IMG/VR virus record: IMGVR_UViG_3300012348_000120
Direction: 5' to 3' (one strand)
Source of the DNA: a virus
Taxonomy: Duplodnaviria > Heunggongvirae > Uroviricota > Caudoviricetes
Length of the DNA: 64,000 bases
The stretch's first letter is position 1, and the number at the start of each line of letters is the position of its first letter. The translations under genes were made by a program, and so were the position numbers. Below, one piece after another: positions 1 to 64,000 of the stretch. Under the pieces are notes generated by a model. It saw nothing but the letters and a program-made list of their open reading frames with translations. It ran no database searches and had not been told where the DNA came from.

Positions 1-69
1 GTATTGATGTCGCGACGAAAGTCATTGTTTTATTCCTTATTATCTTCTAAAGTTATTTATCTTTTTTCT

Positions 70-1152
70 TCATTTTAGTGATTTTATGGAGTTTATGAAC
101 AGTTTTTTGTCAAACCCCTGCAAATCTGTATCTTTTAGAAGGTCAATGAGTTCATCTAACGATACGTTCATGTTATTTAGCAATGGTTGAACTGGTATGG
201 ATGGGTTTATCTTTTTCATAAATCCCAAGAAACCAATGCCAAGTGCCACGTTTAGTTTGTTTGTGACTTCATTACGAATCGCACCAAGTAGGACACTCTT
301 GAACTGATTTGGATTTATTTGAAATCTACCGCTACTGTTACTGCCAACATTACGAAGGTCACCAAGTGTTTCAACGTCAGTATCGTTCAATGCCTTTATA
401 GCATTATCAAAACGTGCTTTCTTTTTTGCAGCAAGTCTTTCTTTTGGAGTAGAGCCTTTTTGGTCTGGAGACTGCTTGGCATAGAAATATGATGCTGCTT
501 TTTTCTTGTAATGTTCATACTGACGAGGTGTCAGTTTTTTGTAGTTAGAAAATCTACTCATCACACCATCAACAAAGTCTTTTACATTTGTAGCTTCCTC
601 ATCATGAAGATGATGTAGGAATGCCGCATCTATTTCAATGGGATCGGTGTGATAGTTGTATGCATCTGTCTGTTGAGTTCCTACCATCTTATGATAGAAT
701 GATCCAAACTGTCTGCGTTGCATTACGTGCCGTAGTTCATGAACCAAAGTAGTTTCCACTGATTTTGATTTTACTTCGGTGGTGGGTAAGCTACGTGGTT
801 CTGTTTTGAGAATAGCTGGAAGATACAAAACTATATCGTCTAAGTTAGATGCTTCTTGCGATGCAGAATGTGAGTATGCGCCTTTGAGTGAACCAGACGC
901 TCTATTTGCAAATATCAATGGAACATATTGTTCTAAGTATTCGCATAGCATATCAAAAATATCGCCATACTCTTTAAGCTGTTCTCTTACTGAATCTGAA
1001 ATACGTATTTTCATTCTGACAACTTCGTCTGCATCAATTCGATACTGGACGTTGCCAAGAATATCTTTTGCCATCATAGTAAGTGGTGTAAGTATTTTGT
1101 AGTTTGATTCAATGACCAGCATTGGATCAGACTTGAACTCAGAAAGTTTCAT
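70..1152 (-). CDS. hypothetical protein with HExxH zincin-like motif
   Basis: 360 aa; LVHELRHVMQ motif. Confidence 0.55.
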   Translation of the reverse strand: MKLSEFKSDPMLVIESNYKILTPLTMMAKDILGNVQYRIDADEVVRMKIRISDSVREQLKEYGDIFDMLCEYLEQYVPLIFANRASGSLKGAYSHSASQEASNLDDIVLYLPAILKTEPRSLPTTEVKSKSVETTLVHELRHVMQRRQFGSFYHKMVGTQQTDAYNYHTDPIEIDAAFLHHLHDEEATNVKDFVDGVMSRFSNYKKLTPRQYEHYKKKAASYFYAKQSPDQKGSTPKERLAAKKKARFDNAIKALNDTDVETLGDLRNVGSNSSGRFQINPNQFKSVLLGAIRNEVTNKLNVALGIGFLGFMKKINPSIPVQPLLNNMNVSLDELIDLLKDTDLQGFDKKLFINSIKSLK

Positions 1153-1176
1153 ATCATATCTCCAATGCTGGCCTAA

Positions 1177-1701
1177 TTAGTGCTTCATCCCTGCGAGGCG
1201 TTGTAGCCATCCCAAGTCGTCGCGTTCAGATTCGAAAACGAACGTATTCGCTTTCTTATTGTTGCGTAGGCGGGTGTAGATTTCACCTACCTTTCCTGGT
1301 TTTAATGTGCCTACGTCAAACATCACGCCGCCGTTTGTATCATAAACTTTGGCTCCGTCAGTTGTCTTTATCAAGACACCTTCCTGATTGTATTTAGCAC
1401 CCAGTTGAAGCATTTTTTCTTTGAAATCTTCATCACTGCCTTTTGGTGCTATAACAAAAATCGAATCTTCTGCTACATGAACTTCCTGTGGGGTTCCAGG
1501 ATTTTCAATCCAATACCCATCCACGAAGAAAAATCCATATCCTAGCTTTCTTATAGTTGCAGCAAGTTCTTTATTACGACGAACATTTTCTTCTCTGTCA
1601 TGCTCACTACGAAATGCAGTTAGAAGTGCAATCGGGCGATCAGATTCAGCATGTTGCCATACGCGACTTAGACTTGCTTCTGAAATCATTTTATTATTCA
1701 T
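1177..1701 (-). CDS. conserved hypothetical jumbo-phage protein
   Basis: 174 aa ORF with RBS; EASLSRV...TAFR start. Confidence 0.6.
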   Translation of the reverse strand: MNNKMISEASLSRVWQHAESDRPIALLTAFRSEHDREENVRRNKELAATIRKLGYGFFFVDGYWIENPGTPQEVHVAEDSIFVIAPKGSDEDFKEKMLQLGAKYNQEGVLIKTTDGAKVYDTNGGVMFDVGTLKPGKVGEIYTRLRNNKKANTFVFESERDDLGWLQRLAGMKH

Positions 1702-1748
1702 TTGTATAACTCCGACAATATACTCTTATTTATCTTATAAATATTCAT

Positions 1749-2033
1749 ATGTTCATATATATTATCGGTTCATCAGACAAACAAAAAATTGGAATAAGTG
1801 CAGACGTTTCCAAACGTCTCAAATCATTACAAACTGGAAATCCAGAACAACTTATTATTCATCACACGGTTGAGGTTCCAGATGATAGAGCATACATTAT
1901 GGAACAAAAGATACACCGAGAACTATCTCACTTACGTATGAAAGGTGAATGGTTTCGTATGACGCCTTCAATGGCAAAATCACAACTAAACTTTGCGATT
2001 ATACGTTGGCTTGATGATCCATTGCTGGATTAG
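1749..2033 (+). CDS. GIY-YIG-like (T5orf172/MUG113) nuclease domain protein
   Basis: FIYII...KIGIS...RLKSLQTGNP...E..IH...GEWF. Confidence 0.8.
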   Translation: MFIYIIGSSDKQKIGISADVSKRLKSLQTGNPEQLIIHHTVEVPDDRAYIMEQKIHRELSHLRMKGEWFRMTPSMAKSQLNFAIIRWLDDPLLD

Positions 2034-2284
2034 CCAAAGTAGAACAGTTCTACTTTTGATTCGACACGTTCTTGATAAACCTCAACAGGCGCACGATCTA
2101 CTACGATCAAACTTTTATCCTCTAAATCTTTGAGGTATAGTTCAATGTAGTCTTTTCCATCTTCATTCACTATTAGCAAAAATGAAGAATATCGGTCCTT
2201 GTATGATTCGGTAAGTTTATCAAGACGGTCAAGCAGCATTTTACCAAGAAAATCTGCACGGGCATCAATAACGTTGGATTTCAT
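2030..2284 (-). CDS. hypothetical protein
   Basis: 84 aa ORF in operon orientation. Confidence 0.55.
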   Translation of the reverse strand: MKSNVIDARADFLGKMLLDRLDKLTESYKDRYSSFLLIVNEDGKDYIELYLKDLEDKSLIVVDRAPVEVYQERVESKVELFYFG

Positions 2285-2293
2285 TTTTTCACT

Positions 2294-2830
2294 TTACTGG
2301 AAGTTGACGAACACGATACCGTCTTTGATTTGACGTTTTTTGTCTTTGCTTTCTTGGTATATTTCTTGTAGTTCGTAGAATCTACATATCAGCCCACTTG
2401 CGATTTCGTAGTCTCTGTTTACGTCAATACTGAGTTGAATGCTGTCAACGATGAAGTCGGACTGCTCTTTCAGTGAGTGTTGGAATATATCTATTTCTTC
2501 TTCCGTTGTCAAGTCAGAAAGTTCACTTCTAAACTCATGAGCGACTTGTAAGTCTTGTGGCAAAATGCTGTCATGAAAGTCTGCGTCCACGCCATGAAGT
2601 TGAACTATGTATCGTGCTCGTTCAATAGGATTGAGCAAAGTATGATATGCTCTACCAGCGAAAGACAACCGATCTCTTGTTATGAACGAATTGTCATTGG
2701 ACAAAAACGCGACCACTTTCTTGTAGTGAGAGGTTAGGCTTCTCACACTTATCGCAAACTTTTCTTCCATATTGAAGAACTCAAAATAGTTTTTTGAGTC
2801 GAAGTTGTATGTTTTTTTAGTCCCTGACAT
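2294..2830 (-). CDS. HscB/Hsc20-like J-domain co-chaperone (degenerate HPD)
   Basis: NYFEFF...AYHTLLNPIERARYIV resembles HscB N-terminus; no HPD tripeptide visible. Confidence 0.6.
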   Translation of the reverse strand: MSGTKKTYNFDSKNYFEFFNMEEKFAISVRSLTSHYKKVVAFLSNDNSFITRDRLSFAGRAYHTLLNPIERARYIVQLHGVDADFHDSILPQDLQVAHEFRSELSDLTTEEEIDIFQHSLKEQSDFIVDSIQLSIDVNRDYEIASGLICRFYELQEIYQESKDKKRQIKDGIVFVNFQ

Positions 2831-2856
2831 TTTTTACCTATATACGTATTTGTTCA

Positions 2857-2885
2857 ATAATAACTGATTCTATCCTGAGAGTCAA
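2857..2885 (-). promoter_or_regulatory. sigma70-like promoter, variant with GAATC in spacer
   Basis: TTGACT-ctcaggat-AGAATCA-gt-TATTAT (17-nt spacer). Confidence 0.5.
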
Positions 2886-3340
2886 GAAATTTTCTGCTTC
2901 GGAGTGAGATCATGATACGGGCGAAGTTTCGGATCAGTCTTCAATGTCTCGTTGAACACAAGTCCATATCTCCATCCAGCATCAACTTGCTGCTGTATCC
3001 ATCGGTTATGCTTTATCATTGCTAAGTCTTGGTCGCCTTCACAATTAGGCAAATCGAATCGTTCCGTTGTAGTGACTTCCATTTCGTAGTCTGAATCCGT
3101 CCAGTTATTCAATATGTCAAGTATCGTTTCTGCTTCCGCTTCATCAACATTTCTTACGAAATTGAAATCATATATATGCTTTCCGCTTCTTGAACGATAT
3201 ATAACGGCAGTTCCTTCTTCTGTCGGAGAAAATACGTTTGGCAACGACTGTTTGAATACTTTTATCAATCCCTTGACATCATGTTTGTCAAGAGGATCGT
3301 CAAAACTAATTCGTAAATAATGTTTGAAACTCGTTGCCAT
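2882..3340 (-). CDS. RyR (ryanodine receptor repeat) domain protein
   Basis: HNRWIQQQVDAGWRYG...KTDPKLRPYHDL. Confidence 0.75.
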   Translation of the reverse strand: MATSFKHYLRISFDDPLDKHDVKGLIKVFKQSLPNVFSPTEEGTAVIYRSRSGKHIYDFNFVRNVDEAEAETILDILNNWTDSDYEMEVTTTERFDLPNCEGDQDLAMIKHNRWIQQQVDAGWRYGLVFNETLKTDPKLRPYHDLTPKQKIS

Positions 3341-3348
3341 AATAATCC

Positions 3349-3672
3349 TTAGTTATCTCTTGTGTCATTCACAGATGAACTACTTCCTGTCGGTGTTGTA
3401 GACATTGATATGTTCTCAAATGTCGGCATTGATGTAGTGTGTTGTGTTGGAGTTCCACTAATATATAATCCAAACCATGCTGCACCAACTCCCACCAACA
3501 CAGATACTAATCCAGCTTGTTGAGTGTTTGGGTCTGGTATTAGCATAAACCATTGAACAACACTATACAGTAGATATATGTAAACCGATAAAAACACCCT
3601 CGGAAACACTCTCCACTTATCAAAATATTCTGGTGCCAACCAGATAATCATTGCCATCTTAGACCATTTCAT
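3349..3672 (-). CDS. two-TM membrane protein (holin-like candidate)
   Basis: DKWRVFPR plus two hydrophobic helices. Confidence 0.55.
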   Translation of the reverse strand: MKWSKMAMIIWLAPEYFDKWRVFPRVFLSVYIYLLYSVVQWFMLIPDPNTQQAGLVSVLVGVGAAWFGLYISGTPTQHTTSMPTFENISMSTTPTGSSSSVNDTRDN

Positions 3673-3709
3673 TTGCGTCTCCTAATATCTCTCTGAATGT
3701 ATTTATCCA

Positions 3710-3741
3710 AAAAGAAAGGGGAGCCTTTCGGCCCCCCTCCC
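3710..3741 (-). terminator. intrinsic terminator after the fibre gene
   Basis: GC-rich GAAA-loop hairpin followed by a T-rich tract on the minus strand. Confidence 0.6.
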
Positions 3742-3764
3742 GTATTAGTCAAACTTAGCGACTA

Positions 3765-6700
3765 TTATAGCTGAACGTATTCAACTGTTACTAGTGCTGC
3801 GCCTGCTGTTGCTGCTGAAACTAGAGAGATAGTTGCACCTGCTGCTGTAGCTGTTGCGAATGGTAGTTCTGCAACGTAGGTTCCAACTACATCTTCTTCG
3901 ATTTCTGCTGCTGACATTAGAGTATTTGTAGCATCAGAGATTGACACTTCTGCGTCATATGCTGATGTAACTTTTACTGTAATGCGTGAAACATAGTAGG
4001 TTTTGCCAGATACGTTCACGATTGAGCCGATTGAGCCTGATGTGCCCATTGTTGCGCGTAGAACGAAGGAGTTCTTGTTTGCAACTGCTGCATCTGCATA
4101 ATCTTGCATATCGGCTGTGTAGCCTGAATCTGCTAGGTATGCTGCAACGCGACCGTCTGTGTAGTATAGGTTGACTGAACCTTCTGCTAGTGCATCAGTG
4201 TCGTGGTTTGAAATGTCTGAAACTGTTCCAGTTACGTCACCAGTTAGATCACCAATGAAGTTTGCTGCAACGAAGTCTTCTGTTCCAACAGTCCAACGAT
4301 CAGTTGTTTCGTCCCATACAAGAGAAACATTTGTTGATGTTCCACGCTCAACTTCGATACCAGCGTCCTGTGATGGAGCACCAGTCAAGTTTGAGTTTAG
4401 AACGATTGTGTTGTCTGCTAGAGCGATAGTTTCAGTATTAACAGTGGTTGTTGTTCCTGCAACGATTAGGTTACCTGAGATTGTTACGTCTGCTGCGGTA
4501 ATGTCGTTTGAGAACAATGTTCCGTTGACAGTAACATCATTGAATGTTACGTCTGAGGTTGTTTCAACTGCCTGACCGATTGAGAATTCACCCGCTGAGT
4601 AGTGAACGCCTGTTCCTGCTGATAGGTGAGCACGAACTTCTGATGCTGATGGACCTGTGTAGGTGAATGCGCCTGTTGCTGAGTCATATGAGAATGAACC
4701 ATCGCCGCCTGCGTCAACTGCACTTAGTAGACCCTTGATGTATGCAGCATGGTTAGTAATGTCAGAAATCTGACCTGTTACGTCACCTGTTAGGTCTGCA
4801 TATACGTTGTTAGCATAAACGTTGTTCCACTCTTTTGAAGCAGTACCTAGATCGAATGTGCCTGTAACGTCTGGAATGAAGTCTGATGCTACGTCTGCAT
4901 TGAACTCAACATAATCTGTATCTGCGTCACCTACGATTAGGTTGCCTGATAGTGTCATGTTGTTACCATAGATGTTTGCTGAGAATGTTGCATCTCCTGC
5001 TACGGTTAGAGAACCGTTTACATCTAGGTTACCATCAACAGTTGCGTTTCCAGTAGCAGTTAGGTTGCCTGATAGTGCTGCTGAATTACCATTGACGGTT
5101 AGTGTTCCGCCGATGATCGCATCACCATTCTGACGAACTTCAAATAGCTTCAGTGCGTCTGATGAAACAACTTCAAATACGTTTGCAACGTTTGATCCTA
5201 GTGCTTTTGTTGCATTTGATTCTACAGTTACTAGTTGTGATAGAACTGTATTACCAACTACTTCTAGATCACCAGTCATAGTCATTACGTTTGCATTGAT
5301 GTTTGCTAGGAATGTAGCATCACCAGAAACAGTAATACCGCCGTCAACAGTTGCGTTTCCACCAATGTGAACATCGCCCGCAAATGAGGACTGTCCTGTT
5401 CCATTTACTGTTAGAACGCCACCAATGACTGTATCGCCGTTTTGCATAACTTGGAATAGTTTATCGTCGCCAGATGCATCTGAAACTTCAAATACTGCTG
5501 TTGTTGATGAACCTAGACCAGTTACGTCTGACTTGATGGTCACTTTTTCTGATAGGATTGTATCACCAGCAACGGTTAGGTTGCCTGATAGTGACATTGT
5601 ATTACCAGTGATGTTTGCTTGGAATGTTGAACCGCCTGTAACAGTCAACGCGCCACCAACTGTAATATTACCAGTTGCTGTTACGTTTGCAAATGTTACG
5701 CTGTCAGTTGTTCCAACTGCTTGACCGATTGAGAACTGACCGTTTGAGTAAGAAACGCCTGTTCCTGCTGATAGGTGAGCGCGAACTTCTGCTGCTGATG
5801 GACCAGTGTATGAGATTACACCAGTTGATGAGTTGTATGATAGAGAACCATCACCACCGTTATCAGTTACAGAAATTGCCGCACGTGCACGTGCGTCTGT
5901 GTAGTATAGGTTTGAACCTTCGTCGATGTCATCAGTGTCAACATTAACATTGACCCACTTTGAGCCGTTATACATTAGAAGATCGCCAGAAGCAGATGAT
6001 GTTAGGGTAACGTCATTTAGCTCTGATAGTGCGTCTTTTCCTGCTGCTACAGTAGTAATGTATGCACGTAGGTCGGTGTCTAGTGTTGAGATTTCACCGT
6101 CAGTGTAGGTGTTTGCATCTGCTTCTGCTTGGTCAGCGTATGACTGATATGCAGTTGTGATAGCAACTTCACGTGCATCTGTATATGCGTTTGCATCTGC
6201 TTCTGCTTTTGCAATTGAACCTTCTACGTTTGCAGCGCCTTCAATGATGTCTAGACGACCGTCTAGTGCATTTTCTGCGTTTGTTGCACGTGTTACTTCG
6301 TCAGCTAGATCATTTGTTAGAACTAGTTCTGCTGCCATTGCACGTGTTACTTCGTCAGCTAGATCATTTGTTAGAACTAGTTCTGCTGCCATTGCGCGTG
6401 TTTCTTCAGCATCAATGTTGTTTTGTAGAGTTGTATCGTTGTTGGAGCGTGTTGTTGCTTCTGCATCGATGTTGTCCTGTAGAACGCCATCTGCTGCTAG
6501 ACGTGTTGCTGCTTCTGATGCTAGATCGTTTGTTAGTGTGGTATCTGCTGCCTTATATGCAGTATCAACTGCTTTTAGTGCTGCGTCTAGTTTGTTGTCT
6601 GCATCTTTTAGAGATACTGCGTCTGCGATATAGTTCGCCAAAGCGTTTGCAGTGTAGCCACCATCGGTGCCTAGACCTGCGCCAGCCTGTGTTGCATCTA

Positions 6701-6938
6701 GTTCTGCTTGAACTGCTGCTGAGTCTGAACCTGACTTTGAATCAACATATGCTTTTGACGCTGCGTCATTTGCATGTGCTGGTGTGGTAGCAACGCGGAT
6801 GTTGTCTAGTGTGGAACCGTCAGCCTGTGTTACTTTGAATACTGAGTTACCAGCATCATATACAACACGGCCACCAGCTTTACCAAACTGAACGTCAGCG
6901 GAAATACCAGATAGACCGAAATTCTTGATATTAGCCAT
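3765..6938 (-). CDS. large virion structural / tail-fibre-like protein
   Basis: Gly/Thr/Asn-rich beta repeats and an N-terminal coiled coil; start moved to MANIKNF (AGGAG RBS). Confidence 0.7.
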   Translation of the reverse strand: MANIKNFGLSGISADVQFGKAGGRVVYDAGNSVFKVTQADGSTLDNIRVATTPAHANDAASKAYVDSKSGSDSAAVQAELDATQAGAGLGTDGGYTANALANYIADAVSLKDADNKLDAALKAVDTAYKAADTTLTNDLASEAATRLAADGVLQDNIDAEATTRSNNDTTLQNNIDAEETRAMAAELVLTNDLADEVTRAMAAELVLTNDLADEVTRATNAENALDGRLDIIEGAANVEGSIAKAEADANAYTDAREVAITTAYQSYADQAEADANTYTDGEISTLDTDLRAYITTVAAGKDALSELNDVTLTSSASGDLLMYNGSKWVNVNVDTDDIDEGSNLYYTDARARAAISVTDNGGDGSLSYNSSTGVISYTGPSAAEVRAHLSAGTGVSYSNGQFSIGQAVGTTDSVTFANVTATGNITVGGALTVTGGSTFQANITGNTMSLSGNLTVAGDTILSEKVTIKSDVTGLGSSTTAVFEVSDASGDDKLFQVMQNGDTVIGGVLTVNGTGQSSFAGDVHIGGNATVDGGITVSGDATFLANINANVMTMTGDLEVVGNTVLSQLVTVESNATKALGSNVANVFEVVSSDALKLFEVRQNGDAIIGGTLTVNGNSAALSGNLTATGNATVDGNLDVNGSLTVAGDATFSANIYGNNMTLSGNLIVGDADTDYVEFNADVASDFIPDVTGTFDLGTASKEWNNVYANNVYADLTGDVTGQISDITNHAAYIKGLLSAVDAGGDGSFSYDSATGAFTYTGPSASEVRAHLSAGTGVHYSAGEFSIGQAVETTSDVTFNDVTVNGTLFSNDITAADVTISGNLIVAGTTTTVNTETIALADNTIVLNSNLTGAPSQDAGIEVERGTSTNVSLVWDETTDRWTVGTEDFVAANFIGDLTGDVTGTVSDISNHDTDALAEGSVNLYYTDGRVAAYLADSGYTADMQDYADAAVANKNSFVLRATMGTSGSIGSIVNVSGKTYYVSRITVKVTSAYDAEVSISDATNTLMSAAEIEEDVVGTYVAELPFATATAAGATISLVSAATAGAALVTVEYVQL
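6286..6395. repeat. 54-bp tandem repeat (2 copies) in the coiled-coil region
   Basis: Encodes AMAAELVLTNDLADEVTR twice. Confidence 0.9.
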
Positions 6939-7095
6939 TAATTGTCTCCTTAAAAAAGCTATAATGGATGAAAAAAGCAAATCTGACGATCAGATTTGCT
7001 TTCATATACTCTGGGATAAACATCAGAGTGTAAGGGTTGTTTCCTCTCCCTACATATGTATTTATTAAACGCTTAAAAAATATAATATTCGGACA

Positions 7096-9099
7096 TTATA
7101 CATACGTTACTGTTATTTTTATTTCGCCACTTGTGGAACCATTATGTGCCAAGGTAGCTATGATATTAATTTCTTCTTCGCCGTCATAGTGGAAATCAGG
7201 AGTTAGATTGTATGATCCAATATTTTCAAGATCAATCAATGCATCACTCACAAGTTCTGATATATTACCATCTATACCGATATTTAGCGTTGGAGCACTA
7301 GAATAGCCATCAAATGGGGTAATAACCTCAACGAGTGCACTGACTACACGAGAGTGAGGACTGATGCGTCCCATCTCAATAACTTCAATGTCGCCGTCAA
7401 CTTGTGAAGGCATCACATATATATGATGTAGTGAGTTTGCGTCAGTTGCGGCACTGTCTTCTGTTGCAATTACTATCCATGCTGAACCATTCCATATGTA
7501 TAGACCCCATTCGTCTTGGCCAGCATTTAGGACATATGCTTGGTCACCAACCAACACATTTGACAATGCATCACGTGCTACAATATCAGATACAACAGTA
7601 ATTCCAGCTTTACGGATTCCTTGCTCAATGTCCATTCCGATTGTGTATGAACCATTGTGGCCCGATACTATTCCAAAATCTTCACAAGGTGTTCCCTCAA
7701 CGTTGCTTAGGATTATTTCGCCGCCATCGTTACGAGTCAAAACTAGTATCTTATCAATTGATGCAGCATATGAAGTGCCAAGTGATGAAATGGAATTTGG
7801 ACCAGCGAATGGATTTCCGTTTACGTCATTTGTTTGGTTGACTATAGTGATCGAACCCCCCTGTGTTTCTGTGATATATAGTTTTCCGCCAGAAGCTCTA
7901 GCTGATATATTGGGAATGTTTGCGGCAAGAATGTCTGCCACCATATCTTCTGCCACTGCAACGTTTTGCGAATACTCTGCATTTCCAGCAACCGTGGTAG
8001 TGAAGTTTACAGTTGTTCCATTTATTATTGCAGAAAATGGTGGGTATCCTCCAACCAATCCATATATAGAAGGATATGATACTGCATCAGATGACGCCTC
8101 TGTATATGGACTCTGAATAGATGATTCGACTTTGTGTTGTGATGTCAAACTGTTTATATTAGTTGTAACACTGTCTATATCGGTATTTGAAATATTTACA
8201 TTTATTCCATTGATTTCGATTATGCTTCCTGCTACTGTAGTTGCATTCAGAACTTTGCCTCTTACTGTGCTTGGCACTGCATTGCAGATATTCAAGAATA
8301 TAGCTGCGCCAGATGGTTCAGTTGTTAAGTCACCAGAGCCATCAGTTGATGCATAAACAAAATCTCCTGCACTTCCTGGGAGTGCTAGTGAAAAATCAAT
8401 AGTTCCGTTCATTGGTCTAATCATAAACTTGTGTGGACCAGGACCGACATGCGTAACAGTTCCGATTAGTTTGTCCAAATTTGAATCTGAAGACAATTCG
8501 TAAACTCCAAGATCGGAAAGTCCTATTACGTCACCGACTTCAAAGTTATGGTTTTCTTTTTCTAATACAAAGTGAGCACGTGGGTTTAGATACTTAAAAC
8601 GAGAGTTTACGTTCGCATAAAAATCGCTAGACACAATTCCTAATGGAAGAGGGTCTATCATAGGGTCACCAAATTCGTTCAATTCAAATATTACTGCTTG
8701 ACCTGGGACCGTGAATATACCAATACCTGTGGCATTTCTAAAAGTGTTATATCTTAGAATGTCTTCTACAACGCATACCGCACTTGTTTCTGTCTTTTCT
8801 GTAATGCTGACGATTTGCAAGGCTTTTCCATCCGTTGCCCCTGCAATAAAATCACCTACTAGAATGTCCAATCCGTCATACTTGAATGGTGTTCTTGTGC
8901 GATGTGAACCATGTGATATTTGGTTCACGGAAATGGTCAATTCCCAACGATACGGTTTTGGGTTTGCACCGCCACTCCACCACTTATCTCCCAATCCGTC
9001 ATCATAAATCCAATATTCTTTCATTGTCATATTGGTGACGGTGACTGGTAAAACTTTTGCCGGAACGTTTAGATCGGTTGAACTTGTTTTCATTGTCAT
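7096..9099 (-). CDS. virion structural protein
   Basis: 667 aa, beta-rich; C-terminus resembles that of the adjacent fibre gene. Confidence 0.6.
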   Translation of the reverse strand: MTMKTSSTDLNVPAKVLPVTVTNMTMKEYWIYDDGLGDKWWSGGANPKPYRWELTISVNQISHGSHRTRTPFKYDGLDILVGDFIAGATDGKALQIVSITEKTETSAVCVVEDILRYNTFRNATGIGIFTVPGQAVIFELNEFGDPMIDPLPLGIVSSDFYANVNSRFKYLNPRAHFVLEKENHNFEVGDVIGLSDLGVYELSSDSNLDKLIGTVTHVGPGPHKFMIRPMNGTIDFSLALPGSAGDFVYASTDGSGDLTTEPSGAAIFLNICNAVPSTVRGKVLNATTVAGSIIEINGINVNISNTDIDSVTTNINSLTSQHKVESSIQSPYTEASSDAVSYPSIYGLVGGYPPFSAIINGTTVNFTTTVAGNAEYSQNVAVAEDMVADILAANIPNISARASGGKLYITETQGGSITIVNQTNDVNGNPFAGPNSISSLGTSYAASIDKILVLTRNDGGEIILSNVEGTPCEDFGIVSGHNGSYTIGMDIEQGIRKAGITVVSDIVARDALSNVLVGDQAYVLNAGQDEWGLYIWNGSAWIVIATEDSAATDANSLHHIYVMPSQVDGDIEVIEMGRISPHSRVVSALVEVITPFDGYSSAPTLNIGIDGNISELVSDALIDLENIGSYNLTPDFHYDGEEEINIIATLAHNGSTSGEIKITVTYV

Positions 9100-9105
9100 A
9101 TATCC

Positions 9106-11199
9106 TTATGCTAGTAATGTGAATATAACCCAAGCATGGGTGGTTGTTCCGAATTGACGTGACGCGCCAGTATCCACTTCGGCCAACTTCAATGTCATTT
9201 TTACACTTCCGAAGTTGCCAAATGCAATCGGTGCGCCAGAAGTTCCTCCACCTGAAATTTTTCTTGTAGTCATGTCAGCGGTGATCGGTGTAATTACATA
9301 TTCGTTTGTCGCTCTTACGTATCCATAAATCATAGTGTTGGCAGGAGGCATCGTGTATGATGGGAATGTAAATTCAATAATTCCACCAACGGATGAGACA
9401 ACGTTTGAAGTGATTCCACCTGTTAGGTCAGATACACTTATCACTGAGCCATCAGTTGCATAGTTTATCTTTGCATACGCAACGGCTGTGGCAATAGGCT
9501 TGTCTATTAGATCGTTGTATGATCCAGTTGTTGCAACTTCTGAAAGGTCACTTACGTTTGCTTTTTGTGCCAAACCATCTGCCACACCTGTGAAGTAATT
9601 TGGGTCATTGTTTATTGCAGTTGCAAGTTCACTTAGAGTGTCTAATGTTTCTGGTGCCAACCCAACGATGTTCGCAAGTGCATTGTCAACATATGTGATA
9701 GTTGCATAATCAGTTTGCAGAGTTGTGTCTACGTATCCAACTGTTGCAAACTGTGTCAAATCTGGTAGATTTGTTAGAGTGTCGTATGAAACTTCTAGGT
9801 TTGCTAAGTCACTTTGAATTTGATTTACAGCATCAGCAAGAGTGATATATCCAATATCGTTATTGAATGAACTCAGCGCGGTAGGAGTATTGACCAGATT
9901 GGTATAGTCTTTACCGATGAAGATTTCAACTCCGTTGTATGTTAGGTCGCCTTCAACGTCAATACTTAGGGTGTTCTGTCCAATGTCAATTGTATTACCA
10001 GAAAGATACAAATCTCTGAAACGTCTGGTTGGTGAACCAAGGTCTTGTTGTTCATTCGTAGCAGGAATAAAACTCCAACCAGCATCCAGTGTTACTGTTT
10101 GCGCCTGAGTGTTTGAGGTAATTCCATCTATGCTTGTTATTGGGCTTCCGTTCCATAGAAGAATATCGCCATCTGAACTTAGAGTGTTTCCGTCCAGATA
10201 GATCGATGCATTTGACAGATATATTTCTGACCATCTATGATCTGCCGTTCCAAGTGTTTGCATTCCATCGTCAGTTGGCAAGAAAGTCCAGCCAGAGTCA
10301 AGTATTATATTCTGACCCATCTTTTCAATGGTTATACCTTCAAGGTCAGCTTCGGTCAAATCAAGATTTACTGAGTTTCCGTTTGAAATTGTAAGAGTAG
10401 TTCCGTTTAGTGATAGTAGCTGAACGGTTGATGAACCACCAGCACCAGAAGGCATAGCAGCAATCCATCGCTGTCCGTCATAAGCAAGTATGTCACCAAC
10501 GTTTCCAGATATAGTAAGATTGTCCGATAGAACAGCGGTTCCTTGCAGTGTTTCCGCATAAATGTCATTGAAACGGCGCTGAGAAGAGCCAATGTCCCAC
10601 ATATTATTTTGGTCTGGAACACTGTGACCATCGGTTCTGATGAACTTTCCTTCGGTCTCTGACTTAGAATATACATCAAGTGCAAGTCTTGCTTCTGCAA
10701 CATTACCCAAGTCAGACAGGTTATTGTCTATTTCAAGATATGCCCCTTGTCCTACACTTCCAGACAGTGAAACAGTTATAGTTGATCCATTGTCGGAAAT
10801 TGAAAGTCCATTTCCTACTGCGATACTTTTGAATTCAAAGTCGTCGTTGTTGTTCAACTGCGCAAAAATTGCGGTCCCGTTACCAAGATTGGTTGCAGTT
10901 TGAATTTCATTTTCAAATGTATTTGATATTACTAATGCATCACCATTATCAATGATTGAAATGTTGTTTCCAGCTATCAGAGTTTTTAATTCTAAATCAT
11001 TTCCAGTGACGCCATAAGATATTCCAACTCCAATTCCAACGTCAGTGACATTAGTTATTGGTGTAGTGTTTGCTCCAGTTCCAGAGCCATATGCGTTTAC
11101 AAATGCATTTTCACTTGTATCAAATATTAGTATTTGGTCTTGTTCTAGTGTCCCTACCAACTTAAATGTAGGTGAAAATGGTTGTGCGTTGATGCTCAT
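9106..11199 (-). CDS. virion structural / tail-fibre-like protein
   Basis: 697 aa; repeated LG..xxRF.D.Y and APETLDTLSELATAI fibre motifs. Confidence 0.65.
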   Translation of the reverse strand: MSINAQPFSPTFKLVGTLEQDQILIFDTSENAFVNAYGSGTGANTTPITNVTDVGIGVGISYGVTGNDLELKTLIAGNNISIIDNGDALVISNTFENEIQTATNLGNGTAIFAQLNNNDDFEFKSIAVGNGLSISDNGSTITVSLSGSVGQGAYLEIDNNLSDLGNVAEARLALDVYSKSETEGKFIRTDGHSVPDQNNMWDIGSSQRRFNDIYAETLQGTAVLSDNLTISGNVGDILAYDGQRWIAAMPSGAGGSSTVQLLSLNGTTLTISNGNSVNLDLTEADLEGITIEKMGQNIILDSGWTFLPTDDGMQTLGTADHRWSEIYLSNASIYLDGNTLSSDGDILLWNGSPITSIDGITSNTQAQTVTLDAGWSFIPATNEQQDLGSPTRRFRDLYLSGNTIDIGQNTLSIDVEGDLTYNGVEIFIGKDYTNLVNTPTALSSFNNDIGYITLADAVNQIQSDLANLEVSYDTLTNLPDLTQFATVGYVDTTLQTDYATITYVDNALANIVGLAPETLDTLSELATAINNDPNYFTGVADGLAQKANVSDLSEVATTGSYNDLIDKPIATAVAYAKINYATDGSVISVSDLTGGITSNVVSSVGGIIEFTFPSYTMPPANTMIYGYVRATNEYVITPITADMTTRKISGGGTSGAPIAFGNFGSVKMTLKLAEVDTGASRQFGTTTHAWVIFTLLA

Positions 11200-11211
11200 T
11201 TCCTTCGCCCC

Positions 11212-11580
11212 TTAGTAATTCAAATATATTTTTTCAATGTATCCAGCATTTGTTACGTTTGTAATACCGATAGAATCTCTATCCAATATCGCTCGTAAAA
11301 AAACTAGATTGGCGACGAAGGTAAATCCCTCAACGCCAGTGAATGATTGATAATCCTTGTAAGGCAATCCATTTAGAAGAATATTGAACCAATCGTTTTC
11401 AGTTGGATTTGTTGCCAATGTTCCTTGAATACGAACACGTCCAGACAAATTCTGCCCGTAAATGGCAATTGTGTGCAGCCCATCAGTATACCCGTAGTAG
11501 CTGTCACCAGGAACAGGCGTCCCCATGACGTTTAGATTTACTCCGCTGTTCCCCATTAGGGTAGAAGTTTTACGTGCCAT
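11212..11580 (-). CDS. putative structural protein
   Basis: 122 aa; IQGTLATNP...DWF motif, inside the structural cluster. Confidence 0.55.
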   Translation of the reverse strand: MARKTSTLMGNSGVNLNVMGTPVPGDSYYGYTDGLHTIAIYGQNLSGRVRIQGTLATNPTENDWFNILLNGLPYKDYQSFTGVEGFTFVANLVFLRAILDRDSIGITNVTNAGYIEKIYLNY

Positions 11581-11830
11581 CGTGATTGGTTCCTTACTCT
11601 TCTATTTTTTCTATTTCAACAACAACGCCTTTGCCCAGCAGTTCAGTCACGACTTGTTCCAATGTGGAAACAATGTCATCTGACAAAACGCTGGGTTCTA
11701 AATTTTCGTTGCTTTTGATAAGTGTGGATACTTTGACTAGAAGGATTTCTTCCTTTATGTGTGCCATGTTTGTTTCCTCTTGTTATGCTTATTCTTATTT
11801 ATCCAATAAGAACACAACAAGAGGAACGGA

Positions 11831-12565
11831 TTATTTCAGTTCTTCTATCAATACTGCTTTTTTTACTGACCTGACCATATCGCCACCAATCATAGCCAAA
11901 TAGCTTGCGGTTTCTTCATCGTCACAAGCTACTGCCAGCGTTGAGTATTGCCAGTATCTTACCTTGTGAGCTTGTTCAAGGTTTGGTGATATGTAGACTT
12001 TTTCAAGTGATGATGCCATATCTCGAAACGTAATTACGTCTTCAAGGTCAGCGTCATGTCCAGCAACCATCGTAATTTTATATCGGTGACGTTCATAATA
12101 TAAACATTTTCTTACTTCTTCGGTCACTGATAGTTTTGATGTTACTTGCTCGTAATCATCAAACGCTGGTTCACACACGTCAATCGCAAACTCTTTGTAG
12201 TTGGTAAAGTTTAGAATCTGATCGTATAGTTCTCTTGACGTAATATACACCATCGTGTGAATATTATCATTACGAACTTTGATTTCACCTTTGTTTGCTT
12301 GTGATAGTTTTTTTATTTGATCACTTAGTTCCAATCTACGTGCCAATTCTTCTTCGGTCGAAGGATAATGTCGCACCGCATAAGAAGTGGAATAGGCCAT
12401 ATACCTGACTTTTTCTGGCGTGATTTGTGATGGGTTCATTGAATACTGCAAATATGTATCATAGAAATTATCTATGAGTTTTGTTCGTATTCTGAACTTG
12501 TATTTTTTGTAAAATGGCTTTGTAGCTATTTCTTTTTTGATTCTTTTATACTTAAACATATTCAA
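11831..12565 (-). CDS. hypothetical protein (paralog of 49266..49922)
   Basis: KPFYKKYKFRIR...KAVLIEE. Confidence 0.6.
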   Translation of the reverse strand: MNMFKYKRIKKEIATKPFYKKYKFRIRTKLIDNFYDTYLQYSMNPSQITPEKVRYMAYSTSYAVRHYPSTEEELARRLELSDQIKKLSQANKGEIKVRNDNIHTMVYITSRELYDQILNFTNYKEFAIDVCEPAFDDYEQVTSKLSVTEEVRKCLYYERHRYKITMVAGHDADLEDVITFRDMASSLEKVYISPNLEQAHKVRYWQYSTLAVACDDEETASYLAMIGGDMVRSVKKAVLIEELK

Positions 12566-14771
12566 AGGTCAAACCCTCATCATTCGCAGATACATTTACG
12601 GTCCCGCCGTTGATCAATCTGCCAAACAAAATCTCTTTTGACAGTGGCTTCTTGATGCTGTCATGAACCACACGCTGCAACGGACGTGCGCCCATATTAG
12701 GCTGGTATCCCTTTTCACAAATCCAAGACTTTGCTTCTTCGGTGAGAACAATCTTCACGTTCTTTTCTTCCAGCATTCCGTTTAGTTCTTTCACAGCCTT
12801 ATCGACAATCATAAGAATATGATCTTTTCCAAGATTGACAAATTCTACCACTGCATCCAAACGATTGCGGAATTCAGGAGTAAAGAACTTTTCAACTGCA
12901 ATCTTACTTGCATCGTCATTGCTGGTGCTGAAACCAATTGCTTGCTTTGAACGCTGTGCTGCACCAAGGTTAGAAGTCATAATGAGAATGACGTTGCTGA
13001 AGTCAGCGGTCTTGCCAGTTGAAGAAGTTAGTTTACCATCATCCATCACTTGAAGCAGAAGGTTCATAACACTTGGGTGCGCCTTCTCTACTTCGTCAAG
13101 AAGAACAATACAGTTAGGTGTTTCTTCAACTTCATTGATTAGCTTACCAGAACCAACTCCACCTTCAGCATGACCAACGTAACCAGGAGGTGCGCCGATC
13201 AGTTTTGAAACTGAGTGTGATTCCATATATTCAGACATATCATACTTGCGAAGTTTGACGTTCAGGTTGTCAGCAAGTTGGCGACATACTTCTGTCTTAC
13301 CAGTGCCAGTAGGACCAACAAACAAGAATGAGCCAACTGGTTTATTACGTGGGCGCATACCAGCCTTTGCAACAAAGATTGCATCGGTTAGTTGTTGCAC
13401 TGCGGTATCTTGACCAAATATCTTTGACTTGATATTGGTTTCAAGATTGGCATAGTTTGTATTCTGCTTGACATCAATCATATCAATAGAGATGTTTGCA
13501 ATCTTTGAGATTGCTTTACGGATTTCATCATCAGTGATCCGATCAGTAGTCTTATGTAGTTTTGCTTGTGCGCCAGCAACGTCGATTACGTCAATCGCAC
13601 GGTCTGGGTTGAACTTATTGAAGATATAGCGTTCAGCCAAGTCTACTGCAAGATCAAGAGCACTGTCATCATATGTCACACCATGGAACGTCTCATAGTA
13701 TTCCCGTAGTCCACGAAGGATAAGTTTGGTGTCAGAATTATTTGGTTGATCAATGTTCAATCTCTGGAAGCGGCGTTGTAGAGCACGATCTTTTTCAAAG
13801 TTTTCACGGTATTCTTCGCTTGTGGTCGCACCGATACAGTGTAGCTTTCCACTTGCCAATAGAGGCTTCAATAGGTTTGCAATGTCAATGTTTGACCCGC
13901 CAGCATTACCAGCACCCATAATCATATGGATTTCGTCAATAAACAAAATTGCGTTGTCTTTTTTGGCAAGTTGATCAAATACAGTCTTCGCACGTTCTTC
14001 AAACTCGCCGCGATACTTGGTTCCAGCAACCATAGCAGTTACGTCAAGAGAGTAAACGATTTTGTTCTCTAATGTATGTGGAACTGTTCCTTCAACAATC
14101 ATAAGAGCAAGCCCTTCTGCGATTGCTGTTTTACCAACTCCTGGTTCGCCAACGATAATGACGTTGTTTTTCTTTCGACGTGCAAGAACTTCTGCAACTT
14201 CGGTAAGTTCGCGAGTTCTACCAATGATTGGGTCAATAAGACCTTCGGATGCCTGTCTGTTTAGGTTGGTGCAGAAGTCTTCAAATCGGATTTGTTGTGA
14301 GCCACCACCCGCTGTTCCTTGTGGTGCGAGACCAGCCGCCGCATTGTGCTCGTTTGTAATAATCTCAATTGCCTTGTTACGATCAGCACCATGCTTTTTC
14401 AGGACGAAGTAAGCATAGGAGTTTTTCTCACTTAGAAGTGAAACAAAAATATCCTTACACACGAGTTTTGTGCTGCCAGAGAAAATAGCTTGTGTGACTG
14501 CACGATTGAATACTCGATCCAGTGCAAGAGTTTTTCTTGGTTCTTGTCCATGTGCATTTGGAATGTCATCACGTTCACGCAGAAACGTTTCAAGGTCGGA
14601 TACGATTGCACCAACATCGACTCTCATTTTATTGAGAAACGAAATAACATCATCTTCTTCAAGAATAGAATAGAGAAGGTGTTCAAGCGTCACATATTCA
14701 TGTGCAAATGCTGTCGCTTTTTGAATTGCACGTTCAATTGAAAGGTTTACGCGGTCAGGTTGGTTGCTCAT
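12552..14771 (-). CDS. clpA: ATP-dependent Clp protease ATP-binding subunit ClpA
   Basis: HEYVTLEHLL N-domain; GEPGVGKT and GPTGTGKT Walker A motifs; GAPPGYVG; GARPL. Confidence 0.93.
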   Translation of the reverse strand: MSNQPDRVNLSIERAIQKATAFAHEYVTLEHLLYSILEEDDVISFLNKMRVDVGAIVSDLETFLRERDDIPNAHGQEPRKTLALDRVFNRAVTQAIFSGSTKLVCKDIFVSLLSEKNSYAYFVLKKHGADRNKAIEIITNEHNAAAGLAPQGTAGGGSQQIRFEDFCTNLNRQASEGLIDPIIGRTRELTEVAEVLARRKKNNVIIVGEPGVGKTAIAEGLALMIVEGTVPHTLENKIVYSLDVTAMVAGTKYRGEFEERAKTVFDQLAKKDNAILFIDEIHMIMGAGNAGGSNIDIANLLKPLLASGKLHCIGATTSEEYRENFEKDRALQRRFQRLNIDQPNNSDTKLILRGLREYYETFHGVTYDDSALDLAVDLAERYIFNKFNPDRAIDVIDVAGAQAKLHKTTDRITDDEIRKAISKIANISIDMIDVKQNTNYANLETNIKSKIFGQDTAVQQLTDAIFVAKAGMRPRNKPVGSFLFVGPTGTGKTEVCRQLADNLNVKLRKYDMSEYMESHSVSKLIGAPPGYVGHAEGGVGSGKLINEVEETPNCIVLLDEVEKAHPSVMNLLLQVMDDGKLTSSTGKTADFSNVILIMTSNLGAAQRSKQAIGFSTSNDDASKIAVEKFFTPEFRNRLDAVVEFVNLGKDHILMIVDKAVKELNGMLEEKNVKIVLTEEAKSWICEKGYQPNMGARPLQRVVHDSIKKPLSKEILFGRLINGGTVNVSANDEGLTFEYV

Positions 14772-15153
14772 TTTTGTCCTTGATTGTTACTAATAGGGTT
14801 AGGTTTGGCAGGATATTTTCAATTTTGATAGTATCGCCAACTCTTGTTTCGTATGGAACGAATATCTCAAAGTGATACTTATCTATTTCTATAAGAATGT
14901 TTTCTCCAAGGTAATCTTTCAACTCTTTGGGAGACATATACACTTTTGTTCTGAATGTGTTTATAGATGGTGGAAGGTTGGATAAAACTTCATACGCTTC
15001 AACTATCTGCCTAAATGTTTCTGGATTTCCGCCAACATCTGGATGATGCTTCTTTACAAGAGTGCTGAACTTTTTTTTGAGTTCTTCTTCTGTAAAATTA
15101 TTGGGAAGTCCAAACAAATTTAGAATGTTAGTCGGCAACATAGTATCGCTCAT
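14755..15153 (-). CDS. DnaJ-domain protein
   Basis: HHPDVGGNPETFRQIVEAYEVL. Confidence 0.85.
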   Translation of the reverse strand: MSDTMLPTNILNLFGLPNNFTEEELKKKFSTLVKKHHPDVGGNPETFRQIVEAYEVLSNLPPSINTFRTKVYMSPKELKDYLGENILIEIDKYHFEIFVPYETRVGDTIKIENILPNLTLLVTIKDKNEQPT

Positions 15154-15493
15154 AAGAAGCGATGATGCTTTTCTGTTGGGATACTAATTCCAAGATACTT
15201 GCCATGTTCAATGAAAGTTTTTCATATCCGTCTTTGTCCATGGCGAACAGAACCACAGAATTACCACCTTTTTCCATCTGCGCAAATACTTCATCAACAT
15301 TATCTTTTGTGACAACGATGTAATCAACACGTTGTAGATTTAATGGGGTGACTTGCGGCAAGACCAAGGCTGGTTTTGGTTCTGGGGTTGCAGTATATTC
15401 AACTTGTTTTGGCGTTGAACAAGCACTAAGGGCGATAGTTAGGATTGGCAATGTCAGTGCAACTGAGATTGATTTCGCTCGGTTTGGTCGCAT
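15128..15493 (-). CDS. o-spanin (Rz1-like lipoprotein)
   Basis: Lipobox ALSAC, Pro-rich; overlaps the upstream Rz-like gene. Confidence 0.7.
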   Translation of the reverse strand: MRPNRAKSISVALTLPILTIALSACSTPKQVEYTATPEPKPALVLPQVTPLNLQRVDYIVVTKDNVDEVFAQMEKGGNSVVLFAMDKDGYEKLSLNMASILELVSQQKSIIASYERYYVAD

Positions 15494-15902
15494 TCAATTC
15501 TTCCTGTGTGAGTGGGCTTCCACTTTGTATTTCAAAACATCTTAGCACATCTTTGGATGCTTTGTCAATGATTTTTTCTACCAATTGTGGTTTTGACTCA
15601 GCCAAAAATCCAAGATCGTGTTCGCTCAATTTGTCTTCAAGAAGGGCCACACGTTTGGACGCAATAGAAAATTGCTCTTGCGTCTGAGTGAACTCTGCTC
15701 GTATTTTGTCTATGCTTTTTCTTAGTTCAGTTATGGAAACTTCTGCGGACTGTTGAGATTGTTCTGCAAGTGCCGCATTTGTTCTATACGTCTGTATTTG
15801 ATTTTGTGTATATGTGTGATACTTCCAAGCACCGAACAACAGTATTGTGACCGCTCCACCAGTAATAAGATACTTTTGAATATTTTTGAATACTATCATC
15901 AT
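15426..15902 (-). CDS. i-spanin (Rz-like)
   Basis: N-terminal TM helix followed by a coiled coil. Confidence 0.7.
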
Positions 15903-16117
15903 TTATACCTATACGTTATTCGACCTTTCGTAAGGTCATATGGGGTCATTTCCATTTTAACTTTGTCGTAGAGAATGACCTTGATGTTGTTGGTTCTCAT
16001 TTTACCAGACAATATGCCTTCAACTTCGTGTCCGTTTTCTAACCTTATACGAAATCTACCATTTGGCAATACATCAACCACTTGCCCTTCTACTTCTATC
16101 GATTCTTCTTTAGCCAT
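15899..16117 (-). CDS. infA: translation initiation factor IF-1
   Basis: [11 protein letters not shown]...[35 protein letters not shown]; 72 aa from the internal ATG. Confidence 0.95.
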
Positions 16118-16509
16118 TCTTTGATTTGTTTCTCCGTTATGGTTATTTTGTTTCCTGAAAAAAACTGTAAGTTCCATGTTTGAATGTTGCATAGTTGCCC
16201 TGCATCCAGCAATATCTCAAATACAGTTTTCATCATTTCCAAGTTATTTTTGATTTCGATGAAAACAAGATAGAACCCAGAGTCATCTGGGTTTGGAGAA
16301 ACTTCAGTGTCAATAACTTTTGTTGCGCCTTTTTCTATAAAACTTGCCAAGTCTTGTGCTGGCGAATCATCAGATACATAAAATCCAAGAACTGTTACTT
16401 CATTGAAGTCGCCAGTCTTTGGTTCAAACTCTGCAATGCTTACTTGGTTTTTTACCAACGATTGAAGATCGCCTTTTTCTACACCTTCTAAAATTTCATG
16501 GCGTTTCAT
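16096..16509 (-). CDS. hypothetical protein
   Basis: 137 aa ORF coupled to its neighbours. Confidence 0.6.
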
Positions 16510-17024
16510 TTAGACCCTCCTTGATTTTCAATATTGGTTTCGTCATCCAATCCATCGTCATATGCTTGGTTCAATTCATCAACGTCAACGGAATCGCCAT
16601 CCACGTTAATCTTATCATCAGTGAACTCATCAATGAATCTTCTTGGCATCCAAACTTCAATCAACCAAACTTTATGTTTCTTGACTTTTGGTTTGTTATT
16701 TTCGTCCAAGTCTTCACGGGATTTCACATCAACTGGAACTTTCAACATTCCTTTATTGAACTCCACTTCACAACCAAGTTCTACCAAACGTCTTGCGCCT
16801 TTTGGGTCTGGCATCTTTTTATATGGATACATCAGCTTTACGTATAGCCAGTAACGAGAAAGAGATGGACCTTCCACCACTTCACCATATTTCCAGTTGT
16901 CATACACATACATACCTTGCTTATCAAAGACATGCTCAAATTCCAATAGCATATCAAGCAACGTGCCGTTTGCGTCAATATCTCGTAGATTGTCTAAGAC
17001 ATCATCATTATCTATTTCTGACAT
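16506..17024 (-). CDS. hypothetical protein
   Basis: 172 aa acidic ORF. Confidence 0.6.
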   Translation of the reverse strand: MSEIDNDDVLDNLRDIDANGTLLDMLLEFEHVFDKQGMYVYDNWKYGEVVEGPSLSRYWLYVKLMYPYKKMPDPKGARRLVELGCEVEFNKGMLKVPVDVKSREDLDENNKPKVKKHKVWLIEVWMPRRFIDEFTDDKINVDGDSVDVDELNQAYDDGLDDETNIENQGGSK

Positions 17025-17099
17025 ACATATTCTCCGTCAATTATAATGTATTTATCCGAGGTTTACAATAATAAATATTTTGAATAAGGAGAAAAGCCG

Positions 17100-17327
17100 A
17101 TGACCGACAATCCAAAACTTATCATTAGCATTGACGAAATATACGATATGAGAGATCGTAAACGTCTTGAATTAGACTATTATAACAAACAACTTCTTGA
17201 ATTGCAAGAGAAAATGTCATTTATCCGCCAAGAGATCGTATTGACTGAAACTATCATAAAGTTAGTTGAAAGCGATAAAGTGATAGACTTGATCAATGGA
17301 GACACATTCTTACTGCCTAAAAAATGA
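17100..17327 (+). CDS. hypothetical coiled-coil protein
   Basis: 75 aa; AAGGAG RBS. Confidence 0.6.
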   Translation: MTDNPKLIISIDEIYDMRDRKRLELDYYNKQLLELQEKMSFIRQEIVLTETIIKLVESDKVIDLINGDTFLLPKK

Positions 17328-17415
17328 TCAATATTGCACGTTATAGTTTGAAAAATGATAAGTAATAGTGAGTTAGTAAAAACTCACCTGAAAATCCCCC
17401 AACGGAGGAAAAAAT

Positions 17416-18168
17416 ATGGCACGAAAAAAGCGTGTTGAACGACAACCACAGCGAGTCAGCCATGAGACTCGTTCGTATGACTCAAATGGCAGTGTAGTTC
17501 CTCTGCACAGAAAAACAATCCCAACAATATTGCCACGAAATGTTGCACAAGAAGATTACCTATATCAGTTGGCCGATCCAAAAAACAATATCATTTTTGC
17601 GATTGGTCCAGCGGGAACTGGTAAAACTCTTCTTTGCACACAGATGGGCGTAAAGGCTTTTATGGAAAGAGAGGTGAAAAAGATTGTTATTACTCGTCCA
17701 GCCGTATCGGTAGACGAGCAACATGGTTTCTTACCAGGAGACTTGAATGAAAAAATGGCTCCTTGGACAAGACCAATATTTGATATACTTGAAAAGCATT
17801 TCACAGTAGATCAAATCACGATGATGTTAGAAAATCATATTATTGAAATCGCGCCACTCGCCTATATGCGCGGTAGAACATTTGAAGATTCTTGGATTAT
17901 TGCTGACGAAATGCAAAACGCAACAAAGTCGCAAATGAAAATGCTTCTAACACGTATCGGAAATAATACTAAGATGATAGTCACCGGAGACCTAAAACAG
18001 CATGATCGCGGATTTTCAGAAAATGGTCTTTCCGACTTTATGGACTTGGTAAAACGCTATGAAATGGCAAATCTAAAACACATCGCCATTTCACGGTTTG
18101 ATATGATGGACGTTGAACGCCATCCTGCCGTAGTGGAAGTTCTAAAAATATACGGAGAAGACGACTAA
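17416..18168 (+). CDS. phoH: PhoH-like ATPase
   Basis: GPAGTGKT, GFLPGDL, LAYMRGRTF, DEMQN, TGDLKQ. Confidence 0.95.
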   Translation: MARKKRVERQPQRVSHETRSYDSNGSVVPLHRKTIPTILPRNVAQEDYLYQLADPKNNIIFAIGPAGTGKTLLCTQMGVKAFMEREVKKIVITRPAVSVDEQHGFLPGDLNEKMAPWTRPIFDILEKHFTVDQITMMLENHIIEIAPLAYMRGRTFEDSWIIADEMQNATKSQMKMLLTRIGNNTKMIVTGDLKQHDRGFSENGLSDFMDLVKRYEMANLKHIAISRFDMMDVERHPAVVEVLKIYGEDD

Positions 18169-18193
18169 AAAAAGGGGGCATCAGCCCCCTTTT
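18167..18193. terminator. bidirectional intrinsic terminator
   Basis: A-run, ggggc/gcccc hairpin, T-run between convergent genes. Confidence 0.7.
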
Positions 18194-18648
18194 TCAACTT
18201 CTTGAAGTTTCGCCAAGATTTCAAGATAGAACCGATGATATTTTTCCATACGGAGAATATCCTTTTCGGTCACCCCTTTTAGCCTACGAACATCAGTATT
18301 ATGACGAAGGTCGCACATCTTGACTTTCATTGCGTCAACGTTTGCAAATACGCTTTCTTTGTATTCTTCATACGTCTGACCCGGCATTTTAGTAAGAGCA
18401 GCAATCCCTTTGATCACACGTTCACTGATTCCAGCATCTCGCAAATCTTTGTAAGTTACTTTTGTATCTTCAATCACATCATGACCAAGGGCGATACATT
18501 GAAGTTCCTCGTCATCTGTTTTGAGATAATGCATCACTTTCATCGGATGAAGAATGTAAGGAGTGCCACCACGATCAAACTGCCCGTCATGAGCATTGGT
18601 GGCAATCAAAATCATCTTACTGAGCATTTCACCTTTTTTCATCTTCAT
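18181..18648 (-). CDS. SpoT/Mesh1-like HD hydrolase ((p)ppGpp hydrolase-like)
   Basis: AH.GQ.D..G.PYILHP...LGHDVIEDT...VKMCDLRHN. Confidence 0.85.
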   Translation of the reverse strand: MKMKKGEMLSKMILIATNAHDGQFDRGGTPYILHPMKVMHYLKTDDEELQCIALGHDVIEDTKVTYKDLRDAGISERVIKGIAALTKMPGQTYEEYKESVFANVDAMKVKMCDLRHNTDVRRLKGVTEKDILRMEKYHRFYLEILAKLQEVEKGG

Positions 18649-18804
18649 CTCCTTTGTTACACTTATATCCTATCAGGGATAAGATATAATGTCAACGTGT
18701 TTTTTGAAGAATCTCCGAAAGTTCAAGAATTTCTTCAATGTCATCGGCATAAAGATTCATGAACTGTTTCAAGAACTCATTTTCTTCGTCTTCAAACTCA
18801 TCGG

Positions 18805-19011
18805 TCACTGCTTCGGCGTTGGGATTTGTTCGCATGTTTTTAGCACTTCCATTACTTCTGTTGCGGGGATTGGCGACTCCACCAAGTCACCGTTTGCGTC
18901 TATGATATACTTGATGTTATTGTTATATACCGTATCAATACTGTCCACTTTTACAAAGGTGTGATCACCGATTTGTAACCAGAAAAAGCCAGCGATGAGG
19001 ATGCAAGTCAT
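18805..19011 (-). CDS. hypothetical protein
   Basis: Start taken at MTCILIAG. Confidence 0.45.
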   Translation of the reverse strand: MTCILIAGFFWLQIGDHTFVKVDSIDTVYNNNIKYIIDANGDLVESPIPATEVMEVLKTCEQIPTPKQ

Positions 19012-19012
19012 C

Positions 19013-20140
19013 TTACATCCCCATCCATATTGCGCACTCATCCCACTTGGTGTTGGTGGTCAAGTGCTTTTCAATATGCTTCAAGATCATTTCGCGGCCA
19101 TCTTTGCCAACAAAACGACCAAACACATACTGCGGAGCAAACGAGTCATTCTTCTGAATCGTGGGCATCCATTCCTGTGCATACCGCTTACGGTCCAGAC
19201 CAGATGCCACAACAGTGTTGTAGTAACGGTCATAACCTTCAATCAAGGAATGCAGACGTTCCGCAAACCGCAGTTCAAAGTTGACGATGCGTTCTTTGGT
19301 GGCATTCGGCAACAAACCAACAGCGTCATCAATCTCTTCGTTCAAGATCAACGAAACGATGTTACGGTCAAACGTTACACGGTCCAACGTCTTGTGAATG
19401 CGGACATACCAGTCGTTTTTGATTTTGATCATATGACCATCAGCAAAGCGAATGATGTCGCCTTCGCGGTTCTCACGCTCACGAGCCTTGGCAATGTAGT
19501 CCGACAAGGATTCGTTTACCGAACCATAAACAGGAACAACATTGAACGGAACATCTTCATTGAACGGAACGTATTCACCAGTCAAGTTGTCACGAATAGC
19601 CAACAGAACCAAGTCTGCGGTTTCATAGGGCAACACAATCTGATTGTCGGGAGCAACATACTCAAAGATAGGAGTTTTGTTGTCGGCAATCATGATTTCA
19701 ATGAACTTGATCCGTTCTTCGTTCAGCAACTTTTCTGCATCTTCTGCAATATCAGTCACGCCCATCTTGGTGCCAAGACGGAACGAACCATTCAGAGGAA
19801 CAGGACGGATCATAGAACCATCCATTTTTTCCATAATGGTATGCGGAGCGGAAATATCAATCTCGTTGGACTGAGTTTCAGGACGTTCATTCACGTTGAA
19901 GAACTTATGAAACGGACGAGAGATCAGTTTGCCTTCTTTGTCGAAAATCAAACCACGACATTCGCGACGAATAGCACCGCCAAGGTCTTCGGGACCAATC
20001 ATATCAAACGTGTCAATCATAGACACGGCATAGTTGATGACAGTATAGTCGCCTTTGTCAGCAACGATAAACTCGTCACGACCTTCAATATGAGGCAACA
20101 CGTCATTGATAGTGCGGATTTCGGGGAACTTATATTTCAT
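19013..20140 (-). CDS. T4 Rnl1-like RNA ligase
   Basis: RECRGLIFD, RPFHKFFN, EKMDGS (KxDG), EGDII, KIKNDWY. Confidence 0.9.
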   Translation of the reverse strand: MKYKFPEIRTINDVLPHIEGRDEFIVADKGDYTVINYAVSMIDTFDMIGPEDLGGAIRRECRGLIFDKEGKLISRPFHKFFNVNERPETQSNEIDISAPHTIMEKMDGSMIRPVPLNGSFRLGTKMGVTDIAEDAEKLLNEERIKFIEIMIADNKTPIFEYVAPDNQIVLPYETADLVLLAIRDNLTGEYVPFNEDVPFNVVPVYGSVNESLSDYIAKARERENREGDIIRFADGHMIKIKNDWYVRIHKTLDRVTFDRNIVSLILNEEIDDAVGLLPNATKERIVNFELRFAERLHSLIEGYDRYYNTVVASGLDRKRYAQEWMPTIQKNDSFAPQYVFGRFVGKDGREMILKHIEKHLTTNTKWDECAIWMGM

Positions 20141-20205
20141 GATGGTGCCTCTCTTTCTTACTCAAACAACATAGCATAGACACTTGGCAGTGTCAATATG
20201 TTTTT

Positions 20206-20358
20206 TCAATCAATCCAAGTTTTGGTTTCGATGATCTTGCCGCAGCATTTGCAGTAGGTGATATACACAGTGTAGTAGAAGCCTTCTTGGACGGTGATTA
20301 CGTCCTTGAACTTTTCAGTATCGCTGTGGTTTTCTTTGTCTTTGCAGCAGTCGTTCAT
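20206..20358 (-). CDS. small Cys-rich protein (not in ORF track)
   Basis: MNDCCKDKENH...YCKCCGKIIETKTWID, 50 aa, downstream of a promoter. Confidence 0.5.
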   Translation of the reverse strand: MNDCCKDKENHSDTEKFKDVITVQEGFYYTVYITYCKCCGKIIETKTWID

Positions 20359-20386
20359 CGCTTCCCTCTCGTCTTGTTACAAGATA

Positions 20387-20415
20387 TGTATAGCGTGATT
20401 CGTATGAAATGTCAA
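20387..20415 (-). promoter_or_regulatory. sigma70 promoter with CGAATCA in spacer
   Basis: TTGACA-N7-CGAATCA-N3-TATACA. Confidence 0.85.
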
Positions 20416-20939
20416 GCAGCTTTGTATTCAGCAAAGAACATTTCTTTACCTTTCGCACAAAGATGGAGAGTAGAAAACCAAGAGTCAAATGACTGAATGG
20501 TTTCGTTCACCTTGAAATCTACTTCGGCAAAACGTTCTGCTTTTTTCAGATATTTGCGAACCCTTGCTTCCAGACGCACAACAGCATTTGGCTTTTGGTT
20601 GGGGGGAGAAGGACGAAACTTTTCAGCATCCTTGGTTCCACGATTGTTATTGCAAGCATAGCAAGATGCAGCAAGGTTTGCCCATTCGTTGGTTCCACCC
20701 TTTGATTTCGGAATGACATGCTCAACGGTCACACTGTTGCGTTTGCCATGAACTTCATGCATATAGCAACCGCAGAAGCAGCATTTCCAGTTCTGTGCTT
20801 CTGCGAGACGAGTGCGAAGATAAACCCATTTAGATTGTTTGTGTGCCAACCGAGCGGTCAACGAGTCTTCATAAATTTCACGAAAATATTTCGCATCATT
20901 CGGAGTCTCGTTGATGATCGGCATAACGTCAAACTTCAT
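20412..20939 (-). CDS. HNH endonuclease
   Basis: CCFCG...TVEHVIPKSKGG...NLAASCYACN. Confidence 0.9.
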   Translation of the reverse strand: MKFDVMPIINETPNDAKYFREIYEDSLTARLAHKQSKWVYLRTRLAEAQNWKCCFCGCYMHEVHGKRNSVTVEHVIPKSKGGTNEWANLAASCYACNNNRGTKDAEKFRPSPPNQKPNAVVRLEARVRKYLKKAERFAEVDFKVNETIQSFDSWFSTLHLCAKGKEMFFAEYKAA

Positions 20940-20966
20940 ATCGGCTTCCTCTCTGGATACAGATTA

Positions 20967-20995
20967 TGTATACAGTGATTCGTTCCGAATGTCAA
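20967..20995 (-). promoter_or_regulatory. sigma70 promoter with CGAATCA in spacer
   Basis: TTGACA-N7-CGAATCA-N3-TATACA. Confidence 0.85.
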
Positions 20996-21273
20996 GCATG
21001 TTTTGACGCAGAATCAAGCAGCGCCATTAGAGTTTCACCCATAAATCGCTGACTATCAGCAAGGTCCATATTCAGCAGTTCGCTGTCATTACCTTGAATT
21101 TGTTTACGAGAGTATTCAATATCTGTAGCCAGAACTTCAAGGTCTTCAGCAAGATTTGGATGCAGATATGAAACTGCACGAGCGATTGATTGAAGTTCAA
21201 ATGTCGCAGTTTGAATACGACTGTGAGAGGCAGAAGTATTCCGCCAAAGTTCTTCGCGTTTCGCATCCATCAT
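20992..21273 (-). CDS. hypothetical protein
   Basis: 93 aa. Confidence 0.5.
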   Translation of the reverse strand: MMDAKREELWRNTSASHSRIQTATFELQSIARAVSYLHPNLAEDLEVLATDIEYSRKQIQGNDSELLNMDLADSQRFMGETLMALLDSASKHA

Positions 21274-21430
21274 TCCGCAACCTCTCGCTCTACAACCTCA
21301 TCACCGTCTTCAAGGTATTCATCACCCATATATTCAGAATACGAGCGATACTTTTTGTTGAAAACGACTTTCATTTTTCTGACTACAACTTCAACGTAGC
21401 CATGGTCAGACGAGGGGACTAAAACTTTCA

Positions 21431-21712
21431 TCACAGGGGTCCATACATAAGTTCGTTACGGGCTTTTTCCCAATCAAATTCTTCAATCGCACGTTCACCA
21501 GCGATGGGAGAATACTTACCCCAAGTGAATACGCGGTAGACTTTCACGTATTCCTCAAGACCTTTCATCTTGGAACGATCACTCGCCCAACCAACAGCAC
21601 GAGTCACATCGGCAGTGGTGCCAAACACACCATCATAGTCCATCACGACATAACCAACGAAATCGGTGGTTTCAGCGATGTTGCGGATTTCAAGAGGGAA
21701 GGTCATTGGCAT
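21431..21712 (-). CDS. hypothetical protein
   Basis: 93 aa, behind a promoter and RBS. Confidence 0.55.
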   Translation of the reverse strand: MPMTFPLEIRNIAETTDFVGYVVMDYDGVFGTTADVTRAVGWASDRSKMKGLEEYVKVYRVFTWGKYSPIAGERAIEEFDWEKARNELMYGPL

Positions 21713-21738
21713 ATCTCCTTGTTGCCGATTACATAGTA

Positions 21739-21767
21739 TGTGTATCTGATTCGCGGGCGTTTGTCAA
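21739..21767 (-). promoter_or_regulatory. sigma70 promoter with CGAATCA in spacer
   Basis: TTGACA-N8-CGAATCA-N2-TACACA. Confidence 0.75.
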
Positions 21768-22042
21768 GAAGAATATAGAAAAGATTCCAGAGGAATGTAT
21801 ACGCGACCTGGAATTTCCATTCGCTTCACGCATTCCTCTTGTTCTTCTGTTTCGGGCGCAAAGACAAGATCGTCAATCATAAAATGACCAGCAGCACCAT
21901 CCCACACGCCACGAAACATCAAACCATTTTTGGCTTTCATAATCAGCAACGGCTGATCTTCATCATCTGTTTTTGGAAACTCTGAGATGGGACGCATATA
22001 GTCCAGATAGTTGATACGCACTTCGTCCATTTCGTCTCTCAA
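21764..22042 (-). CDS. hypothetical protein
   Basis: 92 aa. Confidence 0.5.
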   Translation of the reverse strand: MRDEMDEVRINYLDYMRPISEFPKTDDEDQPLLIMKAKNGLMFRGVWDGAAGHFMIDDLVFAPETEEQEECVKRMEIPGRVYIPLESFLYSS

Positions 22043-22404
22043 TACATCAGGTAGGTTACAGCTTTGATATTCGTTTCGGCTTCACCGATTTCAAGTGCGA
22101 CTTTCTTTGCTTCTTCTACCGCTTCAAGGAACGTAAGAGCATGAACCTTGTAAGGAGTCATCCGACCAACAAACTTCACTTCCCACACCGACTTGGTAAC
22201 AACGGGTTCTGCTTTTACTTCTTTGACTTCATGCAGAACACTCACGTTGCGACGACCCATCTTCTCCCAATGAAAGAAGTAATCTTCTTTCATTTTTTCA
22301 CAGAAAATCTCAAACGCTTCATGTTCAGTAGCAGCTTCAATTTCAAGATCAATCGACATTCCGCTCACCGGACCATATTCACCGACGACAAGATACTTGG
22401 TCAT
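22039..22404 (-). CDS. hypothetical protein
   Basis: 121 aa. Confidence 0.55.
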   Translation of the reverse strand: MTKYLVVGEYGPVSGMSIDLEIEAATEHEAFEIFCEKMKEDYFFHWEKMGRRNVSVLHEVKEVKAEPVVTKSVWEVKFVGRMTPYKVHALTFLEAVEEAKKVALEIGEAETNIKAVTYLMY

Positions 22405-22431
22405 TTCTCTCTCCTTGCTGACTACAGATTA

Positions 22432-22460
22432 TGTATACACTGATTCGTTCAGATTGTCAA
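22432..22460 (-). promoter_or_regulatory. sigma70 promoter with CGAATCA in spacer
   Basis: TTGACA-N7-CGAATCA-N3-TATACA. Confidence 0.85.
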
Positions 22461-22723
22461 GCCCAAGATACTTCAATCCACACATCAACAAACTGTAGGT
22501 CTTCACTTCGTGTGTTCACATTGTAACCAAGTTCAATAAGTTTTGTGTTCACCTCTGGGTTTTTGAAACGAGCCGAATACCCATGAAAAATACAATAATC
22601 ATATGGAACACGAATGTCTGTCTTTCCTTTGGCAGCAGCACTGCGAATCATTTTATCCAGTTCATCCAACACTTTTTCAATTGGAGCACCAGCAATTTCT
22701 TTTGCTTCTTTTGCACTAATCAT
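22457..22723 (-). CDS. hypothetical protein
   Basis: 88 aa. Confidence 0.5.
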   Translation of the reverse strand: MISAKEAKEIAGAPIEKVLDELDKMIRSAAAKGKTDIRVPYDYCIFHGYSARFKNPEVNTKLIELGYNVNTRSEDLQFVDVWIEVSWA

Positions 22724-22734
22724 ATCTTTTCCTT

Positions 22735-23016
22735 TCAGAGAAACATAGAGCGTTCAATGGTGATCGGAGCACCCAAGTCTCGCACACGAAACTGTTTACG
22801 AACCGAGTAACCACGTTCTTCGCAGAAGTTTTTATACCACTGTTCTTCATCGACACACTGTTCATTGGCAGCTTCTAATGTCGTAAACGACCATTTCAGT
22901 TGCCAGTTGTTGTCTGGGTCAATACCGTTGAGACGATAGTGTGCCTTATGTTCTTCGGGCAAATCTTCCAGATATTCAACAACAAAGCGATTGACAGTTT
23001 CAGTGTAGGTATTCAT
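22735..23016 (-). CDS. hypothetical protein
   Basis: 93 aa. Confidence 0.5.
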   Translation of the reverse strand: MNTYTETVNRFVVEYLEDLPEEHKAHYRLNGIDPDNNWQLKWSFTTLEAANEQCVDEEQWYKNFCEERGYSVRKQFRVRDLGAPITIERSMFL

Positions 23017-23237
23017 TCTGTTTTCCTCTCAACGATCCCAGTTGTTTTCATTCAACCATTCTTGAACAGTTCCCCAAACTACCAGATGAGTCAGAACCCC
23101 GATGGCGATTGCCCAGTTGGGGAGAACAGCGGGGGCAAAAACCCACACGATGCCACCAAGAAAGAAGGGAGCAAGAATGGTCCAAAACATATAAAAAGCA
23201 AAGCGCATCTATGTTTCTCCTTAGTGGCTACAGATTA

Positions 23238-23266
23238 TGTATACAGTGATTCGTCACCACTGTCAA
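23238..23266 (-). promoter_or_regulatory. sigma70 promoter with CGAATCA in spacer
   Basis: TTGACA-N7-CGAATCA-N3-TATACA. Confidence 0.85.
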
Positions 23267-23268
23267 CA

Positions 23269-23529
23269 TCAAAAGTAGTTTCGTTCCCAGTATTCTTCAT
23301 TTTCTTTTTCAATACCAACCCATTCGTCAATGAGTTCAAGAACTGTGTCAGGTGAAACTATATATGGTTCTTCCCAATCGGGGTCTTCGTGTGACGAATA
23401 CACAGAGCGACCGCCATACTGAACATGAAAGCATTCACTTTCATCTTCATAGATGCGAATGCCACCCCATTCTTCGTAGGTGTTCCAGTTTGCTTCATAT
23501 ACAAGATTCATGTTTGTTTCCTCGTTCAC
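23269..23529 (-). CDS. hypothetical protein
   Basis: 86 aa acidic ORF. Confidence 0.5.
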   Translation of the reverse strand: MNEETNMNLVYEANWNTYEEWGGIRIYEDESECFHVQYGGRSVYSSHEDPDWEEPYIVSPDTVLELIDEWVGIEKENEEYWERNYF

Positions 23530-23779
23530 AAGTAATGTATATAGAAGTTTACAAAGAAAGTCAAATAAAAAAGGCGACCGAAGCCGCCTTTTCTTTTATT
23601 TTGTAAGCAACTCATAGATGTCATCTGGTAAAATGCCATCGTGTTTCCCAAGAATGGAGACTGCATTTACTGCCGCAAGTTTTCTATTGCGTTCATCGTT
23701 TGCTTTCCATACCGCCGCCATCCAAGTAACATACTCTTTTGAAGAAGTATCAGAAAGGTCTTTTGGCGCTGAAGGAAAA

Positions 23780-25198
23780 TCACTCATAGCGAGACACCAT
23801 TTCAGGTTCAGGTTTGACAACCGCACGTTCACGGATTGCTTCAAACGTATCTTCAAGAATAAGATCACCGTTTTCATACACTGTGCGAAGAACTTTGTCT
23901 TCTTCACGAGCGTTCTTTTCTTCTACAGTTCTGAAACCGCAGCTTCCAAGACCGCATTCATGAACCAGTTCAAGGCGTCCTTTCTTAGAAAGTTTACCTT
24001 TGTCTGTGATAGGGTCTTTGTAAACATCAACCCAAACACCGTTCACAAGTGCAGCAGAACACTTCATCGCAAACTTCTGATCATCGCGTTGTGGAGCACC
24101 AAGTAGAGCACCACCCATACCAAAGGCAACGTTGTCAGCACAGAAACCATTTTCTTTCAGGCTTTCAAGAATAGCCTTGACACTATCTGCATTGATGCCA
24201 TCACCTTGAATGATGCGAACATGATTTAGAAGTTTGTAACCTTTTGCGTTTACAGTTGAACCAAAAGTCTTGTCCAACAGTTTTGCAACTTGTGTAACAA
24301 CCTCAACTGGATCACCAGAGTCGGGACGGACAACAAGAGTTGCACCAGACTTGATTACATCTTCGCGAAGTTCACCACCCCACAGGTTCTCAACAGCGTT
24401 GAAAATATCATAGCTGTCAGAAACAACAGCAAGGATTGACCCAGGTTTAGCGAACTGTTTCAGCATATTTTTGTATGCTTTGACTTCGTTTTCACGACCC
24501 CAAGAGGTGATGGTGCTATGTTCAGCCGCAGGAATAGAGAACCCTGCCATTGGCATTTTGTAGTAGCGTTTTGCGCCAACTACAGCAGCAATAGTATCAG
24601 TCCCCATAAAGCTGACCAAGTGAGCCATACCGCCAAGAGTGGCAGATTCATGCGAAGATGTTCCTCGCGCACCGAAGTCGTGTAGTTTGAAGTTGAGTCC
24701 AGCGAGATCGCCACCAGTTTCAACCATGAACTTCTGAATGATTTTCTTGATTTCACGGCTGGTAGTGGCAACAGTGGTTGGATACCAGATTGCACGAAGC
24801 AATGCAGTTTCCAAGTAGGTGGTCAACCAGAAACACTTTGGGTCAGTGTTTTCAACAGTAACCATTGCGTTGTGAACAGGAATCACAGTTCCTTCAGGCG
24901 CGGCTTTGATGCGAATAGGAAGTTTTCCGCCAAGTTCCTTGACGATGTATTCCCAACCTTCGCGGTTGAATGGTTCACCATGTGCAGTCCAGATTTCTTC
25001 TGCTTCATCAACGTCTGCCATCGTGATTGGTTCAAGCATATATTCTTTGATGAACGCTTGTAGACCGAAGAACACCAGTTCTTTGTATTTTCCGCCACGG
25101 CTTTCAATGTAGCTGAATACAGTTTCTGTATTTTCAGGGTATTGAACGAACATTGACGCTTTGTAGCTGTCGGTGTTTAGTAGTAGATTACTTTTCAT
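23780..25198 (-). CDS. nadV: nicotinamide phosphoribosyltransferase (NAMPT)
   Basis: LLLNTDSYKASM, LHDFGARG, IPAAEHSTITSWG, RPDSGDP, IIQGDGI. Confidence 0.95.
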   Translation of the reverse strand: MKSNLLLNTDSYKASMFVQYPENTETVFSYIESRGGKYKELVFFGLQAFIKEYMLEPITMADVDEAEEIWTAHGEPFNREGWEYIVKELGGKLPIRIKAAPEGTVIPVHNAMVTVENTDPKCFWLTTYLETALLRAIWYPTTVATTSREIKKIIQKFMVETGGDLAGLNFKLHDFGARGTSSHESATLGGMAHLVSFMGTDTIAAVVGAKRYYKMPMAGFSIPAAEHSTITSWGRENEVKAYKNMLKQFAKPGSILAVVSDSYDIFNAVENLWGGELREDVIKSGATLVVRPDSGDPVEVVTQVAKLLDKTFGSTVNAKGYKLLNHVRIIQGDGINADSVKAILESLKENGFCADNVAFGMGGALLGAPQRDDQKFAMKCSAALVNGVWVDVYKDPITDKGKLSKKGRLELVHECGLGSCGFRTVEEKNAREEDKVLRTVYENGDLILEDTFEAIRERAVVKPEPEMVSRYE

Positions 25199-25224
25199 AA
25201 TAGAACTCCTCTATTGTTAGATTG

Positions 25225-25241
25225 CCAAACTCTCTGTTTGG
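25225..25241 (-). promoter_or_regulatory. leader hairpin CCAAAC-AGAGA-GTTTGG upstream of nadV
   Basis: Perfect 6-bp stem, 26 nt upstream of the ATG. Confidence 0.6.
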
Positions 25242-25282
25242 ACTTGATGACATTACCACGTCATTGTGATAATGTCAATAGG

Positions 25283-25591
25283 TTATGCAGCGGTTGGTCT
25301 GGATTCTTGCCATTCTTTTGTCCACCTTGGCAACTCACGATACCCAACAGGCCAATCATTTAGCCCAATATCAGTTAGTTTGCCGCAGCATGGACACTTG
25401 AACGAAACCGCTGGATCACGACCACCCCAAGTTGGGCTATCGTTTCCTTGAAAATATCGTAGATCATCAAACTCAAGTTCAAGCAATGCTTCACAGCCAT
25501 TGCCGCTATTGCCCCAACCATTACAGCGATGCTGTAACGACCAAGTATTTTTTCCGTTTTTTCCCGCTTCAAGAATCTTCATTTTACTCAC
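25283..25591 (-). CDS. hypothetical Zn-ribbon protein
   Basis: C..C and CPCC motifs. Confidence 0.55.
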   Translation of the reverse strand: MSKMKILEAGKNGKNTWSLQHRCNGWGNSGNGCEALLELEFDDLRYFQGNDSPTWGGRDPAVSFKCPCCGKLTDIGLNDWPVGYRELPRWTKEWQESRPTAA

Positions 25592-26679
25592 CCGATGTTG
25601 ATAAAGTTGTCAATGATGTGAAAGTGATCTTCAAACATCTTTTCTTGCTTCACTTGGTTGAAGGGAACCCAGAATGCTTTCTCAGCATCATCGGAGCCTT
25701 TCACCTTTGGCAACTCGCCTACACCAAGATCAATATGGAATGCTTGCGTAATGGTGCGACCACGAGAAGAACGGTTCGGAGCATCAAAAGTCTTGGAACC
25801 CTTGATAGAACCTTTCAGCACTGGGACAGGAACCTTGATTTTGGTTTCTTCTTTCAATTCACGAATAGCACCATCAAGCATAGTTTCATCTTGGTTCAGG
25901 AAACCGCCAGGGAGCGCCCATTGGCCCTTGCCAGGCATATCCCCACGCTTAACCAGCAGGATGTGGCCAGACTGCACTACAACGGCGTCTACGGTCATAA
26001 AGGTAGGCGGGAAAGGTGCAGCCTTCCATGCTTCCTTATATTTCTTGACCATCTGGTATTCTTGGAATAGAGTCTCAAACCAAGGAGAAACCACACTGTC
26101 TTTCATAATAATAGAGTGCATAGTCTCTACTGCCCGTTTGTTCATAGTTTTAGCAACAAATTGTTCATAAATTTTATGAATAACAGTTGGAAGAATAGTT
26201 GAACTATCAGGAGAAGATGCAAACAGCGCCTCACGAATGTCAGTAGCGTTGATTCCACCGACATCAGGAACTTCAACATGGTTCTTCCATCGAGGGAAGA
26301 TGTTCAAGTAGTAGCTGGTGCTGTCTTTTGAGTGACCAATCAGGCCAACGTCTTGTGCATGAGGAATAGTTTCGTCAACAATCTTCTGGATTGCATTGAC
26401 CCATTTGTTGTCATCATACGGAAAGTCCGAGACGGGAACAATGTGAAGTCGCTTCAACCTTTCATGAAATTTTGCCTTTCCAGTTTCTTCTGGAAACACG
26501 GCTTCAATCATAGCCTTGCGTTCTTGGAATGTAAAGGGATTACGAATATTACGAGCAGCGAAACTTGAGCCTACGACTACAACGACTTCTTTTGCTTGTT
26601 CAAGTGCAGCATCGATAACTGCTTTGTGTCCATTGTGAAACGGCTGGAACCGACCGATAAAAACGAGTGCGTCTCGCAT
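25588..26679 (-). CDS. nadM: bifunctional NMN adenylyltransferase / ADP-ribose pyrophosphatase (NadM-Nudix)
   Basis: IGRFQPFHNGH; Nudix box GGFLNQDETMLDGAIRELKEET. Confidence 0.93.
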   Translation of the reverse strand: MRDALVFIGRFQPFHNGHKAVIDAALEQAKEVVVVVGSSFAARNIRNPFTFQERKAMIEAVFPEETGKAKFHERLKRLHIVPVSDFPYDDNKWVNAIQKIVDETIPHAQDVGLIGHSKDSTSYYLNIFPRWKNHVEVPDVGGINATDIREALFASSPDSSTILPTVIHKIYEQFVAKTMNKRAVETMHSIIMKDSVVSPWFETLFQEYQMVKKYKEAWKAAPFPPTFMTVDAVVVQSGHILLVKRGDMPGKGQWALPGGFLNQDETMLDGAIRELKEETKIKVPVPVLKGSIKGSKTFDAPNRSSRGRTITQAFHIDLGVGELPKVKGSDDAEKAFWVPFNQVKQEKMFEDHFHIIDNFINIG

Positions 26680-26703
26680 TGCAAAAACTCCTTTTGCTGT
26701 TAT

Positions 26704-26726
26704 GTGAAGGACTCTCTGTCCTTCAC
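26704..26726 (-). promoter_or_regulatory. leader hairpin GTGAAGGAC-AGAGA-GTCCTTCAC upstream of nadM
   Basis: Perfect 9-bp stem, 24 nt upstream of the ATG. Confidence 0.65.
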
Positions 26727-26763
26727 TATTATTTATACTTTATTTTCAAATATTTGTCAAGCA

Positions 26764-27774
26764 TCAATCTTCATATTCGAACTCTTTTTCACGAGCATTC
26801 ATCACATCAATAGAAATTTTGTTGAGTAGACGATACTCTGCATATTCTTCTGACTGCGAACCTTGATGCATAACAGGCAACCAAACTTTGCGAGTTACTT
26901 CCATAAAGCTGTTTACCATCTTACCAAGAAGTGCTTCCCGCATCAGTTCGTATGCACCTTCTTTGTTTCCAGAAATAAACATTTCCAGAATAGGGTCAGA
27001 AAAGTTTACAATATGTGCAAACCCACCACCAGCATAACCACTGCCAAATGCATGACCAAACGTGTCAGACAGAATGTGATCACGACTTCCTTCAAAGAAA
27101 TACTGACGCATAAACAGGTCATTTAGAATGTCACGCTTTTTTTGTGCGTTTTCGTCATCGTCTTTGATGATGTCATTCACAGAGCCGTGTCGTGGAGATT
27201 GTTTGTTGGCACAAAACTCCATATAATCAGGAATCAAACCAGCGAGTTTTGCGTAGGTGACATTCTTGAAATAGTATTGATCAGACTCAAATCCTTCTGG
27301 GATTTCTGCATCCTTGCGCTTATACCAATCAAAAGTCCATTCATTCCACAGACGATCAACCACATCTTTGCGAATCATAGTAAAGAAAACTTCTTTATAT
27401 TGTGGTTGACCTTCATATCCACGAAGTGGATTGTTCACACGAAGGCGTTTTTCATGAACAACTTCAAAGAACGTGTCAATATCAAAGCCTTCACGTTTTA
27501 CAGCGATGTCATGATATTTGTTCTCGCCAACTTCCATTTCAATCAGATTTTTACGAACACCGTCAACAATCAAGTCAAGAGCAACACCATTGCATTCTTC
27601 GCCCGCGCCGTAATCATTGTATTTCGCACGAAACGGAATGATGACAGGATTATATAGTGCCGTAGAATAGCAAAAACTATCACGATACGATTCCACAATA
27701 GGGAATACGTATACTTCTTCACCAGAAATGATAGGTAGACTCGTCAGGCCACAAGTTGCGTTCCAGCATCCCAT
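26764..27774 (-). CDS. hypothetical protein
   Basis: 336 aa; MGCWNATCGLTSLPI start. Confidence 0.65.
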   Translation of the reverse strand: MGCWNATCGLTSLPIISGEEVYVFPIVESYRDSFCYSTALYNPVIIPFRAKYNDYGAGEECNGVALDLIVDGVRKNLIEMEVGENKYHDIAVKREGFDIDTFFEVVHEKRLRVNNPLRGYEGQPQYKEVFFTMIRKDVVDRLWNEWTFDWYKRKDAEIPEGFESDQYYFKNVTYAKLAGLIPDYMEFCANKQSPRHGSVNDIIKDDDENAQKKRDILNDLFMRQYFFEGSRDHILSDTFGHAFGSGYAGGGFAHIVNFSDPILEMFISGNKEGAYELMREALLGKMVNSFMEVTRKVWLPVMHQGSQSEEYAEYRLLNKISIDVMNAREKEFEYED

Positions 27775-27785
27775 TTTATATTCCT

Positions 27786-28361
27786 TTATTTGTTGTTACG
27801 GATTGCAGTTGATAGATTGATAGTCAGGTTGATGCCACTACTCACATCTATCCAAAACTGAAGATGTTCATCGGAATCATAGAAAGAGTTGTTGATTGCA
27901 GTTTCGAGCAGTTTCAGCATAAAGTCAAGGTTTTTTTCTGCAAATGTGTTCACAGAAACATCGTATAGATACATACTTTCTTCCATAACCTTTGCATAGT
28001 TTATGACAGTAGTATGAGTAGAAGCCAATCCATGCAAGTCTGCACGAATCATCCAACGAGTTGCTTCATCCATATCGGGCGTGATTTCATGATGTGCGGT
28101 TGCCAGAATGATTTCGGCAGCTTTTGTTCTGTTTGGATAGTATTTCAGCAAGAAGTGAGCAGAACGTTCTTCTTTCAATGGGTCTTTATCGTATACAACA
28201 TCATGAAACAACACGGCATAATCCAAATCCTCATCGTATGGAGCATTCATACGCTCTAAAAACATATAGCATTCTTGAATATGATCTGGGTTATGGTATG
28301 CAAGATTTTTGGCATACCATAACTCAGCAAATTGATTATTACCTAACCTAGACCATTGCAT
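27786..28361 (-). CDS. HD-superfamily phosphohydrolase
   Basis: YHNPDHI...LFHDVVYD...ATAHH...ADL. Confidence 0.7.
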   Translation of the reverse strand: MQWSRLGNNQFAELWYAKNLAYHNPDHIQECYMFLERMNAPYDEDLDYAVLFHDVVYDKDPLKEERSAHFLLKYYPNRTKAAEIILATAHHEITPDMDEATRWMIRADLHGLASTHTTVINYAKVMEESMYLYDVSVNTFAEKNLDFMLKLLETAINNSFYDSDEHLQFWIDVSSGINLTINLSTAIRNNK

Positions 28362-28875
28362 TTTTCAGTTCCTTGCCACTACCATACATATCAAAAATAC
28401 CGACCTGATCAAACCCTTCATCCAGTTCGGGTTCAACATACGTATCCATCATACGATTGATGATGTCAACAGGAATGGTCTTGCCAGGCCGACCAGCCAG
28501 ACGTTTCTGCCATTCAGCATAATCTTCATCAGTGGCGGGCGGTTCAATACAATCACACACAACGCGGTAGCCCGCTTGTTTCATACGATTGATGATTTTA
28601 CGGCGCTTACCAACAGCGAGGTTCGTTTGATCCCAGATGATATCGCGCTTGTTACGAATAGCTTCATCAAGCCACTCGTTCATTTGCTTTGTGGCTTTGT
28701 CAATATACTTGTCAAATGCCATATCATACGACCATCCCATCTTGGCACCCCATTCTTCAATGAGGTTGTCGGTGCTGTAAACAAACGCATTCGGATAAAT
28801 CCGATAAAGCAACTGAACGCGAGTGCTCTTGCCGCTGCCGGGGTAGCCGACCATAACAATACAGACAGGTTTCAT
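28348..28875 (-). CDS. P-loop kinase (AAA_33, Pnk-like)
   Basis: GYPGSGKST, DQTNL..KRR. Confidence 0.8.
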   Translation of the reverse strand: MKPVCIVMVGYPGSGKSTRVQLLYRIYPNAFVYSTDNLIEEWGAKMGWSYDMAFDKYIDKATKQMNEWLDEAIRNKRDIIWDQTNLAVGKRRKIINRMKQAGYRVVCDCIEPPATDEDYAEWQKRLAGRPGKTIPVDIINRMMDTYVEPELDEGFDQVGIFDMYGSGKELKNAMV

Positions 28876-29072
28876 CGAATCGTCTCCATTACGTTTCCGC
28901 TTACACGATAATATACGCTATATTCTTCGGTTTGGCAAGACCAAAAATCTTCATATTTGGTCAAAGCCTCATTTTCATTTTCAGCCATCACGATACGAAT
29001 GTCCTGAAACTCTTTGGTGTCGCTCATATAATCAGTGCGATACACAGTGCCTTTGACCAAATACGGAATCAT
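28872..29072 (-). CDS. hypothetical protein
   Basis: 66 aa, coupled. Confidence 0.45.
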   Translation of the reverse strand: MIPYLVKGTVYRTDYMSDTKEFQDIRIVMAENENEALTKYEDFWSCQTEEYSVYYRVSGNVMETIR

Positions 29073-29329
29073 AGTGCAGTTTCTTTCATATAACGAGTTG
29101 CGATTTCAAATGCTTCTTCCAACGTAAAACGTGTAGAAGCGATAAACTCTGGTGTTCGGCTGGAAGGCATCGCTTCAAAGATACGATGCAATCCTTTATC
29201 CAACACAGTTGTTTCAAATACTTTCACACACCATTTATCTTGGCCACGTTTTTCAATAGTGACATCATCGCCAAGATCAAATCGTGTTGCCAGTTTTAGC
29301 ATATCATTTGGAGTCATTCTCCCACCCAC
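29069..29329 (-). CDS. hypothetical protein
   Basis: 86 aa, coupled. Confidence 0.45.
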   Translation of the reverse strand: MGGRMTPNDMLKLATRFDLGDDVTIEKRGQDKWCVKVFETTVLDKGLHRIFEAMPSSRTPEFIASTRFTLEEAFEIATRYMKETAL

Positions 29330-29541
29330 TTTCCACGAAGAACAGCAAAAGGACCAACGTAAAGATAGGTAAACAGAACAGTTTGGCCTTCGCCCAGTTC
29401 CGTCACTTTACTGAAATATGGCTGAATAAGGTTGTTGTGCCGCCATGGAGTTTTGGATGCCCAATCGTCCGACCAGAAAAACTTGATGATCCGTTCCTTG
29501 GATTTCAGTTCAAACAGTTCGGTTGCCATCACTTCCCCCAA
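29314..29541 (-). CDS. hypothetical protein
   Basis: 75 aa. Confidence 0.4.
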   Translation of the reverse strand: MGEVMATELFELKSKERIIKFFWSDDWASKTPWRHNNLIQPYFSKVTELGEGQTVLFTYLYVGPFAVLRGKWVGE

Positions 29542-29897
29542 TGACCGATGAAGTTGTTCATGTATTCAAAGATATTTTCGGCACCAACGGGGTTCTTGGA
29601 ATGAACCATAAATGCAAACTTCTCAGGAAGTTCTTCAACTCCATCCATCACCATTTCACTGATGCGCTGTGCGATTTCGTAACCAGTCGGTTCGTTTTCG
29701 CCAAGGTCATGATCAAAACTGATCATTACAGGCATACCGTAAGCCAGAATGATATTCTCAGTTTCATACCAGTTACGAGCAATAATCCAATCATGAACAG
29801 TATACATATATTGTTCAGTGAGATTATTCGCCCAAGTCACATCGCTTGGAACTCGCTCATCATCGATGAACAGATTGTAAGTCATTTCATTCTCCAT
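29529..29897 (-). CDS. receiver-like (cyclic-phosphate-processing REC-type) domain protein
   Basis: LFIDDER...SFDHDLG...TGYEIA...HSKNPVG. Confidence 0.7.
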   Translation of the reverse strand: MENEMTYNLFIDDERVPSDVTWANNLTEQYMYTVHDWIIARNWYETENIILAYGMPVMISFDHDLGENEPTGYEIAQRISEMVMDGVEELPEKFAFMVHSKNPVGAENIFEYMNNFIGHWGK

Positions 29898-30162
29898 ATA
29901 TCAATACAAATGCAGCATACTCTGATTCGTTTTGAAAGTCAAGCCAAAACCTGTCCTTTTTTTCATTGAACGTGCATCCATATTGTTTGAGTTCGTTGTT
30001 CAAAAATTTTACAGAAAACCCATCGTCCCTTGTATACCCACTGTCTGGATTGGAAGAATACGTATCTTCCAGATAGTTCATAAAGTTCACCCAATAGACG
30101 GGACACAAATATAATGTGTTACCAAGGTCAACTTTAATGGACATTGATCTTAGCCCCCACAA
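29887..30162 (-). CDS. hypothetical protein
   Basis: 91 aa. Confidence 0.5.
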   Translation of the reverse strand: MWGLRSMSIKVDLGNTLYLCPVYWVNFMNYLEDTYSSNPDSGYTRDDGFSVKFLNNELKQYGCTFNEKKDRFWLDFQNESEYAAFVLIYGE

Positions 30163-30505
30163 GGTTCCATTCCCCCCATTCGTCAGTTATACTATTCTCT
30201 TTGTAGCGGCAATAAGAAGCATCTATCTTTGTCTTGAATTCACCAATGACAGCATCAATCACTTCGTTTTTACATTCACTAAAACGACTTTCATGCGCCA
30301 ACGGAATACCAAGAATAATATAGAGTGTGCAAACCCATGCCGACAATACTAACAGTAAGTTAGTTGATCGGCTTAATGCATATATAAAAATCGGAATGGT
30401 AAGACCACATAGAACAAGAAATACCCACAGCGCAGACTCACTTACGTGTGAGGTTCCAAATATTAGTTCCCCAAGAACCTCAAGGAAAGTGATAAAAGCA
30501 TTCAT
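30134..30505 (-). CDS. membrane protein
   Basis: Two hydrophobic segments. Confidence 0.5.
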   Translation of the reverse strand: MNAFITFLEVLGELIFGTSHVSESALWVFLVLCGLTIPIFIYALSRSTNLLLVLSAWVCTLYIILGIPLAHESRFSECKNEVIDAVIGEFKTKIDASYCRYKENSITDEWGEWNLVGAKINVH

Positions 30506-30668
30506 CCTGTGACCATAAGAGATTTGAAAGTTTCTGCTGCGAAGGTGGACATTTCATTCAGTCCAGATTCATACCCTGCAAACCAAGCACGATAAAGAAG
30601 TTCAGTTGTATCATTGCGCAGCAATGACTCAAGTTCTTCTTTGTTTTCTTCAAACCATTCATCAAACA

Positions 30669-30857
30669 TTATTTTGTTTCCTTGCCATTTTCATATCCAG
30701 AAATATATGCATGTTCAAGCCACGCATATAATCTTCGTCTTGCTAAGTTATGAGACATACGACCTGTCATTACCTTAGCAAGATCAACTTCATCGTTTAT
30801 ACGTTCTCGTCTGGTTGATGAGTTTTCAATTTCATTCAACCATTCATCAAAGTCCAT
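30669..30857 (-). CDS. hypothetical protein
   Basis: 62 aa. Confidence 0.45.
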   Translation of the reverse strand: MDFDEWLNEIENSSTRRERINDEVDLAKVMTGRMSHNLARRRLYAWLEHAYISGYENGKETK

Positions 30858-31100
30858 TTATTCGTTGTCCCGAAGTGCATAGATGCGTTTGATAGTTTCA
30901 ACCGCAAAGTATGAGTTCGCCACTACAAGTAGTGCCATAACTGCTGCGGTAATATATTGTCCTTCCATAATGTTCAGAACAAAAGCCGCTACGGAACTTA
31001 CGATTCCCAACAGATTAATTGCAAAGCCAATATAATTAAAAGTAAGCATGTTCATTCTTGTTCTCCATATTTTGCCCAAGTCCCAGTTTCGTAATTCCAA
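30858..31100 (-). CDS. membrane protein
   Basis: Two TM segments. Confidence 0.45.
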   Translation of the reverse strand: MELRNWDLGKIWRTRMNMLTFNYIGFAINLLGIVSSVAAFVLNIMEGQYITAAVMALLVVANSYFAVETIKRIYALRDNE

Positions 31101-31402
31101 TGATTTACATTATAAATTTTACAAGCAATCATATATCCAAACAACTCAATGTGAATACTTGGACCAGCATGATCTGTCCCACGCCAACAAGTGTCCAAGT
31201 CTAATCTGAACAACTCTGTTGGCGACCATTTTGTAATCTGAAGTTCTGCCGCCCAGTTGTCAGAAAGTCGTTTGTCCCAATAAACAAAATCTTTGCTATC
31301 TACATTATCCTTTGCCCAAGGATTAGTAACTGCAATACTGAATCGGATCATGGTTTCCTCCATAGTGTTGGGCCGAATACAGAATTTTCTTCCACATAGC
31401 AA
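31052..31402 (-). CDS. hypothetical protein
   Basis: 116 aa, Trp-rich. Confidence 0.5.
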   Translation of the reverse strand: MLCGRKFCIRPNTMEETMIRFSIAVTNPWAKDNVDSKDFVYWDKRLSDNWAAELQITKWSPTELFRLDLDTCWRGTDHAGPSIHIELFGYMIACKIYNVNHWNYETGTWAKYGEQE

Positions 31403-31698
31403 TAGCTTGGAACATAATATTCGATGAACATAGTTTTTGCCTCTACTCTGAACACACTTGCCCTATCTTCTGGCTTGTCGCCATGATTGATTACTTCAAG
31501 AGCAATGTCTCTGTTTGTCTTTCCACTTTCCCATTTTGTTTTGTTGTCGGAAAGCATCCGTTGAATGTGGTGTCCAAACCAAACATCATTGAAGTTTCGA
31601 ATACATGGTTTCGGAGTATTGTATTCTTTCTGGTATACGGTGCCAGCACTGAAAGCCAATGCTGCGATACCAACGCCAAGAGCGAGTTGCTTGATCAT
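31348..31698 (-). CDS. hypothetical exported protein
   Basis: N-terminal hydrophobic segment. Confidence 0.5.
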   Translation of the reverse strand: MIKQLALGVGIAALAFSAGTVYQKEYNTPKPCIRNFNDVWFGHHIQRMLSDNKTKWESGKTNRDIALEVINHGDKPEDRASVFRVEAKTMFIEYYVPSYCYVEENSVFGPTLWRKP

Positions 31699-31973
31699 TC
31701 TTTATACTTCTCATCTGTCGGAAGCATCGTATTTTCACAAGACACTGTAAACTGATTTGTCTCAAAAACGTTCAGTTCGATGATTTCCGATTTGGTATCT
31801 GGATCAGCATACGCCGCTGCAATATCGCTCATAATGAGTTCGCCAAGGCGTTTACATTCATCTTCTGTTTGTCCCTCATAACCCATAGAAAAGACCACAG
31901 CGCCCGCATACCAAAGAGTAGTCCAAAATGTCATATTATTTCCTTTTGAATTTTTTAGGCATCGCCATTTCAA
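31695..31973 (-). CDS. hypothetical protein
   Basis: 92 aa. Confidence 0.45.
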   Translation of the reverse strand: MKWRCLKNSKGNNMTFWTTLWYAGAVVFSMGYEGQTEDECKRLGELIMSDIAAAYADPDTKSEIIELNVFETNQFTVSCENTMLPTDEKYKE

Positions 31974-32166
31974 TCAATTCATCCGTGATTTCCTTGACAC
32001 GGACCTTTACGCTTTCATCGCCATTGGCTAACTTGGATAGTAAAACTTGTCGTTCACGATACAAGTCGCCGCGCTTTGACCCAATCCATAGACCAGGAGC
32101 AACCTCATATGGATCAATCATTCCAGTCCCAACATCAAACGAGCAGCAGGAATGCATTGCGACCAA
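31936..32166 (-). CDS. hypothetical protein
   Basis: 76 aa. Confidence 0.45.
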   Translation of the reverse strand: MVAMHSCCSFDVGTGMIDPYEVAPGLWIGSKRGDLYRERQVLLSKLANGDESVKVRVKEITDELIEMAMPKKFKRK

Positions 32167-32278
32167 AGATCATATGGCAAGTTTTCACCATATTCATCTT
32201 TTGTTAGTCCCATCTTTTGAGCAGCAATCATACGAGCAAGAGGTTCTACCTTATCTTCAAGCCAGCTACGATCAAACA

Positions 32279-32635
32279 TTACTTTTCCACTTCTGGTTTT
32301 GGAATGACAGGTTCTACTGCAATCTTTTCAGAAATATCAGCTACATATTCTTTTCTGGATTCCTCGTATGCTTTCAGAAAGTCAAGACGAACCCCTTCGG
32401 AAAGTTCATTTGGAACCAATGAGATATTGCTACCGTGACACCCGCGACCGAAACATGGTTCGTCTTTCCACACTGGATACCCATTCTTGAGAATGGTTAT
32501 TCCATCTGTCGCTACTGTGTAACCATGTGCAGCCATATATGGGTTAAGTTCGACTCCCCATAGTCGCGGATAAGGTTTGTCATCTATACACGCGGATAGA
32601 AGAAGAACAAGTAAGAGTGCTTTTTTCATGTCCAC
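32279..32635 (-). CDS. putative lipoprotein
   Basis: MKKALLLVLLLSAC lipobox. Confidence 0.6.
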   Translation of the reverse strand: MDMKKALLLVLLLSACIDDKPYPRLWGVELNPYMAAHGYTVATDGITILKNGYPVWKDEPCFGRGCHGSNISLVPNELSEGVRLDFLKAYEESRKEYVADISEKIAVEPVIPKPEVEK

Positions 32636-32826
32636 CCACTCCTGTTGCGTTCTTCATCTGTAAACTGACCACCCATACGGTCAGGGTTCAGTCGCCAGCC
32701 CATTTCACTGTTGCTTTCTTCCAGAGCACTGACACGTTTTTGAAGTTGGCGAACTGCCATTTGCAAATGCAATGCATACACCATAAGTTCTTCGTGGCTC
32801 ATTTTTTCAACATCAGGAGTATTCAT
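32626..32826 (-). CDS. hypothetical protein
   Basis: 66 aa. Confidence 0.45.
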   Translation of the reverse strand: MNTPDVEKMSHEELMVYALHLQMAVRQLQKRVSALEESNSEMGWRLNPDRMGGQFTDEERNRSGWT

Positions 32827-33017
32827 TATACTTCTCCATCCAGAGTTTTGATGCCACGGCGTTTCAATTCACGAAGAATCATAAACTCAGCGGCAGCTTG
32901 ATCAACCGCAGAGTCAATCGCCATTAACTGTTTTGATTGAAGAACGTCAAGAGTTTCAAAAAGAGATTCATTGTCAAAACGACGAAGAAGGAAAGAACGG
33001 AAGAACAGTTTCAGCAT
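32826..33017 (-). CDS. hypothetical protein
   Basis: 63 aa. Confidence 0.45.
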   Translation of the reverse strand: MLKLFFRSFLLRRFDNESLFETLDVLQSKQLMAIDSAVDQAAAEFMILRELKRRGIKTLDGEV

Positions 33018-33223
33018 TCTACAATCTCCACAATGTTAGCGTCATGACCAAGAGCATTACCATTCAAGTCCCAGAACAAATCATCGTCAGACCATCCGTA
33101 GGCACAGATGACAGAATCAATCCAACCATCCGAACCAGCAGGAATCAAATGAATAGTCCATTCGCTTCCATCAGAAAGGCGAACCACTTCTTGGCGGCGG
33201 GCGGCATCAGTGAAGTCATTCAT
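33011..33223 (-). CDS. hypothetical protein
   Basis: 70 aa, behind a promoter. Confidence 0.5.
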   Translation of the reverse strand: MNDFTDAARRQEVVRLSDGSEWTIHLIPAGSDGWIDSVICAYGWSDDDLFWDLNGNALGHDANIVEIVEC

Positions 33224-33251
33224 CTGTTGTTTTCCTCTTGGCTACACAATA

Positions 33252-33280
33252 TGTATATATTGATTCGCCTTGAATGTCAA
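33252..33280 (-). promoter_or_regulatory. sigma70 promoter with CGAATCA in spacer
   Basis: TTGACA-N7-CGAATCA-N3-TATACA. Confidence 0.85.
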
Positions 33281-33287
33281 GACAAAT

Positions 33288-33479
33288 CTACTGTTCTGCT
33301 ACCACTTCAAAATCATTCATTGACATATTTGACTTGAAATCACGAAAGCGAGAATGGCTGTCAAACATAACGCCAATCTCAACCTTGTGATTATAAGGAT
33401 GTGCTTTGTGGCCACTGCCCCGCCCATTTGTCGTGATGGTATAGAGTAACCCATTTTTCTTGTAACGAAAAAGTGTCAT
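33288..33479 (-). CDS. hypothetical protein
   Basis: 63 aa. Confidence 0.45.
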   Translation of the reverse strand: MTLFRYKKNGLLYTITTNGRGSGHKAHPYNHKVEIGVMFDSHSRFRDFKSNMSMNDFEVVAEQ

Positions 33480-33655
33480 TTAGACCTCAGATGTTTTTGA
33501 TTTCTTTTTCAATGATGTCAGGGATTGCCCACTTTTTAGAAAGTGCTTTTGAATGAGAAACAGCCGCTTCTTTGTTGGAAAAGACTTCATCAACTTTTCC
33601 ATTACGAAGAACAATCCACACTTTGTCCATTTGGCTTCTCCGTTGTTACTCTATT

Positions 33656-33684
33656 CTTATACAGTGATTCGGAGAGAATGTCAA
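33656..33684 (-). promoter_or_regulatory. sigma70 promoter with CGAATCA in spacer
   Basis: TTGACA-N7-CGAATCA-N3-TATAAG. Confidence 0.8.
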
Positions 33685-34064
33685 TCCTCTCCGAACTGGT
33701 CTTTCAACCTTTCATACAAAGTTCTGTCATTTTCTTCTTTTTGAATACGCTTGCGTTCTTCATCCCTCACCCGAAACTCGTATTCAACATCGGTTTCATA
33801 ACGCTCACCATATAGGACATATGAAGGGCTACAAGAACAATCATGGTAACAACCGCAATCGCGCCTTTCTTCAAATCCCATCTTTTGGTATCGGTCGCGA
33901 TGTTCCGTTTGAAGACATACCAGTTCATTGATCAGACTTTTCAATGAACTGGTAGGGTAAAGAGTTTGACGGTGATAACCGTAATCAAGGTATTCCGTAG
34001 TGCTACCACGATATCTCTTTACCGTAGCAGTGGCACCAACAGGAACACGAATCATCTTTTTCAT
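33681..34064 (-). CDS. hypothetical protein
   Basis: 127 aa; CGCYHDCSC. Confidence 0.55.
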   Translation of the reverse strand: MKKMIRVPVGATATVKRYRGSTTEYLDYGYHRQTLYPTSSLKSLINELVCLQTEHRDRYQKMGFEERRDCGCYHDCSCSPSYVLYGERYETDVEYEFRVRDEERKRIQKEENDRTLYERLKDQFGED

Positions 34065-34456
34065 TACAGTTCGCCAAACTTTTCTTTCAGACGCAGAAAC
34101 TCAACGTATTCAGCATCTTTTTTTAGTTTCTTTTTTTCAGCCATAGCTTTACGTTTGGCAGCAGCATCTTCTTTCCGCTTGGCTTCGGCTTTTTCACGAG
34201 CAGCTTTTTCCTTGTCGGTTTCAGTCCGATCAAAGTAATACGTGATTTTCAATTCGTAGTCATCATCGTAATAACCACCACGAACAGTCGCCATATCAAA
34301 CGTGCCTTCGTCAACCATGCCTTTGGCACGGGCTTTATCTACCACCAAATCTATGTTGGCTTTGATCTGATCAGCCGTGCCTTCAAAGTCATAGCGGCTT
34401 ACTTCAAACTCGTCGCGAACCAGCCATTCACCTTCAACATTACGAGCCATACCCAT
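34064..34456 (-). CDS. hypothetical protein
   Basis: 130 aa. Confidence 0.55.
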   Translation of the reverse strand: MGMARNVEGEWLVRDEFEVSRYDFEGTADQIKANIDLVVDKARAKGMVDEGTFDMATVRGGYYDDDYELKITYYFDRTETDKEKAAREKAEAKRKEDAAAKRKAMAEKKKLKKDAEYVEFLRLKEKFGEL

Positions 34457-34467
34457 TTGGTTTCCTT

Positions 34468-34830
34468 TCAGAGATTCAGTTCAGCGCGTTCTTCGGCAGT
34501 CAACTTTGCCAGAGCATTCCGACGAACTTGACGTTTACGTTCACGTTCACGTTCTTCATTTTCCTTGGATTCCAAAGTCCAATCCATTTCCGTCAAAGCG
34601 GAGTGGCTTTTCTCCGTATATTGGAGAGTCAGAACAAAACGATTTTCGAGATCATCCCGATCAACCACCAAGAACTCGCCATTACGAACTTCAAGTTCGT
34701 AATTCATTTTAGTTGCGCGTTCCAAAGTAGCCATCAGAAAAGTTGGATATTCCGCCTTGGACTGTTCCAGCAGTTCTTCTGCTTTTTTGGCATATCGGAC
34801 GTTTCTCTCTTCTTTGGTTTCGCGGGCCAT
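34468..34830 (-). CDS. hypothetical protein
   Basis: 120 aa; ends ALAKLTAEERAELNL. Confidence 0.55.
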   Translation of the reverse strand: MARETKEERNVRYAKKAEELLEQSKAEYPTFLMATLERATKMNYELEVRNGEFLVVDRDDLENRFVLTLQYTEKSHSALTEMDWTLESKENEERERERKRQVRRNALAKLTAEERAELNL

Positions 34831-34857
34831 GATCTTCTCTCTTTTGCTTACAGATTA

Positions 34858-34886
34858 TGTATAAGCTGATTCGCTACGATTGTCAA
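34858..34886 (-). promoter_or_regulatory. sigma70 promoter with CGAATCA in spacer
   Basis: TTGACA-N7-CGAATCA-N3-TATACA. Confidence 0.85.
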
Positions 34887-34891
34887 GCAGA

Positions 34892-35530
34892 TTATGCCAA
34901 GATTTTGTCGGCCACTTCGTTCATATCATGAAGGGCAAGAATACGAGGATCGCTTTCGTCTTTGTTGTGACCATGTTCAACCAAGAAAGTAGTCAATCCA
35001 AGGTTAGCACCAACTACGGCGTTTTCCCATTTGTCTTCTACCCAGTATTTTACACCTTCGTATTTCTTGATGTATTCAGAAAGAATTTCATCTTTGTCTG
35101 CGCCAGTATCAAGGCAGACAAGTTCTTTCAGCCATCCTTTTCCGAATACTTCTTCAAGGTTCCGCTGACGAGCATGTTTCGCTGCGGGGTCAAGACTGAG
35201 TGAGGTGATTACCACAAACTCATATCCTGCTTCTACCAACCGAGCAATACCAGCACGAGCACCACGAAACGCTTCGAGTTCGCCCATCCAAGCACTTTCG
35301 TTGAACTGACGAACCAATTGTTTCCCCAAGTCACGGGGAATACCAAACTGTTTATCAATCGCATATTGATTTGCATCAACATGGACATAGCCATGTTGAA
35401 CCATCCACCGCTGGAAGGATTTCTCCCAGTCTAGGATCACACCGTCACAGTCGGTGAAGATTACTTTTTCTGACATTTCAATTCCTTTTCTCTTCATTAT
35501 TCTTATACTACCATTTACTCTAAATGTCAA
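34892..35530 (-). CDS. HAD-family phosphatase (5'-nucleotidase-like)
   Basis: DCDGVILDW, VITS, WVEDKWEN. Confidence 0.8.
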   Translation of the reverse strand: MTFRVNGSIRIMKRKGIEMSEKVIFTDCDGVILDWEKSFQRWMVQHGYVHVDANQYAIDKQFGIPRDLGKQLVRQFNESAWMGELEAFRGARAGIARLVEAGYEFVVITSLSLDPAAKHARQRNLEEVFGKGWLKELVCLDTGADKDEILSEYIKKYEGVKYWVEDKWENAVVGANLGLTTFLVEHGHNKDESDPRILALHDMNEVADKILA

Positions 35531-35536
35531 GAAGTT

Positions 35537-35815
35537 TTACAGATAAATGTAGTTTGGTGGTGCTTGCCACACATTTCGGACGATAAAAAAATCATCCAGT
35601 TCAAGAACTTCTACTTGTGGGCGATTGCTATATTTGTGGTCTGGCGTCCTACCAGCAGGAAGATTGCGAGTTACATTATGTAGACTCGCTGCTTCAATTG
35701 CTGCTTGTTTTCGTTTATATTTCCGAGCAGTTTGGACAGACTTTTGTTGTGGACCAAACCCGCCGTTTGGACCCAAGAACATATTCGATTCGCTATCAAA
35801 CAATACGTAGATCAT
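35537..35815 (-). CDS. hypothetical protein
   Basis: 92 aa. Confidence 0.5.
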   Translation of the reverse strand: MIYVLFDSESNMFLGPNGGFGPQQKSVQTARKYKRKQAAIEAASLHNVTRNLPAGRTPDHKYSNRPQVEVLELDDFFIVRNVWQAPPNYIYL

Positions 35816-35987
35816 CAGAGATACCCCAAGACCATTCCATCATCTTCGTCAAGGATTTCAATCAGACACTTCCCAGTTCCAGTAGGGTCTTCCTTGATGC
35901 GATATTCATTCGGCTCCATCAGCCGACATGTTTCTTCCGCAGCAGCACGATTTTTGAAAACCGTGTGGGGAGTATTGAGCAATGCTT

Positions 35988-36263
35988 TCATTTCACTTCC
36001 CGTTCTTTGATGTCAAAGCGATTCCAATCCATTCGCCAATCTTTTTGTTCTTTGAGACTGGAAATGAATGCTTCTGCTTTGTCTGCCGTGGAAAAGAGTC
36101 CCAAACTTTTGGGTTCACCGATAGATGCCCAATCAACTTGTGAAGTCAATCCAATTACTTCAAAGACTATCATATCAAACCTCCGACAGAGTGTAGTAGG
36201 TAGAGACAGAAGTTCCAGCAGCAGTCGGAACCAGCATCGGGCGAAGTTCCGAGAACACTGCAT
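35988..36263 (-). CDS. hypothetical protein
   Basis: True start probably at MIVFEVIG. Confidence 0.4.
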   Translation of the reverse strand: MQCSRNFARCWFRLLLELLSLPTTLCRRFDMIVFEVIGLTSQVDWASIGEPKSLGLFSTADKAEAFISSLKEQKDWRMDWNRFDIKEREVK

Positions 36264-36420
36264 GCCCGAAACCCTTGACTTTCATGCCTTTCATCAGAAG
36301 GCGGGCTTTGAACTGAGTCCGTTTGGTGTAGGGGTCGGTTTCAAGCGCATAGCGAAACTCACCACCATTTTTGAGAATTTCAACAGCTTTGATTGCGCGA
36401 GTAGAAAGTGCAGCGGTCAT
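36175..36420 (-). CDS. hypothetical protein
   Basis: 81 aa, behind a promoter. Confidence 0.55.
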   Translation of the reverse strand: MTAALSTRAIKAVEILKNGGEFRYALETDPYTKRTQFKARLLMKGMKVKGFGHAVFSELRPMLVPTAAGTSVSTYYTLSEV

Positions 36421-36445
36421 GTCATTCCCTCTTTGTTACAGTGTA

Positions 36446-36474
36446 TGTATATAGTGATTCGAAGGGATTGTCAA
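36446..36474 (-). promoter_or_regulatory. sigma70 promoter with CGAATCA in spacer
   Basis: TTGACA-N7-CGAATCA-N3-TATACA. Confidence 0.85.
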
Positions 36475-36480
36475 CTACTT

Positions 36481-37236
36481 TTATTGAGGAGCAAGACCAG
36501 ACTGGTGTATGTCATTTGAAATTGTGTAATAGTTTCTTGTGTTTAGCGGATGAAGGGAATTCGGAAAATCAAAATTATTATCAATCCAAGAATTTACATA
36601 TTTCGCAACTTCTTCATTTTGAGTTCGGCTCATGTGATTCGTTCTACGTGAGGTTTCATTGTATGTTTGAAACTTTTCTGCATCTAACTTGGTTATATTC
36701 CAAAGACATTTTTCATCAAACAGATCAAATGCATATACAAAATATACATCTGGTCTTAGCATTTTTATATGAGAAATCATAGAATAGTAACTTAAAATTT
36801 CATTTGAATATCCGCTATATGCCCAATCTAAGAATTTATTTTCTATATACCGTTTTGAAGTATTAGTTGTTTTAATTCCATTCATATGAGATGTTATACC
36901 TTTTACTTCTCCATATAAACCGTATATTCCAGAAACTTTTAAATTAGTTATGCTTTCTTCTATATCTGTTATAGCCTGATTATTATCATGAACAAACAAA
37001 GTCCCTCTAAAAATATTAGCAGCGACAAAAATTATTTTCTCATGTAGGTGATGTGTTTTTAAAAAGTTGTAATATGAATAATCAACACCAGTTCCAGCAA
37101 ATCCATAATTTGTTATTTTATGTCCGTAGTCTTGATGCAATTTGTATGTCCAAGAATTAACATCTGTTATTTTCTCATGGTCATCATTAATTGAACCTAC
37201 GAAACTGTCTCCATAAATCCCAACATCATAAGGCAT
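36481..37236 (-). CDS. SGNH/GDSL-like protein
   Basis: IYGDSF, NYGFAGTG, RRTNHMS; AT-rich. Confidence 0.55.
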   Translation of the reverse strand: MPYDVGIYGDSFVGSINDDHEKITDVNSWTYKLHQDYGHKITNYGFAGTGVDYSYYNFLKTHHLHEKIIFVAANIFRGTLFVHDNNQAITDIEESITNLKVSGIYGLYGEVKGITSHMNGIKTTNTSKRYIENKFLDWAYSGYSNEILSYYSMISHIKMLRPDVYFVYAFDLFDEKCLWNITKLDAEKFQTYNETSRRTNHMSRTQNEEVAKYVNSWIDNNFDFPNSLHPLNTRNYYTISNDIHQSGLAPQ

Positions 37237-37249
37237 TTTCTCTCCAGTA

Positions 37250-37546
37250 TTATTTCTTGTATTTATTTACTAATGGAGAAATGTTTATAGTGGGTTCTGG
37301 TTCTTTTACTTTCACTATATTTTTCTTTTTTATGAGAACTTTCCAAGCACCCTCATTGAGTTGTTCGCATTTCAAAGCATATGGGTCAGACAAAACCCAG
37401 TGGTGAAACTGACTTTGCATCTGACCCATACCTGTAATCACAACTATGTATTTTTTATTATTCCAGTAACTTTCTTGTGTTACTCTGCGATACTCTTTCC
37501 AAGCATCATGTATTGGAAAACCGTGCAAATCCAGTTTCATAATCAA
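37250..37546 (-). CDS. stand-alone Smr domain protein
   Basis: KLDLHGF...VVITGMG...NEGAWKV. Confidence 0.75.
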   Translation of the reverse strand: MIMKLDLHGFPIHDAWKEYRRVTQESYWNNKKYIVVITGMGQMQSQFHHWVLSDPYALKCEQLNEGAWKVLIKKKNIVKVKEPEPTINISPLVNKYKK

Positions 37547-38391
37547 TCGCCACTGTGCTTATCCAAATCAACGTTTTCTTGAAATAGCCCACGACGATAT
37601 TCGTCAAAGTATAAAACATGTGTTGGATGTGGTCTTGGCTCTGTCCAACGAAACAAATGCGAACGATATATGCCAAACTTTACCTCTGGGGTTTTTGCGC
37701 CATTCTGCATGTCGTTATACACATCATTTGGTAGTGTGGCACCTGAATAGTCAACTATCTTTTTTCCGTCAACGTATGTAATCATTCTGCCAGATTGAGG
37801 GTCACCGCTCCAAACAATATTGACCTCAAAGTCATGCCACTCGCCCAATGTCAATACATCTTTGCCAAGATTATACTGAGTGGTGGTTTTACCAACTTCG
37901 GTTAGTATATCAATATTGAAGTTATTTTTATTCAAGTGATAATATATCGCAGGGGCTGGACCTGCATGCCACTGAAAAAATATCTGTTTTGGATACATTG
38001 GTTCATAGTCAGTTGGAATATAAACACTGAATGCATACCATACACTTTTATCAAGTGGAGGGTTCCAACGTTCTCTTACTTCTGATCGTTCTCTGTCTAA
38101 TGTGCAATCGTTCCAACCTTGTGTTGGATTATCTGGATACGCAGTGTAACAATCACCATCACGCAACTCAAATCGTAGAGCGGTTTGACCCTTTCTCTTT
38201 GTGTCGGTCACAACATCATATGCGTAATCTTGCGCATCTAAGTCAATCGTCTGAAACCATTGACCACGATTCTCATCAGTTGGAAGTTCATCAATAGTTC
38301 CAGCTTGTGCGAAACTGGAAATCAGAAGTGAACATATCAGAAGAAGTTTCTTCATAGAGTAAATGTAGGCGCGAGTCCTTCTCGCACACAT
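37543..38391 (-). CDS. secreted polysaccharide lyase-like protein
   Basis: Signal peptide; RFELRDGD, ERSEV, IFFQWH, KFGIYR. Confidence 0.75.
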   Translation of the reverse strand: MCARRTRAYIYSMKKLLLICSLLISSFAQAGTIDELPTDENRGQWFQTIDLDAQDYAYDVVTDTKRKGQTALRFELRDGDCYTAYPDNPTQGWNDCTLDRERSEVRERWNPPLDKSVWYAFSVYIPTDYEPMYPKQIFFQWHAGPAPAIYYHLNKNNFNIDILTEVGKTTTQYNLGKDVLTLGEWHDFEVNIVWSGDPQSGRMITYVDGKKIVDYSGATLPNDVYNDMQNGAKTPEVKFGIYRSHLFRWTEPRPHPTHVLYFDEYRRGLFQENVDLDKHSGD

Positions 38392-38675
38392 TCTTGAATG
38401 AAGCCAGCAAACTTGTCTGGATACTTCATTTTGACATGGTTGATGATTTGATTAAAATCAGTAGTGTCAGCAGAGTTCTTTTCAACTTTTGTGTCTGTGA
38501 TATTCAAAATAGTAGTAGCGGTTTGCCACCAACGTTTGCGAATGCGGGTTACGAAAAAAATAGTCTCAATCATTTGCTGTGACTTTTCCGCGTTTGCCCA
38601 ACCCTTGACGCTTGTATTTACACCAGGCGCAGGAATGTATGAATGTTGTATTACAATGTATGCTTTTTGTGCCAT
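38352..38675 (-). CDS. hypothetical protein
   Basis: 107 aa. Confidence 0.5.
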   Translation of the reverse strand: MAQKAYIVIQHSYIPAPGVNTSVKGWANAEKSQQMIETIFFVTRIRKRWWQTATTILNITDTKVEKNSADTTDFNQIINHVKMKYPDKFAGFIQECVREGLAPTFTL

Positions 38676-38701
38676 ATTATTTTCCGTTATTCTGTTCTGT
38701 A

Positions 38702-39106
38702 TTAACGAATTTGAAACTTTCCATCTTCTATATACAGGTCTTTGTGTTCATCAATATTTATCATATAGATGATCCATTCTTTGTTTCGTATATAGCGAGA
38801 TGAATACTTGCTCTCGTCATTGAGGCGGTCTAATACTTCAAGACTGTAACCCAATGGTGCGGGATCACCGATAATTACAGTTTCTTCTATCCCATCGTCT
38901 ATCTTTTCTTCAAAGTGTTTGACAACAAATGGCAGATCATTTGTGTCATTCAATACTATTTTTATACCGATAGTTTCGGTTATTGCTTTTCGAAATGGAT
39001 TTGGAGAATCCAAATTCTTGGCGTAGGACGCAAGTTCTCTGTGAAGCATCAATTCGTATTCATCATACCACTCAGGCATAATAATTCGTTTTGGTTCATA
39101 ATCCAT
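38702..39106 (-). CDS. hypothetical protein
   Basis: 134 aa. Confidence 0.5.
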   Translation of the reverse strand: MDYEPKRIIMPEWYDEYELMLHRELASYAKNLDSPNPFRKAITETIGIKIVLNDTNDLPFVVKHFEEKIDDGIEETVIIGDPAPLGYSLEVLDRLNDESKYSSRYIRNKEWIIYMINIDEHKDLYIEDGKFQIR

Positions 39107-40038
39107 TATGCCTGTCCTGCGATATATTGAAGTTCAAGTAGAGTTGCACTAAGATTGATTTCTGGGTCCGCAACTAAGGCATGATTTACCAATCCATCAC
39201 GAATACAAAGCAATGCTCTGCCTTTGGTTTTAGTATCTTCGCCAAACCAATCAAGGTTTTCATATAGCTTACGGAAAACACTTTCATATTCTTCTGGACG
39301 TGCTTTCTCAACGATCATCTTACGGGCTTCGGCTACTTTCTTGATTTGAAACAATGCGACATATTCCAGAATCCAATCACTTTCGCCGCCTTCACCTGAA
39401 CTCGGTTCTTGCAGCTTGTCATCAACCACGTTCTGTTGAACCATACCGATGCACTTGCGCAAGTCTGGGTAGGTAGACTTTACATATACATCAAGGTCAT
39501 CTGGTTGGAATGTGATTCCTTCTTCCAACAGAATGGTTGCAATACGAACTGTAAACTCTGTCTGATCCAACTTGGCAATATGAAACCCTTGGCAACGAGA
39601 GTGAAGCGCAGGAATGACCTTGTTTGGGTAGTTACAGGTCAAAATAAAGCGACAAGTTGAGGAATAAGTCTCCATCATATTGCGAAGAATAGCTTGTGCG
39701 TTCTGAGTAAGATAGTCAGCTTCGTCAAGTAGAACATACTTGAAGTCGCCAGAGAATGGAAGCGAACCAGCGAAACCGCTGATTTTGTTTCGCATCGTAT
39801 CAACGTTATTCTCATTGGATGCGTTGATAATCATAATATCGCCGCCATCTACGTCGAGTTCATTCAGAAGTATTTTTGCGAGTGTGGTTTTGCCTGTCCC
39901 CGCAGCACCAGAGAAAAGAAGGTGTGGAACTGCCCCTGATTTTACCCAGTTCTTTACCTGATGTTTCTGCTTTTCGTCACGAAACACATAGTCTTCTAAT
40001 GTCTGCGGGCGATACTTCTCAGTCCAAAGTTCTCTCAT
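39106..40038 (-). CDS. sliding-clamp loader subunit (RFC / T4 gp44-like)
   Basis: LWTEKYRPQTL, GAAGTGKTT, LLDEADYL, SRC. Confidence 0.93.
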   Translation of the reverse strand: MRELWTEKYRPQTLEDYVFRDEKQKHQVKNWVKSGAVPHLLFSGAAGTGKTTLAKILLNELDVDGGDIMIINASNENNVDTMRNKISGFAGSLPFSGDFKYVLLDEADYLTQNAQAILRNMMETYSSTCRFILTCNYPNKVIPALHSRCQGFHIAKLDQTEFTVRIATILLEEGITFQPDDLDVYVKSTYPDLRKCIGMVQQNVVDDKLQEPSSGEGGESDWILEYVALFQIKKVAEARKMIVEKARPEEYESVFRKLYENLDWFGEDTKTKGRALLCIRDGLVNHALVADPEINLSATLLELQYIAGQA

Positions 40039-40039
40039 C

Positions 40040-40468
40040 TTATTTCTCTTTCAACAGGTCTAATGCTACATAGTCAGTGACAGTATTGTCGTAATGTTCA
40101 TACGAAAGTTTTTTTAGTTCTGGATACTTTTCTTCTAACCGTCTATTTCGCATATCGATCTTTAATGCATACGTAGTGGACTTGTGAGAAAATCCATCGC
40201 CTTCAAAACCAACATATGGGACTACTTTTCGGTCATCAGATGGACCATCATACACTACTTTTTCTGTAATTACAACAACTCTTCCATCGCCCAAGCAAAA
40301 TTTACAAGAAGTTCTGACAGTAGTGTAATCGTTGCGATGGTAGTCAGTTAGTTCTTCGCGTGTTATGATTCCTATGCCATTACAATGTGGGCATAGTTGA
40401 ATCTCATTGGTTTCTATAAATCTAACTGCACTTCTGCGCTCTACAAGTATGTTGATGTCTTTAATCAT
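40040..40468 (-). CDS. DnaJ-type Zn-finger protein
   Basis: CPHCNGIG and CKFCLGDG. Confidence 0.6.
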   Translation of the reverse strand: MIKDINILVERRSAVRFIETNEIQLCPHCNGIGIITREELTDYHRNDYTTVRTSCKFCLGDGRVVVITEKVVYDGPSDDRKVVPYVGFEGDGFSHKSTTYALKIDMRNRRLEEKYPELKKLSYEHYDNTVTDYVALDLLKEK

Positions 40469-40937
40469 CTTCGCTTCGTATTGCCTCTTTATACTCTGGA
40501 CTATCTGGCATTGTGAATGGAAATGTTATAGGAACTCTACTATCACGACTTGTAAAGTATGACTTGAATGGTTTTCCATTATCAATGTCTGGGCTGGAAT
40601 ACCATTCCCAGAACACAATGCCATCTTGCCAGTATGCACCTGTATTATCTTTGAACACGTTAGAGGCACGGCGGTTCTGAAAAAGTCCATCTGCAACTTC
40701 GTTCCACTCGTCATCTTCACCAGTAAGTGGGGTCAGTGGTTTGTATGCAAGAACACGTTGCAAGATGGATAGTGCATATGACGCACTAAATCCAGAATGT
40801 CCTTCTTCCGAAAAGACTTCTACCATACGAATGATGTGATCTCTCATATGATAATCCATACTTTCACCAGTTCGGTCATTATTTCCAAGATTGAGAATAT
40901 CCAATTCGGATTTTGCGTAATTCAAGAGGTTGCCCAT
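40461..40937 (-). CDS. conserved phage hypothetical protein
   Basis: FSEEGHSGFSA...PLTPLTGEDDEW. Confidence 0.6.
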   Translation of the reverse strand: MGNLLNYAKSELDILNLGNNDRTGESMDYHMRDHIIRMVEVFSEEGHSGFSASYALSILQRVLAYKPLTPLTGEDDEWNEVADGLFQNRRASNVFKDNTGAYWQDGIVFWEWYSSPDIDNGKPFKSYFTSRDSRVPITFPFTMPDSPEYKEAIRSEDD

Positions 40938-40946
40938 GTTGTCCTA

Positions 40947-41162
40947 TTATTTGTAAAATATCACAACAGCAAGAAAAAGCTGTGTAAGTATGCTTATAGC
41001 AAGAAGTGATTTGATTGATGAGATTGTATCGGGAAGTTTTGAAATATTCTTGTTCAGACTTTCCCACATTTGCATTCTGCGTTTGGTTGCAGCATCAATC
41101 GTAGACGGAGTTGCATCATCAAGACCGAAAGCGATGCGGTCTTCCTTTGATGTTTCGGTCAT
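40947..41162 (-). CDS. membrane-anchored protein
   Basis: C-terminal TM segment. Confidence 0.45.
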   Translation of the reverse strand: MTETSKEDRIAFGLDDATPSTIDAATKRRMQMWESLNKNISKLPDTISSIKSLLAISILTQLFLAVVIFYK

Positions 41163-41497
41163 TAGTTTACCTCGTCTGGTTTAGTTTCACTCATTCCAAG
41201 AATACCGTTTGGGTCACCCAACCAGAAACGAATTTCTGTTTCGCCCAAGTCTAAGTTCTGACCTAGACTCCAACGGCCATGATCCATCAATACCCATTGG
41301 CCAACTTTTACATCTTTTTGTTCTGGGCCAACCGCATAAACTTCTGCCCATCTTGCACGAATGCCACGGTCACCAGCTTCGGTAGTGCTGTCATCAATAA
41401 GAATAAGACCATTTGCTGTTTTTTTCTCGCCATGATCCAAGTTGATTAGAATGATATTGTTTCCTAACGGACGCAATGTTCTCATTTTATACCTCAC
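41162..41497 (-). CDS. groES: co-chaperonin GroES
   Basis: LRPLGNNII...GLILID...EVYAVGPEQKDVKVGQWV. Confidence 0.85.
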   Translation of the reverse strand: MRYKMRTLRPLGNNIILINLDHGEKKTANGLILIDDSTTEAGDRGIRARWAEVYAVGPEQKDVKVGQWVLMDHGRWSLGQNLDLGETEIRFWLGDPNGILGMSETKPDEVN

Positions 41498-41825
41498 TAT
41501 CAGTTTCTAGGTTTTCAGAGAATGTTGGAGTTGGCGCTGGTGCGTATTTTTTGGTAGTTTGCGGTTCAAGCCCAACTGGAAGTTCTTCTTTTGCAGCGTC
41601 AATTTTGATTGATGCCTTTTTTACTGCCTTTGGGTTGTTTTGATTGTAGTGCTCACGAGCAATTTGGTCTGCGGTTTTCTCAATCTTTCCGCCTTTGCCA
41701 AGTTGATCACCACGTGCATTTGTTCTTGTGTTGCCAACCGCAATATTCTTTTCTTGTTCGATTTGTAGCTTTTCAAAGTCTACTTCTACGCCTCTTGAAC
41801 TTTTTCTTATCATATTATTCCTCAT
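41487..41825 (-). CDS. hypothetical protein
   Basis: AVGNTRTNARGDQLGKGG. Confidence 0.55.
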   Translation of the reverse strand: MRNNMIRKSSRGVEVDFEKLQIEQEKNIAVGNTRTNARGDQLGKGGKIEKTADQIAREHYNQNNPKAVKKASIKIDAAKEELPVGLEPQTTKKYAPAPTPTFSENLETDSEV

Positions 41826-42018
41826 TCATTTCAAAGATTCTTTTTAGAAATTCTCGCATTATCATTTCTGATTGGTATTTTCGTTCATCGTCTGATATAT
41901 ATGGATTTTTATTTATATATGCTTGGTGAACAAGATTAATGCATACTCTTAATTCCTGTTCTTCTTGAATAGAAAGTTTACGCTTACTGGCAGGAAACTT
42001 TATTATCATGTCTCTCAT
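41815..42018 (-). CDS. hypothetical protein
   Basis: 67 aa; NPYISDDE. Confidence 0.45.
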   Translation of the reverse strand: MRDMIIKFPASKRKLSIQEEQELRVCINLVHQAYINKNPYISDDERKYQSEMIMREFLKRIFEMNEE

Positions 42019-42542
42019 TTTAGAAACTCTCGTATGTCCAATCCATATTTCACACTGTCAATCTTGTGAATGCCGATGACGTAAAGAACATAACTGGCAA
42101 CACTTGATCCGCGTCCAACTCCCCATACTACGTTGTGGTTTCGCATTTGCTCAACTAAGTAGACACACAAACGAAGAACGTCTAACAATTCATATTTATC
42201 ATACAACTCTAACTCTGTTTCGACTCGGTGCATCCTGTCCAAAGGTGTTTTGTTTTTGATGTAAGAACATATGTCCATCTTCATATATTCATCTGGAACA
42301 AACCATTTTCTTTGGTGTTCAATATCGAACTCACTTACATCAACGTTATAATGGCTGAGAGGTTGTAACGGTGAGTCAGAAAGATGGTTAAGAGTTAAAG
42401 CAGTATTATACTTATCAAAATCTTCATTCCATTCAACTTGGTCTACATTTGATAAGTCAACTCCTTGATAAAGAAGTTCGTATAAATCATGGCGATTGTA
42501 GATGACTCGACCATATTGGTCGGTAGTCACCTTATCAATCAT
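42015..42542 (-). CDS. DNA polymerase III alpha (DnaE)-like fragment
   Basis: RVETELELY...VWGVGRGSSVASYVLYVIGIHKID; start moved to MIDKV. Confidence 0.8.
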   Translation of the reverse strand: MIDKVTTDQYGRVIYNRHDLYELLYQGVDLSNVDQVEWNEDFDKYNTALTLNHLSDSPLQPLSHYNVDVSEFDIEHQRKWFVPDEYMKMDICSYIKNKTPLDRMHRVETELELYDKYELLDVLRLCVYLVEQMRNHNVVWGVGRGSSVASYVLYVIGIHKIDSVKYGLDIREFLK

Positions 42543-43197
42543 CAATGACTTTGGGCTTCCATCTTGGAATTTCAATGATTTCTCCATTCTTTGGGGCGCT
42601 CATTTCCCCAGAGACGATTTTTTCTATATCTTCAAATATAGTATCAGAGTATGGAGGAATTGTCAAGTCTTCATCATCTTCTGCCAAATAATCTTGGCAC
42701 TCTGTGGATGATCTGAACCACCAAGGAACATCATAAAAATGCCTTCCCTCTCCGATGAAAGTTTTCAGGTCTGGAAGCATATGATATGAGTTGTCCGCAT
42801 ACGTGTATGTAATTGAAGGATTAGAATGCTTACTTCCTACCTTTACACTTAGAATTTCTAGGTTTTCGTCTGCAATTGCATTCAGCTTGGCATGAAGTGT
42901 AATTGCAATTACATCATTCGTTGGGACATACGGAAACAATACAACGTTGTTGTCTGCAAAATCAATATCAATAGGAGAATTTATATGAGTCAAAATACTA
43001 TGTTGTAATACTTCTTCAAGAAAGAATTTGACTTTAACAAAAGCGGTATTTCCCTTTTGTAAATCTGGAGTGGTCCAAGCAAAGTCAATAGAAACTTCAA
43101 AAATGTCACTAAGAATAATAGGCTCTGCTTGGATTAGTGTAGCGTTAAAATGAGTGGTAAATGTTGAATAACTACTTACCATAAAGTCGTCTGGCAT
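42535..43197 (-). CDS. hypothetical protein
   Basis: 220 aa. Confidence 0.6.
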   Translation of the reverse strand: MPDDFMVSSYSTFTTHFNATLIQAEPIILSDIFEVSIDFAWTTPDLQKGNTAFVKVKFFLEEVLQHSILTHINSPIDIDFADNNVVLFPYVPTNDVIAITLHAKLNAIADENLEILSVKVGSKHSNPSITYTYADNSYHMLPDLKTFIGEGRHFYDVPWWFRSSTECQDYLAEDDEDLTIPPYSDTIFEDIEKIVSGEMSAPKNGEIIEIPRWKPKVIDD

Positions 43198-43566
43198 TTA
43201 TACCTCGTATGTTTGTAAACCATTGTCATTGTCGGTTATGTCGCCATTGTGCAAATAAATGGTGGCTTGTTCAAAATATTCGTCTGATTCCGTGTAGAAA
43301 TCATACATAATATATAGTCTTGGGAATATACGGCTAAGTTTCACTACGAGCTTCAGCAAGTTTACCTTGTCAGATTCCGTGGAAAATCTTAGATTATCAT
43401 GCCCAAGATCATATTTTACATCAGTGAAGTTTAGTTGAGATTGCCAAGTTTGAAACCATTGGCCATACATATATTCCACAAAACGTGTTATATCTACATC
43501 GGTTCCGTCCACAGTCAAGCTGTGGTTTACCTTTTTAATCTGTATCGGTTGATGCATCGGTGTCAT
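43198..43566 (-). CDS. hypothetical protein
   Basis: 122 aa. Confidence 0.5.
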   Translation of the reverse strand: MTPMHQPIQIKKVNHSLTVDGTDVDITRFVEYMYGQWFQTWQSQLNFTDVKYDLGHDNLRFSTESDKVNLLKLVVKLSRIFPRLYIMYDFYTESDEYFEQATIYLHNGDITDNDNGLQTYEV

Positions 43567-43792
43567 TGTCTTCTCCTATGATGAATGAGTCAGGAGTGCG
43601 GTCATTGATAATATCAAAACGCATCCGTTCCAATCTTTCGTTGAGTTCCAGTCGCAACACACCTAAGTGATATTGCAACTGTTGCACAACATGGTCCATT
43701 CCCTGACGATGAGCGATGTTTATTTTTCTCATAACATCTTCCATCTTTTCATCTAGTTCTTCTTCGGAGAGACTTGAATAATCATTATACAT
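43535..43792 (-). CDS. hypothetical protein
   Basis: 85 aa. Confidence 0.5.
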   Translation of the reverse strand: MYNDYSSLSEEELDEKMEDVMRKINIAHRQGMDHVVQQLQYHLGVLRLELNERLERMRFDIINDRTPDSFIIGEDNDTDASTDTD

Positions 43793-43823
43793 ATAAAAGT
43801 CCTTATGCCTTCTTCATATGTAT

Positions 43824-44156
43824 TTATCTTTTGGTCAAAATACTGTTTAAAACTTCTTTGTCTATTGTTTCTTGTAGTATTTTTGCCAACTCTTCATTGA
43901 TTATATGCACAGCTTCATTATCTTTTTCTATCTTATTTAGATAGTCAGAATATGACAATCCGAGCAAACTCATCATTTGGTGATACACTTCTGGTTGGTC
44001 GGCAACATTGGCAAGAACTTCATATTCTTTCTGTTGAAGTTCATTCCATTCCTCTTCAGAAAGAGTATGCTCTATTGTCCAACTGGCAGACAGGGTGCGG
44101 CTTTTAGCTTGCACCTCAATCTTTTCTATTTTGATGTCTGATAGATCAAAACTCAT
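43824..44156 (-). CDS. hypothetical protein (T4 gp23-like C-terminal motif)
   Basis: VQAKSRTLSASWTIE...LAKILQETIDKEVL. Confidence 0.45.
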   Translation of the reverse strand: MSFDLSDIKIEKIEVQAKSRTLSASWTIEHTLSEEEWNELQQKEYEVLANVADQPEVYHQMMSLLGLSYSDYLNKIEKDNEAVHIINEELAKILQETIDKEVLNSILTKR

Positions 44157-44590
44157 AGATCGCCAGCTTTACGATTTTCAGAATAGTAGGGGTCAAAGTT
44201 CCCACCTGGGTATCGGGCTTCCAACTTACGAACATTTTCTGCAATGACTTCGTTTGGATTATGTCCAATAGCACGACACGCATTCACAAAATACCAAGCA
44301 ATATCACCAAGTTCACGCTTCATATGAAAAATGGTTTCTTCGTTCATTGGTTTGCCTTGAAACACACACTTCTTGGCAATTTCTGCAAACTCGCCGCCCT
44401 CTGCACTCATGCCAATAGCACCTGTAAGGAGCAGGGCAATATTTACGGTTTCGTTTAGTTCACGAAGTCGGGTAATCATAGTTTCAAGATCATTCGATGC
44501 GCCAGATGTTACTGCTGATACGAAGTCCTGATATTTTTGTAGATCAATTTGTTGAGACATTTGATTCCTCTTGGTTAAATAATAACTCAT
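44153..44590 (-). CDS. mazG: MazG-like NTP pyrophosphohydrolase
   Basis: EGGEFAEIAKK...ELGDIAWY...ENVRKLEARYP. Confidence 0.85.
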   Translation of the reverse strand: MSYYLTKRNQMSQQIDLQKYQDFVSAVTSGASNDLETMITRLRELNETVNIALLLTGAIGMSAEGGEFAEIAKKCVFQGKPMNEETIFHMKRELGDIAWYFVNACRAIGHNPNEVIAENVRKLEARYPGGNFDPYYSENRKAGDL

Positions 44591-44618
44591 TATATCGTAT
44601 TACGGGAGAATTTTCAAG

Positions 44619-44652
44619 AAAAAAAGACCCGATAGAAAAGAATCTACCGGGC
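44619..44652 (-). terminator. intrinsic terminator
   Basis: cccggtaga/tatcggg hairpin followed by a T-run. Confidence 0.5.
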
Positions 44653-44756
44653 CAGTTGGCGAAGAGGACTAGAGTTTGATGCAGGGAGCATCAAACAAAA
44701 GTGCAGGGAGAACCCCTGCAATAGTATTTACCAACTGACCATACAATATTATGTGC

Positions 44757-45179
44757 CTACATACATTTGATTTCTTGTTCATTCGTGCTGTAATAGACTT
44801 TTCTCAGTCCAAACGTGGAAATACATTTTGCACAGCCATCACACGGTTTGGCAATACCATAAACAATCTTATTACTGGTGGAACTTTTCTGTTTTGCACG
44901 AATGATAAACAAGTCGCACTTAGACAGTTGATCAACCGAAATACGCTTCAATGCATTTTTGATGGCATCGGTTTCAGCATGAAGATAGATTGCATCTTCA
45001 TTTTTTTGATATGGAATGATGAACGGATGCGATTTGAGTTGATTGAAACCGTAGCTTATGATTTGATTTTTGTAAGCAACGGCTGCAACAATCTTGGCAT
45101 TGCTGGTCGGTGCATGATCAATAGCAAGCATAAACAACGTATCCACAATCTTACTTTGCTTATGGGTTAGCATTTTCAT
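44757..45179 (-). CDS. Zn-dependent cytidine/dCMP/adenosine deaminase family protein
   Basis: LHAETDAI and AKPCDGC. Confidence 0.85.
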   Translation of the reverse strand: MKMLTHKQSKIVDTLFMLAIDHAPTSNAKIVAAVAYKNQIISYGFNQLKSHPFIIPYQKNEDAIYLHAETDAIKNALKRISVDQLSKCDLFIIRAKQKSSTSNKIVYGIAKPCDGCAKCISTFGLRKVYYSTNEQEIKCM

Positions 45180-45345
45180 ACTTCATTAGTAGATATTTGT
45201 AAGCAGTGTCATTCGTAGAAATAGGCTCTGGTTCCATACCAAGAGATTCAGATGCGTTCCACACTTCAAAACCCATAAGTGCAAGATGGGCTGCTTGCCA
45301 ATCTTGCAACAAGTGGACCTCATTATCTACGAGATAAAGATACAA
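45160..45345 (-). CDS. hypothetical protein
   Basis: 61 aa. Confidence 0.4.
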   Translation of the reverse strand: MYLYLVDNEVHLLQDWQAAHLALMGFEVWNASESLGMEPEPISTNDTAYKYLLMKYENANP

Positions 45346-45348
45346 TGG

Positions 45349-45579
45349 TTAGTCGCCCATGCACTCGCCAGGTTCAACCACGCAACGCTGTTCATACATA
45401 TTCCAATAATATTGGTCAACATCAATCTTCCAACGCGCTACTTCCTCACGATTGGTTGTCGCAACGACAATCACAACGATGACAAAAGCAGCAGCAACCG
45501 AAACCAGAATATCACGAATGGCCTGAAGAGTCATTTTATTTTCCTTATGATAAGAAGATGAGATACGTAAGCGATGCAA
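45349..45579 (-). CDS. membrane protein
   Basis: One TM segment. Confidence 0.4.
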   Translation of the reverse strand: MHRLRISSSYHKENKMTLQAIRDILVSVAAAFVIVVIVVATTNREEVARWKIDVDQYYWNMYEQRCVVEPGECMGD

Positions 45580-45671
45580 TCATACTCAGAAAAATAAACA
45601 CAGAAACACTTATTGCTATGTTCGCAAAAAGGTTCATGTGCCATTTTACTGGCGGTGTTTCTTTTTGTTTT

Positions 45672-46034
45672 TTACCGAAGATAGTTCGGACCAGTCCACG
45701 AAATCGCATATCCACCTTCCAGAATGTTGCCCCGTGCAGCGTTCCGAGCAGGAGTGGCCCACGATGCGGGTTTCAGAATGTCACCTTTTTTGAATTTCTT
45801 GTCATCTTCACCTTTTACGATGAAGCCCCAGACAGAACCGCCTTTGGTGATTTTGACATATTTTGCGCCAACCGTGTATGCCAGCGACTCGTTGAAATCT
45901 TCAATCATTTCTTTGTTGATTTCGTTGAGTTCTTTCGTTCCGTTACGAGTCGTCCATTTCACATAGTCAGCTTTGATGGCGCTCAGAAGGTCTTCAATCT
46001 TGTCAAGCATTTCTTCTCTCTCTTGGCTACACAT
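45672..46034 (-). CDS. conserved phage hypothetical protein
   Basis: KYVKIT..GSVWGFIVK...GDILKPASWATPARN. Confidence 0.65.
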   Translation of the reverse strand: MCSQEREEMLDKIEDLLSAIKADYVKWTTRNGTKELNEINKEMIEDFNESLAYTVGAKYVKITKGGSVWGFIVKGEDDKKFKKGDILKPASWATPARNAARGNILEGGYAISWTGPNYLR

Positions 46035-46036
46035 TA

Positions 46037-46065
46037 GTTATAGAGTGATTCGCAGGATTTGTCAA
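46037..46065 (-). promoter_or_regulatory. sigma70 promoter with CGAATCA in spacer
   Basis: TTGACA-N7-CGAATCA-N3-TATAAC. Confidence 0.85.
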
Positions 46066-46229
46066 GCACTTTTTGGATAAAGATTTGAAAGAATTTGCCA
46101 TTCTCCGTTGAGAAGGATTTCAACCTTCACTCCAAGTGATTCAGAATACCGATAAGCACAAGAAAGATCACTAAATTCAATTCGTCCAGCACGGTATTTC
46201 ATTGTGATTTCCTGATTTGTTACAAGACT

Positions 46230-46258
46230 TGTATATAGTGATTCGGTTGTTTTGTCAA
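46230..46258 (-). promoter_or_regulatory. sigma70 promoter with CGAATCA in spacer
   Basis: TTGACA-N7-CGAATCA-N3-TATACA. Confidence 0.85.
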
Positions 46259-46417
46259 CCGTCTAATCCACTATCTTGTGTTGGCCATTGCAAGTATGCA
46301 TCTACTTCATTCAGAAGGGTGTTGACTTCACCAACAGACATACTTGAAAAGTCTTTTCCAGATACGTTTTTGACGTATTCAAGAAGATCGTTTGGAACAG
46401 ATTCCAAAGTCTGAAAG

Positions 46418-46642
46418 TTATACTTCTTCATCATGACGCAGAATATCCTCTTCCCATTTTCCGTTCTTCAAAGTTTTCCGAGTTTTGATGAACCCGTTGT
46501 CGATAAGATTTTGAATTGTGGAATCAATGATATGCGGTGCAAGGGCGCGGGCTTTACTCACTCCCTTGATGTAACCCATATAAAAGATCAGAAGTCCAAG
46601 TCCGACCCCAATCCAGCCATTAGCATCAGTGAAGTATTCCAT
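46418..46642 (-). CDS. membrane protein
   Basis: 74 aa with an N-terminal TM segment. Confidence 0.5.
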   Translation of the reverse strand: MEYFTDANGWIGVGLGLLIFYMGYIKGVSKARALAPHIIDSTIQNLIDNGFIKTRKTLKNGKWEEDILRHDEEV

Positions 46643-46653
46643 GCGTTTCTCCT

Positions 46654-47277
46654 TTATGAGTTGAACATATTATGATTCGCGGTGTTTGTCAAGTGATTTT
46701 TTATAATTTCGATTACATCGTTGGAATACAAAACATCATAATGATCCTCATCAATCATGACGTAATCAATATCTGAACGACACATCATACTATGTTTTGT
46801 CACCACACCATCATTTGGCAAAATATGTATTGGATGGTGACCACGTGTAGTCACTATCTGTGTCCAAGGCACATCAATGTGTATTAGATTAGATGAATAT
46901 ATTGGCGGGCTACTTGGGCATATATCACTGAACAACGCATACGATGGAAACATTTGTCTAAAAAAGAAAGCGAGTGCTGATCCACCATATGGAGTTGATA
47001 TGGTTACTGCTCCTTTTACCTTATTTTTGAAATGATGATATAGATGAACGCTATACAATCCACCAAGAGAGTGAGCAACAAAAAACACTTCTTTTAGGTG
47101 TGACATCTCATTCTTCATTTGCTCCAAGTTACAAGCAAACGAATTTCTACTATCGTAGTCAAAGTGCGTATAAGAGTGAGGTTGCAAATGTGCTATAATA
47201 TGCGACCAACAAGAAGACGACTGATTTGCTCCATGTATGAATACTAAATGCGGAATCGTCGTTGGTAGTTCTGTCAT
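46654..47277 (-). CDS. alpha/beta hydrolase
   Basis: FIHGAN, AHSLGG nucleophile elbow, NDGVV, DHYD. Confidence 0.85.
   Translation of the reverse strand: MTELPTTIPHLVFIHGANQSSSCWSHIIAHLQPHSYTHFDYDSRNSFACNLEQMKNEMSHLKEVFFVAHSLGGLYSVHLYHHFKNKVKGAVTISTPYGGSALAFFFRQMFPSYALFSDICPSSPPIYSSNLIHIDVPWTQIVTTRGHHPIHILPNDGVVTKHSMMCRSDIDYVMIDEDHYDVLYSNDVIEIIKNHLTNTANHNMFNS
46664..46692 (-). promoter_or_regulatory. sigma70 promoter with CGAATCA in spacer
   Basis: TTGACA-N7-CGAATCA-N3-TATGTT. Confidence 0.75.
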
Positions 47278-47284
47278 GCTGCCC

Positions 47285-47620
47285 TTACTGCTTATCTATA
47301 ACCTTTTCCAACTTTACGAACTCTATGCGATGATTTGGGACATAACGCCAAATGGTCTTTTCATCTCGTTCTATTTCAAAAATTGTTTCTTTGAGGCTTA
47401 TAGATATAATCGTTGCTGGTTCCCCATCAACGTAGACGCCATCTCCAGGAGAAAACGCTTTGTTTCGTAAAAACGCCCAACCTTTTGCAAAGTTAGTCGC
47501 ACTCTCTTTTAGCCATATAGTTACAAAAATTGAAATTAACAGCGCCACCCAAGGCATAGCCGCTTCAGTCAAAGTTGTTGCAAATACATCTATGTTTCCC
47601 ATCTCGTTTCTCCTACTCAT
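47285..47620 (-). CDS. MscS-like membrane protein (partial domain)
   Basis: TM segment then FSPGDGVYVDG..ATIISISLKETIF. Confidence 0.55.
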   Translation of the reverse strand: MSRRNEMGNIDVFATTLTEAAMPWVALLISIFVTIWLKESATNFAKGWAFLRNKAFSPGDGVYVDGEPATIISISLKETIFEIERDEKTIWRYVPNHRIEFVKLEKVIDKQ

Positions 47621-47657
47621 TAGTATTTATCTACGATAAGGAAAGAAATAAGAATGG

Positions 47658-48047
47658 TTATTTTGTAAGTAAGATTTTCATTGCTTCATACTGCTCCCAC
47701 GCATCTTGTAGGGCTGGATGCTGCTTACGAAGTTTTTCTTCTTCGTGTCTTGCTTTCATTATGTCCTCGTAATATTTTCTCCTTACGGGAGTATCATCAT
47801 ATTGACTATCAACTGAACGATGACGACTACTGGACTGTTCACAATAATCCAAATAGTCAAGTAGATTATACAATGAGTGTTCAGTCATATTGACGCTTAC
47901 GGTTTTTACTTTTTTGGCATGATATGTATCCATTGATGCCGTGTATAAAAAGTCCGTGTTTATTCTCATGTCATATGCATAACCAGAATCTTGGACTCTG
48001 GCATCGTATCGGCGTTCAAACTTTTCAATATGTTTTTCAAAAATCAT
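47658..48047 (-). CDS. hypothetical protein
   Basis: Ends HPALQDAWEQYEAMKILL. Confidence 0.55.
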   Translation of the reverse strand: MIFEKHIEKFERRYDARVQDSGYAYDMRINTDFLYTASMDTYHAKKVKTVSVNMTEHSLYNLLDYLDYCEQSSSRHRSVDSQYDDTPVRRKYYEDIMKARHEEEKLRKQHPALQDAWEQYEAMKILLTK

Positions 48048-48169
48048 TATATCCCTCCATAATTAGGATATAATATCATTTTTCTGCTACGTTGTCAATC
48101 ATCGAGTTGACAAGTTGGATATATGCGTATCTCAGAATACGCAACGTTTCCTTGTGTTTCAATAAGTCC

Positions 48170-49006
48170 TCACTTAAATAGTTTTGAGAGTGTTGAGGTT
48201 CCAGCGATTCCGTCTGCTGCCAGACCATTTTTCAGTTGAAACTTCATAACTGCTTCTTTTGTTGCTGGACCAAAATTTCCATCTGCAAGAAGGCCAAGTG
48301 CTTGTTGAAGTTTTGCAACGTCACTGCCTTTTGATCCAAGTTTCAACACAGTGTTGGATGGTTGTTCGGTCAACTGACTTCCACCAATAACTGCTAATGC
48401 TTTGTTGTAGTATTTCATACGATCTTCAAGACCATTGAACCCACCATTGATACGTCTTGTAAGTGCTTTCATATCTTGAATGTCAGCAAGTGCGTTCAGA
48501 TTATTTTTGGTCCAGAACCAGCAAGCTGATTCAATTGCACCTTCTTTTGTTTCAAGATATGCAATAGCTTGGTCAACGGTCATATTGATAGATTTAGCAA
48601 ACAGAGTGTAGTTGTCTTTTCCGGTAAGTTGTATTAGACCACGACCACGGTGCTTCCATCCATCTCCTTGCTCAGTATTGCCCATACGACCACCATATAC
48701 AACATTGGCGATCTTTTCAGGTTGACGTGAAAATTCCGCTGCATTACGTCCAGCATTGATAAAATATTTAGGGAATACCTTATTCAATCCCTCTGCGGAA
48801 TAATTCAGATTTTCTTGAATGGTTGTAAACTGACCACTTTCATGAGCACATTGGGCAATAAATGCGGCAACTCTGTGTGCAGTAGTAATATCATACTTTG
48901 GTAGGATTTTTGCAAGTGGTTCATACCAAGAACCAGCATCTTTGTTATTGGATAGAATTGAGGAAAGTTGATCTTTTGATATTGGCAATGACATTTGTGC
49001 CTCCAT
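48170..49006 (-). CDS. endolysin: GH19 catalytic domain plus C-terminal PG-binding domain
   Basis: AAFIAQCAHES, ENLNYS, RGRGLIQLTGKDNY, RINGG; LKLGSKGSDV..LQ...ADG.FG..T. Confidence 0.92.
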   Translation of the reverse strand: MEAQMSLPISKDQLSSILSNNKDAGSWYEPLAKILPKYDITTAHRVAAFIAQCAHESGQFTTIQENLNYSAEGLNKVFPKYFINAGRNAAEFSRQPEKIANVVYGGRMGNTEQGDGWKHRGRGLIQLTGKDNYTLFAKSINMTVDQAIAYLETKEGAIESACWFWTKNNLNALADIQDMKALTRRINGGFNGLEDRMKYYNKALAVIGGSQLTEQPSNTVLKLGSKGSDVAKLQQALGLLADGNFGPATKEAVMKFQLKNGLAADGIAGTSTLSKLFK

Positions 49007-49042
49007 ATGTTTGATATGATATTTATCATATCTTGCATAAGA

Positions 49043-49282
49043 TTAGGCATGTGTCATTGCAAATATTGCAGCATCAAGTTCTGAATCAAATTTTAGTTTT
49101 CGTTCTCTATGATATTGAATGACTACTGCACCATGCTCGTATAGCCAATCTTCAAAATCTTGACATACCTTGTGCGCTCTCCATTGTGCAGAATATAATG
49201 TCCCACGATGGACAACTGAATTTGCGTTCATCCAGTTTGCCCATATATCATCTAACACATGACTGTCAAGTAATACCGCCAT
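49043..49282 (-). CDS. hypothetical protein
   Basis: 79 aa. Confidence 0.5.
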   Translation of the reverse strand: MAVLLDSHVLDDIWANWMNANSVVHRGTLYSAQWRAHKVCQDFEDWLYEHGAVVIQYHRERKLKFDSELDAAIFAMTHA

Positions 49283-49922
49283 CGTCCACCCAAGGATTTT
49301 CTACTTCTTTTATCAATACTGCTTCGTAAATCTTTTTTATCTTGACATGTTGAAACATCATTGCTGCGTAAGAAACTTGTTCATATGTTTCAAAATATAT
49401 TGGTTCTGGAGAATAAATGGAAATCGTGTATGGCATCCATTTACCATTGTCTCTTACGTTTAGTGTAGTCATAACGTCAGTTACAGACTGTGTTGCTGCT
49501 TCTCTCTCGGTGTAGCTTTGACACGCAATCATCATCTTGTAACGATACATACCATGATACAAACCTTTACGAAGTTCAGCGTTTGTGTTCAATCCTTTGT
49601 AAATAGAACTCATATCCTTACGATATGGAACAGTGGCTTCTTCTATGAACTTTGAATAGTTCTCACACAAATGCTGAAAAACATATTCATCTTCCAAAAA
49701 GTAAGAATGGCCCATTTCAATGCGAGTTTTGTAATCAACTGCTTCTTTTTTCAAATACAAATCAACATTCTTGTATGCTGCCCGAATATCTTTGTGTCGT
49801 TCATTGTATTCATCACTATCATAACTGTTTCCGTTATGATAGGCATAAGAAGATGCGCTTTCAAATCGTATACGATAGGGATATTTGCGGTAGAATAATT
49901 TTATTGTTTCTGTTTTTTTCAT
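49266..49922 (-). CDS. hypothetical protein (paralog of 11831..12565)
   Basis: KLFYRKYPYRIR...EAVLIKE. Confidence 0.6.
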   Translation of the reverse strand: MKKTETIKLFYRKYPYRIRFESASSYAYHNGNSYDSDEYNERHKDIRAAYKNVDLYLKKEAVDYKTRIEMGHSYFLEDEYVFQHLCENYSKFIEEATVPYRKDMSSIYKGLNTNAELRKGLYHGMYRYKMMIACQSYTEREAATQSVTDVMTTLNVRDNGKWMPYTISIYSPEPIYFETYEQVSYAAMMFQHVKIKKIYEAVLIKEVENPWVDDGGIT

Positions 49923-50264
49923 TTACCATACCAAACCAAATGTCATCGCATCAGTCTCGTCCTCAAACATAAAGAGTTGTCCAGCAACATAGTAATGACA
50001 CTTGCAGTTTTCTTTGCACCATTCAATCATTTCTTTACGAGTAGCAGAATTAGAATCCAAATATATAGGAATGTATCCTTTGCTTTTGTATTCATTGACC
50101 TCTTTGATCTGTTGATTCAAATATTCAATCATCATTGACTGACTATTTGATTTTCCTGATGCTCTGCCACTCATAACCAAGGATACTTCCCCACTTGGAA
50201 TTCCACAGCTTAGGTTTAGAAACTTTTTTATTGCAGCATCGCGTTGTTGTTTCATGGTGCCCAA
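49923..50264 (-). CDS. hypothetical protein
   Basis: SGRASGKS; ends FEDETDAMTFGLVW. Confidence 0.5.
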   Translation of the reverse strand: MGTMKQQRDAAIKKFLNLSCGIPSGEVSLVMSGRASGKSNSQSMMIEYLNQQIKEVNEYKSKGYIPIYLDSNSATRKEMIEWCKENCKCHYYVAGQLFMFEDETDAMTFGLVW

Positions 50265-50557
50265 CTCACAAAGTCTGCCTGTTCTGCCACAAAGAGCATA
50301 CGAGTGAACTCATCTTTGTCAAACTTCATATCACCGTCTCGTGACTTGATAACACGAATAGGTTCGTTGTTCACTTGAAGCCAAACCTTTTCTGCTTTTT
50401 GCGCTCTGCCCATACTAGCATCGGAAAATGCAAAACCCTCATCATTGAATAGTCTTGGGTGTTTCACTGTCATTTGAGCAAGAGGTAAGCCAAAATGCTC
50501 GGCAACATTATGTGAGTAGCGATACCAGTATTTTACTGTTGCGTTCTCATAAATCAT
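50252..50557 (-). CDS. hypothetical protein
   Basis: 101 aa. Confidence 0.5.
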   Translation of the reverse strand: MIYENATVKYWYRYSHNVAEHFGLPLAQMTVKHPRLFNDEGFAFSDASMGRAQKAEKVWLQVNNEPIRVIKSRDGDMKFDKDEFTRMLFVAEQADFVSWAP

Positions 50558-50615
50558 AGTATACTCAGGTTGATGCTTTACTCTACATTTATATACGATT
50601 TCTAACTGTTTGTCA

Positions 50616-50640
50616 ATAAAAAAACGCCCCGAAGGGCGTT
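50616..50640 (-). terminator. intrinsic terminator
   Basis: aacgccc-ttcg-gggcgtt followed by a T-run. Confidence 0.8.
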
Positions 50641-50644
50641 AGGT

Positions 50645-50873
50645 GAGAAGAAAAGTAAGTAACAGACACAGCAATCTACAACGGCATCTGGGCCACTCAA
50701 GCAATGTGCAATCTACAAAATGCAATCACACCATATTACCGACAATCAAAATGCAAGTCCGTTGGTATATCGGATAAAAATGTCGGGACACGGTAGAATA
50801 ATTGAACATGCGAGTTCATTGAACTATTTTGTAACTTGACAGTTACGAATCTGTCCTAATCTCTTTTCTTCTC
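50645..50873 (-). ncRNA. candidate structured ncRNA downstream of the 187-aa gene
   Basis: 11-bp closing stem GAGAAGAAAAG/CTTTTCTTCTC; internal short repeats; lies between a UUCG hairpin and a terminator. Confidence 0.55.
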
Positions 50874-50902
50874 TAAGTGGAACCCGAAGGTTCCACTATC
50901 TC

Positions 50903-51466
50903 TTACAGAACTGACGCCTGTTCCAGAACAGCAACAGCATTGTCTGACAGTTCAATCTGAAGTCGGACGTTCAGTTCAAGAAGTTCATCTTGAATGGCTT
51001 GCTTGCGAAGTTTTAGTTCAGCAAGTTTTTCCTTGAAACCAAGGATGTCAGACTCATCAAAAATGGAAGTGCGAACTTCGTCATCAAAACGGTTATAAGG
51101 GTCTGGCTCACGACCTTTGATCTTACCAAGTTTACCGATAAGGACATCTTGCGAAACGGCTGGTGCAGTTCCCGCAAGACGCTTGATGAGCGTAATCTCT
51201 TTTTCAAGGCGGGCAACAGCGGCAAGACGCACGTTCACACCATTTCCTTCGTTCTGCATACCAACAGCGACACGAATGTCATAAAGCACGTCTAACAGTG
51301 CTTCCCGTTTGGCAAGATCAGCAGAAAACTTACTCTTTACGATTTGAATTTTGTCAGTTGGGCGCTCAAACTCATTGATTGAGACTTCGGTTGGCAATGC
51401 CAATGCATTGATTACTTCGTTGATTGAACGCTGGATTGCGTCTGCTTTGCGTAGCGAGATTTTCAT
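50903..51466 (-). CDS. conserved phage coiled-coil protein
   Basis: MKISLRKADAIQ...IQDELLELNVRLQIEL. Confidence 0.7.
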   Translation of the reverse strand: MKISLRKADAIQRSINEVINALALPTEVSINEFERPTDKIQIVKSKFSADLAKREALLDVLYDIRVAVGMQNEGNGVNVRLAAVARLEKEITLIKRLAGTAPAVSQDVLIGKLGKIKGREPDPYNRFDDEVRTSIFDESDILGFKEKLAELKLRKQAIQDELLELNVRLQIELSDNAVAVLEQASVL

Positions 51467-51702
51467 TTCATTTCCTCTTTGATTATTTTATTACTATAAC
51501 AGTAAGTGACTGATTTGTCAAGACTTTTTTTGCTGGTTTATTTTTTCTTTTGCGCCTACCACATTATACAATGCAAAATCAAGTAGGTAATCCGAATCTC
51601 TGTGTTCTAAAAATAATTGCAGATTGCGAATGGCAGTCTCAATATCATTTTCAACTGTATTCTTGGTGGCTAAAGCAAATAAACCCATTCTTGTTTCCTA
51701 TT

Positions 51703-51779
51703 TGGTGCTCCCGACAGGATTCGAACCTGTAACCCTCGGTTTCGAAGACCGATGCTCTATCCAGTTGAGCTACGGAAGC
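51703..51779 (-). tRNA. tRNA-Arg(UCG)
   Basis: Full cloverleaf, tcggt-ct-TCG-aa-accga, encoded CCA. Confidence 0.95.
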
Positions 51780-51785
51780 GTTATT

Positions 51786-52418
51786 TCAAGGTAGACGATT
51801 TTCCACGTCAAATGTTGTGATCGGACCTTTTGATCCTTTTTGATAAACCCCAACACATAGTCGGTTGGTGTAAAATGCACCACAATCCAAGTTACAACGA
51901 TTTATTGCGAACACTGGACCGTCACCATGCGGAGTATGCCCATGGTTCAAATACATAGTCGGATGATCAAACGATGCATACCTACCACGTCTACGCCAAA
52001 TCATCGCATGTTCAAGTTGCTGACTTGCTTCAAGTCGTTCATCCCAGTCGGCATGAACAAAGATATTATCGTCTTCAATGTGATAGATTTTGAGTTTATT
52101 GATCCAACGCAATACTTCGTCGTCAATAAATCCGCCAAAACTATCTAATATTTTTGGATCATATAGCTGATTTGACGAGCACCAATCATACATCAACATA
52201 TCTTCATGGTTGCCTTTGAGGCAAATATATTCCCAACCAGTTGGCGGAACACTCATCAAGTAACGAACAACCCCGCCACTATCTGGCCCACGATCAACAT
52301 AATCCCCAAGAAAGATAATCTTTCCAGAATCCTGACGTGAGAATATCTCCTTCAATGCAAGATCAAGTAAATCTTTTCTTCCATGAATATCTGCTATGGC
52401 GTAATATATTTCACTCAT
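51786..52418 (-). CDS. Ser/Thr protein phosphatase (metallophosphoesterase)
   Basis: IADIHG, GDYVDRG, LKGNHE, HGHTP, DCGA. Confidence 0.92.
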   Translation of the reverse strand: MSEIYYAIADIHGRKDLLDLALKEIFSRQDSGKIIFLGDYVDRGPDSGGVVRYLMSVPPTGWEYICLKGNHEDMLMYDWCSSNQLYDPKILDSFGGFIDDEVLRWINKLKIYHIEDDNIFVHADWDERLEASQQLEHAMIWRRRGRYASFDHPTMYLNHGHTPHGDGPVFAINRCNLDCGAFYTNRLCVGVYQKGSKGPITTFDVENRLP

Positions 52419-52437
52419 AATAATTCTTTCTAAATAT

Positions 52438-52592
52438 TGGTCAAGTGGGAAGGACTCGAACCTTCAACTGAGTTACAACTTACACATACTCTTGCAAATG
52501 GGTTCGTCTCGAGCCTACTACCACCCACTCAATGTGCCTCACTGTAACTCCACGGCCATCTGCCGCTGCGTCTACCATTTCGCCACCACTCG
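52438..52592 (-). ncRNA. tRNA-Leu-like RNA with truncated anticodon arm and ~85-nt variable domain
   Basis: CGAGTGG/CCACTTG-A-CCA acceptor; D arm TGGCGAAATGGTAGACGC; T arm gaagg-TTCGAGT-ccttc. Confidence 0.8.
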
Positions 52593-52611
52593 TAAGACGA
52601 TTTTGAGAAAG

Positions 52612-52773
52612 TCATCCCTTGTCAAAATCGTCTTGGGTCTTATTACCCTTGCGCAAATCTACCTTATCATCACGGCGTTGCGCTTTTTTGCTCTTTCCAT
52701 GAGCACCACTTTTTTTCGTAATCAGGTGTTGCACGAAGGGATTACGAGCCTTCGGAAGTTTTTTTCGTTTCAT
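52612..52773 (-). CDS. small basic protein (not in ORF track)
   Basis: MKRKKLPKARNPFVQHLITKKSGAHGKSKKAQRRDDKV..., 53 aa, AGGAG RBS. Confidence 0.7.
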   Translation of the reverse strand: MKRKKLPKARNPFVQHLITKKSGAHGKSKKAQRRDDKVDLRKGNKTQDDFDKG

Positions 52774-53051
52774 TTTCAATCTCCTGAATTTCTACCTTTG
52801 CTTCTAACTTGTCGACTTCATAGGCATGAACAATTGCCTTCGCATCTTCTTCTTTTGTGGTGATTGCCACTATCTCATCGTTCACAATCACATAGTATGT
52901 CATTCGGATTTCTCCGTTTCATATGGAATGAACTCAACCGTCCACTTTCCATCTGACCAAGTTTTCAGATGCTTCATCCAATATTTGAGTTTGCCATACT
53001 TCTTCTGATGAAGGCGAGTAAGGTAAGAAAGGTTTCCACTGTGAATGTTGT

Positions 53052-53279
53052 TCATTCTTTGCTCCAATCATAGACATCATCAAAGTCAAGTCCCTGAGAC
53101 TTGAGGTCGCTGGCGATTTTCTTGACTTCTTCGAGATCACCGTCAAAACCAAGGTCTTCACGAATAGCTTCTTCGGTTTCACCATGGAAGAACCAGCAGA
53201 CAGCTTCTTTGAAAATCTTGGTCATTTCGTCTCTCCCTCTTACTTGTATAGATATACACTGATTCGTATGAGAAGTCAA
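53052..53279 (-). CDS. hypothetical protein
   Basis: True start probably at MTKIFKEAV. Confidence 0.45.
   Translation of the reverse strand: MTSHTNQCISIQVRGRDEMTKIFKEAVCWFFHGETEEAIREDLGFDGDLEEVKKIASDLKSQGLDFDDVYDWSKE
53251..53279 (-). promoter_or_regulatory. sigma70 promoter with CGAATCA in spacer
   Basis: TTGACT-N7-CGAATCA-N3-TATATC. Confidence 0.8.
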
Positions 53280-53288
53280 TACATATTT

Positions 53289-53552
53289 TTACGGTCGGAC
53301 CATAGGACGACCAGTAAAGGCTTCAAGAATTCCATAATACCAATCCTCATTCGCATCACGAAGGATTGCCAACGGGGCGTTATCTTTTGCCATTTCGGCA
53401 AAGTAACTCTCAACAGTATGGTTAGAAATCAGTTCTTTCAAGAACTTTGCCTTGGTAAAGGGACCACGATGCTTGAAACGAGCAACGAACTTACCCTCGT
53501 AACGAACATATTCACCAGAAGTTTCGAATTTGGCTTTTACAAACTTTGTCAT
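53289..53552 (-). CDS. hypothetical protein
   Basis: 87 aa. Confidence 0.55.
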   Translation of the reverse strand: MTKFVKAKFETSGEYVRYEGKFVARFKHRGPFTKAKFLKELISNHTVESYFAEMAKDNAPLAILRDANEDWYYGILEAFTGRPMVRP

Positions 53553-53576
53553 GGTGTCTCTCCTTGTTGCAGTATT

Positions 53577-53605
53577 TTTATATACTGATTCGTGGAAAGA
53601 GTCAA
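53577..53605 (-). promoter_or_regulatory. sigma70 promoter with CGAATCA in spacer
   Basis: TTGACT-N7-CGAATCA-N3-TATAAA. Confidence 0.85.
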
Positions 53606-53631
53606 CAAGAATATGAACGATGTATGTAAAA

Positions 53632-53706
53632 TGGTGCTGCGAAAGAGGATTGAACTCTTGACCTCTGCTTTACCAAAGCAGTGCTCTACCACTGAGCTAC
53701 CGCAGC
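53632..53706 (-). tRNA. tRNA-Thr(GGU)
   Basis: Cloverleaf, ctgct-tt-GGT-aa-agcag, CCA. Confidence 0.95.
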
Positions 53707-53716
53707 ATAAAAATAT

Positions 53717-54358
53717 TTATCTTCTCACTACCCATCCACGAAAATTGTAGCTTTGCCATACTTGATCAGCATGTCCAAGATACTTCAACTCTTCTGTGAT
53801 TTCAGCATTAGTCAAACAAAACATCTTTCCAATAAGGCTGTAGTCTTTGTCTAAAATCTCTTTGTCAGTGAAGTGCTTTCGTTTTTGATTGTAGTGTTCT
53901 TTTGTCATAATAGAGTTTAGTTTTGCGGTGTCACTAAACACTTTTTCTGCAAGTAATAACGTTGCACCGTTGTCTATCAACTCTTTCAGCTTATTTACCA
54001 CTTGCCTACGCTTGTATTTGCCAAGAAACTGCAAAGTAAACATAGATACGATCAGGTCAACGGATGTAAAGTTTTCCAATGCAGTGATTACATCTTGGTT
54101 GAGAAACACAAAGTTTTTCTCAGATGCCATTTCAACTACATCAACACCCACATAGAAGCCTTCTGTTGAGGCTGATAGGTCGTTGAGAAACTTGCCAGTG
54201 CTGCATCCAATATCAATACACTGGCCTTCTGGTGGCATATATTCAAGGGCTATGGCCCTAAAAACGTCATACAGTCCTTGATAGTTTGGAATGGAAAGGT
54301 TGATATGATTGTCAAAATCTTCAACCTTCTGAAAGTCAAACTTGTTGTGCATCATCAA
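53717..54358 (-). CDS. CmoA-like carboxy-SAM synthase / SAM methyltransferase
   Basis: FDF..VEDFDNHINLSIPNY, IDIGCSTG, FTLQFL, LAEK. Confidence 0.8.
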   Translation of the reverse strand: MMMHNKFDFQKVEDFDNHINLSIPNYQGLYDVFRAIALEYMPPEGQCIDIGCSTGKFLNDLSASTEGFYVGVDVVEMASEKNFVFLNQDVITALENFTSVDLIVSMFTLQFLGKYKRRQVVNKLKELIDNGATLLLAEKVFSDTAKLNSIMTKEHYNQKRKHFTDKEILDKDYSLIGKMFCLTNAEITEELKYLGHADQVWQSYNFRGWVVRR

Positions 54359-55229
54359 ATTCCCGTATCAGTTCGCCAACATGTTGAATTACATTCACTG
54401 TCATTCCATTGTAGACAAACTTTTGCGTGTCAGTCAAATTGCACCCATCGAACCAATCAATCGGAAATGATTGTAATAGCAGTCGTTCAGTAGGTGTAAC
54501 TCTACGAATTCTATTTTCAGTGATTACCAAATCAGTAAACTGCTTGTAGTCTCTTTTGCAAAGAGTAGAGGCTAATCCTGATTCGGTAAATTCTGCATTG
54601 CTTTGACGAGTGATGTAGGTAAATCCTTCTTGCCCTCTTTCTGGCTTCGCCTCAAAACTCCACTTAAAGCCTTGTGCGATAGATTCCACTTTTCGTCTGT
54701 GTTCGTCTGTATCACGTTCTCTAAACTTGAAGATTTCGGTTCCAAGGGGGATTCCGTCACGGACGGCCACAATGTAAACTCTACGTCTTCGTTGGGGAAC
54801 TCCAAAAAACTTGGAGTCGTAGATTGTCCAAGTCGCATCGTACCCGATTTGGGCAAGGTCGTGTAAGACGACTTCAATTCCTCTGCCAAGGATTGCAAAG
54901 ACGTTTTCAATGATCGCATATTTTGGTTTTCCTTCATCTATAAGTCGTAGATACTCTTTCCATAGTCCAGAACGTTCACCAGTAATACCAGCACCTTTTC
55001 CGCCTACAGAAATGTCTTGGCAGGGGAAACCCCCACACATAACGTCATATTCTCCACCATTCAGATGGAGTGTTTTTACATTGTCAAAAATGATAGTATC
55101 TGGAAAATTCTTTTTTAGAACTCGTGTAGCTGGTTCCTCAATTTCACACATAGCAGAAATATCAAATCCTGCTCGTTGAAGACCGAGTTCAAACCCACCA
55201 ACACCACTAAATAGTCCCAATACTTTCAT
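54336..55229 (-). CDS. C5-cytosine DNA methyltransferase family protein
   Basis: LFSGVGG, GGFPCQDIS, IENV, QRRRRVY. Confidence 0.92.
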   Translation of the reverse strand: MKVLGLFSGVGGFELGLQRAGFDISAMCEIEEPATRVLKKNFPDTIIFDNVKTLHLNGGEYDVMCGGFPCQDISVGGKGAGITGERSGLWKEYLRLIDEGKPKYAIIENVFAILGRGIEVVLHDLAQIGYDATWTIYDSKFFGVPQRRRRVYIVAVRDGIPLGTEIFKFRERDTDEHRRKVESIAQGFKWSFEAKPERGQEGFTYITRQSNAEFTESGLASTLCKRDYKQFTDLVITENRIRRVTPTERLLLQSFPIDWFDGCNLTDTQKFVYNGMTVNVIQHVGELIREFDDAQQV

Positions 55230-55274
55230 TCTTCACCTCATTTTTATAGATAATATCAAAAAAAACTAACGTTG

Positions 55275-55466
55275 TCAAGAGATAAGAAAGTTTGCATCTT
55301 CCAAATCTTCGCGTAATACGAAGTCATCGGGAAGCTGAACAGACTTACCTTCCATCACGCTTTCAATTAGTCTTTTACTTTCTAACAGACTTTTACCAGT
55401 ATGCTTTCTAACGGCAGTTATGGCATCAATTGATTTAGCATTATGCTTGCATCCGATTATATACAT
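55275..55466 (-). CDS. small protein, ribosomal L7/L12 C-terminal-like
   Basis: SIDAITAVRKHTGKSLLESKRLIE resembles [24 protein letters not shown]. Confidence 0.5.
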   Translation of the reverse strand: MYIIGCKHNAKSIDAITAVRKHTGKSLLESKRLIESVMEGKSVQLPDDFVLREDLEDANFLIS

Positions 55467-55489
55467 ATCCTTTCTCCTTTAGAATAGAA

Positions 55490-55565
55490 TGGTCCCCAAG
55501 GACGGAATCGAACCGCCGACACCAGCATCTTCAATGCCGTGCTCTACCAACTGAGCTACTTGGGG
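55490..55565 (-). tRNA. tRNA-Phe(GAA)
   Basis: Cloverleaf, CCA. Confidence 0.95.
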
Positions 55566-55719
55566 ACAACCAGTTTTGAGACATGGGGGGTCAACCGCTC
55601 TTTAACGACAACGGTGGTCGGAACACCTTTACATCAGGTTCCTATGACATATCTTTACATCGTTTAGCTCACAACGACTGGGAATACATGCTAACCCGCT
55701 GCTTCGTAATCTTACCATC

Positions 55720-55795
55720 AGTGACCCAAAGGGATTCGAACCCTCACCTTTGCTTTTTTGCAGCAACGTCCTATCCTTACTTGGACCATGTGTAT
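55720..55795 (-). pseudogene. degenerate tRNA (loop gcAAAaa)
   Basis: D, anticodon and T arms present; acceptor stem broken; no CCA. Confidence 0.55.
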
Positions 55796-55810
55796 GTAGT
55801 AAGATAATTT

Positions 55811-55881
55811 TGGAACCCCCGAAAGGAATCAAACCTTTCATCGTAGGCTTAGAAGGCCATGTCCGTCTCAGCGGCGAGGGT
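55811..55881 (-). tRNA. tRNA-Arg(UCU)-like, degenerate D and anticodon stems
   Basis: ACCCTCG/CGGGGGT acceptor, loop ctTCTaa, T arm, CCA. Confidence 0.6.
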
Positions 55882-55888
55882 GTTATTA

Positions 55889-55963
55889 TGGTGCGGTTTA
55901 ATGGATTTGAACCATTGACCTCTGTCGAGTCAGGACAGCGTTCTACCCCTGAACTAAAACCGC
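55889..55963 (-). tRNA. tRNA-Val(GAC)
   Basis: Cloverleaf, ctgtc-ct-GAC-tc-gacag, CCA. Confidence 0.93.
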
Positions 55964-55966
55964 ATT

Positions 55967-56198
55967 GTTCAATAGTGTGCTACTACGCCAAAGGAAAACA
56001 GAGCCAAAAATATCATACGAGAGATTGTGTTTCAAACATCATGACGAGCGATTATGTTTCTGCTACTGTCCGCATTTTCCCGCCTGACATCTCCCTATAC
56101 CACTTGTTTTCACAGCCCGATATAGTCTCTTTGCGTCTCCGGTGCTTCGTTCCACTCTTTAAAGGATGTGCTGCCTCTAAGCCAACCTCCTACTGAAC
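55967..56198 (-). ncRNA. 23S rRNA GTPase-associated-centre (H43-H44) mimic RNA with a 165-nt insert
   Basis: AGGAGGTTGGCTTAGAGGCAGCACATCCTTTAAAGAGT [165 nt] GCGTAGTAGCACACT; 9-bp closing stem GTTCAGTAG/CTATTGAAC. Confidence 0.85.
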
Positions 56199-56906
56199 TT
56201 TCAAGTAATCATATTCTCCACTAAGTAACTTCTCAACAAATGCAGGAACCATTTCAGTTGCAACTCCACCCATAGTCTCTGTAAACATAAAGTTATTATC
56301 AGAAGGATGTAGATTGATTTCAACCGTATGCGCTCTTGCTTTTTTCTTTGCAGTTTTCACAAAACCAGCCGCAGGATAAACTGTTCCAGATGTTCCGATT
56401 GAAACGAAAATGTCACAGGTTCTTAATGCATCATCAATTATTTCCATATGATATGGAAATTCTCCAAACCACACAATGTTTGGTCGCAATGCAGGATGAT
56501 AGCAATCGTCACATATATCGTGTGTTTGCATTACGCTATTTGCAGTCGTAATGTCTCCACACTTTCTACAAATAGATTCGTGTAAACTTCCATGCATATG
56601 AATTACTCTTGTTGACCCTGCTTTTTCGTGCAAGTCATCAACGTTCTGAGTAATCAAAGTAACATCAAAATTTTCATTATGCTGTAACGCTGCTAATGCA
56701 TAATGCGCCTTGTTTGGTTTAGCATACGAAACTTCTTCACGTCTATGGTTATAAAAGTCTAAAACGAGTTTAGGGTTTTTATAGAAGCCTTCTGGTGTTG
56801 CTACATCAGTTACATCGTATTCATTCCAACGTCCATCGGTGTCACGAAATGTTTTAATTCCGCTTTCTGCGGAAATACCCGCACCTGTTAATATACATAC
56901 CTTCAT
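56190..56906 (-). CDS. cobB: Sir2-family NAD-dependent deacylase (CobB-like)
   Basis: GAGISAESGIKTFRD, ITQNVDDLHEKAG, HMHG, RPNIVWFGE, IGTSGTVYPAA. Confidence 0.95.
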   Translation of the reverse strand: MKVCILTGAGISAESGIKTFRDTDGRWNEYDVTDVATPEGFYKNPKLVLDFYNHRREEVSYAKPNKAHYALAALQHNENFDVTLITQNVDDLHEKAGSTRVIHMHGSLHESICRKCGDITTANSVMQTHDICDDCYHPALRPNIVWFGEFPYHMEIIDDALRTCDIFVSIGTSGTVYPAAGFVKTAKKKARAHTVEINLHPSDNNFMFTETMGGVATEMVPAFVEKLLSGEYDYLKVQ

Positions 56907-56926
56907 TTCGTGTTCCTATAAGTTAT

Positions 56927-57002
56927 TGGTGGTGCTGGTTGGAATCGAACCAACGACAACCTAGTTATGAGCCAGGCACTCTACCGACTGAGTTACAGCA
57001 CC
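56927..57002 (-). tRNA. tRNA(CAU), elongator Met or Ile2
   Basis: Cloverleaf with G1-C72, CCA; TilS gene nearby. Confidence 0.9.
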
Positions 57003-57022
57003 GAAATTTATAGCCAGAAGCA

Positions 57023-57095
57023 AAACTGTTACAGGATTCGAACCCGCCTCTCCCCCGACTCCGCAGGAGTATCCTTTCCTATAGACGAAACAGTC
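57023..57095 (-). pseudogene. tRNA-like element with collapsed anticodon loop
   Basis: GACTGTT/AACAGTT acceptor, T arm, ACTCC-TGC-GGAGT hairpin, no CCA. Confidence 0.55.
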
Positions 57096-57170
57096 TACCT
57101 ATCAACACCTCTACGACGATGATTGAAGATAGTCTTCCAGCTAAGGTAGTCGCAGCTACCTATTCTATCT

Positions 57171-57247
57171 TGGTGGCGGGTGAGGGATTTGAACCCCCGA
57201 TCTTCTGGTTATGAGCCAGACGAGATAGACCACTTCTCCAACCCGCA
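57171..57247 (-). tRNA. tRNA-fMet(CAU)-like
   Basis: U1:C72 mismatch, initiator-like body, CCA. Confidence 0.88.
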
Positions 57248-57252
57248 TCAAT

Positions 57253-57368
57253 TGGCATCCCGTTAGCCGATATAGAGTGGAACCTATATATCCGACCCTA
57301 CTACTTTCGTAGTAAATATTTTACATCACTATCTCTCATGAGAAGAATTGAGAGGTCTGACACGGGAC
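57253..57368 (-). ncRNA. CCA-ended non-canonical RNA
   Basis: GTCCCGT/ACGGGAT-G-CCA stem; internal tactac-GAAA-gtagta and other hairpins. Confidence 0.6.
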
Positions 57369-57382
57369 AACATCTTACTTTA

Positions 57383-57474
57383 TGGCGGTGAGTAAGGGAT
57401 TTGAACCCTTGGGAGAACTTACATTCTCCGACAGTTTAGCAAACTGCTGGCATAAACCACTCGCCCAACTCACC
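57383..57474 (-). tRNA. tRNA-Ser(GCU)
   Basis: Type II cloverleaf, G73, CCA. Confidence 0.95.
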
Positions 57475-57475
57475 A

Positions 57476-57670
57476 TTATGTTTTTAGTTGTAAGTTTTTT
57501 TCTTTGATAAAGTTAGCAATATCGCTAGGTCTAACACGAACTTCCCAATCATCAATTACATATCCGATTTCGCGTTTGTCAAATGCTCCAACATATCTGA
57601 TTTTGACATGTGAACGTCCAACGGAATATTCAAATGTTTGATCATTTACTTCAATCTTACGATAACTCAT
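57476..57670 (-). CDS. hypothetical protein
   Basis: 64 aa, AAGGAG RBS. Confidence 0.55.
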   Translation of the reverse strand: MSYRKIEVNDQTFEYSVGRSHVKIRYVGAFDKREIGYVIDDWEVRVRPSDIANFIKEKNLQLKT

Positions 57671-57713
57671 TACGTTCTCCTTACGGGTTGCTAGGCACTA
57701 TGCCTATGAAATA

Positions 57714-57788
57714 TGGCGAGAGAGGTAGGAATTGAACCCACGACACCGAGTTTTGGAGACTCGTGTTCTACCACTGAACTACACTCCC
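57714..57788 (-). tRNA. tRNA-Trp(CCA)
   Basis: Cloverleaf, CCA. Confidence 0.93.
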
Positions 57789-57796
57789 ACTTATAG

Positions 57797-57876
57797 TGGT
57801 ATCAATCCCCTTACCCCGATGATGCTATCTTTGGACAACAGTATCGCTACTGCTTTTCTATGATGGATAGATTGAT
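57797..57876 (-). ncRNA. CCA-ended non-canonical RNA
   Basis: ATCAATC/GATTGAT-A-CCA stem; gcagta-GCGA-tactgt hairpin; no T loop. Confidence 0.5.
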
Positions 57877-57884
57877 TACATATT

Positions 57885-57960
57885 TGGTGAATCGGGTGGG
57901 ATTCGAACCCACGTATCCCGATTAAAAGTCGGGTGCTAAAACCAACTCAGCTACCGATCC
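57885..57960 (-). tRNA. tRNA-Lys(UUU)
   Basis: Cloverleaf, CCA. Confidence 0.95.
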
Positions 57961-58149
57961 ATAAACTTTACTGGTTCTCACATCTTGAACCGAATGTTGT
58001 CTAGCATTGTGACCCCGACCCCCCGCTACTTGCGGGATGGAAGTATCTAGATCAAACTCGCATTACCTTCACCGACTAGCTTATCACTGCCAATGCACTG
58101 TGGTCAGACTCATCATCACTTCGCGGTGTATTTCTACACAAGGTAAACT

Positions 58150-58226
58150 TGGCACTTCCGACAGGATTCGAACCTGTAACCTTTCGCTTCGTAGGCGAAT
58201 GCTCTATCCAGTTGAGCTACGGAAGT
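58150..58226 (-). tRNA. tRNA-Arg(ACG)
   Basis: Cloverleaf, CCA. Confidence 0.95.
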
Positions 58227-58279
58227 ATATTCAGTCGGAATTTCTTTTAACGTGCTGCCGAATCAGACACAGGTATTTT

Positions 58280-58363
58280 TGGTGGGAGTGGAAGGAATCG
58301 AACCTACCGTGCGTTACCGCGAGGGATTTACAATCCCCGGCCTCACCTTGAGGCGACACTCCC
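58280..58363 (-). tRNA. tRNA-Tyr(GUA)
   Basis: Type II cloverleaf, CCA. Confidence 0.93.
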
Positions 58364-58368
58364 AATTA

Positions 58369-58497
58369 TGGTGCTGGATTTTTTCGGCGTCAACACTACA
58401 CTTGAGGAAGACATTCCCAGTAGAGAATGTCTATCACTTGTCAACTGCTGACGTTTTGACTTTACATGGATTAGAATAAACCGCTTCCACAACCAGC
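58369..58497 (-). ncRNA. CCA-ended non-canonical RNA
   Basis: GCTGG/CCAGC-A-CCA stem; agacattc/gaatgtct and gtcaa/ttgac hairpins. Confidence 0.55.
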
Positions 58498-58503
58498 TTA
58501 GAT

Positions 58504-58550
58504 GACCGACCTGTAATATGGTGACTTGACCATATCAGGGAGAGTCGGTC
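58504..58550. other. stable intergenic hairpin
   Basis: gaccgac/gtcggtc outer stem and atatgg/ccatat inner stem. Confidence 0.5.
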
Positions 58551-58558
58551 TTAATATT

Positions 58559-58647
58559 TGGAGGACGTGGTGTGATTCGAACACACGGTATAACTTTCGT
58601 TAGCCGGATTTGCAATCCGGTGCCTTGAACCGCTCGGCCACACGTCC
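58559..58647 (-). tRNA. tRNA-Cys(GCA) with long variable arm
   Basis: U73, ccgga-tt-GCA-aa-tccgg, variable hairpin taac-GAAA-gtta. Confidence 0.9.
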
Positions 58648-58665
58648 ATTTTATCTCTTGCATTA

Positions 58666-58694
58666 TGTATAACCTGATTCGCATCAAGAGTCAA
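58666..58694 (-). promoter_or_regulatory. sigma70 promoter with CGAATCA in spacer (inside the tRNA array)
   Basis: TTGACT-N7-CGAATCA-N3-TATACA. Confidence 0.85.
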
Positions 58695-58703
58695 CAACTA
58701 TTT

Positions 58704-58793
58704 TGGCGGATGGTGAGGGATTCGAACCCCCGCTACACTTTCATGTAGCCGCCCTTTCCAGGGGCGGATAATAAACCACTCTAACAACCATCC
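58704..58793 (-). tRNA. tRNA-Ser(GGA)
   Basis: Type II cloverleaf, G73, CCA. Confidence 0.95.
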
Positions 58794-58809
58794 ATTGTTT
58801 AGGGTATTT

Positions 58810-58888
58810 TGGTCCTGCGGGAAGGATTCGAACCTTGCTCTCTCTGATCCACAATCAGATGTGCTAACCGTTGACACTACTTCGCAGG
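58810..58888 (-). tRNA. tRNA-His(GUG), A73, no G-1
   Basis: tctga-tt-GTG-ga-tcaga; slightly irregular acceptor/D junction. Confidence 0.85.
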
Positions 58889-58895
58889 ATTATTT

Positions 58896-58978
58896 TGGCA
58901 TACGTGGGAGGAATCGAACCCCTTGTGGACGGTTTTGGAGGCCGTTGTCATTACCAAATAACTTTACACTCCACGTAT
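58896..58978 (-). tRNA. second tRNA-Trp(CCA)-like, irregular
   Basis: About 7 extra nt between acceptor and D arm; one mismatch in the anticodon stem; CCA. Confidence 0.65.
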
Positions 58979-58985
58979 ATATTTT

Positions 58986-59063
<78 letters not shown>

Positions 59064-59074
59064 ACATTTTAGTT

Positions 59075-59194
59075 TGGTGCGTATGGCTGGAGTTGAACCA
59101 GCATGTCACCATGACTCATTCAACCACCGTTGAACTTATGGATTTGAACCACCTTACGTCCGTCGACGTGCGTCTACCATTTCGCCACATACGC
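59075..59194 (-). ncRNA. tRNA-Leu-like RNA without anticodon loop, expanded variable region
   Basis: GCGTATG/CATACGC-A-CCA; D arm TGGCGAAATGGTAGACGC; ACGTC-GACG-GACGT; extra T-like arm. Confidence 0.8.
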
Positions 59195-59201
59195 AAATAT
59201 T

Positions 59202-59276
59202 TGGTTGCCCCTACTGGATTTGAACCAGTGACCTATCCCTTATCAGGGGATTGCTCTACCACTGAGCTAAGAGGCA
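59202..59276 (-). tRNA. tRNA-Ile(GAU)
   Basis: Cloverleaf, CCA. Confidence 0.95.
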
Positions 59277-59288
59277 ATATTCATTATT

Positions 59289-59378
59289 TGGAAGATAGTA
59301 TCAAGGGTCGCAAATTCCTTGTGTAGCCCACTTCAAAGCAAACTTAATTACCCAAGCTACTGCGATAGAATACTATCA
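59289..59378 (-). ncRNA. CCA-ended non-canonical RNA
   Basis: GATAGTAT/ATACTATC-TT-CCA; gtagc/gctac and caagg/ccttg stems. Confidence 0.5.
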
Positions 59379-59387
59379 TCAAAATAA

Positions 59388-59473
59388 TGGTGTGGGGGGC
59401 TGGATTCGAACCAGCGTTGCTTTTCAGCGCCTGATTTACAGTCAGGTGGTTTCAACCACTCACCCACCCCCAC
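59388..59473 (-). tRNA. second tRNA-Tyr(GUA)
   Basis: Type II cloverleaf, CCA. Confidence 0.95.
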
Positions 59474-59477
59474 AAGA

Positions 59478-59572
59478 ACACAGTGACACTAACCGCTCTG
59501 ACCACTGAGCTACATTGCAGCCATACGCGCCGCAATGGATGGCTTTGAACCACCGACCTGTTGAGTATGTGT
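59478..59572 (-). ncRNA. circularly permuted tRNA-like RNA (YrlA/Y-RNA-like architecture)
   Basis: Order is T arm, looped acceptor stem, D arm; the 5' and 3' ends pair. Confidence 0.7.
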
Positions 59573-59579
59573 ATATTTT

Positions 59580-59668
59580 GTAATGAGTGCTCTATCTGGA
59601 TTCGAACCCTCGGACAGCATCAGCCCTACACCTACCGATCTGCTGATCGGAAAATAGGAGATCATTAC
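59580..59668 (-). ncRNA. T-loop-containing structured RNA
   Basis: GTAATGA/TCATTAC ends; ccgatc-agca-gatcgg; gg-TTCGAAT-cc. Confidence 0.5.
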
Positions 59669-59673
59669 ATAGC

Positions 59674-59756
59674 CCGCACAACCACGAATCGAACGTGTTT
59701 TCGTATCTGAATACATATGGACCGACCACCAAGTAGCTACTATTGGTTGTTGTGCG
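59674..59756 (-). ncRNA. tRNA-like RNA with 8-bp acceptor and tetraloop in the anticodon position
   Basis: CGCACAAC/GTTGTGCG; cacg-TTCGATT-cgtg; gtat-tcag-atac; no CCA. Confidence 0.55.
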
Positions 59757-59801
59757 ATTGATGTTAAGGTTTACCTTGGGTCATTTTAACTTGACATCAA
59801 T

Positions 59802-59936
59802 ATTTCTGTTTTCATCTACACAAAGGATGGATTCGAACCATCGTTTATCCGCACAGGGAATCGAACCCCATCAACTCGCTACCACTCAATGGATAGGTTG
59901 CGCCACCAGCGACCTTGTGTATGTGAAAACAGAAAT
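59802..59936 (-). ncRNA. long-stem RNA with two T-arm modules
   Basis: 14-bp terminal stem; gggg-TTCGATT-ccct and gatgg-TTCGAAT-ccatc. Confidence 0.65.
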
Positions 59937-60004
59937 TATTTCATTCTGTTTTTTTCTAAATTGTCAAAGAGCAATGAAGCATCGCTTCGTTTTCTTACAT
60001 TGTC

Positions 60005-60033
60005 TTTATAGACTGATTCGCTTATAAAGTCAA
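60005..60033 (-). promoter_or_regulatory. sigma70 promoter with CGAATCA at the head of the tRNA array
   Basis: TTGACT-N7-CGAATCA-N3-TATAAA. Confidence 0.85.
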
Positions 60034-60048
60034 CATCTTTTTTCAATA

Positions 60049-60082
60049 AAAAACCCTCCGAAGATTTTCATCTTGGAGGGTT
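60049..60082 (-). terminator. intrinsic terminator
   Basis: aaccctcc-aagat-gaaa-atctt-c-ggagggtt followed by a T-run. Confidence 0.8.
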
Positions 60083-60116
60083 CCTGTGTTCGTTAGAACT
60101 ATATGGATATGTAAGT

Positions 60117-60212
60117 TTACATTCCCATACCAAGACCCTCGCAGCCGCTATACATAAAGCGACCACACCAAGTGCGGCGAATAATCATCTTATGTGTAGA
60201 AGCGGTTTTCAT
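60117..60212 (-). CDS. 31-aa small ORF in a mini transcription unit
   Basis: MKTASTHKMIIRRTWCGRFMYSGCEGLGMGM; AAAGGA RBS; own promoter and terminator. Confidence 0.45.
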   Translation of the reverse strand: MKTASTHKMIIRRTWCGRFMYSGCEGLGMGM

Positions 60213-60248
60213 TGAAAGTCTTAGTCCTTTGTTTATTTCTATTCTCTA

Positions 60249-60277
60249 TATATAACACTATCAGTGTGATTCGTCAA
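60249..60277 (-). promoter_or_regulatory. sigma70 promoter with CGAATCA overlapping the -35 box
   Basis: TTGACG-aatca..-TATATA, 17-nt spacer. Confidence 0.7.
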
Positions 60278-60319
60278 GCATTATCTTCTATTTTATTTAT
60301 CTTTTTTGTATTTTTTTTC

Positions 60320-61447
60320 TTAGATTACGACAACACCAAGTGGCGGAAACCCATTGAACGCAACCGTTGAGTATGTAGTTGTGTATGCTCCACAGTTCTT
60401 GATAAAGATTCTATCACCAGACTTCAAGTCAGTTGGAAACTTTACTTTGTTGTTTTCATACAGAACATCTGCACTATCACAAGTAGGACCAGCAAGAATA
60501 CAGAACATTGTATCATTACTATGGCAATCTGGCGTAACAAACTGATACTTGATTGCTTCCTCTGCGGTTTCTGCAAGACCACTGAACTTACCAATATCTA
60601 AGTAAACCCAACGAACTTCGTCACCCTCATTTTTTGTTGACACAAGTAGAACATTGGCAGAAATCATACCAACATTTCCAACCATACCACGGCCAGGTTC
60701 AGCCATAATATACTGAACATCACCAAACTTTTGATAAATCATATCGGTAAGTAGTTGGCAATATGTCTCAGACTCGGTGATAGGAACGCCGTAGAAGGCA
60801 GGAAATCCACCGCCTATGTTGAGTAGTCTCATATCAAAACCCTTGCTCACAGCGTCTCTCCAGACCTCTGAGGCATAGGTTAGAGTGTCATCCCACATCT
60901 CTGGATGACGTGTCTGAGAACCAACATGGAAACTTATACCAATAGGTTTCAGTCCAACGTTCTTTGCATACTCCATAAGTGGAATAGCTTTTGATTGCCC
61001 ACATCCAAACTTACGGCTCAATGGCCATTCTGCTTGTGAGTTTGTAACCAACAGGCGAATGAATACCTCGCTGTTTGGTGCGTATTTTGCTATTTTGTCA
61101 AGTTCTTCTTCTGCATCTGCTGCATAAAGTTTTATGCCTTGTGCATATGCATATTCAAGGTCTGCTGGACGCTTTACTGTGTTTCCAAAGCTGATATGTT
61201 CTGGTTGCGCACCAGCATTCAAACAGATACGTATCTCTTCTGCACTTGCTGCATCAAATCTGCATCCAAGTTCATTGAGACGATTTATGATTTCCTTTTG
61301 TGGATTTGCTTTCACCGCATAGTGAATATGGGCATTTCCAAGACCAGATTTCAATTTTTTGTAGTTTTCTTCTACCTTCTCCACATCTAGAACGAGGGTT
61401 GGATAGTCGAAAACATTCGCACGAATGTAATCTTCTAATTTATCCAT
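60320..61447 (-). CDS. ornithine/lysine decarboxylase (fold-type III PLP)
   Basis: HYAVKANP, FDAAS, SRKFG, FHVGSQ, NIGGGFP, EPGRG, GPTCDSAD, GAYT. Confidence 0.95.
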   Translation of the reverse strand: MDKLEDYIRANVFDYPTLVLDVEKVEENYKKLKSGLGNAHIHYAVKANPQKEIINRLNELGCRFDAASAEEIRICLNAGAQPEHISFGNTVKRPADLEYAYAQGIKLYAADAEEELDKIAKYAPNSEVFIRLLVTNSQAEWPLSRKFGCGQSKAIPLMEYAKNVGLKPIGISFHVGSQTRHPEMWDDTLTYASEVWRDAVSKGFDMRLLNIGGGFPAFYGVPITESETYCQLLTDMIYQKFGDVQYIMAEPGRGMVGNVGMISANVLLVSTKNEGDEVRWVYLDIGKFSGLAETAEEAIKYQFVTPDCHSNDTMFCILAGPTCDSADVLYENNKVKFPTDLKSGDRIFIKNCGAYTTTYSTVAFNGFPPLGVVVI

Positions 61448-61492
61448 AGTGTTGTGACCCTTTCATAAAACAACAAAGGTATTTATAATATA

Positions 61493-61582
61493 TGGCGGAA
61501 GGTGTGGGATTCGAACCCACGAGAGGTTTCACCCCCTGCTCGTTTAGTAGACGAGTGCCATCGACCGCTCGGCCAACCTTCC
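61493..61582 (-). tRNA. tRNA-Ser(ACU)
   Basis: Type II cloverleaf, ctcgt-ct-ACT-aa-acgag, G73, CCA. Confidence 0.92.
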
Positions 61583-61585
61583 TTA

Positions 61586-62296
61586 TTATTTTTGTATCAC
61601 CACAGTGTATGAACCAAGTTCTGCATCTGGATAAGAACCAAGCATTGGAACTATGTCACACTTTCCATATTTAGAGAAAAAATCTTTGTTATAGAATGTG
61701 AGTGTAGTAGTTTTATATTTCTCAGACAGTTGTTCAAGAGTTAGATTTTGACGCTTGGCTTGTTTTGCTTTGAACAAATGCTCAGTCTCTTTGTCTTTCA
61801 CATCGGATATAACAACACCGTCCTTTGAGCAACGCAACATTTCTTGAATAACGTAATCGGCATCATCATATGATAGGTATTGAAAAACTGAATTTGATAC
61901 AAACCAATCAACAGAACTATCACTCATTCTTATTTCTTTGTCAGACACATAAAAATGATGTGCTTGCATAGGAAACAGTATCATGCATTGATCTATCAGA
62001 TTTTTGCTTATGTCTATTCCATAAACATCATTTCCATATGTGTGGTGAAGATAATGCAATAACGCAGCATTTCCACAACCAAATTCTGCAACTGATGTGT
62101 TTGTTCCTACGAAACTGATCATATATTCTACATATGATCTGAATGTGATTTCATCGCAATCAAATATAGCTTTGTGCAATTCAAACGAAGACTCAAATAC
62201 AGATTTATCAGTTGATAATAAAACTTTGTTTGTATCTAACACCCATGAAAGGTCTGGCCTATTGAATATTTTATTCCAAGTTACTATTTCTGTCAT
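61586..62296 (-). CDS. class I SAM-dependent methyltransferase
   Basis: VAEFGCGNA, YGIDIS, NSVFQYL. Confidence 0.85.
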   Translation of the reverse strand: MTEIVTWNKIFNRPDLSWVLDTNKVLLSTDKSVFESSFELHKAIFDCDEITFRSYVEYMISFVGTNTSVAEFGCGNAALLHYLHHTYGNDVYGIDISKNLIDQCMILFPMQAHHFYVSDKEIRMSDSSVDWFVSNSVFQYLSYDDADYVIQEMLRCSKDGVVISDVKDKETEHLFKAKQAKRQNLTLEQLSEKYKTTTLTFYNKDFFSKYGKCDIVPMLGSYPDAELGSYTVVIQK

Positions 62297-62519
62297 CGGG
62301 AATTTCTTTTCTTACTTTCCAATAAACCCAACTTTCCATACAATGATGTTCATCATTAAATACCAAGTTTATTATCCAAACCACATTTGGTTTATTATTT
62401 CTTTTCCAATGCCAATTTCTTGCACTAAAAGTTTGATTACTTTGTCCACCGATAATAACGTTGAAAAGAATGCTAAAAGCAGTCCCAATTCTTTTTATAT
62501 ATTCTAATATCTTTATCAT
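62271..62519 (-). CDS. hypothetical protein
   Basis: GGQSNQTFSARNW...HCMESW. Confidence 0.55.
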   Translation of the reverse strand: MIKILEYIKRIGTAFSILFNVIIGGQSNQTFSARNWHWKRNNKPNVVWIINLVFNDEHHCMESWVYWKVRKEIPDDRNSNLE

Positions 62520-62530
62520 AAAGGTATTTA

Positions 62531-62694
62531 TATAAAACCCCCAACCAGATGCTTATGCGCGGGAACACGACATTTTACGGTATACCAGCATCATTCTCTG
62601 TATCAGAGAGGAACAGATTTCAAAGATTGTAAAGGATAAGTCCCATCCACAGCCACAAGGGTAAACTTACGTGGCAAATCCAAAGGGTTTTATA
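62531..62694 (-). ncRNA. candidate multi-branch ncRNA
   Basis: 10-bp closing stem TATAAAACCC/GGGTTTTATA with three internal hairpins; strand inferred from context. Confidence 0.5.
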
Positions 62695-62697
62695 ACT

Positions 62698-62794
62698 TGG
62701 TGTTGGTATGGGATTTGAACCCAGTTTTGAACAATTTGCCACACCGCCTGCCCGTAGTGTATATGGCAACATCAGCACACCATGCCAGACCAAC
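62698..62794 (-). ncRNA. CCA-ended RNA with acceptor and T arm but novel body
   Basis: GTTGGT/ACCAAC-A-CCA; tggg-TTCAAAT-ccca; ttgcca/tggcaa stem. Confidence 0.65.
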
Positions 62795-62892
62795 ATAATT
62801 TGTCGTATGCATCTTTAGAAATTCTACCCAGTCCGCTGTATATGTGCCGCAGCAAGTTATACAGCATCAACCTAGTCCAATCATCAACACTT

Positions 62893-63002
62893 ACGTGCTA
62901 CGCTACACGGCATTACTCTGCTTCGGGTTCTTTGTTACAGTTGCTACACTGTTTCTCATCATAGGGAAACCACTCCCTACTAGCTGCTGCTACACAGCAC
63001 GT
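62893..63002 (-). ncRNA. candidate RNA with three GTGTAGC repeats
   Basis: acgtgct/agcacgt closing stem; GTGTAGC three times, at least two in hairpin loops. Confidence 0.5.
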
Positions 63003-63005
63003 CTA

Positions 63006-63090
63006 TGGTGCCCATAGAGGGACTTGAACCCCCACTCCGTTAGGAACCTGATTTTGAGTCAGGCGCGTCTACCAATTTCACCATATGGGC
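63006..63090 (-). tRNA. tRNA-Leu(CAA)
   Basis: Type II cloverleaf, CCA. Confidence 0.95.
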
Positions 63091-63095
63091 ATAAC

Positions 63096-63311
63096 TTACA
63101 AATCTTTTGTATTCTCTACCGTTCTTCCAAGAGAAATATTCTTTTGTGCTCTTACTTTGTTATTAGGCCAAGTCCAGCACTGCCCGTCATCGTCTCCAAA
63201 ACATACCCACATAATGTTATGCTCTGGCCCATAGTCTATCAAAACATGAGCAAGTGCTGGCCCACGAGGTGTATAGACAGGAATTGGAGGGTTTAGCTGT
63301 AACATGTTCAT
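63096..63311 (-). CDS. hypothetical protein
   Basis: LQLNPPIPVYTPRG...IDYGPEHNIMWVC. Confidence 0.6.
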   Translation of the reverse strand: MNMLQLNPPIPVYTPRGPALAHVLIDYGPEHNIMWVCFGDDDGQCWTWPNNKVRAQKNISLGRTVENTKDL

Positions 63312-63318
63312 ACATTAT

Positions 63319-63945
63319 TTATGCTACAGATGAATCCTTTACGACTTTTGACACTACCTTATACAAACCTGGATTTACAACAAGTGCTTTTGGCATCAAC
63401 TCATGACGAATAAAGTTTCGCATATACTTCGTATCGCTGTTGCTCTTGTCTTCAATCCAAGAAATACCTTTGCGTTCACACCAATTAACAAACTCAAACT
63501 TACGGTTCATACGAAACGGGCGAATAACATTCATATTGCGATACGGAATGATCTTTCCACATCCATTCAGAGACGACCAAATCCAAGTTTCAGTGCAGTC
63601 ATCCAGATGGTGGCAAGTTACAACTGGCACATCCATACTATGGAAGATTTTGTATCGCTCGTTTCTCCAATGTTCTTCTTGTGAAGTATTTTTTGGAAGG
63701 TCATCACTTGAAATGTAAGTCTTGATAAGACTATCACCAAAAACACCATCAAGAAACTTTTCTGCTTCTTTACTTGTTTCAGTTCCATGATTTACAAATA
63801 GGGGACGGACTGTATGATTGCGACTCAGAAAGTCAACGACTGCCATACTATCAACGCCACCACTACAAGCAACAATCACTTCACGTGGAATTTTACCTTG
63901 GATTTTGATCATATTCGAAACAGTCTTTTCCTGTTTGGTGTTCAA
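63319..63945 (-). CDS. tilS: tRNA(Ile)-lysidine synthetase (short form)
   Basis: VACSGGVDSM, FVNHG, RNERY, TCHHLDDCTET, DKSN...MRNFIRH. Confidence 0.9.
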   Translation of the reverse strand: MNTKQEKTVSNMIKIQGKIPREVIVACSGGVDSMAVVDFLSRNHTVRPLFVNHGTETSKEAEKFLDGVFGDSLIKTYISSDDLPKNTSQEEHWRNERYKIFHSMDVPVVTCHHLDDCTETWIWSSLNGCGKIIPYRNMNVIRPFRMNRKFEFVNWCERKGISWIEDKSNSDTKYMRNFIRHELMPKALVVNPGLYKVVSKVVKDSSVA

Positions 63946-64000
63946 ATGTTAGAAGTCCGAGTCGTGGAGACTTTTTATTCGCACATACACCATAATCAAA

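What the first reader, a model, noticed from the sequence alone, without database searches (positions are those of the whole stretch)
59478..59572. Circularly permuted tRNA-like RNA with Y-RNA (YrlA)-type architecture
Seen (minus): ACAC-ATACT-C-AAC-AGGTC, T arm (ggtgg-TTCAAAG-ccatc), CATTGCG-loop-TGCAATG (acceptor closed by a loop), TA, D arm (GCTC-AGTGGTCA-GAGC), then GTT-AGTGT-CACT-GTGT pairing back to the 5' end. Established: bacterial YrlA Y RNAs have a T-acceptor-D permuted module on a terminal Ro60-binding stem and also occur in some phages. No Ro60/TROVE gene lies in this window. It has no CCA and no G3-U70, so it is not two-piece tmRNA.
Basis: partly seen in the sequence, partly recalled or inferred. 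Interest (0 to 1): 0.7.

Follow-up and report, generated by a model that had tools for sequence, protein, structure and literature searches.

The report
Back-to-front tRNA mimic in phage
A giant uncultured phage carries, inside its tRNA gene cluster, a 95-base RNA gene shaped like a tRNA written in rotated order with its amino-acid end sealed and no anticodon; it resembles bacterial YrlA Y RNAs in layout but lacks their protein-binding signature and partner gene, so it is most likely a non-decoding tRNA look-alike with a different, still unknown partner.

Summary
On the minus strand, 59572-59478 folds as V loop, T arm, a 7-9 bp loop-closed acceptor hairpin, U8-A9, D arm, then a terminal helix made by the two ends. 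Every canonical tRNA core nucleotide is present. It lies 4 nt upstream of tRNA-Tyr.

The only relatives I found, two IMG/VR contigs about 90% identical, keep the fold. They show two compensatory pair changes (T and D stems), one U-A to U-G change, and a rewritten acceptor loop.

The YrlA reading is only partly right:
- The layout is YrlA-like, but the Rfam YrlA model gives 26.9 bits (gathering score 69), about what tandem-tRNA junctions give.
- The GNCGAA Ro60 motif is absent; the 5' strand of the helix has no G.
- No TROVE, vWA_Ro60, DUF2828 or DUF7788 gene occurs in the window or in 202 kb of the close relative.

A pattern survey found about 14 independent permuted tRNA-like elements in viral contigs. 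They fall into three groups: GNCGAA-like elements directly upstream of Ro60 genes, "ACAGCAA-handle" elements (two of five with a DUF2828 Ro60-like protein), and handle-less elements. One handle-less element sits in a complete 218-kb phage without any such protein. The window's element is handle-less.

Best reading: a Ro60-independent tRNA-body mimic released by tRNA processing. The scan has noted similar phage RNAs on other DNA.

The parts
59478..59572 (-). Whole permuted tRNA-like RNA element (95 nt)
   Evidence: Sequence; MFE fold equals the proposed structure; own covariance model R1 scores 131.6 bits here and 124.2 in L001; weak full-length YrlA hit of 26.9 bits.
59560..59572 (-). 5' strand of the closing helix (ACAC-AUACU-C-AAC); contains no G
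   Evidence: The outer 9 nt are invariant in L001; the CA to AC swap at the bulge shifts the register.
59555..59559 (-). Class-I variable loop AGGUC (positions 44-48, with G46 and C48)
   Evidence: Read; invariant in L001.
59538..59554 (-). T arm GGUGG-UUCAAAG-CCAUC
   Evidence: U-A to G-C compensatory change in L001. L001's version matches the tRNA(CAT) T arm almost perfectly.
59513..59537 (-). Acceptor-like hairpin: CAUUGCG, an 11-nt loop (or 9 bp plus a 7-nt loop), UGCAAUG; no CCA
   Evidence: All 7 pairs are kept in L001, one as U-G; 7 of 11 loop columns differ, including a 2-nt indel.
59511..59512 (-). U8-A9 equivalents
   Evidence: Read; invariant.
59495..59510 (-). D arm GCUC-AGUGGUCA-GAGC (A14, G15, G18, G19, A21)
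   Evidence: The C11-G24 to U11-A24 change in L001 is compensatory. No donor copy was found in the window or in G001.
59478..59494 (-). G26 plus the 3' strand of the closing helix (GUU-AGUGU-[CACU]-GUGU)
   Evidence: One change (U to G) in L001 breaks a pair. The outer 5 bp are recovered by RNAalifold.
59474..59477 (-). UCUU linker to tRNA-Tyr. RNase P cleavage at the tRNA-Tyr 5' end would define the element's 3' end (inference)
   Evidence: tRNA-Tyr is called at 59388-59473; the linker is invariant in L001.
59388..59473 (-). tRNA-Tyr(GUA), immediately downstream on the same strand, with encoded CCA
   Evidence: ARAGORN; Rfam tRNA, 64.7 bits.
59573..59579 (-). A/U-rich 7-nt linker (AAAAUAU) to the upstream folded module
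60005..60033 (-). Promoter-like TTGACT-17 nt-TATAAA, the likely start of the transcript that carries the element (by eye; not called by the consensus scanner)
   Evidence: Sequence, one mismatch to L001 (a spacer base). The scanner requires T at the last -10 position and so does not list it.

Best explanation
The element is a gene for a small non-decoding RNA that mimics the body of a tRNA.

Production:
- It is transcribed with the tRNA operon. This is inferred from the promoter-like site at 60005-60033 and the same-strand array.
- Its 3' end would be set when RNase P cuts the 5' end of the tRNA-Tyr that starts 4 nt downstream.
- Its 5' end would lie in or near the 7-nt A/U linker.

Shape. It folds into the tRNA L-shape, with the T and D loops forming the elbow and all core tertiary contacts available. 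It differs from a tRNA in two ways:
- The acceptor end is sealed by a loop.
- The anticodon arm is replaced by a roughly 12-bp irregular helix made by the two RNA ends.

Function:
- It therefore cannot be charged or decode.
- I infer that it acts as a stable decoy or adaptor for a factor that recognises the tRNA body or elbow.
- Unlike a real tRNA, it offers neither an anticodon loop nor a free CCA end for tRNA-directed nucleases or transferases to attack.
- This role would be independent of Ro60.

A possible extra step is RNase P cleavage at the base of the 7-bp acceptor stem (between 59520 and 59519) followed by CCA addition. This happens to M. smegmatis YrlA, but it was not tested here.

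Shown: the fold, its conservation, and the absence of Ro60 signatures. Inferred: processing, partner and role.
For: Fold and tRNA core nucleotides.

Structure is kept while sequence drifts:
- 5 substitutions fall in the T, D and acceptor stems, and all preserve pairing.
- 7 of 11 acceptor-loop columns changed.
- No donor for the D-arm variant exists in the window or in G001.

Operon context:
- The element abuts tRNA-Tyr by 4 nt, on the strand of all 20 tRNAs.
- 19 of the 20 predicted tRNAs encode CCA; the element does not.

Ro60 signatures absent:
- There is no GNCGAA motif, and the 5' strand has no G (motif definition).
- The YrlA score of 26.9 bits is close to that of tandem-tRNA junctions, 24-25 bits.
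- No ACAGCAA occurs in the tRNA array.
- No TROVE, vWA_Ro60, phrog_850, DUF2828 or DUF7788 gene is in the window's ORFs of 297 aa or more, by tblastn with a phage Ro60, or in G001/G003.

The design recurs:
- A generic descriptor and pattern search find about 14 independent permuted elements in viral contigs.
- One handle-less element fills the gap between tRNA-Arg and tRNA-Lys exactly, in a complete 218-kb phage genome with terminal repeats. That genome has none of these protein families.

Precedent: RNase P and the CCA enzyme accept a YrlA with a 7-bp acceptor stem (Chen et al. 2014, read).
Against: - No expression, end-mapping or binding data exist.
- Only two distinct sequences are known, so covariation is thin. 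The shuffle control is not significant (135 of 500).
- The T-arm change may be a gene conversion from tRNA(CAT).
- The inner closing helix is not conserved in register.
- The element occurs only in this phage lineage. Relatives with 56-68% identical neighbouring genes lack it, so it is young and could still be neutral.
- About 40% of the phage genome and the host were not searched, so a Ro60-family partner cannot be excluded.
- The decoy role is inference only.
Confidence: 0.45

Rival explanations
1. It is a true Y RNA of the YrlA type. The terminal helix would bind a Ro60-family ring protein, either host Rsr or a phage gene in the unseen part of the roughly 350-kb genome, and the tRNA-like domain would recruit an effector such as PNPase.
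For: - The module order is that of YrlA, and YrlA is the best non-tRNA Rfam hit.
- In the four viral contigs of my survey with a Pfam TROVE hit (G005, G009, G014, G016), the permuted element lies directly upstream of that gene on the same strand.
- One of these bona fide neighbours scores only 15.8 bits on the YrlA model, so a low score does not exclude membership.
- A DUF2828-type partner can lie far from its RNA, as in G010.
- G001 is only 56% complete.
Against: - There is no GNCGAAN0-1G or GGUCCGA-like motif in either strand of the helix. The Ro60-adjacent phage elements carry GGCGAAG, GGCGUAG or GGUGAAG.
- There is no ACAGCAA handle.
- T and D stem sequences, near-invariant in YrlA, vary between the window and L001.
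- No Ro60-family gene is in the 64-kb window or in 202 kb of the close relative.
Confidence: 0.2
2. It is a non-functional by-product of recombination in the tRNA array. A tandem duplication of a tRNA(CAT)-like gene lost its outer halves, leaving a 3' half joined to a 5' half, and the remnant has not yet decayed.
For: - The T half of the L001 copy matches the neighbouring tRNA(CAT) almost perfectly (score 24 of 30), and both acceptor stems start UGC.
- The element is confined to one young lineage.
- The tRNA-like core differs between the two copies at about 22% of columns, above the 9-14% of surrounding DNA.
- Neighbouring stretches also hold tRNA-like fragments.
Against: - All 5 stem substitutions preserve pairing. 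The rough chance of that is about 0.001, or about 0.02 if the T arm is set aside (my estimate).
- The acceptor stem is kept although its loop was rewritten.
- The outer helix and linkers carry 2 changes in 34 nt.
- The same architecture recurs independently in many phages, often next to a dedicated protein.
- A remnant would not be expected to gain a 12-bp terminal helix beyond the 5-bp anticodon stem.
Confidence: 0.2
3. It is a precursor of a two-piece, acceptor-ended RNA. RNase P would cut before U at 59519, the loop remnant would be trimmed and CCA added. The result would be a split tRNA-like molecule held together by the closing helix, possibly charged or used by a tRNA-end enzyme.
For: - A 7-bp acceptor stem stacked on a 5-bp T stem is the RNase P measuring unit.
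- M. smegmatis YrlA, which has a 7-bp stem, is cut by RNase P and receives CCA in vivo.
- An earlier scan note reports a CCA enzyme elsewhere in this genome (I did not verify it).
Against: - The helix can extend to 8-9 bp in both copies.
- No CCA is encoded, although 19 of the 20 predicted phage tRNAs encode it.
- The acceptor stem has no known anticodon-independent identity set: no G3-U70, no long variable arm, no G-1.
- There are no data on cleavage.
Confidence: 0.1
4. It is a circularly permuted gene for a real decoding tRNA, matured through a circular intermediate as in Cyanidioschyzon.
For: The 3' half precedes the 5' half, and the phage encodes RNA ligases.
Against: - Joining the ends cannot produce a 5-bp stem with a 7-nt anticodon loop. 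The ends form a roughly 12-bp helix, and the only loop available would be the 11-nt UCUU plus AAAAUAU linkers.
- There is no bulge-helix-bulge motif, and bacteria have no splicing endonuclease (own knowledge).
Confidence: 0.02

Closest known systems
YrlA (Y RNA-like A; Rfam RF02553; Chen et al. 2014, PMC4201824; structure in Wang et al. 2018, 10.1101/312249)
   Same: - The rotated tRNA order is the same: (V), T arm, loop-closed acceptor-like stem, D arm, with the RNA ends forming a stem where the anticodon arm would be.
- The full set of tRNA tertiary-contact nucleotides is present.
- There is no CCA and no anticodon loop.
- YrlA is also known in some phages.
   Different: - It scores 26.9 bits against a gathering score of 69.
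- It has no GNCGAAN0-1G Rsr motif.
- No Ro60 gene lies within 4 kb, or anywhere in the DNA I could search.
- T and D stem sequences are not the conserved YrlA ones and vary between the two copies.
- It has a plain 5-nt variable loop.
- It is embedded in a tRNA operon, 4 nt from a tRNA.
Mycobacterium smegmatis YrlA (Chen et al. 2014)
   Same: Both have a 7-bp acceptor-like stem, the feature that let RNase P cut that RNA and the CCA enzyme extend it in vivo.
   Different: That RNA is bound by Rsr and encoded beside it. Cleavage of the phage element is untested, and its helix can extend to 8-9 bp.
Phage permuted tRNA-like RNAs next to Ro60-family genes. These comprise TROVE-adjacent elements with GGCGAAG-type motifs and 'stem + ACAGCAA' handle RNAs next to DUF2828/DUF7788 proteins. 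They were seen here in IMG/VR contigs and noted repeatedly by this scan; I found no paper on the second group.
   Same: The permuted tRNA-like core is the same, and they are often located in or beside phage tRNA arrays.
   Different: The window's element carries neither handle, and no partner gene was found.
Handle-less permuted element of IMGVR_UViG_3300012956_000001 (locus L070)
   Same: - It has no recognisable handle and is closed only by an anticodon-stem-like helix.
- It fills an inter-tRNA spacer exactly, between tRNA-Arg and tRNA-Lys.
- Its large phage genome has no TROVE, DUF2828, DUF7788 or phrog_850 hit.
   Different: - There is no sequence similarity beyond generic tRNA motifs.
- Its closing helix is 6 bp rather than about 12 bp.
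- Its acceptor stem has one mismatch.
Circularly permuted tRNA genes of red and green algae, and two-piece (permuted) tmRNA
   Same: The 3' half of a tRNA-like fold is encoded upstream of the 5' half.
   Different: - No anticodon loop can be restored.
- There is no encoded CCA, no G3-U70 and no tag reading frame.
- ARAGORN and the Rfam tmRNA_permuted model do not call it.

Membership tests
YrlA (Rfam RF02553) | tRNA-like domain in the order T arm, closed acceptor-like stem-loop, D arm, on a stem formed by the RNA ends | tested here: met
YrlA (Rfam RF02553) | Score at or above the curated gathering threshold (69 bits) | tested here: not met
   26.9 bits in the window and 30.4 bits in L001. The model's outer helices align with non-pairs. 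Tandem-tRNA junctions give 24-25 bits.
YrlA (Rfam RF02553) | GNCGAAN0-1G motif near the 5' end (the proposed Rsr contact; Chen et al. 2014) | tested here: not met
   The 5' strand and linker read AAAAUAUACACAUACUCAAC and contain no G. No such motif occurs in the 3' strand either (definition read).
YrlA (Rfam RF02553) | Encoded within about 4 kb of a Ro60/Rsr (TROVE) gene | tested here: not met
   Neighbouring genes are a PLP decarboxylase, methyltransferases and Sir2. There is no TROVE in the window's ORFs of 297 aa or more, none by tblastn, and none in G001, G002 or G003.
YrlA (Rfam RF02553) | Near-invariant T and D stem sequences (Wang et al. 2018) | tested here: not met
   The T stem is GGUGG/CCAUC, against the consensus GCGGG/CCCGC. 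The D stem GCUC/GAGC matches in the window but is GUUC/GAAC in L001.
YrlA (Rfam RF02553) | Physical binding to Ro60/Rsr | not testable with these tools
   This needs a pull-down or gel shift.
Phage 'stem + ACAGCAA' handle RNAs with a DUF2828/DUF7788 Ro60-like protein (undescribed; scan notes) | Terminal stem followed on the 5' strand by (A)CAGCA(A/G) | tested here: not met
   The motif is absent from the element and from the minus strand of the whole tRNA array. The window holds 10 copies against 12 expected by chance, none at 51.7-63.1 kb.
Phage 'stem + ACAGCAA' handle RNAs with a DUF2828/DUF7788 Ro60-like protein | DUF2828/DUF7788/vWA protein in the same genome | tested here: inconclusive
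   None was found in G001 (56% complete), G002 or G003, nor among the window ORFs scanned with Pfam. The rest of the genome is not available.
Circularly permuted tRNA genes (Cyanidioschyzon type) | Joined ends restore a 5-bp anticodon stem and a 7-nt loop with an anticodon; a bulge-helix-bulge processing motif is present | tested here: not met
   The ends form a roughly 12-bp helix with a C bulge and a CACU loop. No anticodon loop is possible.
Two-piece (permuted) tmRNA | Encoded CCA after the acceptor 3' strand, a G3-U70 pair and a tag reading frame | tested here: not met
   The acceptor 3' strand is followed by GCG. Pair 3-70 is C-G. ARAGORN finds no tmRNA, and tmRNA_permuted does not hit the element.
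Canonical tRNA (RF00005) | Continuous cloverleaf with an anticodon arm and a free acceptor end | tested here: not met
   It is not called by ARAGORN or by Rfam tRNA at any threshold used.

The most novel reading that the evidence does not exclude
Handle-less, circularly permuted tRNA mimics are a separate, Ro60-independent class of phage RNA. They would be cut out of tRNA operons by the host's own tRNA-processing enzymes. They would serve as nuclease-proof copies of the tRNA body that titrate a tRNA-recognising host factor, for example a tRNA-directed defence nuclease or transferase that docks on the elbow or core.

This element and the one in the complete 218-kb phage behind L070 would be the first two members.
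Probability: 0.3. Interest if true: 0.7.

Novelty: new variant of a known kind. Interest (0 to 1): 0.5.

Why it matters
Permuted tRNA mimics are known so far as partners of Ro60 (YrlA). A version that keeps the tRNA body but has neither the Ro60-binding motif nor a Ro60-family gene nearby would show that phages use the sealed tRNA shape for something else.

This phage lineage packs its tRNA operon with other non-decoding look-alikes. That fits a picture in which large phages deploy RNA decoys of the translation apparatus.

The survey made here also gives a practical sorting rule for such elements:
- a GNCGAA-type handle goes with TROVE;
- an ACAGCAA handle goes with a DUF2828-type protein in the two cases where a partner was found;
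- elements with no handle have no partner found, or at most a weak hit.

It also points to a complete genome in which the Ro60-independent case can be tested.

Tried and rejected
- **Two-piece tmRNA.** Rejected: no CCA, no G3-U70, no tag frame, no ARAGORN or Rfam call.
- **Real permuted tRNA gene.** Rejected: no anticodon loop can form.
- **Phage attP copy of a host tRNA 3' half.** Rejected by reasoning: the 3' half is directly paired to a 5' half, no integrase lies nearby, and the genome looks like a lytic jumbo phage.
- **Protein-coding reading of ORF 59510-59716 (68 aa).** Rejected: L001 has a 1-nt indel inside it, and Pfam gives no hit.
- **Long-range pairing of the D arm and 3' strand with the transcript leader**, as in the 527-nt MFE fold. 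Rejected: the D-arm changes in L001 compensate each other, not the invariant leader.
- **Closer relatives.**
  - An exact 25-mer and a 23-mer of the upstream module find only L001/L002 in IMG/VR.
  - The metagenome scan with the neighbouring decarboxylase gave 33 loci, all at or below 69% identity and none with the element.
  - INPHARED phages give no match.
- **My model R1 on 40 loci.** Beyond the two copies it returned only tandem-tRNA junctions plus the L005 element.
- **Whole-genome search of the window's own genome.** No genome is held.
- **Literature.** Burroughs and Aravind 2016 and the Sim et al. 2020 review are not held. A search for DUF2828 found no relevant paper.
- **The GUCCGA hexamer in the upstream invariant module.** It matches 6 of the 7 nt of the vertebrate Ro60 contact GGUCCGA. 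I treated it as chance: one 6-mer in about 500 nt, and no Y_RNA model hit.

Full report
**Setting**

The window is part of a very large uncultured phage.
- It has a ClpA-like protein 45-47% identical to those of PA5oct, Atu_ph07 and Phosso.
- It encodes NAD-salvage enzymes and an Rnl1-type RNA ligase.
- Twenty ARAGORN-predicted tRNA genes lie on the minus strand between 51.7 and 63.1 kb.
- No whole genome is held for it.
- The element lies between tRNA-Tyr (59388-59473) and about 520 nt of non-coding DNA that follows a promoter-like site at 60005-60033.

**The observation**

- a 5' strand ACAC-AUACU-C-AAC;
- a 5-nt variable loop AGGUC;
- a T arm GGUGG-UUCAAAG-CCAUC;
- a hairpin CAUUGCG-loop-UGCAAUG;
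- UA;
- a D arm GCUC-AGUGGUCA-GAGC;
- G;
- a 3' strand GUU-AGUGU-CACU-GUGU that pairs back to the 5' end.

The minimum-energy fold of the 95 nt is this structure, although its stability is not unusual for its composition (z = -1.5). In tRNA numbering the element has U8, A9, A14, G15 with C48, G18-G19, G26, G46, U54-U55-C56 and A58. The whole set of contacts that builds the tRNA elbow and core is therefore available. The element has no CCA, whereas 19 of the 20 predicted tRNAs of the array encode theirs.

**Conservation**

The neighbouring decarboxylase gene led to two IMG/VR contigs, L001 and L002, whose DNA is about 86-91% identical to the window. Both carry the same copy of the element.

The two versions differ at 19 of 107 aligned columns:

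| Region | Columns changed |
|---|---|
| Acceptor loop | 7 of 11 |
| T and D loops | 3 |
| T stem (one compensatory pair) | 2 |
| D stem (one compensatory pair) | 2 |
| Acceptor stem (U-A to U-G) | 1 |
| Bulge and inner closing helix (CA to AC swap) | 2 |
| 5' linker and outer closing helix | 2 of 34 |

The invariant module just upstream and tRNA-Tyr each show one change. All five substitutions in the three tRNA-like stems keep pairing. RNAalifold finds these three helices and the outer closing helix without guidance.

Three caveats apply:
- There are only two sequences, and the shuffle control is not significant.
- L001's T half matches the neighbouring tRNA(CAT) almost perfectly, and the window's T arm resembles one at 59137-59153. 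The T-stem change may therefore be a gene conversion.
- The inner closing helix changes register between the copies.

For the D arm I found no donor copy in the window or in the 202-kb contig of L001.

More distant relatives of the phage lack the element. They share the decarboxylase at 56-68% identity.

**Is it YrlA?**

YrlA is defined by four features (Chen et al. 2014; Wang et al. 2018):
- the permuted tRNA-like domain;
- a 5' GNCGAAN0-1G motif thought to contact Rsr;
- near-invariant T and D stems;
- a position within 4 kb of the Ro60 gene.

The first feature is met. The other three are not.
- The Rfam model gives 26.9 bits here and 30.4 in L001, against a gathering score of 69. The alignment shows that the score comes from the T and D arms, while the model's outer helices are filled with non-pairs. 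Ordinary tandem-tRNA junctions reach 24-25 bits.
- The 5' strand of the helix has no G at all, so the motif cannot be there.
- Pfam scans of the window's ORFs of 297 aa or more find no TROVE. Nor does a tblastn with a genuine phage Ro60.
- Six-frame searches of the relatives' contigs find none either, for TROVE, vWA_Ro60, phrog_850, DUF2828 and DUF7788. These contigs are G001 (202 kb, 56% complete), G003 and G002 (92% complete).

**A survey of the class**

I needed to know what such elements mean in phages. I scanned IMG/VR with two patterns that require a T loop, a gap and a D arm. I then sorted the hits by whether the 7 nt after the T stem pair with the 7 nt before UA.

The split is clean. 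Hits with 7 of 7 pairs (four with 6 of 7) and no ARAGORN tRNA over the T arm or D arm are permuted elements. Hits with 3-6 pairs are tandem tRNAs. A generic descriptor, not tied to my patterns, recovered the same set plus a few more in 848 kb of fetched loci, and only this one in the window.

About 14 independent elements fall into three groups.

| Group | Handle | Protein partner | Members |
|---|---|---|---|
| 1 | GGCGAAG, GGCGUAG or GGUGAAG in G009 and G016 | TROVE gene directly downstream, same strand | G005, G009 (two elements), G014, G016 |
| 2 | Short terminal stem followed by (A)CAGCA(A/G) | DUF2828 + DUF7788 + vWA protein in two of five | L088, L082, L095, L046, L005 |
| 3 | None | None found (one weak hit) | window lineage, L070, L043/L052, L098 |

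Group 1:
- These are YrlA-type by synteny.
- One of them scores only 15.8 bits on the Rfam model, so that model is insensitive to phage variants.

Group 2:
- In G011 the DUF2828-type protein is adjacent to the element.
- In G010 it lies elsewhere in the genome.
- The complete 60-kb G012 has none.
- G006 and G007, which hold L046 and L005, are fragments.
- Earlier notes of this scan describe this handle; I confirmed it only on these few loci.

Group 3:
- L070 fills the gap between tRNA-Arg and tRNA-Lys exactly. Its genome is a complete 218-kb phage with terminal repeats and none of these protein families.
- L098 has only a weak vWA/phrog_850 hit in its contig.

The window's element has neither handle. 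ACAGCAA does not occur anywhere in its tRNA array.

**Reading**

The simplest account is that the element is a functional, non-decoding tRNA-body mimic.
- It would be released from the tRNA operon transcript by the enzymes that mature the flanking tRNA. RNase P at 59473/59474 would give its 3' end.
- It would work through its tRNA-like elbow and core and its conserved terminal helix, not through Ro60.
- Because its acceptor end is looped and it has no anticodon loop, it cannot be charged or decode. It also lacks the two sites most tRNA-directed toxins attack. I therefore favour a decoy or adaptor role, but this step is inference.
- A 7-bp acceptor stem on a 5-bp T stem is also what let RNase P cut M. 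smegmatis YrlA and the CCA enzyme extend it. A split, CCA-ended form is therefore possible.

I give this reading 0.45. The rival readings are:
- A true Ro60-family Y RNA, whose partner is in the host or in the unseen 40% of the genome: 0.2.
- A young recombination remnant of a tRNA(CAT)-like duplication: 0.2.
- An RNase P-split, acceptor-ended RNA as the main product: 0.1.
- A real permuted tRNA gene: 0.02.

**Novelty**

Permuted tRNA mimics bound to Ro60 are known, including in phages (Chen et al. 2014). Jumbo phages with TROVE proteins have been noted as well (Iyer et al. 2021, PMC7824862). This scan has reported similar phage RNAs on other DNA.

What is new here is a variant with no Ro60 signature in a lineage with no detectable Ro60-family gene, together with one independent analogue in a complete genome.

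Noticed in passing
window 59580-59936 (-): Between the promoter-like site and the element lie four more self-contained folded modules that covary with L001.
- A stem ACACAAGG/CCUUUGUGU (UGUAACAA/UUGUUACA in L001) encloses two T-arm-like hairpins, with an interior that is completely different in L001.
- A hairpin at 59755-59800 has 11 bp rewritten but a conserved loop.
- An acceptor-plus-T-arm RNA (CGCACAAC...CACG-UUCGAUU-CGUG-GUUGUGCG) follows.
- An invariant 80-nt module is closed by GUAAUGA/UCAUUAC.
None matches an Rfam family.
   Followed up: partly
window 60117-60212 (-) and 60048-60084 (-): A 31-codon ORF (MKTASTHKMIIRR...) is 100% identical in L001. It has its own promoter-like site (TTGACG...TATATA, about 60245-60275) and is followed by a strong hairpin plus U-run terminator. 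It gives a weak His_leader-like hit (22.7 bits, E = 0.27).
   Followed up: no
L088 1-1221 and 1373-1600 (contig G011 41106-42700): A DUF2828 + DUF7788 + vWA protein (Ro60-like) is followed directly by a permuted tRNA-like RNA and a second small RNA. Both carry a GGAC...-stem plus ACAGCAA handle. I found no paper on this pairing.
   Followed up: partly
L079 5000-5540 (-) (contig G009, about 19400-19970): Two tandem permuted tRNA-like elements and a further small RNA lie upstream of a TROVE gene. They share a GGCG(A/U)AG...G(G/U)UACUUCA motif, a phage version of the YrlA Rsr motif.
   Followed up: partly
L003 8077-8826: A relative of this phage (decarboxylase 65% identical) carries a GOLLD RNA (197 bits) and a manA-like RNA (43.9 bits, below its gathering score) inside its tRNA array.
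   Followed up: no
L001 11163-12272: The close relative has a roughly 1.1-kb insertion between the decarboxylase gene and the non-coding RNA region that is absent from the window.
   Followed up: no
window 59590-59650 (-): The invariant upstream module contains GUCCGA, which is 6 of the 7 nt of the vertebrate Ro60 contact GGUCCGA. It also contains a T-loop-like GGGUUCGAAUCC without a proper T stem. I judged the hexamer a chance match.
   Followed up: partly
window 19013-20140 (-), 23780-25198 (-), 25588-26679 (-), 63319-63945 (-): The window encodes an Rnl1-type RNA ligase, NAMPT, an NMNAT-Nudix fusion and a TilS-like PP-loop protein. This is host-takeover and tRNA-repair-type equipment typical of jumbo phages.
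   Followed up: no
L005 345-418: There is a sub-threshold tmRNA model hit (32.7 bits, gathering score 47) in the tRNA array of another phage contig that also has a permuted element.
   Followed up: no
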